Source: Tubiluchus corallicola
Taxonomy: Eukaryota > Animalia > Priapulida
Assembly: GCA_030141605.1 (NCBI GenBank)
Contig: JAQGDQ010000013.1
Span: forward strand, 448,447 to 512,446
Reading direction: 5' to 3'
Length of the DNA: 64,000 nt
Positions 1 to 64,000 of the stretch are shown here, piece by piece. Position 1 is the stretch's first letter, and every line of letters starts with the position of its first letter. The translations under genes and the position numbers were made by a program. Below the pieces are notes generated by a model, which was not told where the DNA came from, did no database searches, and saw nothing but the letters and a program-made list of their open reading frames with translations.

Positions 1-96
1 AACGTATTTACTTATATAATAATTGGAGTATTTATGTTAGTAGTGCATTAAAACGAAACGTTGCTAAACGGGAAGTCATTAAGCGGGGACTTACTG
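1..96. mobile_element. End of a Tc1/mariner-type MITE, truncated by the window edge
   Basis: Terminus ...ttaagcggggacttactg followed by TA, a typical CAGT-start TIR with a TA target. The other end is not visible. Confidence 0.4.
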
Positions 97-251
97 TACT
101 TACAAATTAAACATACACAAATGTGTTTCTCACTTTATTTAGCTAAAAAAAAATCAAATACGTAAATAATCGTTTTTGTTTCCACTGAGATATTAAGTTA
201 ATTTGTGATTTGTTTCCACTGAGATTTGAGTTTTTTAAAGTACATGATTAA

Positions 252-891
252 AGCACAAGATTTTCCTTTACTTACATAAAGCTTAAAAAATTCATCTTGA
301 AATTTTATACCACTTGCATACTGCCTTTCTGCATACGGGTCTTACGTCAGCAACAACGCTGTATAAAACAATGTAAATTTAAACTCCCGCGATGATCTTT
401 AGACGCAGCCTTTTTGACGACAAGGCATTTGAGACAAGTTTAGAATAAACACTGAGTAAAGTTTGAAAAAAGTAGAATGTTAAAATACTGTATATTGTCA
501 ATAAGATTAAAAATAAGTTTTTCGGTTGGTGAGTGGTGCACCCTGGAGGGTGAGTCAGTGACATTTTACCAATTGGTGAAAACATTTTAAATAATTTATG
601 ACTTTCTTTTCTAGTTACTTGAGTGTTTCAAGCAGGTAAGTGAAATGCTAAGAAATATAACTTTGCATGGAAAAATGTTTGGCACATAGTTTAACATTTA
701 CTTTTCTCCCTCTGATTTACGTTGTGTATACATGACGTCATGTAATGGCGCTGTGTCGTGGGGGATTTAAGATGAAAATAAACAAAATAAACAACGCGAG
801 TATGACATATGCGTAAAATTGCTATAAAGTAATATAATTTTTTATGGTAATTTTTCTGAAACCTACTTCAAGTACTCCCTTTTTTTGTCCT
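252..891. mobile_element. TTAA-flanked Kolobok-like non-autonomous DNA transposon (family 2)
   Basis: TTAA|agcacaaga ... ttttgtcct|TTAA. Segment 700-891 recurs in inverted orientation at about 16151-16350 and 63094-63294. Confidence 0.6.
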
Positions 892-1130
892 TTAAACTTT
901 TGCCTTGAAAGGCTGCTGACTATTAAGAATGACACAAGAACATGACTTATTCGACAGTTTCCAACAATAACAGTTGAAATAATACAATTTATGCCGTGAA
1001 CTTAACCTAAAAAATTAACAATTTAGCTGAATAAATAAAACGAAAGATGAAGGAATAATTAACATCAGGAAATGACAAATCTATTACTATATATATGTAC
1101 ATACACTCAAACTCTATTCTCTCTCAATAC

Positions 1131-4100
1131 CTTTGGCATTTTGCTGTTTTGCTTAAACTTTGTACAGATGAAAACAAACACGGGAAATTTTGGAGCTTCA
1201 TGAGTTTCAGCTTCCTCATCAACAATCCGATGAACACGAAACATCCAGCCTCTGCAACACGTACACTAACAATCATAATTATCATTACGTGAATGTGACA
1301 AAATTAACTCCCTCAGGACCGCGCCATTCAAAATAGGTATATTGGTCTTATAAGACCTACGACTTTTCTGCTACTGTATGAACACAGACATAACTAAATG
1401 ATTACAAATTAGCTACTGTTCTATTTAGCAGAATCTCAGCTATCCAATCAACCTATTTATTTAAACAATTATAAGTGATTTAACTGGAAAAATTAAGAAA
1501 AACATGCAATCTTCGCGCACTCCAACCTAGTCTATTGAGTAGCTTAGTCTGGTGTACACTTGTGTGATCCTATACACTATTTTATTGATAGTCTGCTTGC
1601 TACAGTTCAAGAGAACCCATCTATTGTACAGAGCTCCAGGAAAAGCCAACCGATCAGCCGAGGGCAAATTAAGACCATTTCATCTTTTGACAGGAATTTC
1701 CTTAAAAGCAAAGTACATTTGAGGTCAAAGTGTATCAGAGTGTTGTGTCTGGATAGTTGAAATTTTCTGCATTAATCAATTTCACACAAAAGACACTGTA
1801 CTTTGTTACAGTGCAAGCACTGCAGTTAATGAACGCTTTTTTGAATTTATTAGATTCAGAAATCGATTTTTAACTGGTCTAATGTTAGCAAATACATTTC
1901 ATATATAAATTTGCATGAAAATACATTGTGTGAAGAGTAGAAACCTTCAAAAATTATCAAATATAATGTAATCGCTGCTTAGTGAGAGCAGTTTTTCATG
2001 AACCCGTGCAAAATGCTGCAAACGCTTACAGTCCTGAAGGAGTTAATAAATTCGCTAAAACTGAAATGAGAAATCTTAACAGGCATTAATTATTGAAAAT
2101 GTCAATTAAACAAAAATTATAGATGGAGTCATGGATGCACTAATCCAAAATCTGCTTTCTATAGGTTTCACACGTCAAATGTAGACACAGGAAAGTTCAA
2201 ATGTGACTTAGGTAAGTCAAATGTAGATGCGGTACTTTGAATAAAACCAAATTAAAATTATACATTATGGTCATGGTGCTATTGGCAGCATAAATTTTTA
2301 TAATATTTAACTAATTTGCAACTATTTGTATGGACGTTAATATATTTTTCAAATGTAAAGAAAATGTTTATTTGATAAGAACACTTAAAAGTGTTGTACA
2401 TAAATAAGTTAACAATTATACAATTATTAATGTATACACAAATTCTAAATTTTATTTGTCAACGTTTTACAAAAAATGTCGGCAGAAAAGAATAAATTGG
2501 TTCCCACTTCCCAATGAACAGTGAATCATTAATTAGTTTTTTAAGCAATGCATTAGCACTGCATTAATGAATTAGTTTCTCTCAAGAAACATTTATTTTA
2601 ATAATGTATTGCTTTCTCTAACAGTTCAAATGGTATATAAAGTTTGCAGAATATTAGTGAACCTATAACATTGTTAAGTTAACTTAAGAGCAATTATTAA
2701 ATTAAAATTAAAAAAGATTAAATTTAACATCCTTGAACTTTACCACCTATCCACATTTGTGATACCAATGTCACATTTGACTTGACATGTGTCTACATTT
2801 GACTTACCAAAAATGCTTAAGATTTCTTGAAAACCGTTGTTAACACATTTGAATTACCTAACTCTACATTTGAGTTAACGCAGGTCTACATTTGACATGT
2901 AAAACCTATATACGTCTGTATGTCATTTTGCCTCGTCAAACAGGATATGAATGAATACAGCAACATCTGGTTAGCTGAGAACAACACGTGGACAAGAGGT
3001 AGCAAGCACAACGTTGTATTTTAATCAAATTGGCGCATTGAATTGGTGCAAACAAAAATAAACAAGTGCACATACTGGGCAGGAAATACAGCAAGGAGTT
3101 TGTTTATGATGTGATCCTGTGACAATGAGATACAGATGTATCTTCCGCCAATACGCAGGACTCTGCTGATCTCGTTAAACATTTCATCGACTTTTTCATG
3201 AACTTGAGGCGTGTCGTCATTGAACACCGCATCTAACGTTCCTTTATCTAGAACCACTGAGAATGCTTCGTCATCAAAATCCATCTAAAGAATAAATACC
3301 GTATTTTCCCATGTATAAGAGACCCTTTTTTGCTCAGAATTTTCACTTTAAAAATAGGGGGTCTCTTATACATGGGAGTAAGTCTTTTCAATAAGATACA
3401 TAAATTGTGACACTAATGATTTTAAAGAAATAAGTGCTCTACAACTGTTTTATTTCGAATAATTATAGTTTCCTTTCAATAAATCTTCTCCATGGCTGGG
3501 TCCTCAAGGCATGGAATGGTGTAAAGCCAGAGGTCATTATTAAATCTTTCAAGAAGTGTGGCATCTCCAATGCCATGGATGGCACAGAGGACAATGCCAT
3601 TTTTGAGCAGAGTGACTCCTCTGATGATGAACTGGCTGGAATTGCTGAAGGTCTGACTCCAGTTGATATTTTTGATGAGAGTGATGAGGAATTTAATGAT
3701 TTCTATGATGAATAAAATTATTCATTACCAAAAAACTTTTTTCCAGAATTTTTGCCTAAAAATTGAAGGGGTCTCTTATACACAAGGGTCTCTTATACAT
3801 GGGAAAATACGGTAAAGAAAATTTTAAAAGCAAAATGAATGAAGTAAACTAAGTATAGTTCGACCCATTATAACTCAAAAACTTTGAGTATCTCGATCAG
3901 ATCTCGTGAAATGGATTTTCCCTTTCATTTTTCTCTTTACCAAACGTCGCATAACTCCAATTCTGTAACTCGAATTATCATGTTACTCATACCGAATTCC
4001 CGGTACAACTTTTAAGATGCTAATTCAAATTACCCCGCCTATCTTGAACGACCGCCCAAGTGAAAAATCTTGTGCAAAAGTGTGCACCACATTATGATTC

Positions 4101-7100
4101 TAACTGCTAGTTTCAGCAAAAATGCTAAGATTTCTTATATTTCCTTAGCAAAACGCTGAACATAACATGGCTTAACAAACGTGGTTTAATAACTAGATTA
4201 CAATATTATTATTGCCGAATTCTTTTAACCATGCTACTCAGACTACAAGAGCTGGACCAGTCATTTTATTTTTTATTTTTCATAAAAACTGTTTTTCCTA
4301 TCCTGAGGTATTCGAGTTATACGTAGTTTATTGCAAGTAATAAACGAAAACATGTCAAGTGCTCCACAACTATCTATAGTTAGTAGGCTCTCTCATTGAA
4401 CTCTGAACTCCAAGCTTGTAGGGTGCTAAAGCATATAGTAATAACAATGTGCTTCTGATAATTAAGTAACAGGTTAGAAACTTAATTAATGGCGTGTGAG
4501 GGAAACTAGTGATGACGTCACAACTGAACATGTTTTTCCACAACAGATTCCACGAGTGTGTTGCACGTGTTTGTGAAAGCGAAAAATGAAGTTCAGTGCT
4601 ACTGTACAACCATCAGTGTGTTATATTAAAACTCGGCAATTTTTAAGTTCAAAATTGAAATTTAAAATTTACCGCTGTGCTCTCGCATGAGCTCTCGAAC
4701 AAGTGTACTATATCACAACTAAACACCTCTGAACTGAGATGCACAGCACTAATTTTTCATGGAACGCATTTAACAGGTGCAGGTGCTAGTGTCCATCTAA
4801 CTAGCAAATGGTGAAATAGCAACAGCGAAGAACTAGCGGCGCAAATGCGAAATTACGTTTCTGCGTTAATAATTCTTACACGCAAGTCATTCTTGAAAAA
4901 GGAGCATGTTCTCTTTCAATATTTTGTATATTAGATTGTTTTGAGCTCATATGTTAAGGTTGTCAGCAGAGGGCTTAGGTTATAGGTTACGATTGGATGT
5001 GGCTTTCTTATAAAACAATTCTACAGTTATTTCTTCAGCTCCACAAGAGAGATCTTCTTTTAACGACCACAAACACTCATTTTTTCTTGTAAAAATAAAG
5101 CCTCCATTACGGTGACTTTATATTATAAGTTTTCCTTATCAAGACAAAACCAATGAAAGATCAGAATAATAAATCGACCAATTGTGACCGTGTTGATGGT
5201 TTCTTGAAATTGCTGTCAAATATGTTTTACAATCATCATCAAACACAATCCACCTTGTTTCTATAAGAAATGCTGAACCACCACAAACAGAAAATTTCTG
5301 CAGTTTCAAGCAAGAGAAAAACCAATAACAATGTTATTAGAACATCAAGCTTTTCTTGAAGAATACTTACACGCATAATATCCATTTGAAGCCATTTCAT
5401 TTCTGGACGTAATTTGGAGTTTTGGGCTGCCATCTGTTGCACAACGACATCACTAATGTCGACGTTTGTAATATTCTTATAACCGACATCATAGAGGTCT
5501 GCACTCAGTCGCGAATTTCCGCATCCTATAACTAACGTCTTATCAGCCACTTTTATGTACTTATGTAACACAGAGCACAGTTGTGGATATTCTCCGTACC
5601 TGGAACACATTCAAACTTACCTATGGAATCAAACACAAACTTTCAACAAGTTTAATTACCAGGAGTAAAACTTAAATTTACCAGTTAATTTTAACGTCAT
5701 CTAGTAGGTTAGTTACAATTTTTTTCCTGGACATGTTCATATTTCCATATTTCCACTGTAGCCCTGTCGTACAGCTAGGGGGAGAGGGGCAGGCCACTCC
5801 GGGTGGTATTTTGAACAGGGCACTGAAAAAGTCGATCAAGTGCACCGAATGTCAAAACAGGTGGGAACTTAATTTCCATGAAAGCAGCATTTATAGCACT
5901 TTCAGCAGAAATTTGCAAAAATGATAATTAATGAAATAAAATCTTTGGACTGTTTACATCGTCTTTTTTCGGTTTCAAAATTCTTGTACATACGCGTCTT
6001 CACAGTGGCGAGCCGTACTAAAAATTACTGGGAGTGATGCTTCAGGAAATCTTTTAGACATTGTTGTAATACTGTGTAAAACGAAGCAAACATAAGTAAT
6101 TTTAATGTTGTAATTTCAAACAAACAAACATACAAAAATTTATATACATAAACTTGAAGAAATCTTAAAGCAAAAATTTTTTGCTTATGAATAGCCTAAA
6201 TTGGCACTGTTCAAGAATATGCCGGTACACAGTAAGCACACGACAACTGACAACAAACGGTGTGCGCGACATTTAGCTCTCAATCATCGCAGAATTCATT
6301 CTAGTATATTCTTACCATGTTTTACGAAGATCTGTAGTAAACAAGTCGAGCCTTGAATATTTTTTATAAAACGACATCTTGTATACAAAAATCCAACTCT
6401 GCCAGTTGCTGTGGAATTTATTTTAGTATATTCATATAAAGTTTAGTGACGAGTCTGATATGAGCTGGCACAACCTTCGGCTATATTTGAAAAGGGTGCT
6501 ATTTCCGCCATCTTGAATTCAAAATGGCTGATCAAAAATCTGGCTCAATCAGTCAATTATAAATAATTGTGTTTAACAGGCCATATACCAACTGATACTA
6601 GTTTAAAAGTTAGCAATGGCATTACCGTTAGTGCCAATAATGACTAAGTTGCACATTGACTTTAGTTTTAGGATTAAATCTCGGACTCTTGATTGTAACT
6701 AGTGATCACTAGCTTTAATTCTTGTAATTTAATATAAGAATAACATCACTATAGCCACTAAATCACTACACCAATCAATTAGAACAAGACAAACTGAGAA
6801 ATGACGAAATAATGAAAATTCTGACATCAAACAACAGAAGAATTATTATATGTTTGATATATGTGTGCTTGCAAACCAAAAACGTCCATAAGTTGTCATG
6901 TTTAAAACTACATTATGATGCTTCAAAGTAGAAATGTGACAAAAAACAATGGCTAACTTAAACAGCGATAAGTTTTTCAGGGCATAGCCTACACCTTGAC
7001 TTCAAAGCGGATTATCGCACCTTAGAAATAACATAGAGCACTGAGCTTGATATCAAAATGATCCTCATGAAACAGAGATTCAGGATAAGTGAATAACTAG

Positions 7101-7376
7101 AAAACTTAATTGCCGTCTTATGGACGATTTAGCTATGCAAGCACATATATATATTTTTGACATGTTGCATGATTTATGTTTCAAGTTAATTTTAACGTGT
7201 GACATGCAGTTAATGCAGTTGATTGCTTAACAAAGCAAATAAATTAAGCTATTGCCTAAAAAACATCTGGCTCAACATTCTTACCATTCAAACGGCGAGT
7301 TTCCCCGATACTTGAAAAACTTATTCCAATAATCGGCTGAGCTAAACTGAAAACGAGTTTTTGGCAAAAGTTCCAT
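1131..7376 (-). CDS. METTL13: eEF1A lysine and N-terminal methyltransferase (METTL13/eEF1AKNMT), 5' part; continues beyond the left edge
   Basis: Coding exons on minus, all GT-AG and phase-compatible: 7376-7285 ([31 protein letters not shown]), 5599-5371 (YGEYPQLC...[19 protein letters not shown]...VDIS), 3284-3076 ([19 protein letters not shown]...[17 protein letters not shown]), 1251-1131 (GWMFRVH...[10 protein letters not shown]). The SAM motif I (VIGCGNS), DKGTLDA and the N-terminal M.LLPK...YW..FF..RG...FEWYG match METTL13. Confidence 0.95.
1308..2042. mobile_element. piggyBac-like MITE in a METTL13 intron
   Basis: TTAA on both sides (1304-1307, 2043-2046). 12-bp TIR ctccctcaggac / gtcctgaaggag with 1 mismatch. 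Confidence 0.7.
2160..2910. mobile_element. MITE with about 27-bp TIRs and subterminal TCAAATGT repeats
   Basis: tataggtttcacacgtcaaatgtagac at the left and gtctacatttgacatgtaaaacctata at the right. Multiple tcaaatgt / acatttga copies lie at each end. Confidence 0.75.
3299..3812 (+). mobile_element. Internally deleted pogo/Tigger-family DNA transposon
   Basis: Perfect 29-bp TIRs (ccgtattttcccatgtataagagaccctt), TA TSDs at 3297-3298 and 3813-3814, and internal TIR-like repeats. ORF 3434-3715 contains WVLKAW...[19 protein letters not shown] plus an acidic tail, the C-terminus of pogo-type transposases. Confidence 0.9.
4483..4760 (-). mobile_element. Dispersed repeat, family 3 (fragment)
   Basis: Reverse complement aligns with 38195-38425 and 49970-50230 (gtgctgtacctc.cagttcagatgtgttag...tttcgctttc.caaacacg...gtgatgtcatca). 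Confidence 0.65.
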
Positions 7377-7720
7377 AATTACTCAGGGAAGCTTCCTGTT
7401 GAAAAATGAATGTGCAGCATCCTGTGATGAAGCTTAGGTATCATTATTTATCATCGCACTGGCTTCACTGCAATGTTTTGCAAAAATTATCACAAATGTA
7501 ACATTTTTCTCACTAAACAGTTCAAAAAAAACTTTCAAAATGCAGGAAGCGGCAAATGTGTTTTTTATTTTAGTGTTACTCCAAAAGGTAGGCAGTATAA
7601 CAAACACAACACTGTACAAATAGTCGCATCTTCTGCATTGTTAGTGTTTAAATACCTGTACAAATCATCTCAGCATACCAAGACCTAACGACACATGCAC
7701 ATTATCGTATTAGTACTTAC

Positions 7721-7765
7721 GATATATCCACATCGGTGTGAAGATGTCATTGCCGAAGAACGTCC
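7721..7765 (-). other. METTL13: Probable non-coding 5' UTR exon of METTL13
   Basis: A strong acceptor (tttttcaacAG) at 7396-7397 lies 19 nt upstream of the ATG, and a minus-strand GTAAGT donor starts at 7720. The 5' limit of the exon is uncertain. Confidence 0.45.
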
Positions 7766-10700
7766 GTAATTTAATTTTTGCACATTAGGCCATGAGCAGC
7801 GAAATACAGGATTAGTTACGACAGCGTTTGCGTTTAGTTATTACGTGTCATATTTCACTATGTAGCATTTTTTACAAATTTAGCATCACAGAAATGATGC
7901 TGCATCCAAGTAAGGCATTTGCTGCTTGTTTTGCCTGCAATTTTACAAAGTTTCACGAGCAAAATTGAACAAAATAATTTGGGTGGAAAATGCAACTTCA
8001 AAGCCGTCTTGTTAGGGACGAAGCCCTGACATTTAGTAAAATTAGTTTTAAATTTTAAGTCATGGTAGCTCTTTTTAATAAAGAAAACTTGCTTTTATGC
8101 AAAAGTTTCACCGTTAAAATAAACAGTATATTAAATCATTCTTGTTTGAAAAAATGCAAATTATGTGTCAAAGTTAAGCCGATAACGATGACATAACAGA
8201 TTAAAGTTCTCACTTGAGAGAAGCCAAGTCAAACATTACTGTATATGAAATACTACTGTAAATGAATAGAGACTGTTGATACCTCCAAAACATCAATGTT
8301 TGGCTCTGATGTAAGTAAAACATTTTATGAGTTCTAGTGCTTATGACGAGTTTATATCTGGGTCTTTATTAAATCTAAAAAAGTAATAAGGCCCCGATTT
8401 GTTGCAATGCAGATAAAATGATTACATAATTTGTAGCAAATTAAAAGTAATGTTTTTACAGTGCAGTGTAACATTTTGTCAAATTTCAAATTTCAAATTT
8501 GCAACATGTAATGTCAGGTCCTTCAAAACTAACAAATCGATGACTGACTAACGAATGCACAAATGTTAATTCTGCTGGGAGATAGCCTGTTTTTCCTGAT
8601 TTTAGGCTACTGTCCCAGTATTACATTTTTTCCGAAGTGCCCTGTGTTTTTCATCTAATTTGGTTAAAATTCTTCAATGGCGGATGGGCCATAAAAACTA
8701 TAGAACGATGCATGATGCCCTCTCATACCCATAGTGGCTTCTTAATAATTCAACTAATCACGAGAAACAAACTGACCTCTTGACACACCAGTGGCAAAAC
8801 TAACAACAAATAGAAAATCAAACTATAATTTATAAATGTAATAGGACAAGATAAATAGAACAAAACCAAAACAGTTGCAAAAAAAATCCAGCAGAAATTT
8901 TGGATTTACAACTAAATAAATTCCAAATTACAACTGTGTAGAGTGTAATTAACAATTGTATCTAATCCGTACTCCACCCAGGCAGAAAGGGTGCAGCTTA
9001 CTAGAACCCTTAACTAGTTTGTCTCTGTGCCCTCGTTTACCTCTCAAGTGAGTCCCACACGGAATTCTTTCCAAATGAAACTGCATAAAACTAAAAGGGA
9101 TGAAATGCGTTTCTCAAAATTTTCTCGAAGTTGATAACTGCTTTTTTGATAACTCGTAGAGAATACATTTTAATTTGATTTGCTAGTCAGTTACCTTTTA
9201 CACTGACTTTCAATCAGCCATCGAACAAAAGCTGCAATACATCTTATTACTTACTTTCTGAGCTTCAGTCATAGTCTAAAAAATATACAAAACACAAAAA
9301 ACGCTCACGTAATAACAAAAACGTCACGTTGCCAAAAAGAGCTCACTCTCGGCAATATGACACATCCTAAAAATTTGCCTTACTGGCAGTTCGCGATTTT
9401 TGACTATTCGCGCACTGTTCACGCCCACTTTCTTTAGTCTACTCACCATTATTATTGTTATTATTTCAAGTGAATTCTCTTCAACTGTTATTGCTACAGA
9501 CGGCTATAAATGTCAGGGGGCTCAGAACTATTATTTTGCTGTATGTTCACTGTCTACTTGTAGAGCTGTCAAAATTCAATATTGGGTGTTATGTAGGAAT
9601 TATTAAAATTTTATAGAGTGAAAACAGCACATATTGTTAAAGCATTGCAAGAAATGTTATAAATATATGAGGCTTGTGCTTTTAAATATAGTACGACTTT
9701 AGTTAATATAATTATGCGCAGGCTCTTGCCATGTGGTCCTCTCTATCTTTTATTTTAAATTATGGCAGTTTATACCAGCTAGTGTTAACATGTCACCCCT
9801 ATAATGACAGTAGTTTTTACTTTTGCATTAAACCCGAATCTTGGGAATTACAATAAATTTATTTTTGCTAGCATCTTGACTCTCATTGGCTGGAATTTAA
9901 ACACCCTTAGCCTTTATCCAGTCAGCTTCGTTTCTGGATTTGTACAATAATTCTAGTAGTTTATATTATGAAGGTTTACACGTGCTGCAGTTTGGAATTA
10001 TAGTGATAATCAGAGGTCGTGCAGACGTGATTCGTTTCTGTGCCTGGGTTTTCCCAGCCAGGCCTGAAGTTTTCTGAGTACTTGTCGCATTGGAAGATAC
10101 AGTATTCTGGTTATTTATCTATTGTCTTTTTTGTTGTTTGAAAATCCTGTTCAATTAACCAGTTAGTTTAGGACTTGCTAACAATTAAAATTTTAATATT
10201 AGTAGTTTCTTCATTAAGCTATCACATATTCCATGTATTTCAAATGTTTATCTGCTTTTTGCCTGCAAAAATGTTCTAATAATAAGCAATGATTCTTTGA
10301 CCTAATTGCTACCAAAAGTTGTGCATTTGCCGAAGAATATGCACAATGTTTTGCAGTAATATTGCATTACTGTTTTTATTACTTAATATAGGTTTTTTCC
10401 TTTTGGCTGTGTTGCTATATTGTTAAATATGTAATGGTAAATCAAACTAATATTAATTTCATGTGAATCATACCTTACTTTCACAGTTTTCAAGCTCTAT
10501 TTTCAGTTTTATACATGAAATTACTAAGTTTTCCTGGCAAGTTTTAAATGATTTCTTTCTTGTTCTCTTCTTACTTTTCCTTTGTGATGCATTTATTTTA
10601 ATGACTTCAAATCTCTTGTTGAAAGTTAAGTAACACTGAACCTTCATCTGTAGACGGATGGGTGATCACACGAATATTAAGCCGACTGTGTTTAATTTAT

Positions 10701-12021
10701 TTGTACATTTTTAATTGTAATGTATGCCATTTGTTTGTGTTTTCAGATTTGCCTGTGTAATGATACTATGCAACCGATGAAGTTTATTGGTAGTTTTCTT
10801 TTCATGAGTTTATGCATACACAATTCAAGAAAGATAGCTAATAGGGAAAAGGGAAAGGGCCAGTTAAGCATAACCAGCTCAGTTTTTTACCAGTACGATG
10901 CATCTATTATTACTTAGTTTGCCAGCCATTGGCATCATGCAAGTCAGTCATCATGACTGCTAGAAATTTTTGGTATTTCGATCACCAGCAGTTCAGCTGT
11001 GATAAGTAACTGGATTAACTTCTTTGATGACACTAAATTCCAGGGATTCAATCATTTTTACATTTGTGCAACATAAAAGGCAGCTGGATGACTGAGGTAA
11101 CATTGGTCAAATAAGAGGAAGGTGTTCTTCAGAATTTGTAAGCAAAATATTAACACTAGCAGTTGAAAACTTTCTTTCCGTGCCTTTAAACCATACAATA
11201 AACATTGAAGTGCACAGTAAGACTAAGAACTAATGGTAGATGTTTACCAGTAAGAAAATACGTTAAGTAATTTTGTACAACTGTATTATAATCTATATGG
11301 CCTTTTTATGTACAAATGAATGATGAACATTGAACAAAATAACAGAACTGTAGATGTTATAAGTCCTATATTATCGATGAAGAAGACACATAACAGAATG
11401 ATGTATGTACTGATAAAACTTTGTTAAATAAGAAAAAAATGAAGTGCATTGTCACGACATAAAACAAAAGTGAAGAGAGATGAAACTGCTGAGTCATGTA
11501 CGTGTGACGTCATCTGAGATCAACCTATAACATAACAATAAGTTCTATAACAATATACATCACTAAATTTCCTCTTTCATTTTAAAAAGTTTAATGTGTG
11601 ATGAACAGTTTTTAATATAAAACAAGAATTATTAAGCAGGAAATTTTGTGGAATTACAGGAGAGTGGAATTTTTACAAACGTCTATTTAGATAGCATATC
11701 AGCATATCACTTGTACATCATTTTTAACAGCAAAGCTTATAATAATATTCGTGAGTTTAAAACGTGAATGCGAACAATGGGTAATTCGAAAACATATACT
11801 GAGAGAGCCGTTAACTTGACTGCAGCCTAAGACTAAGACGACTAAAAATATCATTAACATGATAATCGCCTATAATATGTTACATCAAGTACAATTATCT
11901 TATTAATTACGTACAATAGAGATGACTTGTTCTGGCTTGTAGCATAACATGTCAACCACCGTATGTCATATACTTTTAGTCTCTTAGTCTCTTAGGCAGT
12001 TTTCCCCAACAATTTGACTAA

Positions 12022-12621
12022 CAGAGGGGTAGCAAGGTGGGGACAATTGCCCCTGGTGCAAGGGTGAAGGGCGCAAAATTATTCCAGAGATCAATGACTA
12101 TTAATTATTAATTACTAATCCGACATTAACAAACTAACTAAACTAGTTTTCAAATTACAGCTAAATTGGCCAGTCAGAGATCATCGTAACTGACTTAGTT
12201 ACTATGTACAGCTTAGAAAAAGGCTAACGTTGTTACTTAACGTCGTGTGGCTTAGCAGATTGATAATTTTAACAGAAATAGTGACGTTTCTCTGAATACC
12301 GATTGTATTATTGTGAAAACCTGTAGCGTTCGGTATCTTTCATAATCTCTGCACATTTTAACGTTGGAGCTTATGTTTAAGGATTGTCGCGTTACGCACA
12401 ACTAATACATAGAAAAGAGTTATACAGGGGCAGTACTGCATTATCAAACTCCGGACAATTCTTAGAAAAAAATCGTTTATCCCATTATGCCGAAAAGGAA
12501 AGTGGGGCTCAGGGACGCAAAAAAATGTGCACAATTTGTGACTTCATCAAAATGATCAAAACATTAAAACGGTAAGAAGCCAGAAGTTTTTTTGCCCCGG
12601 GTACACTTGCTATGCCGCTTG
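12022..12621. mobile_element. hAT-like non-autonomous element just 3' of the CBR paralog A stop codon
   Basis: Imperfect TIRs cagaggggtagcaag / cttgctatgccgcttg, flanked by similar tgacta sequences, with GC-rich subterminal tgcccc motifs. Confidence 0.5.
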
Positions 12622-12720
12622 TGACTAGCAGCTTTAATAAGGAACAACTAGGTTCATAGTTTCCACATTTCTGCTACTGAAAATCATCATTTTTGTTTTG
12701 CAGCATTAAAATCTCGCTTA

Positions 12721-15700
12721 TTATGAGGTTTTTCCTTGTTTTGCTGCTTGATGAGCTTGCTGCATTCGTTGTAGTAAAGCTGGATCGAGTGCAACTCTGG
12801 AAATGATGTTTCTTTCTGCTACAAACTCTCCAACTGGAGACTTGGTGTTAGGAGGCAACAGTGCAAGGTACAACGGAGTATCCGCACCTAAATAATGATT
12901 TATTATAAGTGTTAACTTTCAAAAAACAATAACCCATTTTACAGTTCCAGCGATTGACGATGATTGTGAAAGGATCAAAGGTTAAGTGTACCAGACAATA
13001 CGTACAGTTAACGCCTTGCAGCCCAAGCTACTGCAACAGTAACAGTCTTAACAGCTAGCTAGAACCTTACCTACATTTTTTTCTTGTTTGCAAGCAAAAT
13101 CTTGCTTATTAAATCACTCTATGCACAGACTAATGCATATTTAAGTAAAGTCTACCTAAAACAACTGAAGTTACTGAACTGACGTATACGTGGCTTTAGC
13201 CACACATCAAGTCATGGTTTTAGTTAAGAGGCATTGCCATGATGCACTTAACATTTGACCTACAGCAACTGCGCATGTGCACAACGAAACCGTGAAATGG
13301 CTTATTCAGCATTCATACTTTCAATATACAACAAATGCTTACAGTGAGCAAATGAGCACGTTCATGAACATAAAATAAACAATGGACCTTATGCTTTAGC
13401 CAATGGTCTTTCATTTAGCCTTGATAACTAAATGATGACAAGCAACAGCAGACATAAAAATTTCTGTATTTTGTAACTCGCAACTAAGCTCACAAGTGCC
13501 AAGAAGCAATGGCTTACCTTTTTTGCAAATGCAAAATGTATTAACAAAATAGTACTCATCATCAGAAACTTATTAATATATCAGCACTGAATCTCAAACA
13601 CCCAATCTTTATACGAATTTACTCAAATGGTCGTAATATTAACGCTGGACAAACTAAGCATCTTGGTAAGTGATACAAAATGTCAAAACTTTTAGCCGTA
13701 TATAAAAATCTACTGATCTTGTTCTTAGATTGAGACAGGTTACAGCATATTATAATTGCTGATGCATATTATAATTATTAACACAAAATACAAAATAACC
13801 ATTTTATACACATCAACACGTACAGCTAGTTAATTACCTTCGTCAATTGTTTTATGCCCTTTGCCATGTGTCATATCTGTGTCGACATATCCTGGACAGC
13901 ACTATTAAAAATAAGAAAAAAACTGATTCAATCTTAGTTCATCACATTACACAAACAATAAGATCTGCAACCCACTGTGCACTGTTGGCACCCTTCTGTC
14001 TCGGAAGACAATGGAATGTGTGCCAAGAGAGTCCGGTCCTTGAACGTCTCCAGGGAGCACGCCTGGGCAAGGTGTATGGAGATCCTGAGTTGCCCAGACC
14101 ACAGGAACCCCCTCTCTTCCTCCCTGGTGTAGTCCAAAGGAAAGCGGAGCGATACATTTGGCACCAGGTTGGCTGCAGGAGCTGCCGGAGTCAGTGGGCA
14201 TGCTGCACTGGTCCGCCTTCGGGGCTCCGCTCCTGATTTGGAAGGTTTACTCCTCTACACATGGCCGTTGGGTCACTTGATCTCTTCCGCCCTCTAGCCG
14301 TTGGCTGCTTGTACAGCTCCTCCGCCTAGTGTCGAGATACAGTGTGGGCATCCCGCAAGCCTACAGCACCTGGTATGCCTAGGTGGTCACCCATCCAAGC
14401 ACTAATCAGGCTCTATGTTGCTTAACTTCAGTGATCAGACGAGAACCGGTGTTTTCAACGTGATTTGGCCGTAGTATTGTGCACTAGCCTTACATTTTCG
14501 AGATACAGACAGCAGCTGCAGAGTATAATCAATGGTTTAAAAATTGCTTAAAATGTGTCGTGGTGCCTTTTTTATGCGCTTGCTCTGCTTAGTGGGGTGG
14601 TATTGAAATTTACTTACAGCATTTACGATGATATCTTTGCGGGAATCTTTTTGCAGCTCACGAGCGTGTATCACAGTGAGTGCAGTCATGAAAACTTTCG
14701 ACATTCCATAAGAGGTCATCTTCCATCCATTTTCTTTCTGTTTTCCATCTTTCACGTCTCTGTGAGGAAAAAGAGATAACAATGGCAACCCACTTACATG
14801 TAAAACATTGTCGTCATTTGTTTACGTCGTAAATATTATCAAACAGTTTTAAAACGTGTATGAAACAATAATTGTGATACCTCAGGCACTCAAGATTTAA
14901 GATCTTGATGAGCTTAGTCAGTATATCAGACCTGCAAATACTCCTCATGCATTAGGAATGTGCCACAGTTTTTAAGTTTTTCATGCGTGCACATGCATCA
15001 ACATTCTCACGCATTTCTGCGAAATTAACAAGCAAGTTTGTGAAATCACCTTGCTTCCTTCATCATAAGTACCAACCAGAAATTCACAACACAGTTAGTA
15101 GTGCAGCTGAGGTACTATTGTGCTTTTCTTGTATGTACATAAAACACACATATATATTTTTGGTGGTATTCATTTACCCCTTCGACCCTGCCAAAGGCAA
15201 GATCATCACCGAGCTTTCTATGATCCACACTAACTTGTTCATCAAATGATTGGCAGGTCTGGTATAAGTTCTTTGTTGCTATGCGCAATACAACACTCAA
15301 ACCATCAATTATCGTATTTGGAGTGCAACAGTCTAAGCAAAGTATACCATAAACACACAAAAGATCAACTTTTAGGTGATGATAAGGCAGAAATTTCACA
15401 CAAATTAACAAGGTTTGAGTGTAAACTCATCTAGCAATCACATCCTGTCTCTTCTGGCATCAATTTTCCTGGAAATTAAGACTATGTTTACTTTCTTAAT
15501 ATTAAACTGTACCTACGAACCTTAGATAGTTCACATTTTTGACTGTCTCATGACTTTCACCCACAATCTTAGTAAATTCAGTAAAAAAAACACATTTTCG
15601 ACACTTACTGCACAAACTGATTTGCAAGGTTTACTAAAGTTTCCTCATAGAGATCAGGTGAGAGAAGCTGATGTCTAACCTTCTCATTTGTTAGTTCATC

Positions 15701-16356
15701 AAGAGTTCCAGCTCTGCTTGACACATTCACAACCCTACGAAAAGGAAACGTTCAAAATTATGCAAAAGTATCATAAAGTAGAATAACAAATAAATCTGTG
15801 AAATTCTTACTATCTTACTATTCTTAAGTATCAATACTAAATTAAATGTACGCAAAACTGATATTAAGAATAAAAATTAATATTTTTGTCAAACAGTAAG
15901 ATACAAATGATCAGCATATATTTGATATCTGCACTGCCACAGGTACTACTTATACACAGTTCATAGGGCCCTACGTATTTAAAATGAGAAACATAAAACT
16001 AAAATGGACTAAGCCAAATTTCTAAATTAAATAGAATTTTTGTTAATTTTGGGCTATACACAGCAGTATGTAATAAAATTTTGTTTTCTTATTACATGGC
16101 ATTTTACGAACAATTTTATATATCAAATTTGTTTATAAAATGTATATTAAAGGCCAAGAAAAGGGGAAAGGAAGCAGGTTTCAGAAAAAAAACACCTTAA
16201 GAAATTACATTACTTTATAGCAATTTTAATGCATATATTGTGTTAAAAGGAATTTTTGTTTGTTTTCATCTTAAATCTCCTGCAATACTGTTCGGACGGC
16301 GTCATTACAAGATGTCAGCTACACAAACGTAAATCAGGGGAAGAAAAGGCCCCCTG

Positions 16357-16392
<36 letters not shown>

Positions 16393-19300
16393 TGTCCCAA
16401 AACCGTTCCATGCAAATCTATATTACTTAGCATTTTGCTTACCTGCTGGAAAGACTTATGTAACTAGAAATAATAATTTAAAATGTTTGGTAATTGGTAA
16501 AATGTTGCTGGCTCTCACCCACCCTCTGGGGTACGCCATTCACTAACCAAAAACGTATTTTTAATCTTATTGACTGGACACAGTAATGTAAAAATTTACT
16601 TACGAAGTAACATGTGTGCTACACATGCTTTGATTATTTTTTCAAACTTCATGCCATGTTATCTAAGTTAGTTAAAAATAACTTACCATTAAAATGGCTG
16701 CACCTAACAGTCGTACGGGGTTTAACTTTACAAGTTTTATACAGCATTACTGCTGACACAAGCCCTGCATGCAAAAAGGCAGCATGCAAGTGGTACAAAA
16801 TTTCAAGACGAATTTTCAAGCTTTATGTAAGTGGAGCGTTTTCTTGTGCTTTAACCCTTTCACTATGTTGTTGCTTTTTAACTGGGCCACATTGACTTCT
16901 GCACATTTGACAATAACTTCTTGTGATGTGTTACTAAAACACGATCTTGTTAATAAACAGATAGTTGTTCATTATTGAGTACTAATATTAAATATTTGTT
17001 TTATTTCTGCACATGCACACACATGCGAGTACACATACATGCATTCACACACATACACACACGCACACACAATCATAAATAACTTATATTTGGAAACCAG
17101 TTTTCACAAAAGACACAATACTAATCCATAATATGCAATCATTTTATGAGAATGTAGAACAATCAACTAAACATACATTTCATCAACGATCTACAAGTGA
17201 CTTTGTGTGGGAACGTATCATAAAATACAAAATTGTGAAATGCACCTGGCTTCAGACATTGATTGGCTGGTTAGTGCTACTTAGCAACCCCAATCTCACG
17301 GTTGTTAGACTTTTCTACAATGTTTTGCATGGCTGTAGCAGTGAAATAAACAGACCTGGGTGACTGTGCTTAGTGCTGAACTTGGGCGGCAGTCTACCGC
17401 TTTCAGTCCCTTACATGAAAAACATAAGTGGCAGTGTACCGCCTTCCGTAGTGAAAAGGGGTAAGTTTTACTAGTATGAATCTAAAAAGTGTGCAGTTTT
17501 CATTTCTTACACTGATACAAAACACAGGCAATAACAGACAAAACAATGCTTTAACTAATTAAGTAACGGAAGTGGTGCTGACAAGCCACTGGCGTAGCAT
17601 TGTTTAGTTTTTTGCTGTATTACTGCTGCATTTACCTGTCTGAAGGCAGATTTCTTTTATTTTGAATTCTGCCTGCCCAATGTCTACAATAGACGTGATG
17701 GACGTATGATGATGATGAATTAAGTATAGTTTAGTACTGGCTCATCTATATTAGACAGCACCAGAAATGCCCACCTTGAATGAGGACGAAGTAATGGAAA
17801 AAGTGCTTTGCACACATTCAAAGTCCCGAAAGTGTTGATATTTATGGTCACCTCTGCTTGTTCCGCTGCAGGCACAGTCGAGTCCATCTGAAATTAACAT
17901 AAAAGACAACAACACATTTTATTCTTCCTAGTTCCTAGAGATCCCGAGTAACTCAATGATCTTTAAGCTGTCGCTTTTTAAGCTTTCAAGTTGGTCGATT
18001 ACGAAAGAAGTATTAAAAACCAATAAAGAAAAAGTCTATGACAGTAGGGCTAGGAAAATAAAAAAAACTTAATGGAATCCATAAAATATTATCTGGGGGT
18101 TGGCATTTTGATACAAGTTTTCGTACGTTATATGCAAACCCGGCATTGTTTACTAAAATGTCTAAGCCACCATATTTTTCCAATAAAAATTTCTTCAGAC
18201 GTTCAATGCTTTCTTTGTCCTCTATGTCAAGTTGATGGAACTTTGGTTTTAATCCTTCTTTGTTTAAATTTTCTACTGCAGTTTCGCCACGTGACTCATC
18301 TCGAGCTGCAAGAGAAAACAAGAATTTTTAAAGGCAACAGTAAACACTTTTAACAGTTCGTTCAGATAAGTAAGTTTTCTTGCGAAGTAACTGACAGACT
18401 AGAGAGGAAAACTTGCTGCGAGTACTCTCCATTCACTGTTAGAAGTGTTAAGAGTAACTCACAGACTAGAGAGGAAAACTTGCTGCGAGTTACTCTCCAC
18501 TCACTGCTAGAAGTGTTAAGAGTAACTCACAGACTAGAGAGGAAAACTTGCTGCGAGTTACTCTCTATTCACTGTTAGAAGTATAAAGAGTAATTCACAG
18601 ACTAGAGAGGAAAACTTGTCGCAACTGTCGGAGAATTAGCAATAACTTGCCAACAGTAACTCGTAAAGCAATTCACATTTGTGAGTTTGCTGTCAGAGAA
18701 AAATCTCACTGCAGAATACACGCAACTCTGAACTTCTAATGTAGTCTTGCTAGTCTCAAAGCCAGTTTTTACTAAAAGAACTTTTTGCAGGTGAAACTTT
18801 TTAGTTGTCAGCAATACCTGATGGACTTTTCATTGTATTTAATGAATCAATGAGTCAAACAATTTAATAATGAATAATTACTTTATTGACTCATAAGAAC
18901 GCACCATAAGTAGGTAGTTAACTAAATTACCTGTTAAAAACACGTCACCATCAAACTGTTTGCACAGGCCTCGAACAATTGCATAACCTATTCCTTTGTT
19001 TGAACCTGTAACCTGTGAAACAAACATCAATGTATAAAAAAACTGTTAGCCAACAATCTTTCATTTTTGAGAAATATAGTTTTATTTGCTAGAAATGCTA
19101 TACAACTGCTCCTCATATTACAAATTGCAGTTAGTTTTTTTTCCAAATCACAATCGAATCACAGCATTGTGCTTACATACACTTTGATACGGCTTTTGCT
19201 TATTCTGGTGTCATAAATATCAAGAAAAACACAGAAATACTGAAAATAGGGACGCCCATTTTTTCATTAACCTCCTTTATAATGGTTCATGGTTTTATAT

Positions 19301-19866
19301 ATAAAGACTCCTACTCCAGCTAAGCACTTGTGTATACATTTAAATAATATTATTGAAAAAAGTATTTAAAGATGCTAGCAGAGTAAGCAAGTCGAACTCT
19401 GCCATTGCATTGTTTTATTAGTTCAAAAAGTATATTAGCAACTTTGGTGCCAGATTTGATGGAGGCAAAACCTACATCATCTAATGTTTCAATGTAAATT
19501 CGTAAGTCGCATTAATAGAGAAAACTTTGCACACATTTTACAACACCGGATGTTAATTATGTTAACTTCTCGTGATAAACTGATTTTAATTAACTTTGCT
19601 AATATCTTGTGAGATTTTCTTCTCTAACCTAACGGTATTAATTAATTTTAGAAAATTGTTATTAATGTCAGTTAAGAAGGTAATGATAATACAATGCTAG
19701 CATAGCTATTGTAAGTTGTTAAAATTTATGACATTTAAATACTGTTAACTGTTATAGCCCTACAAATAGAGGGCGCATATATATATATATATGTATATGT
19801 TCATATGCTTAAAGTAAAGAGTTATGATAATAATGATAATTAGCAACTTACCACTGCCGCTTTCAT
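12721..19866 (-). CDS. CBR1: Carbonyl reductase [NADPH] 1-like SDR, paralog A (295 aa, C-terminally extended)
   Basis: Eight exons on minus: 19866-19852, 19012-18931, 18305-18127, 17887-17775, 15734-15609, 14759-14618, 13901-13838, 12887-12721 (888 nt including TAA). All GT-AG and in frame. Motifs VTGSNKGIG, DILVNNAG, RVVNVSS, YGMSK (YxxxK), CCPGYVDTDM and GADTPLYLALLP are typical of CBR1. Confidence 0.95.
13984..14477 (-). mobile_element. 5S rRNA-derived SINE (SINE3) with an RTE-type body, in intron 6 of CBR paralog A
   Basis: A 120-nt 5S-like head (14476-14357) runs without an oligo-T terminator into a GC-rich body of about 370 nt ending ccattgtcttccgagacagaagggtgccaac. 8-bp TSD TGTGCACT at 13976-13983 and 14478-14485. 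Confidence 0.85.
14357..14476 (-). rRNA. 5S rRNA-like sequence (SINE head or pseudogene, not a bona fide 5S gene)
   Basis: Minus strand reads TACTACGGCCAAATCACGTTGAAAACACCGGTTCTCGTCTGATCACTGAAGTTAAGCAACATAGAGCCTGATTAGTGCTTGGATGGGTGACCACCTAGGCATACCAGGTGCTGTAGGCTT. This is a full-length invertebrate-type 5S with A/IE/C boxes and several CpG-type transitions. It is single-copy here and lacks a T4 terminator. Confidence 0.75.
16151..16350. mobile_element. Kolobok-like family 2 fragment
   Basis: TTAA|AGG terminus; similar to the reverse complement of 700-891 and to 63094-63294. Confidence 0.55.
18387..18620. repeat. Tandem repeat with a 67-68 bp unit, about 3.3 copies
   Basis: acagactagagaggaaaacttg recurs at 18394, 18461, 18529 and 18597. 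Confidence 0.95.
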
Positions 19867-20243
19867 TTTAAATTAGTGCCTTGATTTGAAGTTTCGGCTT
19901 CAATTGCAATTATAAAGCTGCAGGTAGCTGTACAAAGACCGGACGGAACTTGTAAAAGTCAAGATTTATTCAAGCAACGTACAGCAAGTGAATTCACAGT
20001 GCTGTTAATCAATTCTTGTTACAAAATTAGTAATCTAAACCTCCATGCACATTAAACAGAATTAGACAAAGAAAAAGAACCTTTACCAAACGACTGGCGT
20101 GCTTTCACGCTCTCACTGGGCTGTGATCATTGATTTTGTCATTCTACATTGCCAGGTTACAGGACAACATGCAGAAAATAGCTGAGTCATTGTTGACTGT
20201 AGCAGAATCCAGGGGCTGTTATACACTGCATGTAGGTCACAGT

Positions 20244-20514
20244 GTAGTCAAAATGGTCTATTGATGCGCAACTGGCTAGGCTGTATTGGCCGAAAAGGAA
20301 GCAGATTGCGTCAGCCTTCCCTGCCCCACACTTCGGTGTGTGATAGCCTCTTATAGACAAGTCCTACACAGTGCCTCCCCGTGGCGACATACGGGCAACT
20401 GGGTACCTTGCACCCCCAGGCTGAACTGTGAGGGCTCGGAGGAGGTCAGCCCCAAGAGGTGCGGTATGCATGCCCGCCGGCGTGCGGACATGCCCTGGTA
20501 CCCACTAACTTGAC
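20244..20514 (+). ncRNA. Candidate HDV-like (nested double pseudoknot) self-cleaving ribozyme
   Basis: P3 GCC 20373-20375, L3 TCCCCGT, P3' GGC, P1' GACATAC, then GGGCAAC (as in genomic HDV). P4 TGGGTACC 20400-20407 pairs with GGTACCCA 20497-20504, followed by J4/2 CTAA. The element 5' end (GT)GTAGTC pairs with P1' with a single bulge. P2 is imperfect. Confidence 0.6.
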
Positions 20515-20889
20515 CCCCAGCTATGGGCAAATAGCCTCACTGCCTTGTGAGTATGCACTAGGGATAGTGAAAGGCTAAGGGAAACAACCCCGACAGAAAT
20601 ATCGGAGTGGAGCCCCGTAGGCAGGTTGACAAGATCACCGATCATCTTCCTGGCAACTTCTGCAACCAAGCTGATGCCAGATGTATTGCTCTGCATACCT
20701 CTGGACAACATCAGGGCGGTCAAGAGGGGGGGTCTTGACGTTCGGGCAGCCCAGGATCTCCATAGTTTTCGCCTAAGCATTGCGTCATGGAGAGGACACT
20801 CGGCTCTACAGCCACAGCAGACGCTGCTCCAGCTCCTCTTTATGGTGCAACCCATCGTCTTCATAGACGGACGGAGGCCGACGACGACG
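20244..20889 (+). mobile_element. Non-autonomous bipartite RTE-type retroelement with a candidate 5' HDV-like ribozyme
   Basis: GC-rich island with a 10-bp TSD AGGTCACAGT (20234-20243, 20890-20899), an RTE-like 5'-UTR block (ggagtggagccc...gccagatgtattgctctgc...gggcagcccaggatctccata) and a 3' tail cccatcgtcttc...gac(gac)n. No credible ORF. Confidence 0.8.
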
Positions 20890-22902
20890 AGGTCACAGTT
20901 CAGTGTTCACCAGTCAGTGTGGTCACTTGTCAACGACGTAAGCGATACTAATTTCATTTTTGAACACATTTACCAAGTTTTTTTTGTATTTCTATTACAA
21001 GTTCCGAGGGCATATTAATCAACAGGCTAACAAGGCTATAGCCTAGGGCGCCAAAGTTTCATGGGTGCCGCAATTTTAGAAAAAATCTTATTTTACTTGG
21101 AAAATGTGTATACTCTCATATTCATGTAAAAGGCGCATTTTATAACACACCACAAGCAGTTATGGAGAACAGGTTATCAATAAATACCATATAACCAACA
21201 GGTGCAAGGTATTGGCCGAGTTATACTAAGGACTTTAAAAATGGTACCTGTTGTTGCCCTGCCAAACGCGTCGTATTTAGAGCAAAAGTGGGATAATAAT
21301 AGTCTCTGTTATGTAGTTGTAGATTGTTGTTTATAGTCGGCCCAAAAGCTCTTTGGAGCTTATGTTAATTGTTGATCCAAAAAGCCTTTTTTAATAGTTA
21401 CCATGACACAGAGTGAGCCTATCCAGGGCACTGTTTAAGGGAAAGCGTGACTGAGGTGTCTATTAGGAGTTTTTAAAGAGAAGTTGCGTTCCGTTCTTGA
21501 AATGTGAGATACAAGCTGAATGGCTAAAACCCTCACAGGAAAACTTAGCCAGCAGAAATTCAGCAACACTAAGCTTTATCAGTAACGAATGGATGACTGC
21601 CTCCGTGGTGTTACTCTGGGTTAAACTATCAAAGGTCCTGCTAGGTACGTCTATCAGACTCCTGTTTCTATGCTACATTTATGAATAAATATATTTTCAA
21701 CTTTGGGACTGGAATGTTATAACTGTTTAGTGCCTGAGATTGAGCGCTCATTCGGTGTTGTTCCTGTCTTTAGATAATAATCGATGGTGACTTTAACACA
21801 GTCATCATCACAGCAGTCTTTATTTACTGTTTATAAAGCAAACCAGCCAGATGCAGAAATAGTTTCTGGAAGCTTTAAAAGGTTCTGAATTCACTGCAAA
21901 TTGTTTTATTACCAGTGTTTAAAGGTATGTACGAAAGTCACGGGTGAAGTACTACAACAGCATAAGTATTAACACATAAAATGTCACTCAATTTTGTTAA
22001 ATCTTACAGTATATGCTGCAAACAGGCCCATTCACCTTTTTCATTGGTAGTGATATTTTAAAAATGGATATGGAGCTTACGAGACAATGTGATACTAGGA
22101 AGTACTGTTGCAACATTGTTCAAAGGGGTACCGAATGGTTGAATACATTCGAGAGAGGTAAGATGCACTATTGGCGGTATGGAACTCTTAAGTACAGTTA
22201 AAATGTCTAAGAGTTTGTGACAAAACTATTATGATTATAATAAACAGTGGCTATATTTCATTTCAGTATGACATAATTAAGTAAAAGTAATTATTAACAT
22301 TAATATCATTTAACTATAATAGTTATTATGTACTCACCAAAGAAATGTCATACTTGTTTTCAAGTCAGTTTGCTAATTGGATAATTGGCAATGAAAAAAG
22401 GGAGAGGTAGAGAGAGAGAAGGGAGTTCAAAGAAATTTGAACAACACGGTGGCATAATCATAGATAATACAAGTTTTGTAACTGTGTTTTAGAAATTTCA
22501 CATTTATTCATCAAATTTCTGTTCAAAAGTTAAAAGCTTTCAATAAATTTCCACATGCACGTGTATGGTAATTCCTGTAACACAATTCTTCAAACAAGTC
22601 ATAGTAAATATTACATAATTTCCGCAATTTTTTTGCCAATTATTATTGATGCCATAGCACTTGAAGAAGCGAGAAAATCAATCAGACAGAAATATATTCA
22701 ATAACAATATCCAACATATTAAACGAAGTTATTTTCTGCTTCCAAAAGAAATGATTCTTTTGCTAAAAAACTAAAAGAAATCTTATAAGCTGAATAAGAA
22801 AACAGATAAGACTTCTTATAGCACAAAGTCATGTACAATATGATAAATTCAATCAGAAAATATGTGAGAAAATAATTTTTAGAGATTTCAAAACAACAAT
22901 AA

Positions 22903-23445
22903 GCCTTTTCACAGTTTTGTTATATGCACGCGCAGTTGCTTTTGGGTCAAAGGTCAAGTTGTACCACAGCAACGTGTCTTAACTACAATTGTCATGTGAC
23001 AAGGGGTAAAGCAAAGCTGCCTGCGACATCAGTTCAGTAAATGCAGTTGTTTTGCATGGTAAAGCTGTAATTTTTTTCGTAATTACGCATTAGTCTGCGC
23101 CTAGTGTGATTTATTAGCAGGATCTTGCTTGGGAATAAGAAAAAAATGACTAGGTAAGGTTCTAGCTAGCTGTTGAAACTGTTACTGTTACAGTAACTTG
23201 GGCTGCGAGGTGTTGTCAAGTGTACATGAATGCATTGTCTGGTACACTTAGCCTTTGACCTTTTCACGATTATCATCAATCGCTGGAACCAATTAGAGCT
23301 ACAGCACTGAAGGACCATAGAGGTCCATCTGTCCAAACGCCCCGAACTGAGACCAAGATTGAGACTGTACAGAAATATGCTTTTCTGGTACACTTAACCT
23401 TTGACCTTTCACGATCATCATATATCATTGGAACTGTGGAAAGAC
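22903..23445. mobile_element. Harbinger-like MITE
   Basis: TIR gccttttcacagtt / aactgtggaaagac with TAA/TTA flanks. A close second copy lies at about 51891-52327 and an inverted fragment at about 12940-12997. Confidence 0.7.
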
Positions 23446-24739
23446 TTATTTTACCAATCCAGTAGTACAGTAGTAATAATTATTCTAGCAATAGTAACAT
23501 TTGATCTGTCAAAACATGATCTTATAATTTCAAGGCGGCCATAAAAATGAGTATTTATTTCCAGACTCTGACTTGAGGAAACACATATCATTAGCTTCTA
23601 TCACTTATAATCATTACAATTGAGTGCAGAAAATGCAGTGATGTACACCACACGATAATAAGCTGTTTATATAACATAGAAACCATTACCATCATCCACG
23701 ACTAACTAAAGAAAAAGTTACAGGTTATCCATTGAGATTTAACTGCACAAAAGCAGCAAGGCCCATTTCACAGTGAGGAAGCAAGGAAAATTCACAGAAT
23801 TTTACGAAATTTTTGTCAGTAAATCAGAAAATTATCTGAATTTTTTCAAAATCCCATGCAGTAAGAAAGTTCACTTCACAGCGAAACTGTGCGGCCAGTT
23901 AGCTGTAGCGACTTTGCGAGTTTTATACTGTATAACTACATCTAAGTATGAGTTATACTTGCCGCATTTCTCATATACAAAGTACATGTAATATGTAATG
24001 TCAGACCTGTTGGTTTTTTAGTAAAGTTCTACTAACCACTTCAAAACCTGAAGATATACATATATATAATAAATATATGCCTTTATTTGTAACTTTGGAC
24101 ACCACCCAAATTGGTACGAGAGAAGTTAAATATACATTACATAATCTTTAGATGCAGAAAACTCAACCGGGTTTTGAAATTTGATACGAGTTAATTAAGT
24201 TAAGCAATTTAAGTTACCAAATATTTAGGTAGACTCGACTACAGCAAATGAATTTTTTTGATAGAACTAACCGCACATTTTCTTATAGCGCATCAGCATC
24301 ATTTCTACAATTTTCAGGCAGAAAATGTAAGTGCACATCAGCAGTTTTATCCTCTCACCAAGCACTACACGTGCAGAGTTCTACTCAGTCTACTGAAAAA
24401 TCAACAAAAAAACTTAAGGAAACACATTGTTCTGCAAAGCTATGGGCAAAACTTGCTCGTTTTATTACATGCCGATCAATGTTGCATAAGCCTGTGTGTC
24501 GCGTTTTTTCAAAACATCCCCATGCAATCACGTCATTATAACCGTTTAGCTTCTTTAGCTACCTTTAACCAGCACAAGTAAATACAAATCACATCAAAAT
24601 ACTAGATTATAATCACTAAAGTACAAATTTTACACTTAGCGCAGACTTCTATAAAGATCATTATCTAACTCACAAAATGTTAAGGTCCCATAAGATTCAC
24701 AAACATTCACCGGTTTCTCCCTTCCACCCTCAGCAGATT

Positions 24740-27700
24740 TCAGAATCCACGTTGAGCCCAGGAAATGATTTTTCTTTCTCCAACGAACTCGCCAACAGGT
24801 GACTTTGTGTTCGGAGGCAGCAGTGCAAGGTACAATGGTGTGTCTCCACCTAAACAAATTTTTAATTCAATGCTACATTGTCTGACCTAAAGTAATGCGG
24901 GGACATAATAGTCACATAAATTTCTACAGATAATAGGAACGATATGGATATTATTAGTGTTGTGTTTTGTTTCTCTTGGAAGGCTCGTAGAGAAAACCAG
25001 AAAACACGTCGTCAAATTAAACTAGTTTATTATGTGAGAATTCTACAACACAAAAGTATGAAGGAACGCGAAATGTATACAGTAAATGTGATAATCTGGA
25101 AACATAAAAGCGTATCTGAGAATATGAGAATACGAGGATACAAGAGAATGTGAGAGAAAATCAGAGAGTGTACTTCAGCGGCCAGCTCCGTCTTATATAT
25201 CAGTGCCAGGGAATTAACTGGAAAGTTCTAGAATCTTTTACAAGAAACTTCGTCAAGGTAAGAAGATTGTTCTACTATACAATGGAATATTCCAGAATAA
25301 ACTCCACAACAATTAGCGGAGTATTTTCTATGCTAGACCGAACAGCATCTTGAGAAAGAAATTTTGTCATTGTTCGAGTAGCGTTAAAACTCATTTGTTC
25401 AGTTTGTATTATAATTCATTCTATGGTACAGCAACATGGCAGCATTTTCACAATTATAGCTTAACTAAACTTAAAGCAAAACCAGAAAAGTCATGGAAAT
25501 TTATTTAAAAAATCTGTGGGAACCCTGAAGTAAATGGGTCTCTACTGGTAAATGTCGCCTCCATTGAATTATTTAGACAACGATTAATGAAAATTAACTT
25601 TTCAACACATTCGTAGTCTTGCAGACTTATGTAATTAGTAATTTAACTCTTTGTGGTTTTTTTAAATCAGTTACCGACAAGCATATTATTTTAAACCGTT
25701 CCAATCATTCTGTTGTTCATTTCATGGTTGCTCAATTTTTATTTTTTCTTATAAATGTATAAATATTGTAGACAGTTGAATTTAGAGAAGTTTTCTCTGA
25801 GTATTGTCGCTACTGAATAATAATCATGTTAGTATGACCCACTGTATTGCTGAAATTACACCTTTTATAAACCTAGCAGCTAAACAACCCCAAACATTGC
25901 ATAGAAAGATTAGCAGCTTGTCAATCAATCTGTTTCATACAATGTGTATTTTAAATCAGTATTCAAGTTTAAGAACACTTGTTTATCGTATCCTGTATAA
26001 TGCATTAGATTTTACGAATGATCATTATAGTGATTGTGATATTGTCTCCTATGTTTTAAATTAGACTGCTCGCAATGAAATTCACATATCCAGCTTTATT
26101 AATGAAGAAGTAATATCTACATTACTAACCGTTTTAACTAATTGAATGTATAAATTACTTACGTTTTGTTACTGTTACATATCATATTCTTATTATTGTA
26201 ATATGCATGTAAACTGATATTTATATGCGAATAAACATAGCAAATATATTCAATCGTTTAGTCAAAAATGGGCACTATTACGTTTTTACGTTACTCATCG
26301 GTTTAATTACCTTCGTCGATTGTTTTGTGCCCTTTACCACTTGTCATATCTGTGTTGACGTATCCAGGACAGCACTGGAAAAAATAGTACAAAGGCTTGT
26401 TTAATAAATATTCATTACTTTCATTCATCTTGTACAGCAATAGGGGAGATCAGTGGTGTGATGTCAGCTACCAAGTGCAGATACAACATCCATGAAAGGA
26501 CAAATCTGGGACAACTGCTCATTCAATATTTGGAAGGAGTTTACAATAGTCACACAACTTAAATACCGTAATCCATATTCTAACTCTAACCTTAATCCGC
26601 TTCACGAACTAAGTTCTTGTCCCACACACAAGAAATTAGTTTGTGAAGCAGATTAGAGTTAGGGCTAGGGTCAGCGTAAACTTAGAGTCAAATTGTAAAC
26701 TTAAGCAGAATATTTTAGCGAATTTTTGTATTTTCGTCCGCGCATCAGTACTAAGTAAAGCTAATATATATAATAAAGCAAAAGAATTTAATCATAATAT
26801 TGTATCTCTGCTTTTAACATTGATTCAGCTTTGTATTGTAATGACATCAGAATATTTATCTACTCCGAGCTTTAAAGTTAAAATAATGTCACTTAATTCA
26901 GTCATAACATTAAAAATAGCACCAAGAAATTAGATCAACTTTGCTAATTTGTTCATAATGTCTGATTAATTTCAATGTTTTGCACAAAAGTTCCCTTATT
27001 CTTACTAAGTAACAATCACTTTCAATGTATTTTTACCCAATACAGTCAGGTGTTTACATTTTTAAAGCACTTTTATTCACAATACTCGCAAAAATATTAA
27101 GTATTCACAACCAGTTTAGTTATCATAATACTCTAGGGTCCAATTAAGAAGTAAAAAGTGACATAATAAAAGCTACTTACAGCATTCAGGACGATGTCTT
27201 CACGTGAATCTTTCTTCAACTCACGTGCATGCACCAAACTCAATGCCGTCATAAACACTTTTGACATTCCGTAACAGGTCATCTTCCATCCATTTTCTTT
27301 CTGCTTTCCATTTTTCACATCTCTGTGAGGATTAAGAAAAAAGTAAACATTGTCAAAATGAAGAAAAGATCTGATGCTGTTTTATAGCAATTCAGTACCT
27401 AAACCGATTGAATACACTACTTGTGTGAGATTTTGTGGCGATTCTGTTACAGAAAGAAGTAACATAGTCTATAGTAACATAGTTATAAAGTCTTTTTACT
27501 GTTCTTTACACTTTAGAGTTAAGAAACTTATTTTCATAGTACACTTAGCTTGAATTATTCAGATCCGTGCACTGGTTGCTGAAACTTCAACTTCTAGGTA
27601 ACCAGTGAGTCTATAAGTTAGTCACCCAATCAGTCAGTTACTCGTAAACCAAAATAAGCGAGAAATAAACACATAAGACAATAAAATACTTTCACTTAGT

Positions 27701-30299
27701 GCACTGTTGTTAAACAACTTGTTTAAATTAGCCAAACATTCAACAAATGAACGAACTCCTAATACGACACATCAACTGTTAAAACATTAACAATTATAAA
27801 TAACAGAGCTTACTGTACAAATTGATTTGCGAGGTTTATAACGGTCTCCTCTGTAAGATCAGGCGAAAGAAGCTGCTTTCTAACTTTCTCATTTGTGAGA
27901 CCATCAAGAGTTCCAGCTCTGCTCGACACATTCACTACTCTGAGAAACAAAATTTTCCAATCACAAAACAAACAATGAATCTTCTACTATTCACAAACTA
28001 TAGGTGTGTCATATTAAACTATTTTCACATTAAATTTGCTTCATACAAATGGGCGAGGAGCTAAAGTCCTATACAATGTCCAGGGGTGCATCAAGACTTT
28101 ACGACGCCCTAGCTGCTAGTTCTGTCCCAACCATCTCTATTCTGAATTTATGGTTATTTATATAACAAGCGGATTGAACAATTACTTGTGGTGTATTAAA
28201 TACACTTGACCTAGTTTCTACGTGATCATTATTAATTACATATATTTGCATAGCACTTATATTCAAGCAGGCTGTGCAAATGCTTGTTATGTAATACTTT
28301 GCACCTGTTTGTTACGTGGTAATTATATAAAACCAGCAATCAGTAACTGTTTTTAAGCACTAAATGTTTTTTATCATACGATTCACTTTAAATTTTCAGA
28401 ATATTTCTATTACTTTTTTTCTTTCACTGTGTGGGACAATCTAACAAGCCCTGCTTTTTAATTGCCCGCAACACATTTACATTTGTATATAGGTGAACAG
28501 TGTGTGAGGTTTTTCTTGTGCAGAAACAATAAAAGCTTATTTGTATTATGTTCATTGTAGGCCCTTTCACTATATATTGTACGTGAAACTATTGTAAATG
28601 TGTAATTGTGAAATAAATGACTTATGACTTAGTCAATGCACTTATGACTTAGTGAATGCACTGCCTGTGGTATGTTATAAAATGCGTCCTTTACATGAAT
28701 ATGAAAGTACACACATTTTCAGAGGAGAATAAGAGTTTTTTCCAAAATGTGACACCCTCAAACTCTGGCCCCTAGACTATAGCCTAGTTAGCCTATTGGT
28801 TTATACGTCTCTGACAATGTCTTGTACTATAACTGAAAACAATTATAAAAAATATGTACTAATGCAAAATATTTGCAGGGGTATCTAAATGCACGATTTT
28901 CAAACAGTTAGTCAATGCCAAGAATTTATGATGATGCTTCTAGTCTTGGAAATTTGTACCTTGCATGGGGACGAAGTAGAGGAAAGATCGCTTTGCACAC
29001 ATTTAAAGTACCAAACGTATTGATTCTTATAGTAACTTCCGCTTGTTCAGACATGGGCTCAGTCGCAGCCATCTGAAATAATCAAAGTGGCTTGATAAAA
29101 AAGTCTCTAGCTATTTAACCGTTCTTTCCTCCACTACAATGTTGACTTCAGTTCATCCAGGTTCATACTGGACAAAGCTTGAAAAGCTTATACACACAAT
29201 TCAACAGAAGAGTCAGCCAGAAACAAACTTCAGTTCAATTCAAGTCCACGTGTTTGGCCACTGGACAGGTCTGGGCAATGTTTTTACAGCTAAATATTTT
29301 TACAAAATAATGAAACTAAATGGTTTTCATAAAAACTAACTTCAGTATTAAACATTAATACTCCGAAGAACAATAATTAGTGATGCAGCAAAAAATTGTG
29401 GTTTATTTAAAATATTTATTTAATACTTAAAATAGTTAAAAAACACAACTTCATTAAAACTTTTATGTACTTTAAAAAATTGCAATCATGCCAAACATTT
29501 GGCATTTTAAAATAAAAGTTTTAATAAAGTTGCGATGTTTTTAATTATAGTTGTTTTTGATTGCCTATAATAAAAATTGAGTTGGATTATTTAAAATGCA
29601 ATTTATCTACATATCTATCAGTGAGTTATTAATTATATTTCAAAAAATTTGATGAAAAAAGGGTTTGCAGTTTGTGAAGATGTAAGTTAAATTTCTAAAT
29701 TAATGTGTATAGTGATGAAATAGTTTACCTTATATGCAAACCCGGCATTGTTTACTAAAACATCTATGCCACCATATTTCTCTAATAAGAACTTCTTCAG
29801 TCGTTCAATGCTTTCTTTGTCCTCGATGTCAAGTTGATGAAATTTTGGTTTCAATCCTTCCTTATTTAGATCTTCTACTGCGGTTTTGCCACGTGACTCA
29901 TCTCTTGCTGTAAGAGAAAGAAGAATATTTAATATTGGTATGCTCTTTTAACTATTCAATTCAACTAACTACTAAATAAATTGATTTAGCAATAAACAAG
30001 TACATATGCATTACGGGTAACAATTTTTTGTTAATACAACAAAATTAGGATTTAATTCATGAATTCTGCGCTAGAGACCTAAGAAACTAGGTTATGTTAG
30101 ACCACTAGGATTAGCAGTGAGAAAAATAAGAACATATTACTAATAATTAGTGTGAGTTACAGTGGGCATTACTAGTATTTCATAATTACGATATAAACTG
30201 ATGGTAGGTACAGAGAAATGATAAATGTTTTAACACATTCACTAAGCATTTGGGGAAGAGACAGCACTTGATTGGACTAGATATGGAGGTGTGCACTGC

Positions 30300-30335
<36 letters not shown>

Positions 30336-31923
30336 GTGGAAACTAATATCTATATTATTATCCTAAAGGGAAAGTTTTTGAAAATGAAAGCCAACAAGCC
30401 ATGATTGAGTGATCAGTGATTATGTTTCAAGTAAGTGTAATTTATGTACTTTTTTGAATGTGTTCTTACACATTGTGTCTTTTCATCTATCGATACGGAA
30501 ACACTTTTCAAACATATTCAAAGGAGGAGCAGCGAATTTGCAATTATGTGGGTCGTATGCTGCACAACATTTGATGTTTCACAACAGAACTGAACAGATT
30601 TAACTGACGCTTGTGGTTGCAAAGCTTGTATAATATTGTAATTTACTTTCGGTATGTAGCGTGAATTTGATTTCAATGTAATTTTATTGTATTTTATGAT
30701 GTACTGCACCTTTGATACGAAATAAAGAGAAATAAATAATATAAACTTTGTCCCCTGATGCAGTTCCATGCATGTTACTCGGACATGTTTGTGTAGGAGT
30801 CTCACACTTTTGGAGTGGCACACCAAATAGGTATTCCATTTTATTTTCCTCTGATGGTTACATGAAGCCAAAGAAGCCAATTTTAACAAATAAAATTGTA
30901 ATTTCCTCTTAGTTGATCAAAAACTCTTTGTTCCCCGTAAATTAAATGAAATTGATTTTAGATGCTCTTATGGCTATTTTTTACAATAAAATATATTTCA
31001 TATGTGTACAGTAGTTGTAGCCACGAAGAAACCTGAAAACCTCAAAAGCTCAGTGGTGTTACAGATCTATGTTTATAATGCTTTTAAGCGCTTAAAGACA
31101 ATCGTTGTTTATTGTAAAAGAGATTTATTTTGTAATACTAACATTTTAAAAGCTGCCTGTTTTCAATGAACGAACTGAATGAGGAATTTGAATTTAATCG
31201 CGCACCATCCTAGTAGGCTTCCTAAAAATCTCTTGACAACTGATGTCACCTACATCATTTATAATATCCAATTACTAATAAAGTAATACTGTTTATAGCA
31301 TTGGTGTCACCATTTCTTAAATTAATATTGAACTAACAGCAGCCAGTGTTCCTCTAATTTACATTTAAAACTTTTACAGAAATTATTATACATTAATGAA
31401 TGGAAAATTTTTTATCTAAAGCCAATTCAATACCAAAAACTGTAAAAAAAAATCACCTGTTAAGAACACATCACCATCAAACTGTTTGCACAGGCCTCGG
31501 ACAATCGCATATCCTATTCCTTTGTTTGAACCTGTAACCTGTTGATAATGAACTGTGTAAGCAATTATTAATGCACGAAAACAATTTTGTATGTACAGCA
31601 ATACAACGTAATCCAAGAAATGAACTAGTAACAAGACGGTGCAAGTTCAGGGAGAAATTTCTTAATAAAACAATATAAGACCACGCGGCAAAATGCCAAT
31701 GATATGATATTAAGTAAAAAAGTTTGTTTTCTGTCTGCTAAAGCTTAAGATCATGCCACGGTCAAGTTTTCAAAAACCTATGGCTATGCGCATGTGGAAG
31801 ATTTTTTTAGATTAATAAAGTTTCAGAATACAGAGTTACAACAGTATGAAAGGCGAAAACAATAACAATTCTCTCTTTTCGTCAAACTAATTTTTAATAT
31901 ATACTAACCACTGCCACTTTCAT
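24740..31923 (-). CDS. CBR1: Carbonyl reductase [NADPH] 1-like SDR, paralog B (276 aa)
   Basis: Eight exons on minus: 31923-31909, 31538-31457, 29907-29729, 29072-28960, 27939-27814, 27322-27181, 26374-26311, 24849-24740 (831 nt including TGA). Exon sizes 1-7 are identical to paralog A and the SDR motifs are the same. Ends ...GEFVGERKIISWAQRGF*. Confidence 0.95.
26540..26700. repeat. Palindromic (fold-back) element
   Basis: A near-perfect stem of about 35 bp (26586-26620 / 26628-26662) with a 7-nt loop, plus an outer pair gtttacaat / attgtaaac. Confidence 0.8.
28081..28813. mobile_element. hAT-like non-autonomous DNA transposon in intron 4 of CBR paralog B
   Basis: Perfect 8-bp TSD ACAATGTC (28073-28080, 28814-28821) and imperfect TIR caggggtgcat / atacgtctctg. 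A related terminus lies at about 21006-21052. Confidence 0.8.
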
Positions 31924-34098
31924 TTTATAGCGTGAAACGGAAAAAATTGATAATCGCAGCCCACTAAATTATTTAACAGAAATTTAACAGCACGTGCAGC
32001 AACAATAGCGGACACCTTTTCAGTAAAGTTTCAAGAAGAGCCGGGGCCGGTTCGCAAAGTCGTTGCATTCATGTACATCCCGAGAAGTCTATGACACCTG
32101 TCGTGTGTGGTGTTAATGCGCGTCCGGTCTAATGCGCGGCTTTTGCATACCCAACACCCATACATCATTGCATTATTATCAGTGTAATACTGTAATCGTA
32201 AAAATACGCTGATGAGCTTCTATCGGGTTGCCTAGTTTTTGATCTTTGATGACCAACATGAAAACTTTTCCGTTTTGTAATGGATAAAAGTCTGAATAAC
32301 AAGCATTAATTTTGAATTTTCGCAACAGCATCACAATGAAAAACTACCAGACGGAATTGTTGAGTCTATTTCTTTTTTGGTGGAAACACCTGATAAAAAT
32401 TATATCGGTAGGTAAAGAATTTCGTAAGCTTTGCAACCCAATCACATATAAAATGATAAATTTTGGCTCTACAGTTTCTTGCAATAATTGCTAAAACTAG
32501 AGATCTGTGTGCATTAAGACGAACACTGTAGCTGGTAGATAATAGATGAATTTTGTTTATTATTTTAACTACACTGATGTTTATTTTTATATTCAGTGTA
32601 GACAAGAATGCTTCTACCTTCAAAAGTAAAACCACAGTAGGATCTAAAAGATACATATGCGGATAGCACATATTAAAGAAGTTACTATGAACAAAAATTA
32701 CAATAGATAGTGGGACAGTAATTTAATTATCAAGTTTTGCTGGGCTAATCACTGATGAAAAATAATCATTGCTATAATTATTTCAGTTCAATTTAGCTTC
32801 AGCCTAAGATAAGACAAGATTGCACAGACATATATATATATATAGAGAGAGAGAGCAACCATTTGCGTACATTGATAACGTTATTCCACTCAGAGTTCTT
32901 ATATCCTACTATTAATTACACATTGTACTTAGTGAAAGAGTTAACTAATGGTTTCTCATTCATCTAACAAAATTACTGATAACAATGAGTATACACTTTG
33001 TCCGAACGAGAACTTTTTTGCTACCATTTTGCTTTGATTGGTATCAAAAACCCAAGGTACAGTTTTCTGCAAATGAATGTTGTCTTCATTCCTATCATTG
33101 TTGTAACTTCAGTCAAAGTTTAATTGGGACCACAGTCTAACAGAAGAAAAAAAGCACCAGCAGTTTCATTGCTTGGGCAATGAAAATGGCAAAATAGTCC
33201 AACAACCTAACTGTAGCTACAGATTTTCATACTACTAGATCAAGCGTGCATGTATCTGTATTTGTGCAGAAAAATGCAAATGAACATACTTGTCTTTCTA
33301 ATGCCACCGCAGTTCGATTTAATCTGGACTTACTTCTTTTTGTTTCTCCACTAACTGCAAGGCTAATTTTCTCAGGCCCTTACTCAATAACTTATTGAAT
33401 TGTATGTGCTGCACCTACCTTTATCACCATCTCCAGATCCCCTGCCAACATTTTTATCACTGGCTTCTTCTTTGTCATCTTATTTTACAATTTTTATAGT
33501 TATGTTGCTTATGCTATAGTTTAACTTCTAGGCAGCTAGCGACAACAAGCTTAGCAAAAGAATGCATAAGTTATATAGAAAATAGGAATTTTGTTTTCTA
33601 TCAAAGTATCGATTGAGAGAAATGTGAGAGTATGTGCATGATGTCTTTTTATTTATTGTTATTGTCAGCGTTTAATATTTATTTTACTTTTACTACTAGG
33701 CTACTAATTTTTTTTAACTGAACCACACATGTAACTTGAGTGTATATGTGTGTTCGAAAACAAATTATGTTAATAATACATAGCTTCTTCAAAGAATATG
33801 GACCAAAGACTATGGACCACAGAATATGGACCAGGGTTCACCTTTTCCTATACTTTGGCTTGTTCCTCATATTTTATTTTGAACTGAATTAAAAACTACT
33901 TTAGTAAACATGTTAAATTGAAAGATTTATGTTTTTACTCGTCGCTGCTGTCTGCAACCTGCGGTCTTCAAAGTGGAAAGTAGGAGTGTCTAGTTTTTTG
34001 CTGGATCAGTGTTATGTTTACTTGTCTTGAGGACGAAATTCGTTTATTCTAGAATACTGTCTACCCAATGTTTACAATAGAGAAAGGATCTTTTCTCA

Positions 34099-34741
34099 AG
34101 GTACGTTTGTGAGTCTCGATAGACGTTGTATTGGACGTGATGGACGTAATTTTGAGCGTCCATTCACTAAACTGATGGACATTATTCCGATGGATGTAAT
34201 GGTCGTCCGTTTAGTATTTCGATCAATTCGATGGACTTGTTGGACTTAATTTTGGACGCAATGGACGTAAGTAGAGAGCGCGTTTACTAAGCTGATGGAC
34301 CTACGTAATCTTCGACGCAATGAACGTAACTTCGAACATTTATTCGCTAAATCCAAGACCAGTTTTGATGGACCTGATTTAAGTCAATTTGTTATGTATT
34401 TGAACGCAGCGGACGTCAATTTGTATGTGTATTTCAACGTGATGGATGTAAATTTCGAGATTCTGTTCACTAAATAATACAAAGTAAATTGGTAACGAAA
34501 TTCTCGACGTGCATGTATAATGTTGAGCACCACTGGACATTAATTTAAATATGACGGACTCTGGTCTACATTACGTTCATACTCCATGTTAAGTTCACCT
34601 AGTCTGTAGACTGTATCACATACACAAATTTCATTAGTGTTTGCCATGGGGTTTATGTTTTAACTCCATCAAATTCACTAAATTAGTGACTGGACGTCCA
34701 ATTTATGTCCATCGCGTCCATTCATTTAGAATTTGCCTACC
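34099..34741. mobile_element. Fold-back-like DNA element with many TGGACGT subrepeats
   Basis: Repeated (ga)tggacgt motifs. The left block tggacgtgatggacgtaattttgagcgtccattcactaa is the inverted counterpart of the right block ttagtgactggacgtccaatttatgtccatcgcgtcca. Confidence 0.65.
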
Positions 34742-35967
34742 TTTAGTCTACAAATGTGTAAAAGTGCCCAGAAATATTAAATATTTATAGTTAAAAAAAG
34801 CCTGTGTGTCTTGACATTTATTCAGAGATTGGATTTCAGTGTAATTTGTGCGGAGGCTTGATGATTGAATCACTAAAGAAATGTTCAGACGGAATCATCT
34901 TAAATTAGTAGATGGATTCATTGATTTCACTCTTTATAAACATGCTTGGTGGATGAGCATTTCTGTGAGATCTGTTTTAATGTTTAGTAGTAATACTAGT
35001 AATCCCAAATTAATTTGATAAACATGTTCATGGTTTACATGAAAACTCGACAGCCTAATTTTAATATTCTTTTTTTATTGTTCTTAATTAGCGAAATGCT
35101 AATTAAGCTAGATCATAAACTCATGCTAGCTTGTTTCCCTTAATATGAATTATGTATCCCTTATGTATGAATTATACAGTATAAATGAGACCATTAATAC
35201 GACTATTGTTATTTTTGAATTATTGTTGTAAACGGAACAGTAGTTTACATGTAGAGGTTTTTTATATCACACACCAGCACAGAGACTCATATTAACTAAT
35301 GATCTTACTACCTTTCATTCTCCATCATTTTACCATCTTTGTAACCACATCTTCACATTCAAACCTTTCATGAGTTTCTTCTTTTATTTGGCACTTCCTG
35401 TACCTCGTTATTCCATATCGCCTATTTGGCTCAGATCTTACAAGTTTTAAATTTGTCTTGCTCATTGTAAATTGTAAAGCTATATCTAATTTAAGATCAT
35501 TTCTCATATCTTTGTATTTTACGATTTGTATAACTTATTCTCGTGTTTGTCAACTGGCTTTGGAATAAATAAACTAAACTGAACTATCTTTAATTTTTTT
35601 GTTTTAAATGCACTTATCTTGATATTCTAAAAACAAGTTATAAATTGCCCGAAAAACAACTCACCTGCAGACATGAGCTTTTATACCATGCTAACTAATT
35701 TTTAATAACTGTTCGATATTATGTGATTGTTTTGATATCTTCGTGTTTTCGAAGACTCGTGGATTCGAATAATTCACTTCTACAACTACATAGGTTCTTT
35801 ATCATTAAACAATTTGAAACAGCATGCAATCAGGATAATTTAGGGCGATTTCTGCACACAGTTATTAAACAAGCTATTATTTTGTTTTTACTGCCGAACA
35901 AAATCAAGGAGAACCATTGATTTTTGCGAGAATGCTTTTTATTTATGATTCGAAAATTTTCAAAACT

Positions 35968-36027
35968 GTAGTAGCTGTACTAGTAGTAGAGGTGGTGGTG
36001 GTGGTGGTGGTGGTGGTGGTGGTAGTG

Positions 36028-36082
<55 letters not shown>

Positions 36083-36121
36083 AAGTAGTAGTACTAGTAG
36101 AAGTAGTAGTAATTAGTAGTA

Positions 36122-36185
<64 letters not shown>
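35968..36185. repeat. Compound (GTG)n/(GTA)n microsatellite
   Basis: Seen directly; it produces the spurious poly-V/S and poly-L/T ORFs. Confidence 0.98.
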
Positions 36186-36689
36186 CATGATCTTTTTTTG
36201 ATTCGATTCAAAATTCGGCTGATTTGAGTTCGAAAGTCAAAAATATGAACCGAATTCATTTTCTGACAGAGAATGCTTCCTCACCCCTAATTATAATGAT
36301 GCATGTTTTGACAATGTTTTAGTTTGAGTTGCATTAACACTGGTGAAATAGACAAGATCAACAACAAGACAAAAAAGAACAACAATACTAACAATAACAA
36401 CAACTAGAAGTGAGTAATTTTGAATTTATAACAGATCACTGAAAGGGGCGATTAAAAGCTTTAACATACTCGCATAAAGTACTTTCACATATACTGCATA
36501 AAATAGTAAGCACATGGGCCTTGAGCACTTTAGACTAAGTTATAGTACGCTAGAGCATTCCACTAAAGCTCTGGAGGCTGCTTTAGACTGCCATCTGGTT
36601 TTAAACTCAGACACTACCTGAAATCTAAGCGTCAGCTGCAACTGCCTTACAGCCTTTGGGTTGACACTAGATGCAGGAGCAGTAGGACC

Positions 36690-36934
36690 ACTCCTTCGTA
36701 GTAGTGATACGGTAGTTGATTCGGTTGATCGCTCAGCGCGGAGTGATACAACGCTAGCTGAATTCAACTTGGCCCTGGTTGTGAGACCAACGAGTCCCTG
36801 TTGATAATGTGATGGTTCTGTCGTACGTTAGGTTTTGGTGAAGTTTATCATATTTTTTTGAATACAAGTGAAGTGTATTACAGCGGAGAAGTATTTATGA
36901 ACTGAAAAGCTTAAGTGAAATCAAAATCGGCACG
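36690..36934 (+). promoter_or_regulatory. Probable promoter/5' UTR region of the Notch-like gene
   Basis: Locally CpG-richer stretch immediately upstream of the signal-peptide ATG. The TSS cannot be determined from sequence. Confidence 0.35.
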
Positions 36935-39900
36935 ATGTGTCGTCGGACGGTGACTTTGTGGATATTTTTTGGATTAATATTTTGTACATTTCCGAGCGTC
37001 CAAGGTATGTTGTCCTTTTTGAAATTAAAATTTCGTTTGTTATTTAAAATTAATCGGTGTAGTTTTACTAAATCAAATACTTATGTAAACTTAGCAAGTT
37101 GTTAAGTTAATATTAGTTGTTGCAGCGAAAAAATTTATATTGGAACGTGTAATGTTAGCGTTTTTTGGATACGTGTGGCATTTTTATCTTAAAAGTCACA
37201 AATTAAATTCGTCAGGTAATTTATTTCTGAATTAGCCATACCTGTAATATGATTTTAATGTATATTTTGCAGTTTCTTTGTATTTTTGGCGTAGGCCAGT
37301 AAGAAAGGTTGAACTGTGATAACGGCTGCCATTCATGCTGTACTTGGGCCGTTTAAACAAGGGCAGGTGTTTCATCGCACCTGGCTCTTCTCTGCCTATC
37401 ATTAGCGCACGTTTAAACTACAGTTGGTATTTTAAATGGCATATCGCCTATGCAAGAACTCTTTCGAACTTTGGTTAGGAAACGTTTAGCTGGATATAAG
37501 TAGTGGCTGAGCAAGTTCGGTACATTTTTTCAGTATAATCTAGACCTGGTTGTTGAACATTTCATTGAGAATTTCGAGGAATCGGACTCTGTCGTTGTCA
37601 TGCTTTTTATTTGTCAATTTGCAAACGCCAGTTAATTTAAAAATTTAACATGCATGCATTGAACTCCACTGCAGTTGAAATTACTGCACGTGATGTATTA
37701 ATAGCTTTTGAGTTAGTCCAGGTTTTTTAAGCAGCTAAGTGGTGATCATACGGCAGTTCGTTTCAAGGCAAAATTTAACTGGGTAGCGCTAAAATAAACC
37801 ATGCTGATTGAAGCAGTGGGCTGGTATGTGAAATAGTAGTAAAGCGAAACTTTACGACATTCTTATTTGCGTTGATACGGCAGGCGCTATTTTTGCACGC
37901 ATTCCATAATCTTCCGCTTCGCCGCATGAGGCTGTTCAAAAAATTAATATGCGTTTGCCAGGTGCTTCAGCGAGCAAACGCGTTAAATTTTCTGCTAATA
38001 AAATTAAAATAAACACAAACTTTTGCAGTAACTTGCTCATTACTGCATCTGTGCTTCAAATTATTCAAATTGAATTGTCATATGGCTAATATTCCAATTC
38101 CTTTTGTTATGAGCTTTAAACAAGTTAACGGGCATGACCTTCTGTAGGTCAAAACAATCTACTCTAAAATATTAAAAAGAAACAGCACAAAAATAGGTGC
38201 TGTACCTCGCAGTTCAGATGTGTTAGTTTCTGACTGCGTGAGCACAGTGGTAAATTTGAAATTTGAATTTTTATCTTAAAACTTGCCTAGTTTTAGTACA
38301 ACACACTGAATATCTTACAGTAGCACTTTTCGCTTTCGCAAACACGCTCGTGGGATATTTTTGCTGTTGAAAATTATGTTAGTTTGTGATGTCATCAATA
38401 GTTGGGTTCGCCCGTTGTTAATTAAGTTTTTAATCTATTATTTAATTATCAGAAACACTTTGCAGTATTAATTGTGTTAAAATGTATACTTTTTATCGGA
38501 CTTGAAAATGGGATAGTATATGAAAAATCATCCTGTTTTGCTTTAAGTTTAATGGGATTAGTTTTTAAACATCAGAGTTGCACAATAGCCCCCGGAGAAC
38601 TATGCTGAATTACGTTTCGGATGAGCTAATGACAATCCTTCTGTTTTTGGCAGTTTCTTTAATCTAAAGTCGAAAACTCGTGTTAGACAAGCTGTGAACG
38701 TCTCGTTACAGTTTACTAAACTGTCAGTTGGATACAGTTAACCCAGCATCACTACACAGTTTTTACTTTAACATTAGTAAAATATGAATAATGCAACTTT
38801 TAGCTGTAATGCAGTGATGACCGAAGCTGGAACAGTTGCCACATTCATTGAGTGGTCTGCGTGGTAAACATAACCAGATGTTGTAAACTTATCAGCTAGT
38901 TCCCACGCCGCCGTGTACCGCAATCATTCTGTAATGGAAGTTCTTTAACTGCCAATTTATCTTCTTACCAGCCCTCTTTACCATTTTACACGTCTTAACA
39001 TTTTTACGAACATCATTTGAAATGCCTGATACCGGTGTATCTTATTTTCAGGTTTGCGTTATTTAGTATGATTAGTGAACAAGTCATTATAGTTGCAAGT
39101 TGTTTTGCTTAGAGTAACTTATAAAAGCGCATCGAGGACCTCGCGCAGAGTACAATTTAAAACGGCTGCAGACTGCAGTGTCGCAAAATCGAGCTGTTGG
39201 TAATGTTTGTAAAATACCCGTGAGTTAATCCCATAATAGTGGTTCACGGATGCTAGATGCAGTTTAGCTGATATATTTTGTTGTAGTTCTTGTCCCATGG
39301 AAATCTTCTCTTACCACTTTGATACTGTAGTTTAAAAGCGGGTTACCCTAAGGCGAAATTTAAGACGCAAGGACTTTCTGAGTGGAGCCGGTATCCTCTT
39401 GTTGACTAGAGACCATAGGAGAGACAGTGAGTGCCTCGGGGTTTGCGCTATCATATTCATTATTCACAAATAATGCTAGTTGGTGGCATAATTTTACAAT
39501 AAAAGGAATTGCCAGAGATCATGATTCATTGCAAGTTTTCCTTGTGGTACAAATATGGATACCAGCACTTCTTTTTGTTCTGCTAAAGTGATTTTCTGTG
39601 AAATTGCAATTTAGGGTGATTGAGCATTCATAAGTTTGATTGTTAAAATAGTAGCCTTAGAATAGATTCTAGGAGGAGTACTGGCTCCCAGCTGTGTGGA
39701 GCATTTCATGTCGGATGTTATATCTCATTAAGCTACAACCATTTAAGCGTTCCCTATGACTGACGCCCTGGACCACTCCGTCGCGTTTGCACCACTCATG
39801 TATCACTGTTGTAACTAGGAGAATTACTTGCAAGTTCCATCAGTAATTATACAGTTATACCCATTAGCTTAGTAGTGTAAAAATGCTTAATGTTATGTGT

Positions 39901-40239
39901 AGGTATTATCAGTTTAAAGGTGTTGCTGGATAGTTTGAAGTAGTTTCACCTTTCTCCGTCCATATGCCTCTTTTAGCAATGGAGCAAGGGAATACTTTGT
40001 GAGTTGAGTGATTCCAATCGATAATGAGATAAGTGTCTGTCCCGCCACAATCATTAACGACGATTTTGCCTTGGAATTGACTGATAGTAAGAGCTCATTT
40101 AAACCAAAAGAGGTACTTATTTTGATAAATTCTGTTTATTTTCAGGGCTGATGTCTTGCTCTCCAAATCCGTGTAAAAATGGTGCCCAGTGCGTAACAGT
40201 GAGAGGTCACAATACGACGAGAGGTGAAAGTTATTGCAA
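36935..40239 (+). CDS. Notch: Notch-type EGF-repeat receptor, coding exons 1-2; gene continues beyond the right edge
   Basis: Exon 1 36935-37004 encodes the signal peptide MCRRTVTLWIFFGLIFCTFPSVQ(G), then a phase-1 GTATGT donor. Exon 2 40146-40239 (tttcAG acceptor, phase-2 GTAAGT donor) encodes GLMSCSPNPCKNGAQCVTVRGHNTTRGESYC, the first four Cys of an EGF repeat. Signal exon, split EGF1 and a very large second intron form the conserved Notch layout. No exon 3 was recognised up to 64000. Another EGF-repeat protein cannot be fully excluded. Confidence 0.8.
38143..38543 (+). mobile_element. Dispersed repeat, family 3 (TTAA-ended, Kolobok-like)
   Basis: Colinear with 49770-50538; both end ...ct|TTAA. 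Confidence 0.75.
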
Positions 40240-40329
40240 GTAAGTTATTACCAGATTACTTAACAGTGAAGTAATTACACTTTTCTACTGTTGTGGCATT
40301 TTAACGATGCATGTTAGATGAACACAAAT

Positions 40330-40800
40330 GAGCAGATAAACAGTATGTTATTTATTCTGTAATCTTCGGAGAGCAATACATGAGTGACAAGGCCGTTGAA
40401 AAGTGAAGTAAAATAATAAAGGACTACTACAAAAACAATGGAAATTAAAACAAAGTGATAATAATAATAATATAAGTAGAAGATTACCGTTAAAAACACG
40501 ACGAATTAAAATAGCTGTTTACAAGTGTCTTGCTAAAATCAACATGATATAGTCGTTTTTTAAATAATTTTCTGTTGCCAGCATTTACAGTTGGATCATC
40601 ATTCACATATGGTGGTAGTTTATTGCATAAACTCATAATTCTGCTATTGAAGAAATATTTGAGGGCAATTGAGTGAGCTTTTTTCATTTGTAATTTCAAA
40701 TGGTGGGCCCTCGTAATATTTGCAAGTGGTGCAATGTTAAAAAAGATTCACTTAAGACATCACGAATTATGCTATGGCACATAATTAGATCATTATAAAC
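40330..40800 (-). mobile_element. CR1/L2-type LINE 3' remnant
   Basis: Minus-strand translation gives KYFFNSRIMSLCNKLP...FKKRL, resembling the CR1-clade ORF2 C-terminus, followed by an AT-rich tail. Confidence 0.6.
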
Positions 40801-41389
40801 GTACAAGTAACCTAGTAATGTACAGATTAGCTAGCGCAGGGCAATACTACTCAGTCTACCCGCCAAGAGTAAACCCTAGTAAAAGAACTTTCAACTTGCT
40901 GTATGTGTTTCACTCTCATTAATCAGAGAGCAACTGCGAACACGAACCTCTCATAAACTCAGTTAGTGCTTGTGTTGAAAGAGTGCCTGGCTTTTTACCA
41001 GTTTTCGTGTGTAATCGTAGAAAGTCCTGGGACCTGGGCACACATGTTTGTTACGTTACTTGCGTATGGTTATGTAGACAGCTGTTATACTGGCTTCAAA
41101 CAAAGAACCGTCAACGGAGAGGATGGTATCGTAATAGTAAATTCCAAAGGTCACTTTTAAATTATACACAAATTAACAATACTACGATGAACGCAATTTT
41201 ATTATGTTTTGATTAGCTTTTTAAATAAAATTATATATTTAATTTTTTTGCCTACCCCGAGACCCTTTCACGTTGGTAGTGTTGTTACTGACCGTTAAAA
41301 TGCACAACTCAGAAATATATGTGCTATCCGCGTGTACAAAAGGCGCACAACTAAGTGCGCGCAGTTATACATGTATATTTTTTTCTTAA

Positions 41390-41891
41390 AGGAAAGAACA
41401 AGTCACTCAGTATGTTGGGTTTATTTTATTGTTATCACTTAAACTTAGAAAAATATAACAAAGAAATTTGCAAAAAACTGCCTACAAAGCATAAATAGAA
41501 ATTTTTTGCCGCCTTTCACTTAAGGTTGTGACGTAACCGGGGGACTTCGAGGCTTTCCGTAAGCGAGCGCTGCTTAAACTAATTCAAACTTCTGCAATTT
41601 ACTTGATGTTCCCGCAAAAACATTACAAAATTAGCTATCAAAAATTAGCTTTTTTGTAAAAACTTATTATACTTTTGATGAAGATTGGCAGTACTTTTTT
41701 CAAGACGAATGACGTCATTGGAAGAAGGATGGGCGTTGAAAATGTGAGCGACAAGCGTGAAGTGATCGCGACTTTAACGTGATTTTACTAATTACACGAG
41801 GCGCTTATTGCAGTTTTATTACTAAATCCTGCTAACATTTTTCACGTACATTGCTATAAAAGCCGAACCTCCTAGAAGGTTTGATCTTTCT
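41390..41891 (+). mobile_element. Kolobok-like MITE family 1, copy 1
   Basis: TTAA|AGGAAAG ... CTTTCT|TTAA, about 500 bp; aligns with the copies at 44231, 53010 and 62282. Confidence 0.8.
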
Positions 41892-44230
41892 TTAAATTAC
41901 GATAAAATACTAAAAAATATTAGCAGCATTTTTTCTTGTTGCTTACGTGCTGTAACATTTTCTTCAGCGAAGCATTATAATTGGAGTTCTTGTACACGTG
42001 GAAGCATGTAGGAGGGATTGAGGTCTTTAGGGACAGATGTCCATATGGCGCAGCTGTTAGAGTAAGCCTCTATTGTGTTGAACAAAACGTTCCCACGTTC
42101 TCTTGCTGTTATTTAAACCTCCATCAGCCGGCTGGTGATTGGCCGAGAGTTGTAAAACGTCAGATTCACCGTATCGATTTCACTATCCCCGTAACTTGAC
42201 TTAATGCTGGCCGGATCAGTTTTGTTTACTAGGTTTTATATAGTAGCAAGATTTTTAGTTTGTTCAGTGTGTAGTACTGCTTGGCTGTAAGATTTCTTTA
42301 AAAACACCATACTGAAAATAATTGTTCTTAAGTGTTTAAATATTTCAGCATAATATAATGAATTAATATGATTTTATAAATTCACTCTTAAAACGACGAA
42401 AGCATAATCAATATCATTAACGATATGTGGTGATTCTAGTCAGAAACATTTGTTGAATATTATTAGTAAAATATTTTAAATGCTTCTAGCTGGCGTATAA
42501 TAATTATAGTATGGATTCATGATGTCACCGTGGAATTCCATTTTCTTGTTTAGAGTTTTTATGATCATGGTGTGAAATCTGTTCAAAATTCAGTGGCGAA
42601 CTGTAAGTCAAACGTAGAATTCGTTATGTGAAATTAAATAAATCATAGCTTTGTTATTGTTCAGCAGTGACTGCATATCGTGCAGAATATGGAAAATAAT
42701 TAAATTGATTTGAAATTATATTCGCAATTTTTATATATATTTAATTAACACATACTTCCCAAGCAGTAGCAAATGAATACGTCGATTTTTTTGAAGTTGC
42801 GCAAAAATTATAGCCTAATTTTTGCGTTTATTTAAAATTATCAGTTTTGTCAGTTTTTAAAAAATACTGTATCTGTTTAAAAACGTACACGCGCACAGCA
42901 ACTTTAGGCAATAGCGGGTACTGTACCTGTGTTGAGTTTGTGGGCTACTGTACTGTAGGTGTTTGTACGTAACTGACGCTGTGGCTACTGTACTGTAGGC
43001 GTATAGTAATAGTGTGACCTAGTGATTATAACAAACCCAAGCCGGCCGCGTCCTACAGTCTGCCTACAAACAAAGACGTGGATTTGCACAAAGCCGCTGC
43101 TGACGCTACCTGCACGTGCGATACGCAGCTTTAATGTCGATTTAATTTGCTTCAAAACTTACTTGCTGATTTTACGCATACACGTAAGACAGCGCCGCAA
43201 ATATATTGTAGGCGGTTTAATCAAATTTGGACAATTTTACAACTCTGTTGACAGTGACGTGTATCAGTCTTAATGTCGCGATGGTATCATAAAGTTCAAC
43301 AGTTAGAGCAAATCCAGGTAAAAAAGATATAGGCAAAAAGACATAACCCTAACCTTAGCCAAAATTTATTAATCCTTTTTCATGACTTTTTCTTGTGACT
43401 TTATTAACGTCCATTGTTAGCACATGCAGTGTATATATTAACCAACGTTAATGTGCGTGTTTTGAGATCAAAAAATGCCAAATTAACCTTAATTTTTTAG
43501 ACAAGAAACTACGTCTTTTTTTATTTTGCTTATTTGTTTGAAGAAAATAATTGTTTTCGACATAAAAATTTAGTTTTTTTAATGAGTGAGATCTGTATTT
43601 AAATCTTAACGTCGAAATAATGTCAAAATAAACGGCTAGGAAATTAAGTGTGTCCCCATCGTTAGTAGAACATTTCTTTGCTACAAGTAACTAATGCTCA
43701 ATCGTGAGTCCATCTGTTCAGTAATATAATCTGTGACGTTGATCTAAGAAGTCAAGTCCATTTTGAAACTTGGTTGAAGCGTGGTCCTAGTTTGATTATA
43801 CGTTTGAATGCATTGGTTCTTTGTGAAGTCACAAGTCATAGCTACGTGTCCCATTCACTGTACCTTCAACTCACATTTATCACAGGTGTATGCGGGTGAC
43901 TGGGCAACTCCCTTGCCCAAAACCAAAAATGTTCTCGCTCAGATAAATACGGGACACCCGACTGTGCTTGAATAGAGGAGTACGTCCGTCACTTTTCCTG
44001 GTTCTAGTAAGAAACTGACACAGCTGTTTAAAGAACTTCACATGTTTGAGCAGGTGTATTCAAGTAGTTTGATGGGCTTAGAAACTGTTTTGGTTTTGCA
44101 AGCATTTCGTACCAACGTTGATATTTCCTCAGTTTAGTCGACAGTAAACCTCGTTTGTTATAGCAGTAGCTAAACTCGGTAACTATGGCACTTAGCTAAG
44201 CCTAGACTTGCCTATATTTTGCACCATTAA

Positions 44231-44707
44231 AGGAAAAGACAAGGTTTATTTTGCTATTGTCACTTGAGCTTAGAAAAATATAACAAACAAATTTTAAGAA
44301 AAGTTGCCTTTAAAGCATGAGTTTAATTTATAAAGCCGCTAAAACACGTAAATGTATTGTGGTTTTCCGTAACTAATTCGAACTTCTGTAGTTCAGCTAA
44401 TGTTCGTACAATAATATTACAGAATTAGTTATCTAATTTCTTTTGTAAAAGCTCATTATACATTTGACGTAAACTGACAGTGCAGTGCTTTTTCCAATCG
44501 ATGAACGACGTCGTTGGTGGAATAAGCTGTTCAAAATGGAAGCGCCCAAGCATGAAATGTCCGCAACTTTAAAGTGATTTTACTAATTACAAGACGCACT
44601 CATCACACTTTTTATTATTAAATCTTTTAACAGTGAGTTAAATTAAATCAATTAATTAACTCTAAAACTAAAATGAGCTCAACTTCTCAGCCGACTTAAC
44701 CTTTCCT
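44231..44707 (+). mobile_element. Kolobok-like MITE family 1, copy 2
   Basis: TTAA|AGGAAAAG start; body colinear with 41390-41891. Confidence 0.7.
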
Positions 44708-45465
44708 CTAAAATGCTAGTTTCTCACAACTCAAATATAAAATGTAAATTTGAAGTTCATTTTTTGTATAATTCAGTGATCTTGTCCTTTAAGTTATCCC
44801 TTTTACTTGATCAGATTTTTCTAAACCCGTAAGATACAGCACAAATGCTGTAAAAATTTATTCATTTGATTAAATTTTCTTAACTCATGATTTTGTGGTA
44901 AAGTACCAGCATATATATATTCATTTTAAACACTTTCGTACTGCCATATAAAATAGCCTGCAAGCTCCCTAGGCTTGTTGTATTCTGTTTTTGAAATCTG
45001 AAGTTGTTTTAAGTATGATACAGTGGTAATGGTGTGCGCTTTGCCATTATTGGGTAAATTTTAGAGAAGTTTAAAAAACGTTTAATTTGTCATTATATAC
45101 TCTAAATTATGTGTAAAAATTGTAAAAAATGCTGTAAAAGCAGTTAGAAAATACATTCACGGTAAGCGTTAAATTCAGGTAAATCAAATTTACAAAACTG
45201 TTTGTTGTGGGTGTGAATAGCAGGTACAGACGTTTAGACGTTTTTTTTAAATTGTGAATAATTTTTAATGAAGCTGTGAACACTCATTTTATGGCTATAA
45301 AAACGTAGTCTTTGTGTAAACCAGAATGTGCAAGGAATATACTAATATCTGTGATTCTGTTGTAGCGCGTGTTCTTTCAAATTTGAAAGAGTTAAACGGG
45401 AATGTAAATAATGGTGGCGTCTTTAGCTGTAGCTGGATTAGACACATTTAAACAGTAAACTAAAA

Positions 45466-45468
<3 letters not shown>

Positions 45469-45527
<59 letters not shown>
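45469..45527. repeat. (TA)n microsatellite
   Basis: Seen directly. Shorter (TA)n tracts occur at about 16359-16388 and 30302-30332. Confidence 0.98.
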
Positions 45528-45529
<2 letters not shown>

Positions 45530-48500
45530 GCTTAATTTCCTTATAATTACATGTATAATATAAGGAAATGTGTAATATATACAGTATATATTCAAATTGA
45601 AAATGGTGCTAGTGATTTATCCAGGTTGATTTTAGAGAATTCTGTTTAATTTAATAAAATTTAATTAAGCTGAAAGCGATACCACGTCACCAGTAATTTA
45701 CAACCTATAGCAGATTTTTATTTTAGTGAATTTTTGTTTAATCAACTAAACCCCATTTGCAACTTTAATAGCTTGTAAAACATACCCATACTTGTAAAGC
45801 TTGCTTTATTTTTTTGACGTTTTCTCTTCTTTTCCCACAGCAGGGAGCTGTGTCATGTACTCATAAATTTAAATGAGCGTCGCTTGAAGCGCTGTACTAA
45901 TAACTCCCGACAATCGCCCCATTTATCGGCCCTATTATTCAACATGGCGTCCTATCCCCGGGATAACATGTACTTTGCGACGCTTCCTAGGTTACTTGAA
46001 TAATAATTTCCTATATAATTTAAGCATCCTCGCCTGCGATGGTATTGTAATGTTTCGTGTTCTTTAATAAAATCGTTGTTGCGTTATTGCTTGCATATGT
46101 GATTATAGACATGAAGGATTTGCCGCAGAATTTTGTGAGAATTTCACGTTATATACCCATCAACGCATTAAATTTATACAAATTAATATATATCTAAGAA
46201 TTAATGTATTCAGTGAGCACTTTGATATATATGTAGATGTGTTTGTTATAAATTATGGTATTTTTTCAATCGGCTACGCTTAAAAAGAGCCCTGTATTTG
46301 TAGGGACGTGTTCCTGTGCATGTTGTTTATTTAGGTGTGTGATTTGTTTATTGTACTTGTTTATGTTTGTAAAATAAAGCGTTTATATTATATAAAACAG
46401 ATCAACTTTATAGCAAAAAATTTGATTGATGCGGAACTACAGTAAGTGTAATATAAAATTAAAACGCACGATGCAGAATTTGCTGAATTTTCTCCCTTGA
46501 AAATGTCTTCAGATTAACACTGTTTAAAATTAAACGCGTTATTTAATAGTCTGACAGGACCGTTCACGCTTTAATTAATGTCTGCAAACCGCAAAGGATA
46601 ATTACCGTGTTCAGGATAAGAAATGTGTTCGGTGTTCTTGACGAGTGCTGTTTTTTCCTACATGAAAGAAGTTCTGGTGTTTGAACGAGTTTGCGAATAT
46701 TCGTCTCGAATTTTAGTTTTTTCGCACCTGTCGCGTATTTGACCTTCTCCGAATTTGTTATTTTTACTACGGTTTGATTATCGTCTGATGTAAGACAGTA
46801 AGGGTAAAGTATTCTTCTAGTAACAACAAACATTTTGTACGTTCTCAAATACCTCGTGATTTATGCAACCAGTATATCAACAAAATTGTTCCTCTCTGTG
46901 AAACTTTTGTCTGTACAGTAACCTTTGTTTCACTCGACTGTACTCGCCGCTTAAGGGTGCCATAACTGCTCTTACTTGAAATGTGAGCTGTTTTGCAAAT
47001 TTTCCTTTGCTGTCTGTAATTACTCAACCGCTGTTCTGATAAAGAAAACTTACTAGCCGTGAATTAATCATAAATTTACAGTGCACTTTGATAATTTTTT
47101 GATAATACGATAATTGTAAAACTGTCCCACTGTACTACCCTTCCCTGTGCTGCTATTTACAAGTGGAACGAGCTAAGATGTCTGCTATTCTCTTCACCAC
47201 ACTGCCTGGTCATCCAAACCAGTTCTTCGCTTTATGAAGTCGCAGCTAGGCAGTAAATCGGACAAATCTTTAGACGTGCATTCCAATAGAACAAAGAGCT
47301 TTTCAAGTTTCTAGTGTGGGAAAGATTTTGCCGCAGACCGGTCAGCATTACTGTATCGGTGTTAGACAATTCTAGACAATACGTCTTAGAGAAAATGGAG
47401 GATTTTAAGCATTGAATTTACACATTTATTCATTAAAACATCGAATTAATAGAATGCTAATACTTTAGTGCTTTTCGTTTACACATTGTAAAATAGTGAA
47501 ACGAGGTACTCTAGCCACCTAGTTTATACTCAATGGTGGGAAAATGTGTAGGGAATTGTATTAGCCACTATTAGCTAGGCCTGAGCATGCTTCATTTTAA
47601 GAACTGTTTGGCCTGAAATGTATCTTTTGTGTGTGGGTGATCTCCTTTTGATAAACTTTATATTTTCGCTTTGATAATCTTATTAACAAAGTTGTCTTTA
47701 AATATAAAGTCAAATATTTTAGGGGGGGGGGGTAGAATTTTATATCTAGATAATCCCTAGAGCGCAAACCAAGACAGGCTTTGACAGGAATAGCACAAGT
47801 TCACATACTAAATTTATGAAGTCTAAAATTTTAAAGTCTGATGTTCAGTGAAAATAAAAACCATCCTGAATTTTGAAGCTACTACAGATTGTGAGAATCA
47901 ATTTCGTTAATCCAAAATCTGAGAAGTATTTGATTTTTAAGATGGTGTATCAGTATGGCGGAGTTCATTTTCACCTTGTGATTAGCATCACGAAAAGTTA
48001 ATTGACTTTGACTTTAGTGGTGGTCTGCAATGACTCATTTAAATCACGTTTGGGTCTTTGCAAACAGTGATAGTCAACTTTTACCCTCAGTTTAACTCTT
48101 TGGCCTATTCTTTATTAAATCATCGATTTCAAAAGACTCTAGTGTCATTCTTTTTAACACTTTCGCATTTGTGCTGATGAATTATGGACGCACATTCCCT
48201 CGTACAACATCGTGCATCAATTGCATTGCTAGGAAACTAGAAATGAGCGTGAGCCTGAGAACTTTTGAAGACTGCCGCTATTGGATTTTTCTACAACAGT
48301 GCTTTGACCAGTTTCTTAAGGCTTATGGCTATTAAGAGGATGCATTGAATAGACTTTGTTATTAGTCATTTCAGCCCGAGGCTTGTTTCCTTCTCACTCC
48401 AGCACTTTGAGTCAAAATTTCTTTTGTTGCTTTCTCGGATAGAGGTATTCTCTCATTGAGAAAATCTGGAAACGTTTTACAGGCTTTAGCAGGGCTTTTC

Positions 48501-48864
48501 ATTTGAGCATGTTCTGTTTTCGTTCTCATGGTAGGGGTTACATTATGACTGCCCTTAACCAAATTACCCCTATGTATGCATAGCCATGTCAAATAAATAT
48601 TCAGGTAAATAAGTATCAGTATCAATGAGTTTGTTGCGTGTGTAAAAAGTGCAGTACTTGAGGGTGGTGATGAACGAAGAGTCGAAACATGTTGCATATT
48701 TGCTAATAGTACAGTGAAAAAATCATTTATCTGTCAGCAGGATTGAAAGGTGTCATCGACTTCAGGTCTATGTGGAAGCTGACGTAAGGAGGGGAGGTAT
48801 GACATGTATATGTGCCTATAACATGCTTAACTATTAGAAAAGCAAAGCGTCCCAATGCTTGACG

Positions 48865-49270
48865 CCAAATGAGGCGCATTCGAGAAGATTTAGCTTTATT
48901 CTACCAAATTATTCATAGAAAAGTTGATGTTGATTTTGGCAAATTTTTTACTCGTGTATCTTGCAATAGAACAAGACAAAATCATTCTCTGAAGCTGGTC
49001 AATTTTTCACAAATCGAGTTGTACCGATTTGAAACTCATTGCCTGCAAATGTCGATGGTACATCCCTCGTAACTGCACAAAATATTAAGTTATTTAAAAG
49101 CCGCTTATATAAAGTTAGCTTACATAAATTTCTTGTACACAATAGACACATGAAAGCAGTTAATCGCTTGTAAATATTGTATTTTTGTTTTTTGCCAATG
49201 TGTTTTATATTATATAGTTCTAATTATAGACTGTATTTTATAATTGAAATGTGTAAATGAAGTATTAAAC
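48865..49270 (+). mobile_element. CR1-type LINE 3' remnant
   Basis: RRIREDLALFYQIIH...TRQNHSLKL resembles the RR.R.DL...YKI / TRGH..KL motifs at the CR1 ORF2 C-terminus. Confidence 0.65.
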
Positions 49271-49769
49271 AATAGAAGTAGTACTAAACGCAAGCATTAC
49301 TCCTTGCTCGCCCTAGTACACGTTCTAGTGTATTAAAATAGTACACACAATTCCTGATTCATGATATGCGTATACAGTTAAACTAAGTAATATTTGTAGA
49401 CTCCAATCTTACCGTTTTTATCAGTTATCGTGTGCCCAAAAGGTCTCAAATCAGAGATGTTTGTGTTCAATGTTTACCGACACCAACGATCAGCTACTTT
49501 CATATCATGGTCTTATTTAACTTGCCTGTGTTTTTTCGATAGGGATGGGTGCAATCTTGCGTTGTGCGCGTGCAAGGTGAGCAACCTTGATCGGGTACTG
49601 TCGCGTCCACGTGCCCTTTAAACAAAAATAAAATTGTGGGGGCGCACTTGCCGTGCTAATAAATTGTGGCCTTATCTAATCGTGTCAAATGGTTTTGTTT
49701 GAGCTTTGCGAAAGTGGTGTGCGATAAAACTGTTAAAATTTTTAAAGCAAAACCTGACTCAATCTTAAA

Positions 49770-50538
49770 CTGTAGGTCAAAACAGTCTACTCTTTAAAAT
49801 AGTGAAAAGAAACATGCATTTTTTCCAGTATGACTTACGTGAAAGAATTATTACCATGCAAACACAATTTTGTATTCGCGCCACTAGTTCTTCGCTATTA
49901 CATGCATTTCGTCATTCGTTAATTAGACGGGCACTAGCGCGTGCATTACGGAAACGCATTGCACAAAAAACGGGTGCTGTACCTCTCAGTTCAGATGTGT
50001 TAGTTTGCGACGAACTACACACATTCGACAGCTCATGCGTGAGCACAGCTGTCAATTGGAAATCTTAAAACTTGCCTAGTTTTAGTACAAAACACTGAGT
50101 ATCTTACAGTAGCTTTATACTTCGATTTTCGCTTTCACAAACACGCACGACAGGCTTATGGATATTTTTGCTGTTGAAAATTATAATAGTTAGTGATGTC
50201 ATCAATGGTTGGACTCGCCCACCATTAATTAAATTTTCTATGATTTAATTATCGTAAACGCTTTTGCAGTATTAATAATGTTAAAATGTATACTACAGTT
50301 AAAGCTTGTTGTCCCCCCCCTCCTTATAATGTCAGTCTCGCTTAATGGCAAAATTTTTCACAAAACAAAATGTCTATATTTGCTTAGATATGCATGTATT
50401 AATGCATCTTGTTATAACACCAAACTTGCTGTAACGGCCAACTTTTTTGCAGTCCTAAAATTGACGTTTTAAAGAGGTCTGACTGTATTCATCAGACTTG
50501 AAAATGGGGTAGTATATGAAAAATCATGCTGTCTTTCT
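49770..50538 (+). mobile_element. Family 3 repeat carrying a nested Tc1/mariner-type MITE (50296-50485)
   Basis: Colinear with 38143-38543 apart from insertions. One insertion is TA|cagtt...gactg|TA. Confidence 0.75.
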
Positions 50539-51890
50539 TTAAACTGAAAAATTTCAGTTAGTCCGTAGTACATATAATTGGTATTAGAGAGGTACCTGTT
50601 CTTTTTTGGCTAATGAAAATTTGTAATGAGTTAAGTTTTTATATACTCAGTTGAATTTTGGGAAAAGATATACGGCAAGTCTTTTTAACAAAATTACGTA
50701 GATGTTTTCTTTTTAAGCCTTGTGTTGTCGCTATTTTTTGCTTTCTCTGACTGAGTCTTGTTGTTGCAAGTCTGATTTCGTGCAAATCTAGACCATGTCC
50801 TGTCTGTTTCTGCAATGCAGTTTTTTATACGTTCCTGTAGTTTTTTCCTGTCTACATGTCTTGTCCAGGTTTTTTGCGGGATTGATTATGATTCCAGGGA
50901 TAGGGCCTGCGGGTTTACTACACGACGATGCTTCATGTCTCTTTTACTAAACACTCAAACGACTTGTTCGCGGTATTCAAGGACGCATCGGTTAGTTAGA
51001 TAAGTACTGCAGTGAAGAATCCTGTCATGTTTGCGCAGTGATTTGTGTAAGCTCTCAACATGCAGTTTTCAATACAGACAATCAAGTTTTGCTGCATTTC
51101 TGTTTGACTAGGTGCTCTTGCTCACAAATGCCCTATCCGATGCCCCACCATTCATTTTTGTTGTCGTTGAGTGTATACGGTAACCGCTCTTTCTTACAAG
51201 CAGCGTTCTTTGTCACGCAAATCCTAGCAAAGGATATTGATACTGGGGACTCTTTCGCATGATTACGGTTTAGTACTACACTTACCGAATGTGAATAACT
51301 CACACAAGTTTAGTTAATATGCAACATTTGCCGTTTGGGCGCATAATCAGGCTGTAGGAAAAAACTGTATAGCAACGTTTGCTGTATTTTTGAGAGATTA
51401 GACACCTCCAATTTCAGCAGCTGCTGTGAATTCCAATCGGGCCGAGTTAAATTTTTGAAATAACTGCGTTTATCATCGTTGCATAATTTCTACAACGAGG
51501 AGTACAGTTTAAACACGGCTACTGAAACACTGAGCGGTTAATGTGTGAACCGTTCACTTGTTTACGAACTTCACTTTTTTCCAATGTGAAAACAAAAACA
51601 TATTTCCTGTCGTAAAACTTTGAAACCTTTCCTTGCAAAAACGGGGGTTAATAAACAATATATTTTTCACGAGCGACTATTTGAACTTCGTTGTATTGTA
51701 CTTGGGCTTTTAGATACGAGGAGGAGGTGGCAGTGGTTTTTTAAAGATGCATTGGGCACATTCTAGTCTAACCCACATCTTAATTCAAAACCAAATAGAC
51801 AAAAATAGTGAAAGCACACGACAGTCACATACACAATGTAAAAGCAATAATGACAACAAAGATTATACATTGTTTGCTGATATACCAATG

Positions 51891-52327
51891 AGCCTTTTCA
51901 CAGTTTCGCTGTGCGCACGCGCTGTTGGTGTTGGTTAAAGGTTAAATGTACCACAGCAACGCGTCTTAACTACAACCGTCACGTGACGTGTGGGTAAAGC
52001 AAAGCCACATTAGTTCAGTAATTTCAGTTGTTTTGCGTGGTTAAGCTGTCATTTTTTCGTAGCATCTGCGCCTAGCAAGATCTTGCTTGGGAACAAGAAA
52101 AAATGACTAGGCAATGTTCTAGCTAGCTGTTGAAACGGTTACTGTTACAGTAACATGGGTTGCGAGGTGTTGTCAAGTTGTACATGAATGCGTTGTCTGG
52201 TACACTTAACCTTTGACCTTTTCTCGATCATCATCAATCGCTGGAACTCTGAAATAAGGAACAACCAACAGCACTGAGGGACCATAGGGCTCCATCTGTA
52301 CAAGCGCCCCAAACTGAGGCCAAGACT
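51891..52327 (+). mobile_element. Second copy of the Harbinger-like MITE
   Basis: High similarity to 22903-23365. Confidence 0.75.
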
Positions 52328-53009
52328 AAGGGAGAAACGTGCAAAGTAGAAAGCCAGAGCAGGGCCCGCAAAAACTATACTAGTTAGTAAAAGGAATGTT
52401 AATTAAGTTCATAAGTTGTGATGTTGATAAAATGATTTAGTATTTGTGCGTGAGTAATTATTCTCAAGTAATGTTCTCACGATGCAAAAACTCGCATTGC
52501 AATGAGAGAATGTTTTCAATGGCAAATGCAGTTTATTTTAATTCACTTGATCTGTGTTGGAAAACCTGTAATGTTGTGGTTGTAATTATAAACATTTAAC
52601 CAACTATGTCTGCAGTGTTATATTGCAAGGTGAAGTTAATATAACCTATTACACCTTCAATACATGGATTTTATAGTCTATTGTTCCTAATAATTTTAAG
52701 CAAATTTATTTGATAAGGATTCATAAATATACGCTTCGTGTAAGAAGATGAAACGCTGATTGTAATTAATTAGTTCCTGTGGTTAAATAAACTTTTTGTG
52801 ATTTTTCTCTGAAGTGGTGCTGAAATAACCCGGTTTATTTGTTTATTTAGCACACGGTTCTAGTTTACAAACAAAGTTCGTCAACAATGCAGTTTAATTT
52901 GTTGATTAATTTGCCTCGCAAATTTAGAAATCCCACTCGCTTTTCTATTGATTGCATAGGCATGTAAATTGATTTTACCAGTAACCTCATATTTACTTCT
53001 TTCATTAAA

Positions 53010-53476
53010 AGGAAAGAACAAATCATTCAGTCTGTCGAGTTTATTTTACTGTTGTCACTTAAACTTAGAAAAAGAAATTTGTGAAGAACTGTGTGTAAAG
53101 CATAAATTTAAAATACACTATCACTGTTTGAAGATCATGATGTAACGAGGAGACTTCGTGACTTGCGTCGTGGCTTTCCGTAAGCTCTCGCTGCTTGAAC
53201 TAATTCAAACTTGTACCACTTACCTAATATTGACGCGAAAGTATTACAAAATTAGCTATTTGGTTTTTGCGTAAAAACTTATTATACTTTTGATTTGATG
53301 AAGATTGACAGTGACTAATGACGTCATTGAAAGAAAAATGGTCATGGTTACGTTCGCGACTTATAAAGTGATTTTACTAGTTACATGAGGCGCTTATTTC
53401 AGTTTTATTACTAACTCCTCATATTTTTGGCGAACATTGAAATAAGCCCAAACTCTCAGAATGCTTGACTTTTCCT
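53010..53476 (+). mobile_element. Kolobok-like MITE family 1, copy 3
   Basis: aggaaagaacaa start and tttcct|TTAA end; body colinear with copy 1. Confidence 0.75.
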
Positions 53477-54210
53477 TTAAATGCTTTGAGTTCACAGACT
53501 GCTTTTTTCATTTAGAAAAACGCCAGAAAAATTGCATTACTAGTAATTATTGCAAAGGCGTATTTGTAGTATTTAGAAAGTTAGAAAAATCGGTTATATT
53601 TTTTGTAACCGCTGTGAGTCCTCATGTCTGAGTGCAGTAGTTATCCGCTAGCTCTTTAAACACATAAAAACAAAAACAAAGATTCCCGCTTTTACCACTT
53701 TTCACCATGTAGGCAATTATTGCTTATTTTGAGCGCTGTCTCAGAGTTTATTAAATTATCAGAGAATATTTTAAAAACTTGATTCCTAGTTGTTTACGGA
53801 TAATTAATGGCTGTCCCGCCTCTTCCGATGCGACGTGCGGCATGGCGGTTGGTGAATGTGTGACGCTCTGTCCTCCCCCTAGTGTGACTCAGTTTGCTAA
53901 TTGAATATTAATGGTGTCATCTCTCCTCCTCCTGTTCATTGAAAGCGGGCGTCTCATCTCGTGCCGGGAGTTTTCACTTCTCCCGCATGGTAATGAGTTG
54001 TTAAATATTATTTTTACGTTTGCCGGAAAATCTAAATAATACGCTCCTGTTTCCCAGGCTTCCTCGCCAATTAACTGCTTTGTGGTGGAAATTTATTCTG
54101 AAAAAATAAAGCCGTTTCACATGTCATGATGATAGATGCGACAGTTCTTTTCTCTGTCTTATCTTTTATCATTTTCTCACAGTCAAAACCATTGTCTTAG
54201 TTTGTTAACT

Positions 54211-55017
54211 TTTCTCCTGATCATAGAGAAGTACTTAGTAAAGTATTCCTATGTACAATATTGCGTGATCTCTCCTGATGATAGAGAGTACTTAGTTTGT
54301 GTAATCTCTCCTGATCATAGAGAGTACTTAGTAAAGTATTCCTATGTACAATATTGCGTGATCTCTCCTGATGATAGAGAGTACTTAGTTTGTGTAATCT
54401 CTCCTGTTCATAGAGAGTACTTAGTAAAGTATTCCTATGTACAATATTGCGTGATCTCTCCTGATGATAGAGAGTACTTAGTTTGTGTAATCTCTCCTGA
54501 TGATAGAGAGTACTTAGTAAAGTATTCCTATGTACAATATTGCGTGATCTCTCCTGATTATAGAGAATACTTAGTAAAGTATTCCTATGTACAATATTGC
54601 GTGATCTCTCCTGATGATAGAGAGTACTTAGTTTGTGTGATCTCTCGTGATGATAGAGAGTACTTAGTAAAGTATTCCTATGTACAATATTGCGTGATCT
54701 CTCCTTATGATAGAGAGTACTTAGTAAAGTATTCCTGTGTACAATATTGTGTAATCTCTCCTGATGATAGAGAGTACTTAGTTTGTGTAATCTCTCCTGA
54801 TGATAGAGACTTAGTAAAGTATTCTTATGTACAATATTGTGTGATCTCTCCTGATGATAGAGAGTACTTAGTGAAGTATTCCTATGTACAATATTGCGTG
54901 ATCTCTCCTGATGATAGAGAGTACTTAGTAAAGTATTCCTATGTACAATATTGTGTGATCTCTCCTGATGATAGAGAGTACTTAGTAAAGTATTCCTATG
55001 TACAATATTGCGTGATA
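54211..55017. repeat. Composite minisatellite of 57-bp and 36-bp units
   Basis: The long unit atctctcctgatgatagagagtacttagtaaagtattcctatgtacaatattgcgtg alternates with the short unit atctctcctgatgatagagagtacttagtttgtgta, then long units only toward the 3' end. Confidence 0.97.
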
Positions 55018-58000
55018 TAATATAAATGCTTTAACTTCACAAACACAGATCCACATTAGTACAGTTAACGAACAGTTGACTTTCGCAAACAACGTACACG
55101 GGAACACGCCCATACAAATACAAGACTCTTTAAGCCGAATTGATAAAATTTGTAGTAATTTATAACAGGCACGATTACATGCATATCATGGTGTCGGTTA
55201 AATGGTATACATTAATTCTTAAGAAAATTAATCCGCGCTTCTTAATTTAGAATCGCGTATTGCTGAAATTTTATGGTCATTGTTAATTAAGAATTTCTTA
55301 ACTTTCACATTTCCACTTTTGTTTAAACATAAACTGATTGATATCACAAATGGGTGGAATTCCGGGAAAATATCTAATATTTGGCTTAAGAACGCATTTG
55401 TTTCTTGGCAGTAAACATTGCGGTGTATACTAAAACGAAATTCGCCTTCTGCGCCATTTTCTGTAGGTATAATTAATCACAGCCCTTGTATAGCGTGCGT
55501 TCAAGATTAGGTTTTTATAAATTGCTGTACATTGAGAAGGTTATGTCAGCATTGCAGACATGTTCATACTGCCAGGTGTATGAGGCATGGCGTCTCACGA
55601 CTATCGTCTTGCAATCCTCGTGTGTTTTGACCTTCTGCCAGACTTTTCTCCACGTGTTCTCTTGTTTACTGTGTCCACTCGTCGTAGATCTTTCACTTTG
55701 TCAAAATTTTATAACTTTTTTTTAACGCAGCTGCAGCTGTACGCTTGGTTTTTTATGCAACCTGCATTAGTTTACGACAAACGATGGCCTTTTTAGGTAG
55801 GTTTAAGAAAACGCTTTTTGAGGTAGTAAAATAATTACAAACGTGCGCTAGCAATCATTATTGGATGTAAGTTCAGCTTCGATTCCTCGAAGTGTTTAGA
55901 CAGAAACTGCTAGTCGTCTTTTCCAAATTTCATTAACAAGTTGCTGCGTTTACATTTACTCGTTTATTAATATCAAAAGATATAATCTGTTAATAACTAT
56001 AACAGATTTAAAACACCACAACTTTAGTGAAACGTTTCGACAGAGCTACTGCTGTCATCTCGCGTAGCTGTCATCTCATGTCGAAATGTTTGACATGATT
56101 TTTTAACTACGTATGTAAATTAAAAGTTTTAATAAAGTTGTGACGTTTTAACGTGCCTGTAATAAAAAACCCGTGAATAATATTCATAAGTTGTGCTTCG
56201 TGAATTTAACGTAACATTCTATTGCGTAAGATTATATGAGCTCCATTTGTTTTTGCGTTGCCATCTGACCCGCATTATGTTTTCGCTCAGTTTCCCAGTC
56301 TCTGAGCGGCGGGGTCACCAGCGTTTGAACATGACACCACTACAGTTTAGAATCAAATTGGAGGCTTGTCAATACTGTACGAACTGTGTTGTTTTTCTAG
56401 ACACGGTTAGCAAATAAACATATCAATCCGCGGACTAGGGTTGCAAACATTGTGCAAAATCTTATTTGGTCACTGGCGTTGTTTGGTCGGTCAAATATCG
56501 ATGCAAGCGTATTTTTATGAGTTTTATTATATGGAATAATAAAGTAAATAAAGTAAAAATGACTTTTGGGGTTTCATTTGTATTGTGTACTGTCTTTTTC
56601 AGTAAATTGCTAATGAAATCGTGTTACCTGTAAGTAACCAGTAGCGGCTGGTTTGAACCTAATTTTGTATAACCTTGCATTTGCCGTTGTGGAAAAGCCG
56701 TTATTTGACTAACTAAAACGCAACTATTTTTTCATTCTGTTTTTCAATGTTCTATGACTGCTTTTTGATTAAATTACTAAAAGCTATATAATCGTTATGC
56801 TACATGTCGCAACGCTACACGTAAAACGAATTACACACGTTAGAAAACAGTAATTTCGAAAAAATACCCATTAAAGTTTTTTTTAACCATTTCAGTCTTT
56901 TCGTTCACCCTTGTATTGTACAGATTAGATATTTCCCTGAACTCAGCGTACGTGATCTGTAAACTTATACAGGTTGCTGTTTTCGCGTTTTTCTGAAATT
57001 AATTGCTAGGCAGTTGCATCGTCTTACAGGTCTTTGGTTGAACTTATAAGATGGCGGACAGGTTTTCAGCAAATAGCTAGACTAGGCAAACTCAATTTCC
57101 GAAACTGCTCATGCATTAAAGGCAGTATTTATTTAACATTTACTTGTTGAATTTGACTGGGCCTGTGTTCTCTTGTAAAATGAGTTATGAACAATCGAAC
57201 AACCTTGGTTGAACATAACTCTGTTTTAGGACAGCTATGCAGGACTATAACAAGTAGGAATTCCAATATTTCATCCGTAAACACAGACTGAATCGTAGTC
57301 ATAAATCTACATTGTGCATATTATGGCGTATGTCTATTCTCGTGACTTAAGGGCGGTTCACACTAGTGCGTGCGTGTGACGTCTGCACAATCTAAACATT
57401 GTACTTGTAGAAAACACGCGCGGCACTGCGTGGCATTTATAGCGCGTTTACGGGCACTGCGTACAACCCTTGCCTAGGGCTTTTTCTAGTGAATAAAACC
57501 ATTAAATTATCGAACAGAAAGGGAGTGGTGTATTGAACGTGCTGGCACATATCAGCTTGGTTGGCAACTGTTCGCAGAAAATGTTAGAAATCATCTTGAA
57601 TTAGACAAACATAAGTAAGAAATATTGCTAACTAAAAATACTAGAAAATGTAGAAAACTACTTATTTTTCATTCATTTTTCCAAATCTTATCATTACGGT
57701 ATTCGCATGTTAGGCGTATTACTGTAAATATGTTTATAATTCTATAGTCTATAGCATTCAGTAGCTACAGTCATGACATTTTAAATGAAAATTGTGTCGG
57801 GTGACGTTTTTGTTACGTCTTCAATACGTCTTTTTTTGGGTTTACAAAGATTTTGGGACAGGTTTATTTCCGTAGTCGAGTCGTACATCTTTGTTATTGT
57901 CAACAGTAATGTAGTTTGTCCCACTTTAGTTTTCTTTGTTGTCATGGGCGGGTGTCTTGTACGTGCCTAAACTTCTACTGATAGCTGTACATTAAACCCA

Positions 58001-61000
58001 TTACATTTCATTTCACATACTAGCAGCAAAACTTTGGGACCTTTATGTGATCTACACATCATATTAAAATTATACTATTAGATAATCATTATTAGAAAAG
58101 TTAAACATTGTTCATTTATCTACATGAAGACAAGAATTGAGACTATAGTTGTTCCGGTGAGAGCTTTCTTCAGATCGCAGCCCACCCCCTCGTTTTGCTC
58201 CTCCCATGTGCAGATCCTCCTGCTTGATAATATTCCCAATCCTAATTTACCTTTAAAATGTGTCTGGAAAACCTTCATTTACCACTTTACTAGTTTTATT
58301 TGAATTACGTGGTTTTTGCACTCCGGAACTGATTCAATGACATGCCGATTATTAATCAAAGAAATAGCGATCCGACAGGTAGTGCGAGGTCCTGTCCTGG
58401 ACTAATAGACATCGAGAAGGTCCTGTCCTGGCAAAGAGCGAGAACGTTCTGTTGTGAGCTTCCAGATAGTGAGAAGGTTTCGTCTGGGCTAGTAGACACT
58501 GGGAATGTGTTCTTTCCTGGTAGACATTATGAAGATTTTCTGCTTCGGGATCGTATACATCAAGAAGGTCGTGTCTTGTCTTAAATAGCAAACTATAAAT
58601 TTTCTGTAATTTATTCAGTTTGAGATGTAAATATGGTTATTCTAATGTGTGAGACTGAAATTAAAACGAAGTCGTGACCAGCGGAAAGAGTTTGCCATGT
58701 TTACAACATTGATTTTTGCAGACAGATTTTTTCTGACGTTTTCTCACTGGATGACGGATGTTTGCCATTAATTCAGTCTTGTTTCCTAGTAGAATGCTGT
58801 GAGCTGAAGTACCTGCATGTGGTCCTCGTACTTGGTTAAACAAAGCATGTGGGCAGTGAGAAAAAACGCGTTGGTGTAAAGTTTCGCGCACGTGTTCGCC
58901 ATGGCGACGTCGTCTTTAACTACTGCAGTAGAAAGATGTGGTATCACTTCTCCCGCTGGGACTGTTTTCCACTGAAATTACATACAATCTTCCCTAGAAT
59001 TCCAGGGAAAAGCGTTTGAAATCAAAGATTCCTATAAGCGCATCAATACTGCCGGCAAAGGGATCGTCTGATTTGGAGAGCATTGGTTGTTAGTAAAACT
59101 TGTGGAATGTTTTCCATTTGGGAAAATCTCGTATGCAGTCATTTGGAGAACTTGTTCAAATTTGACATCTCATTAATGTTCTCACAAACAAACTTTCTCG
59201 TGTTTGAAAGCAGGCAATTCCCAAACATAGAAATCCTGATTTATGTAATTGCTAGTAATCTAAGCTTCAACTAGTGTTGTTGGTAAATGGTAACTACGAA
59301 AGTAAGGCTAGCATAAACAAACAATTACAGGATTTCTGATGTTGATGAACTTATTTCTTGTATCATAAGTGCTGTCATGTCTGTGTTAAGCTTATGATAA
59401 GCTGCATTATTGCTGTAGACTTATTCTGGCCATGCACCCAAAAAGTCAACGATCAGGCGCAATGTAAACAGTCAAGCATTTTAGGTTTTCATTTTTCGGT
59501 TGCTAGGTTTGCGGTGAGATCTCTCTTCACATATTGTCTGTCAAATTACTAGATTTGGGTTAAAATACCAATTATGAAAACGTTTCGATTTTATCTGGTT
59601 TAATTTTGTAAGAGGTCAGTGGTGGAATGGGTAATGTTTGCGCAATATAGCCCGGTTTGTGTGCTGCACGTTTGCTTATTTTAAACAGTTTATTTATGGT
59701 AACCCTAACTGGTCCTAGTCGTGTTGTGACAAGCTGTTATAAACAGAACACAGACGTTTCATTTTTCCGCAGACACTTAGTCCAAAAGTCCTGCCATTCG
59801 TTTTGTTGATCAAATGAACAGCCAGCAAAATTTAAATTCTATTATTGACAGAGTAAAATAAACAAGAAGTTGATTGTTTGTGCACTGAAATGTTCCTTGG
59901 GAACGTGATTGTTTACAGAGCCACCTATCGGGTGTTCTCTTACAGTTACCCTGGAGCAATTGGTCATTGCTGATGTTTCCCTGTCCAGAGTCCATCCTAC
60001 TGTAAATCAAAATATACAACAGCTGAAGTAATTTAGTTGTTGAATTAGCAGTTGTTAACTTGCTAAGCTGCTCATTTATCTTCTTGAACATCTCGCTTGT
60101 CTTACATAAAACCATCTTCGCGAAGAGGTGCTTGGGTCCCCTCTCCAGCTGGGCAAGCTAGATGCAAACCAGATGTAATTCTCTAGTATATTACTACGAG
60201 AAATGGTCGAACAACAATCTCTGTCCCAGATCCTATAAAGGCAAGCATCTTTGTGGAATCGAGGGCTGGTTTAACCCTTGCTGTCTGTGTGCTTAATCCG
60301 GGTAATCTGGTTGACGCTGTGGGTTTACATGCCAATATTGTTAGTATGTAACTTTATACGTATTTATGTCGTATGTAACAAATTGTAAAAACGTGAGCGA
60401 ATAGAGTAAATTTTAACATGGCATTGTAGATCAGTTGCATTATTTGAGTAGTATTTCTGTCTGTGTAGATGCAGGTTCACAGTATATAATGAATTAGAAC
60501 GTTATTCGTTAATTTGTAATAGTGAGATTTCGTATTAGATTGATTTCTCACAAAAAGCGATGTACATTCAATGATATGAAATAATAATTACAATATCACA
60601 TGCCAAAAAACTAATTGCTTACGATAAAATACTTCAATGTTTGCTGAAAGAAAATCTTGTAAACACAACATTGATAGGGAGAAAGGGTTAGGCAGGCAAA
60701 ACAAGGCAGAGTTTGAAATTAGGGTGTATATGGAGAAAAATGCGATTAGAAGTGCAGGTTAATCAAGGGAGGTTTAGTAACGTAATATGTACATTATATA
60801 CAAGAAATCTCGTGAGGTTAAATACATTACATTATTTACACGTACTTAATACATTCATTACATAATTGCTTATGGAAGTGAACATAATAGATGACAATGC
60901 CGAACACGTGACAGTTGATAAAGATATACATATAATACATATATTATATATCAACAACACAAACAAAAAATACATAAAAAGGTACGTAGTCAATAGTTAT

Positions 61001-62281
61001 ACATATACATATACATATAATACATATATTATATATAAACAACACAAACAAAAAATTACATAAAAACGTACGTAGTCAATAGTTACTGAACAAATAATTT
61101 TTCATTTCTTTCTTAAATTTGACTTGATCATTGTGCAATGATAACTATTAATAAATGGCGATTATCTAGATAATTAATACAGGAGTTTCGGTGTACACAG
61201 ATTGTGCTGCTACATTGATGACTGAACTCAAAAGATTTATTGTGACAACATTTCTATATTTAGGCACCTACTGTATCGTTGTAATTGTTACAATGCTGCA
61301 ACACTAATAATAGACTTTGTTACACACTGGCAACATTACAAAATATGAGCACTCACGCGTCAAATTATGACTCAAATCTATTGAAAGGTCAAGAAACGAA
61401 TCGCAAAAGAGCACAGCGAATACCTGTACGTATAATATACAGGTAATTGCGTAATGCTGTACATAATTTCTCACATCTTAAGACGGGCAAATTTCATTTA
61501 TAATCTATGCTGGCACGTACATAATTTCGATTTGATAGTTCATACACGACATTAGCTCTGCAATCTATATCTGCCATTAAGCACTACTCGTATCAGCAAA
61601 CTTTGTGAATGGCAGCGAATTTGAAATTAAGCATTTTCTAGACAGGTAAACGACATTGTTACACGGCTAAGCTGAGTTTCCCAGCAATTAAGCCTACGCT
61701 AGTTGTAATGCATTCAATGTTTGCGTGTCAGTTGGTGTGTAAGAGCTCGGTGAACACAAAAGCTTCTGCTCGTCAAATACTTGTAATTTCTTCTCTGTCA
61801 TAGCAGTTTTTTTGTAAATATAGTCAAAAGAATCTGCCAATGTTGCACACCTGGTTGTAGTGGGCACACACTGGACATTTGCAGCTTTTGTGTAAAACTG
61901 GGAAGAAAATTTTGCTGAATAAAAATTCATGTCTTTTCTGCTGTGTTTTGGTATTTGCAGCTGAGGAAATTAACATGTCTTTTGTGGCATTATGGGCCTG
62001 GAGGCTGGGGTATAATGTACTGTTATCTTATGTACACTAGGCAGGCGCTCACACCAGTGTATGAAATACACCTTCAGGAAACTAAAGACAAGTGTGATCG
62101 CACCTTAACTGGACTTTGCGAGCAAATTCATTGTACTTAATTGAATGTTAGCTGCATTGTGTAAATCAAGTAGTGGATTTTGCATAGAAACAGCTGAAAA
62201 TGCACGTAGACTCTGCTCTCCATCATAAGAATCATTTAAACGTTTCCAATTGAAGGGAAGCAATTTTATCATTCAGTTTAA

Positions 62282-62810
62282 AGGAAAGGCCAAGACTTTT
62301 GGAAAATTATACTTATTTCAGTTTTCGCGAAAAATTTTTGAGGGATTTAGTACTGAAACTGCAATGTAGTTAGTAAAATCACTTTGTATGTCGAGATCAC
62401 TTCCTGCTTGGACGCTTCCATTTTCAATTCCCATTCTTCTTCCAATGACGTCATTTGTCATTGCCAGTCTTCATCAAAAGGACAATAAGTTTTTACCAAA
62501 AAAAATAACTAGCTAATTTGGTAGTATTTTTTCGTGAATATATTTGAGCTGCAGCAGTTTGAATTAGTTTAAGCAGCGCCCGCTTACGGAAAACCACGAC
62601 GCGCTTACGAGAAGTCACGAAGTCTCCCAATTACGTCATGATTTTCAAGTAAATGGCGGCAACCACCAGTCCAAATTTCTATTCAGCAATAGTGTATTTT
62701 AAATTTATGCTTTATAGATAGTTTTGTGCAAGATGTTTTTATATGTATTTTGCTAATTTTAGTGATAATAGGAAAGTAAACCCAACATACTGAGTGACTT
62801 GTTCTTTCCT
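62282..62810 (-). mobile_element. Kolobok-like MITE family 1, copy 4 (inverted)
   Basis: TTAA|AGGAAAG ... CTTTCCT|TTAA; the reverse complement matches 41390-41891. Confidence 0.8.
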
Positions 62811-63093
62811 TTAAGTAATATGAACCAGGTAGCAAATTTTTCTACTCGAAGCGATCTCAAGTTTTTAAATCTCTTCAAGCTTATTTCTTTGGTTGCTTAA
62901 GTGCACCAGGATCAAAGTGGGCGTCTTTGTTTGTTTTCTTTGGTAAACTAAGAAAATATATTTCCATTATTGATGCTTTTTCAGTAGGTTTTGACAAAGC
63001 ATTAAATATGCTATTGACCGTTCTTAAACCTAAATAAATATTTAGTTTCTTATACATCATAGTTCTTATAGTTTCGTATTGTTCTTATACGTC

Positions 63094-63294
63094 AAGGACA
63101 AAAAGGGGTACCTGAAGTAGGTTTAAGAAAAAGCGCTTTAAAAATTATATTGCTTTACAGCAATTTTATGCGTATGTCGTACTAACGCTGTAAGGATTTT
63201 TTGTTTGGTTTCGTTTTAAATTTCGTGCAATACTGTTCCGACTGCGCCATTACATGAAGTCATATACGCACAACGTAAATTAGGGAAAGGAAAG
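63094..63294. mobile_element. Kolobok-like family 2 fragment
   Basis: Reverse complement of 700-891 and similar to 16151-16350. Confidence 0.6.
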
Positions 63295-64000
63295 TATTAT
63301 TGACGAATGAGTCGGTTTAATCATCAATAATGCAAATTCAAAATTGTGAGTTATTAGATTTTTGAAACAACACAAAAAAGAGATCGAACTGAGGCGGCTG
63401 ATCATCAATTTGAACTGCATGGGGATTTTCCGATTACAAGTCTAGTGCTATAAGTCCATGTATGAACCATATTATGATTAATGTAGATAGTAATATAGTC
63501 GTAGTAGGTCACCGATCACTCCAACATTTTTAACCTTGTATTAGTTTTACTCATTTTACTAAACTTGTGTGTAATCTATTTAGGATTCAGTATCTTTAGA
63601 CTATTAATTACTAATGGTAAATTCGTTTTTTTGTTGGCCAGTTCATTTTCTTCTACGAGCTTACATTCATCCTAGCTACGTAATAATCTTAACACATCTT
63701 ATTCTAATTACCAGTAAAAGTGTTTACATCACACTAATAGAACCTGTAAGAATGACTTAATTCAACAACCTGACAAATTAATTGGTCTGTTGCGATTGTA
63801 AATGTCACATTGTCACGTCAATGTCGTATCTGTGCGCAAACATTGACACACAACACTTTGTTGACTGTCATCTTCTTACACTGTTGATCAGGGAACGGTA
63901 AAAGTGTGATTTCACCTTATCATAGTGCACTTACATAGATTATATAAATATTATACCTGGGAAAGAAACGCGGATTGAACACCTGCTGCTCGTGCGCACC

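What the first reader, a model, noticed from the sequence alone, without database searches (positions are those of the whole stretch)
20244..20514. Candidate HDV-like self-cleaving ribozyme whose predicted cut site coincides with the insertion boundary
Seen: GCC-TCCCCGT-GGC-GACATAC-GGGCAAC-TGGGTACC...GGTACCCA-CTAA follows the P3-L3-P3'-P1'-GG(P1.1)-P4-J4/2 order of HDV-like ribozymes, including a candidate catalytic C at 20505. The 5' P1 partner (GT)GTAGTC lies at the first bases after the TSD, separated by a J1/2 of about 115 nt. P4 holds a long branched insert with ggctga/tcagcc and gcatgcccgc/gcggacatgc hairpins. P1 has a bulge and P2 (CACAGT vs ACTTG) is imperfect, so this copy may be impaired. 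Inference: co-transcriptional cleavage defines the element's 5' end.
Basis: partly seen in the sequence, partly recalled or inferred. Interest (0 to 1): 0.7.

Follow-up and report, generated by a model that had tools for sequence, protein, structure and literature searches.

The report
Ribozyme-headed shortened RTE retrotransposon
A 646-base repeated element, likely a shortened jumping gene of the RTE type, begins with a compact hepatitis-delta-type RNA fold that is predicted to cut it free at its first base; this is a known design, and the predicted catalytic base is C20421, not the C20505 first proposed.

Summary
GG-C20421-UGA followed by ACUGUG pairs perfectly with CACAGU 20367-72, so P4 is short (20399-20419), P2 is intact, the predicted catalytic base is C20421 and the fold ends near 20430. 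The long P4, C20505 and 'imperfect P2' are a minor rival fold. The fold heads a 646-nt non-coding insertion (20244-20889) with a 10-bp TSD and (GAC)n tail; contigs show other copies and a splice of two parts at 20801/20802, and it holds an RTE 5'-UTR motif quoted by Kojima 2018. It is likely a bipartite non-autonomous RTE element. P1 at the boundary is bulged, a rival P1 lies at 20336, and own-family P1 letters could not be read, so the cut site and this copy's activity are inferred; no cleavage is shown. Ribozymes at RTE 5' ends and bipartite RTE derivatives are in print, and this scan noted the same kind before on other DNA (75 word-matched findings, at least 15 genomes). New member of a known kind; the useful result is the corrected control mutant.

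The parts
20234..20243 (+). left target-site duplication (10 bp)
   Evidence: same 10-mer at 20890-20899
20244..20889 (+). non-coding repeated element, likely bipartite non-autonomous RTE derivative (646 nt)
   Evidence: between the TSD copies; GC 0.50 against about 0.31-0.38 around it; other copies in contigs of runs X1-X3; no Pfam match for its two longest frames
20244..20249 (+). P1 5' strand; predicted cut between 20243 and 20244 (or 20241/20242 if two target bases are borrowed)
   Evidence: 6 bp with one bulge, -2.3 kcal/mol; from 20242 7 bp with one bulge, -3.4; ideal 7-bp partner -7.2
20250..20366 (+). J1/2, 117 nt, predicted structured; holds a rival P1 at 20336-20341
   Evidence: 20339-20401 matches a profile of an unrelated-looking comparator family, nhmmer E 1.8e-5 (part 2)
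20367..20372 (+). P2 5' strand (extendable by 20363-65 after a bulge)
   Evidence: 6 of 6 Watson-Crick pairs with 20425-30; -6.1, extended -10.1 kcal/mol
20373..20394 (+). P3 (20373-75/20383-85), L3 20376-82, P1' 20386-92, P1.1 GG 20393-94
   Evidence: sequence; same core pattern in 61 public loci; Rfam RF02682 alignment
20399..20419 (+). short P4 hairpin
   Evidence: pair probability of G20402 with 20414 or 20416 sums to 0.82-0.95 in four fold windows, with 20502 0.003-0.12 in the three that include it
20420..20424 (+). J4/2, predicted catalytic C20421
20425..20430 (+). P2 3' strand; end of the compact fold (20433 with the extension)
   Evidence: no GG before C20505, P2 duplex 0.0 kcal/mol; register found in 1 of 42 public cores
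20514..20534 (+). conserved RTE 5'-UTR (Ceph-domain 3' half) motif
   Evidence: 19 of 22 aligned columns identical to the 23-mer printed in PMC5786205; 0 of 2000 shuffled motifs score as well on the element, 4 of 200 on the whole window
20601..20816 (+). body shared with the 5S rRNA-headed element at 14477-13984 (-)
   Evidence: blastn 78% over 114 nt, E 1.9e-19; longer local alignment (part 3)
20780..20850 (+). junction of the two halves at 20801/20802, enclosed by a predicted 17-bp stem (20780-96 with 20834-50) that covers an ATG at 20787
   Evidence: contigs leave the window after 20801 and join it at 20802 with other letters; stem -22.4 kcal/mol, 20 of 2000 shuffles as good
20852..20889 (+). 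3' hairpin and (GAC)n tail
   Evidence: other copies end at 20884-20890 and run into A-rich flanks
20890..20899 (+). right target-site duplication

Best explanation
The stretch is the 5' end of a 646-base repeated, non-coding insertion, likely an internally deleted RTE-type retrotransposon, and its first 187 bases are predicted to fold as a compact HDV-like ribozyme (short P4, C20421 in J4/2) that would cut the RNA just before G20244. Mechanism, inferred: the element has no Pol III head, so it would be transcribed from a neighbouring promoter; self-cleavage would trim the host sequence; the protein of an intact RTE relative would bind the 3' hairpin and (GAC)n tail and insert a copy by target-primed reverse transcription, leaving the TSD and a 5' end at P1. 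Shown: core, perfect P2, J4/2 register, TSD, tail, other copies, two-part junction. Inferred: cleavage, cut site, RTE identity of the helper, transcription. This copy may be slow or dead (about even odds): bulged P1, a rival P1 at 20336 and an 18-bp helix between its flank and J1/2.
For: Only C20421 of 9 candidates gives a contiguous P2. Descriptor: 1 hit in the window, 1 of 200 shuffled windows, 0 of 5000 shuffled elements; with the core fixed and the downstream 201 nt shuffled, 87 of 5000 give such a P2. 30 of 42 distinct public cores have two bases between P4 and the C, as C20421 does; 1 of 42 has the C directly after P4, as C20505 would. Rfam RF02682 aligns 20361-20433 in the same register. 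A minority form carries T20404C with A20412G, a U-A to C-G change in the short P4. In a comparator family from public metagenomes 7 distinct flanks all stop at or within about 3 nt of a 7-nt P1 followed by AAATG, and the window also has 7 nt before AAATG. A second insertion in run X1 joins at 20243 with another flank. RTE motif, 10-bp TSD, deeper cover of the tail than the body. Papers: cleavage maps to the first base of P1 (PMC4908430); RTE has 5' ribozymes and makes bipartite derivatives (PMC5786205, PMC3774820).
Against: No Rfam family reaches its gathering score; RF02682 scores 23.9 bits against 44, E 0.047. P1 is bulged and weak, and P1 mismatches went with lost activity in R2 and other cases (PMC3774820). 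The best single duplex for P1' in the 466 nt upstream is at 20336, not at the boundary; constrained folding favours the boundary by 3 kcal/mol without flank but the 20336 site by 3-4 kcal/mol with 15 nt of flank. The nested minimum-energy fold of 20244-20520 is no more stable than shuffles (z 0.38) and does not form P3. The long P4 helix alone is stronger (-13.1) than the short hairpin (-5.2). No autonomous RTE was seen: no genome is held. The descriptor was written after the fact and passes only 16-19 of 61 public cores.
Confidence: 0.85

Rival explanations
1. One reading: long branched P4 closed by 20400-07/20497-504, catalytic C20505, imperfect P2.
For: 8-bp helix of -13.1 kcal/mol; CTAA follows it.
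Against: P2 duplex 0.0 kcal/mol, pair probability 0.003-0.12; no GG before the C; register seen in 1 of 42 public cores against 30 of 42; it buries the canonical J4/2 in a hairpin.
Confidence: 0.03
2. The core is a real ribozyme but in this copy P1' pairs with 20336-20341, so the cut falls 92 nt inside the element and does not mark the boundary.
For: Best duplex in the upstream scan, -5.5 against -5.1 and -4.0; favoured when 15 nt of flank are included.
Against: Its first pair position is G-C but the seventh is a G-G mismatch; the strand also lies in a UUCG hairpin or in the flank helix; some copies have T20341C there; copies in X1 and X3 carry the upstream 85-92 nt; comparator family starts at the distal P1.
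Confidence: 0.07
3. Decayed relic: the family once had an active ribozyme, but the bulged P1 is fixed in this sublineage and its 5' ends are now set by a promoter or by inheritance of the parent's end.
For: A second insertion in X1 matches 20243-20314 with 2 other letters and no gap, so the bulged P1 may be shared; P1 defects abolished activity in other elements (PMC3774820).
Against: Core, P2 and J4/2 show no damaging variants in the dominant contigs; 4 of 7 comparator insertions also have imperfect P1; contig break points suggest other copies differ at 20250 (letters not seen).
Confidence: 0.35
4. Chance motif in a GC-rich repeat.
For: Below Rfam gathering score.
Against: 0 of 5000 shuffled elements and 1 of 200 shuffled windows pass the descriptor; same core in 61 public loci, many with complete folds.
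Confidence: 0.02

Closest known systems
[quoted passage not shown]
   Same: nested P1-P2-P3-P1.1-P4 order, catalytic C in J4/2, long structured J1/2, extended P2, P1 at the element's 5' end
   Different: P1 here has a bulge; activity untested; no sequence identity to drz-Agam-2-1 was tested
Bipartite ORF-absent non-autonomous RTE LINEs such as RTE-N2_Lch, RTESINE, Bov-A (Kojima 2018, PMC5786205, parts 1-3 of 5 read)
   Same: 5' UTR part joined to the 3' end, no long ORF, microsatellite tail, TSD, conserved RTE 5'-UTR motif, keeps the extreme 5' end
   Different: parent element not assembled here; the junction seems to keep five codons after an ATG and the last codons of a frame rather than UTR only
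R2 SIDEs (Eickbush and Eickbush 2012, PMC3414825, abstract read)
   Same: 5' HDV-like ribozyme plus 3' end of the parent, moved by the parent's protein
   Different: SIDEs insert in 28S rDNA; this copy lies between two carbonyl-reductase-like genes and has an RTE-type tail
Rfam RF02682 HDV-F-prausnitzii
   Same: core, short P4 and GG-C-U-R-A register align over the whole model
   Different: 23.9 bits against a gathering score of 44; 117-nt J1/2; animal retroposon context

Membership tests
HDV-like ribozymes | P3 (3 bp) closing L3 with U...G and two C for P1.1, followed by P1' and GG | tested here: met
   20373-20394
HDV-like ribozymes | P2 of at least 5 bp stacked on P3 (PMC3774820) | tested here: met
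   6 of 6 Watson-Crick pairs 20367-72/20425-30
HDV-like ribozymes | catalytic C in J4/2 after P4 | tested here: met
   C20421 in the register of 30 of 42 public cores; C20505 is not
HDV-like ribozymes | P1 of 6-7 bp starting at the cut site | tested here: inconclusive
   6 bp plus bulge from 20244, 7 bp plus bulge from 20242, rival at 20336; own-family letters not seen
HDV-like ribozymes | covariation across copies of the family | tested here: inconclusive
   one compensatory pair in short P4 and two wobble-keeping changes in a minority form; too few variants; P1 covaries only in the comparator family
HDV-like ribozymes | Mg2+-dependent self-cleavage lost on C-to-U change (PMC10879173) | not testable with these tools
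   bench assay needed
Rfam RF02682 | gathering score 44 bits | tested here: not met
   23.9 bits; not filed as a member of this Rfam family
Bipartite non-autonomous RTE LINE | TSD and short 3' end with simple repeat (PMC2887409, PMC5786205) | tested here: met
   10-bp TSD, (GAC)n
Bipartite non-autonomous RTE LINE | no reverse-transcriptase ORF; two parts joined | tested here: met
   no Pfam hit; contigs break at 20801/20802
Bipartite non-autonomous RTE LINE | 5' part similar to an RTE 5' UTR | tested here: met
   23-mer motif match at 20514-34; 0 of 2000 on the element, 4 of 200 on the window; one short motif only
Bipartite non-autonomous RTE LINE | both parts align to an autonomous RTE of the same genome | not testable with these tools
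   no genome held; only 20-25 loose letters seen
SINE with Pol III head (SINE2, SINE3) | tRNA- or 5S-derived head | tested here: not met
   Rfam finds 5S only at 14358-14476; tRNA scan not run separately
Non-LTR retrozyme (tandem ribozyme repeat) | tandem units each with a ribozyme (definition recalled) | tested here: not met
   one descriptor hit in 64 kb; single unit between TSDs

The most novel reading that the evidence does not exclude
The element's RNA uses base pairing beyond self-cleavage: an 18-nt stretch of the ribozyme's J1/2 (20334-20351) pairs without a break with the target DNA strand 6-23 nt upstream of the TSD (20211-20228) and would act as a guide for insertion, while a 17-bp stem that joins the start-codon region to the 3' end would fix where internal deletions fall. 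An RNA-guided target choice by an RTE-type LINE would be new. The helix is longer than in any of 2106 other 60-mers of the window, but it is one post-hoc case, unremarkable by energy (15 of 2106; 135 of 2000 shuffles) and absent in 7 of 7 comparator insertions.
Probability: 0.03. Interest if true: 0.8.

Novelty: new member of a known kind. Interest (0 to 1): 0.2.

Why it matters
As a kind it is known: RTE elements carry 5' HDV-like ribozymes and spawn bipartite derivatives. The value here is practical: the corrected fold changes the construct (end at about 20434) and the control (C20421U). The window also holds a neat natural pair: two parasites that share one body, one headed by a ribozyme and one by 5S rRNA without the ribozyme, as Kojima 2018 argued should be the case. 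The copy sits 378 bp upstream of a carbonyl-reductase-like start codon on the other strand, so it would not cut that mRNA.

Tried and rejected
No whole genome is held, so copies could not be counted or aligned. No RNA holder listed; run X6 laid nothing: no evidence on expression either way. The letters of other copies at 20244-20250 were not obtained, so the family's P1 stays open. blastn of the element against the 61 public loci found nothing at E 1e-3; no look-alike in earlier scan windows. The descriptor counts part 1 are void (pattern bug mis-parsed L3; it missed the window itself); one search is the corrected run. MAFFT did not align the 3' halves of the public cores, so no covariance model was built. 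Ruminski 2011 and Webb 2009 are not held. A paper search for an RTE C-terminal motif gave nothing useful; the likeness of the tail frame RLYSHSRRC to RTE protein ends is recalled, not tested. Rfam int-alpA match at 20274-20325 (20.6 bits, E 0.13) taken as chance. Pairing of the flank CACAGU with P2' has probability 0.0. No supplements were read; ribozyme tables in those of the unheld papers could list a close relative.

Full report
Observation. GTAGTC at 20244-49 follows a 10-bp direct repeat (20234-43) that recurs at 20890-99 behind a (GAC)n run; no neighbouring offset gives more than 4 matching bases. The insertion is 20244-20889. No Rfam family reaches its gathering score here; in E-value mode RF02682 (HDV ribozyme) aligns over its whole model to 20361-20433 at 23.9 bits, gathering score 44, E 0.047.

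The 3' half was mis-assigned. The Rfam alignment already puts the J4/2 at GGCUGA 20419-24. Of 9 C-N-R-A sites in the 200 nt after the core, only C20421 is followed by a strand that pairs contiguously with the bases next to P3: 6 of 6 Watson-Crick pairs; C20505 gives 0. In nested ensembles the short P4 dominates (G20402 with 20414 or 20416: 0.82-0.95 summed) and the long P4 has 0.003-0.12, though the isolated long helix is the stronger (-13.1 against -5.2). These ensembles cannot hold the pseudoknot, do not form P3, and the whole stretch is no more stable than shuffles, so they speak only to P2 and P4.

Outside test of the register. A pattern for the core found 3 viral and 58 metagenome loci; 19 of the 61 were dropped as duplicates. 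Of the 42 distinct cores, 30 have P4 of at least 3 bp, two bases (mostly GG), the C, and P2 of at least 4 bp; 1 has the C directly after P4; 12 fit the first rule not at all. C20421 is in the common register, C20505 in the rare one. A descriptor written after the fact finds exactly one site in the window, C20421; 1 of 200 shuffled windows and 0 of 5000 shuffled elements pass (3 of 200 and 1 of 5000 with slack); with the core fixed and the downstream 201 nt shuffled, 87 of 5000 give a 6-bp P2. It is strict: 16-19 of 61 public cores pass. The first run of it (part 1) had a bug and is void.

P1 and the cut site. P1' pairs with 20244-49 as 6 bp with a bulge (-2.3) or with 20242-49 as 7 bp with a bulge (-3.4); a perfect partner would give -7.2. 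The best duplex in the 466 nt upstream is at 20336 (-5.5), the boundary is second (-5.1). Constrained folding prefers the boundary by 3 kcal/mol without flank and the internal site by 3-4 with 15 nt of flank. Support for the boundary is comparative. I picked by eye 15 of the public loci that form one repeat family of about 950 nt; 14 hold the 5' end, with 7 distinct flanks, and all 7 diverge at or within about 3 nt of a 7-nt P1 followed by AAATG; P1 is perfect in 3 of 7 and covaries with P1'. The window has 7 bases before AAATG too, and a profile of that family matches 20339-20401 (E 1.8e-5, mostly the core that the loci were selected for; part 2). In run X1 a second insertion joins at 20243 with another flank, 2 other letters and no gap; the locus contig ends at 20280 and an X3 contig starts to match at 20251, which suggests that some copies differ at 20250. 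Their letters were not seen, so whether the family has a perfect P1 is open. PMC4908430 places the cut at the first base of P1; PMC3774820 reports P1 of 6-7 bp, J1/2 of 23 to over 700 nt, and loss of activity with P1 mismatches.

The element. Contigs of three runs (two samples, two studies; one may be the window's source) cover the body several times deeper than the 5' flank (884-1087 against 170 in X1; 67 against 5.5 in X3) and the tail deeper still; the tool warns that depth is no copy number. The dominant contigs leave the window after 20801 and others join at 20802 with different letters, so this copy is likely two parts spliced together; no listed contig bridges the joint (277 pieces were not shown). 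By eye the loose letters keep open the frame from the ATG at 20787 and the tail frame RLYSHSRRC; that this resembles RTE protein ends is recalled. The 23-mer that Kojima 2018 prints for the conserved RTE 5'-UTR domain matches 20514-34 at 19 of 22 columns (0 of 2000 shuffled motifs on the element, 4 of 200 on the whole window). No frame matches Pfam. Kojima describes such bipartite RTE derivatives and notes that they keep the ribozyme end while RNA-headed SINEs drop it. The window shows both: a 5S rRNA-headed element at 14477-13984 (-), with an 8-bp TSD, shares the body (78% over 114 nt, E 1.9e-19) and a similar tail hairpin but not the ribozyme.

A lead from earlier scan notes was that such junctions sit inside an end-joining stem. 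Here a 17-bp stem (20780-96 with 20834-50, -22.4 kcal/mol, 20 of 2000 shuffles as good) encloses the joint. Of four tail variants that fall in it, two turn G-U into G-C, one keeps a wobble and one (T20837A, in all laid contigs) breaks a pair.

Context. Two tandem short-chain dehydrogenase genes with spliceosomal introns lie on the minus strand (adh_short; exons; likeness to carbonyl reductase recalled). The element lies between them, 378 bp upstream of the likely ATG at 19866 and on the other strand, so it would not cut their mRNAs; transcription from a divergent promoter is a guess. Its flank 20211-28 pairs over 18 contiguous positions (5 G-U) with J1/2 20334-51: 0 of 2106 window 60-mers reach that length (maximum 17), but 15 of 2106 and 135 of 2000 shuffles match the energy, and 0 of 7 comparator insertions show an excess. 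It crosses P1 and would likely hinder this copy in a read-through transcript.

Papers seen: PMC3774820 parts 1-5 of 7; PMC5786205 parts 1-3 of 5 and passages; PMC4908430 part 1 of 4 (62); passages of PMC6765202, PMC10879173, PMC2887409; abstract of PMC3414825; Ruminski 2011 and Webb 2009 not held. Six searches were run; I make no claim that this family is absent from Repbase, which I could not search.

Verdict. A compact HDV-like fold with predicted catalytic C20421 heading a likely bipartite RTE derivative (0.85); activity of this copy about even. New member of a known kind, interest 0.2.

Noticed in passing
window 14477-13984 (-): 5S rRNA-headed SINE3-like element (Rfam 5S 90.9 bits) with 8-bp TSD, in an intron of the left SDR gene; shares its body and tail design with the ribozyme-headed element but lacks the ribozyme.
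   Followed up: partly
window 20238-20243, 20367-20372, 13976-13983 region: The TSD ends in the same six letters as the P2 5' strand, and the right flank of the 5S element also reads CACAGT; possible target preference or chance (two cases).
   Followed up: no
window 20211-20228 with 20334-20351: 18 contiguous WC/G-U pairs between the upstream flank and J1/2; unusual by length, not by energy; absent in the comparator family.
   Followed up: partly
window 12740-19866 and 24700-31930 (-): Two tandem SDR (carbonyl-reductase-like) paralogues with matching exon structure.
   Followed up: partly
window 21008-21160 and 28660-28805: Very high-depth short repeat just right of the element (depth up to 41,640 in X1), likely a MITE-type family.
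   Followed up: no
window 54196-55016: Tandem repeat with open frames of 294 and 269 aa on both strands; only weak Pfam matches below cut-off.
   Followed up: no
L010, L011, L025, L030, L031, L034, L052: A separate non-coding repeat family of about 950 nt headed by an HDV-like fold with 118-147 nt between P1 and P3 and covarying P1; 3' end and TSDs not examined.
   Followed up: partly
L015, L019, L022, L037, L053, L054, L059, L060: AT-rich repeat family with a compact HDV-like fold in its interior (conserved sequence continues upstream of P1), unlike a 5'-end ribozyme.
   Followed up: no
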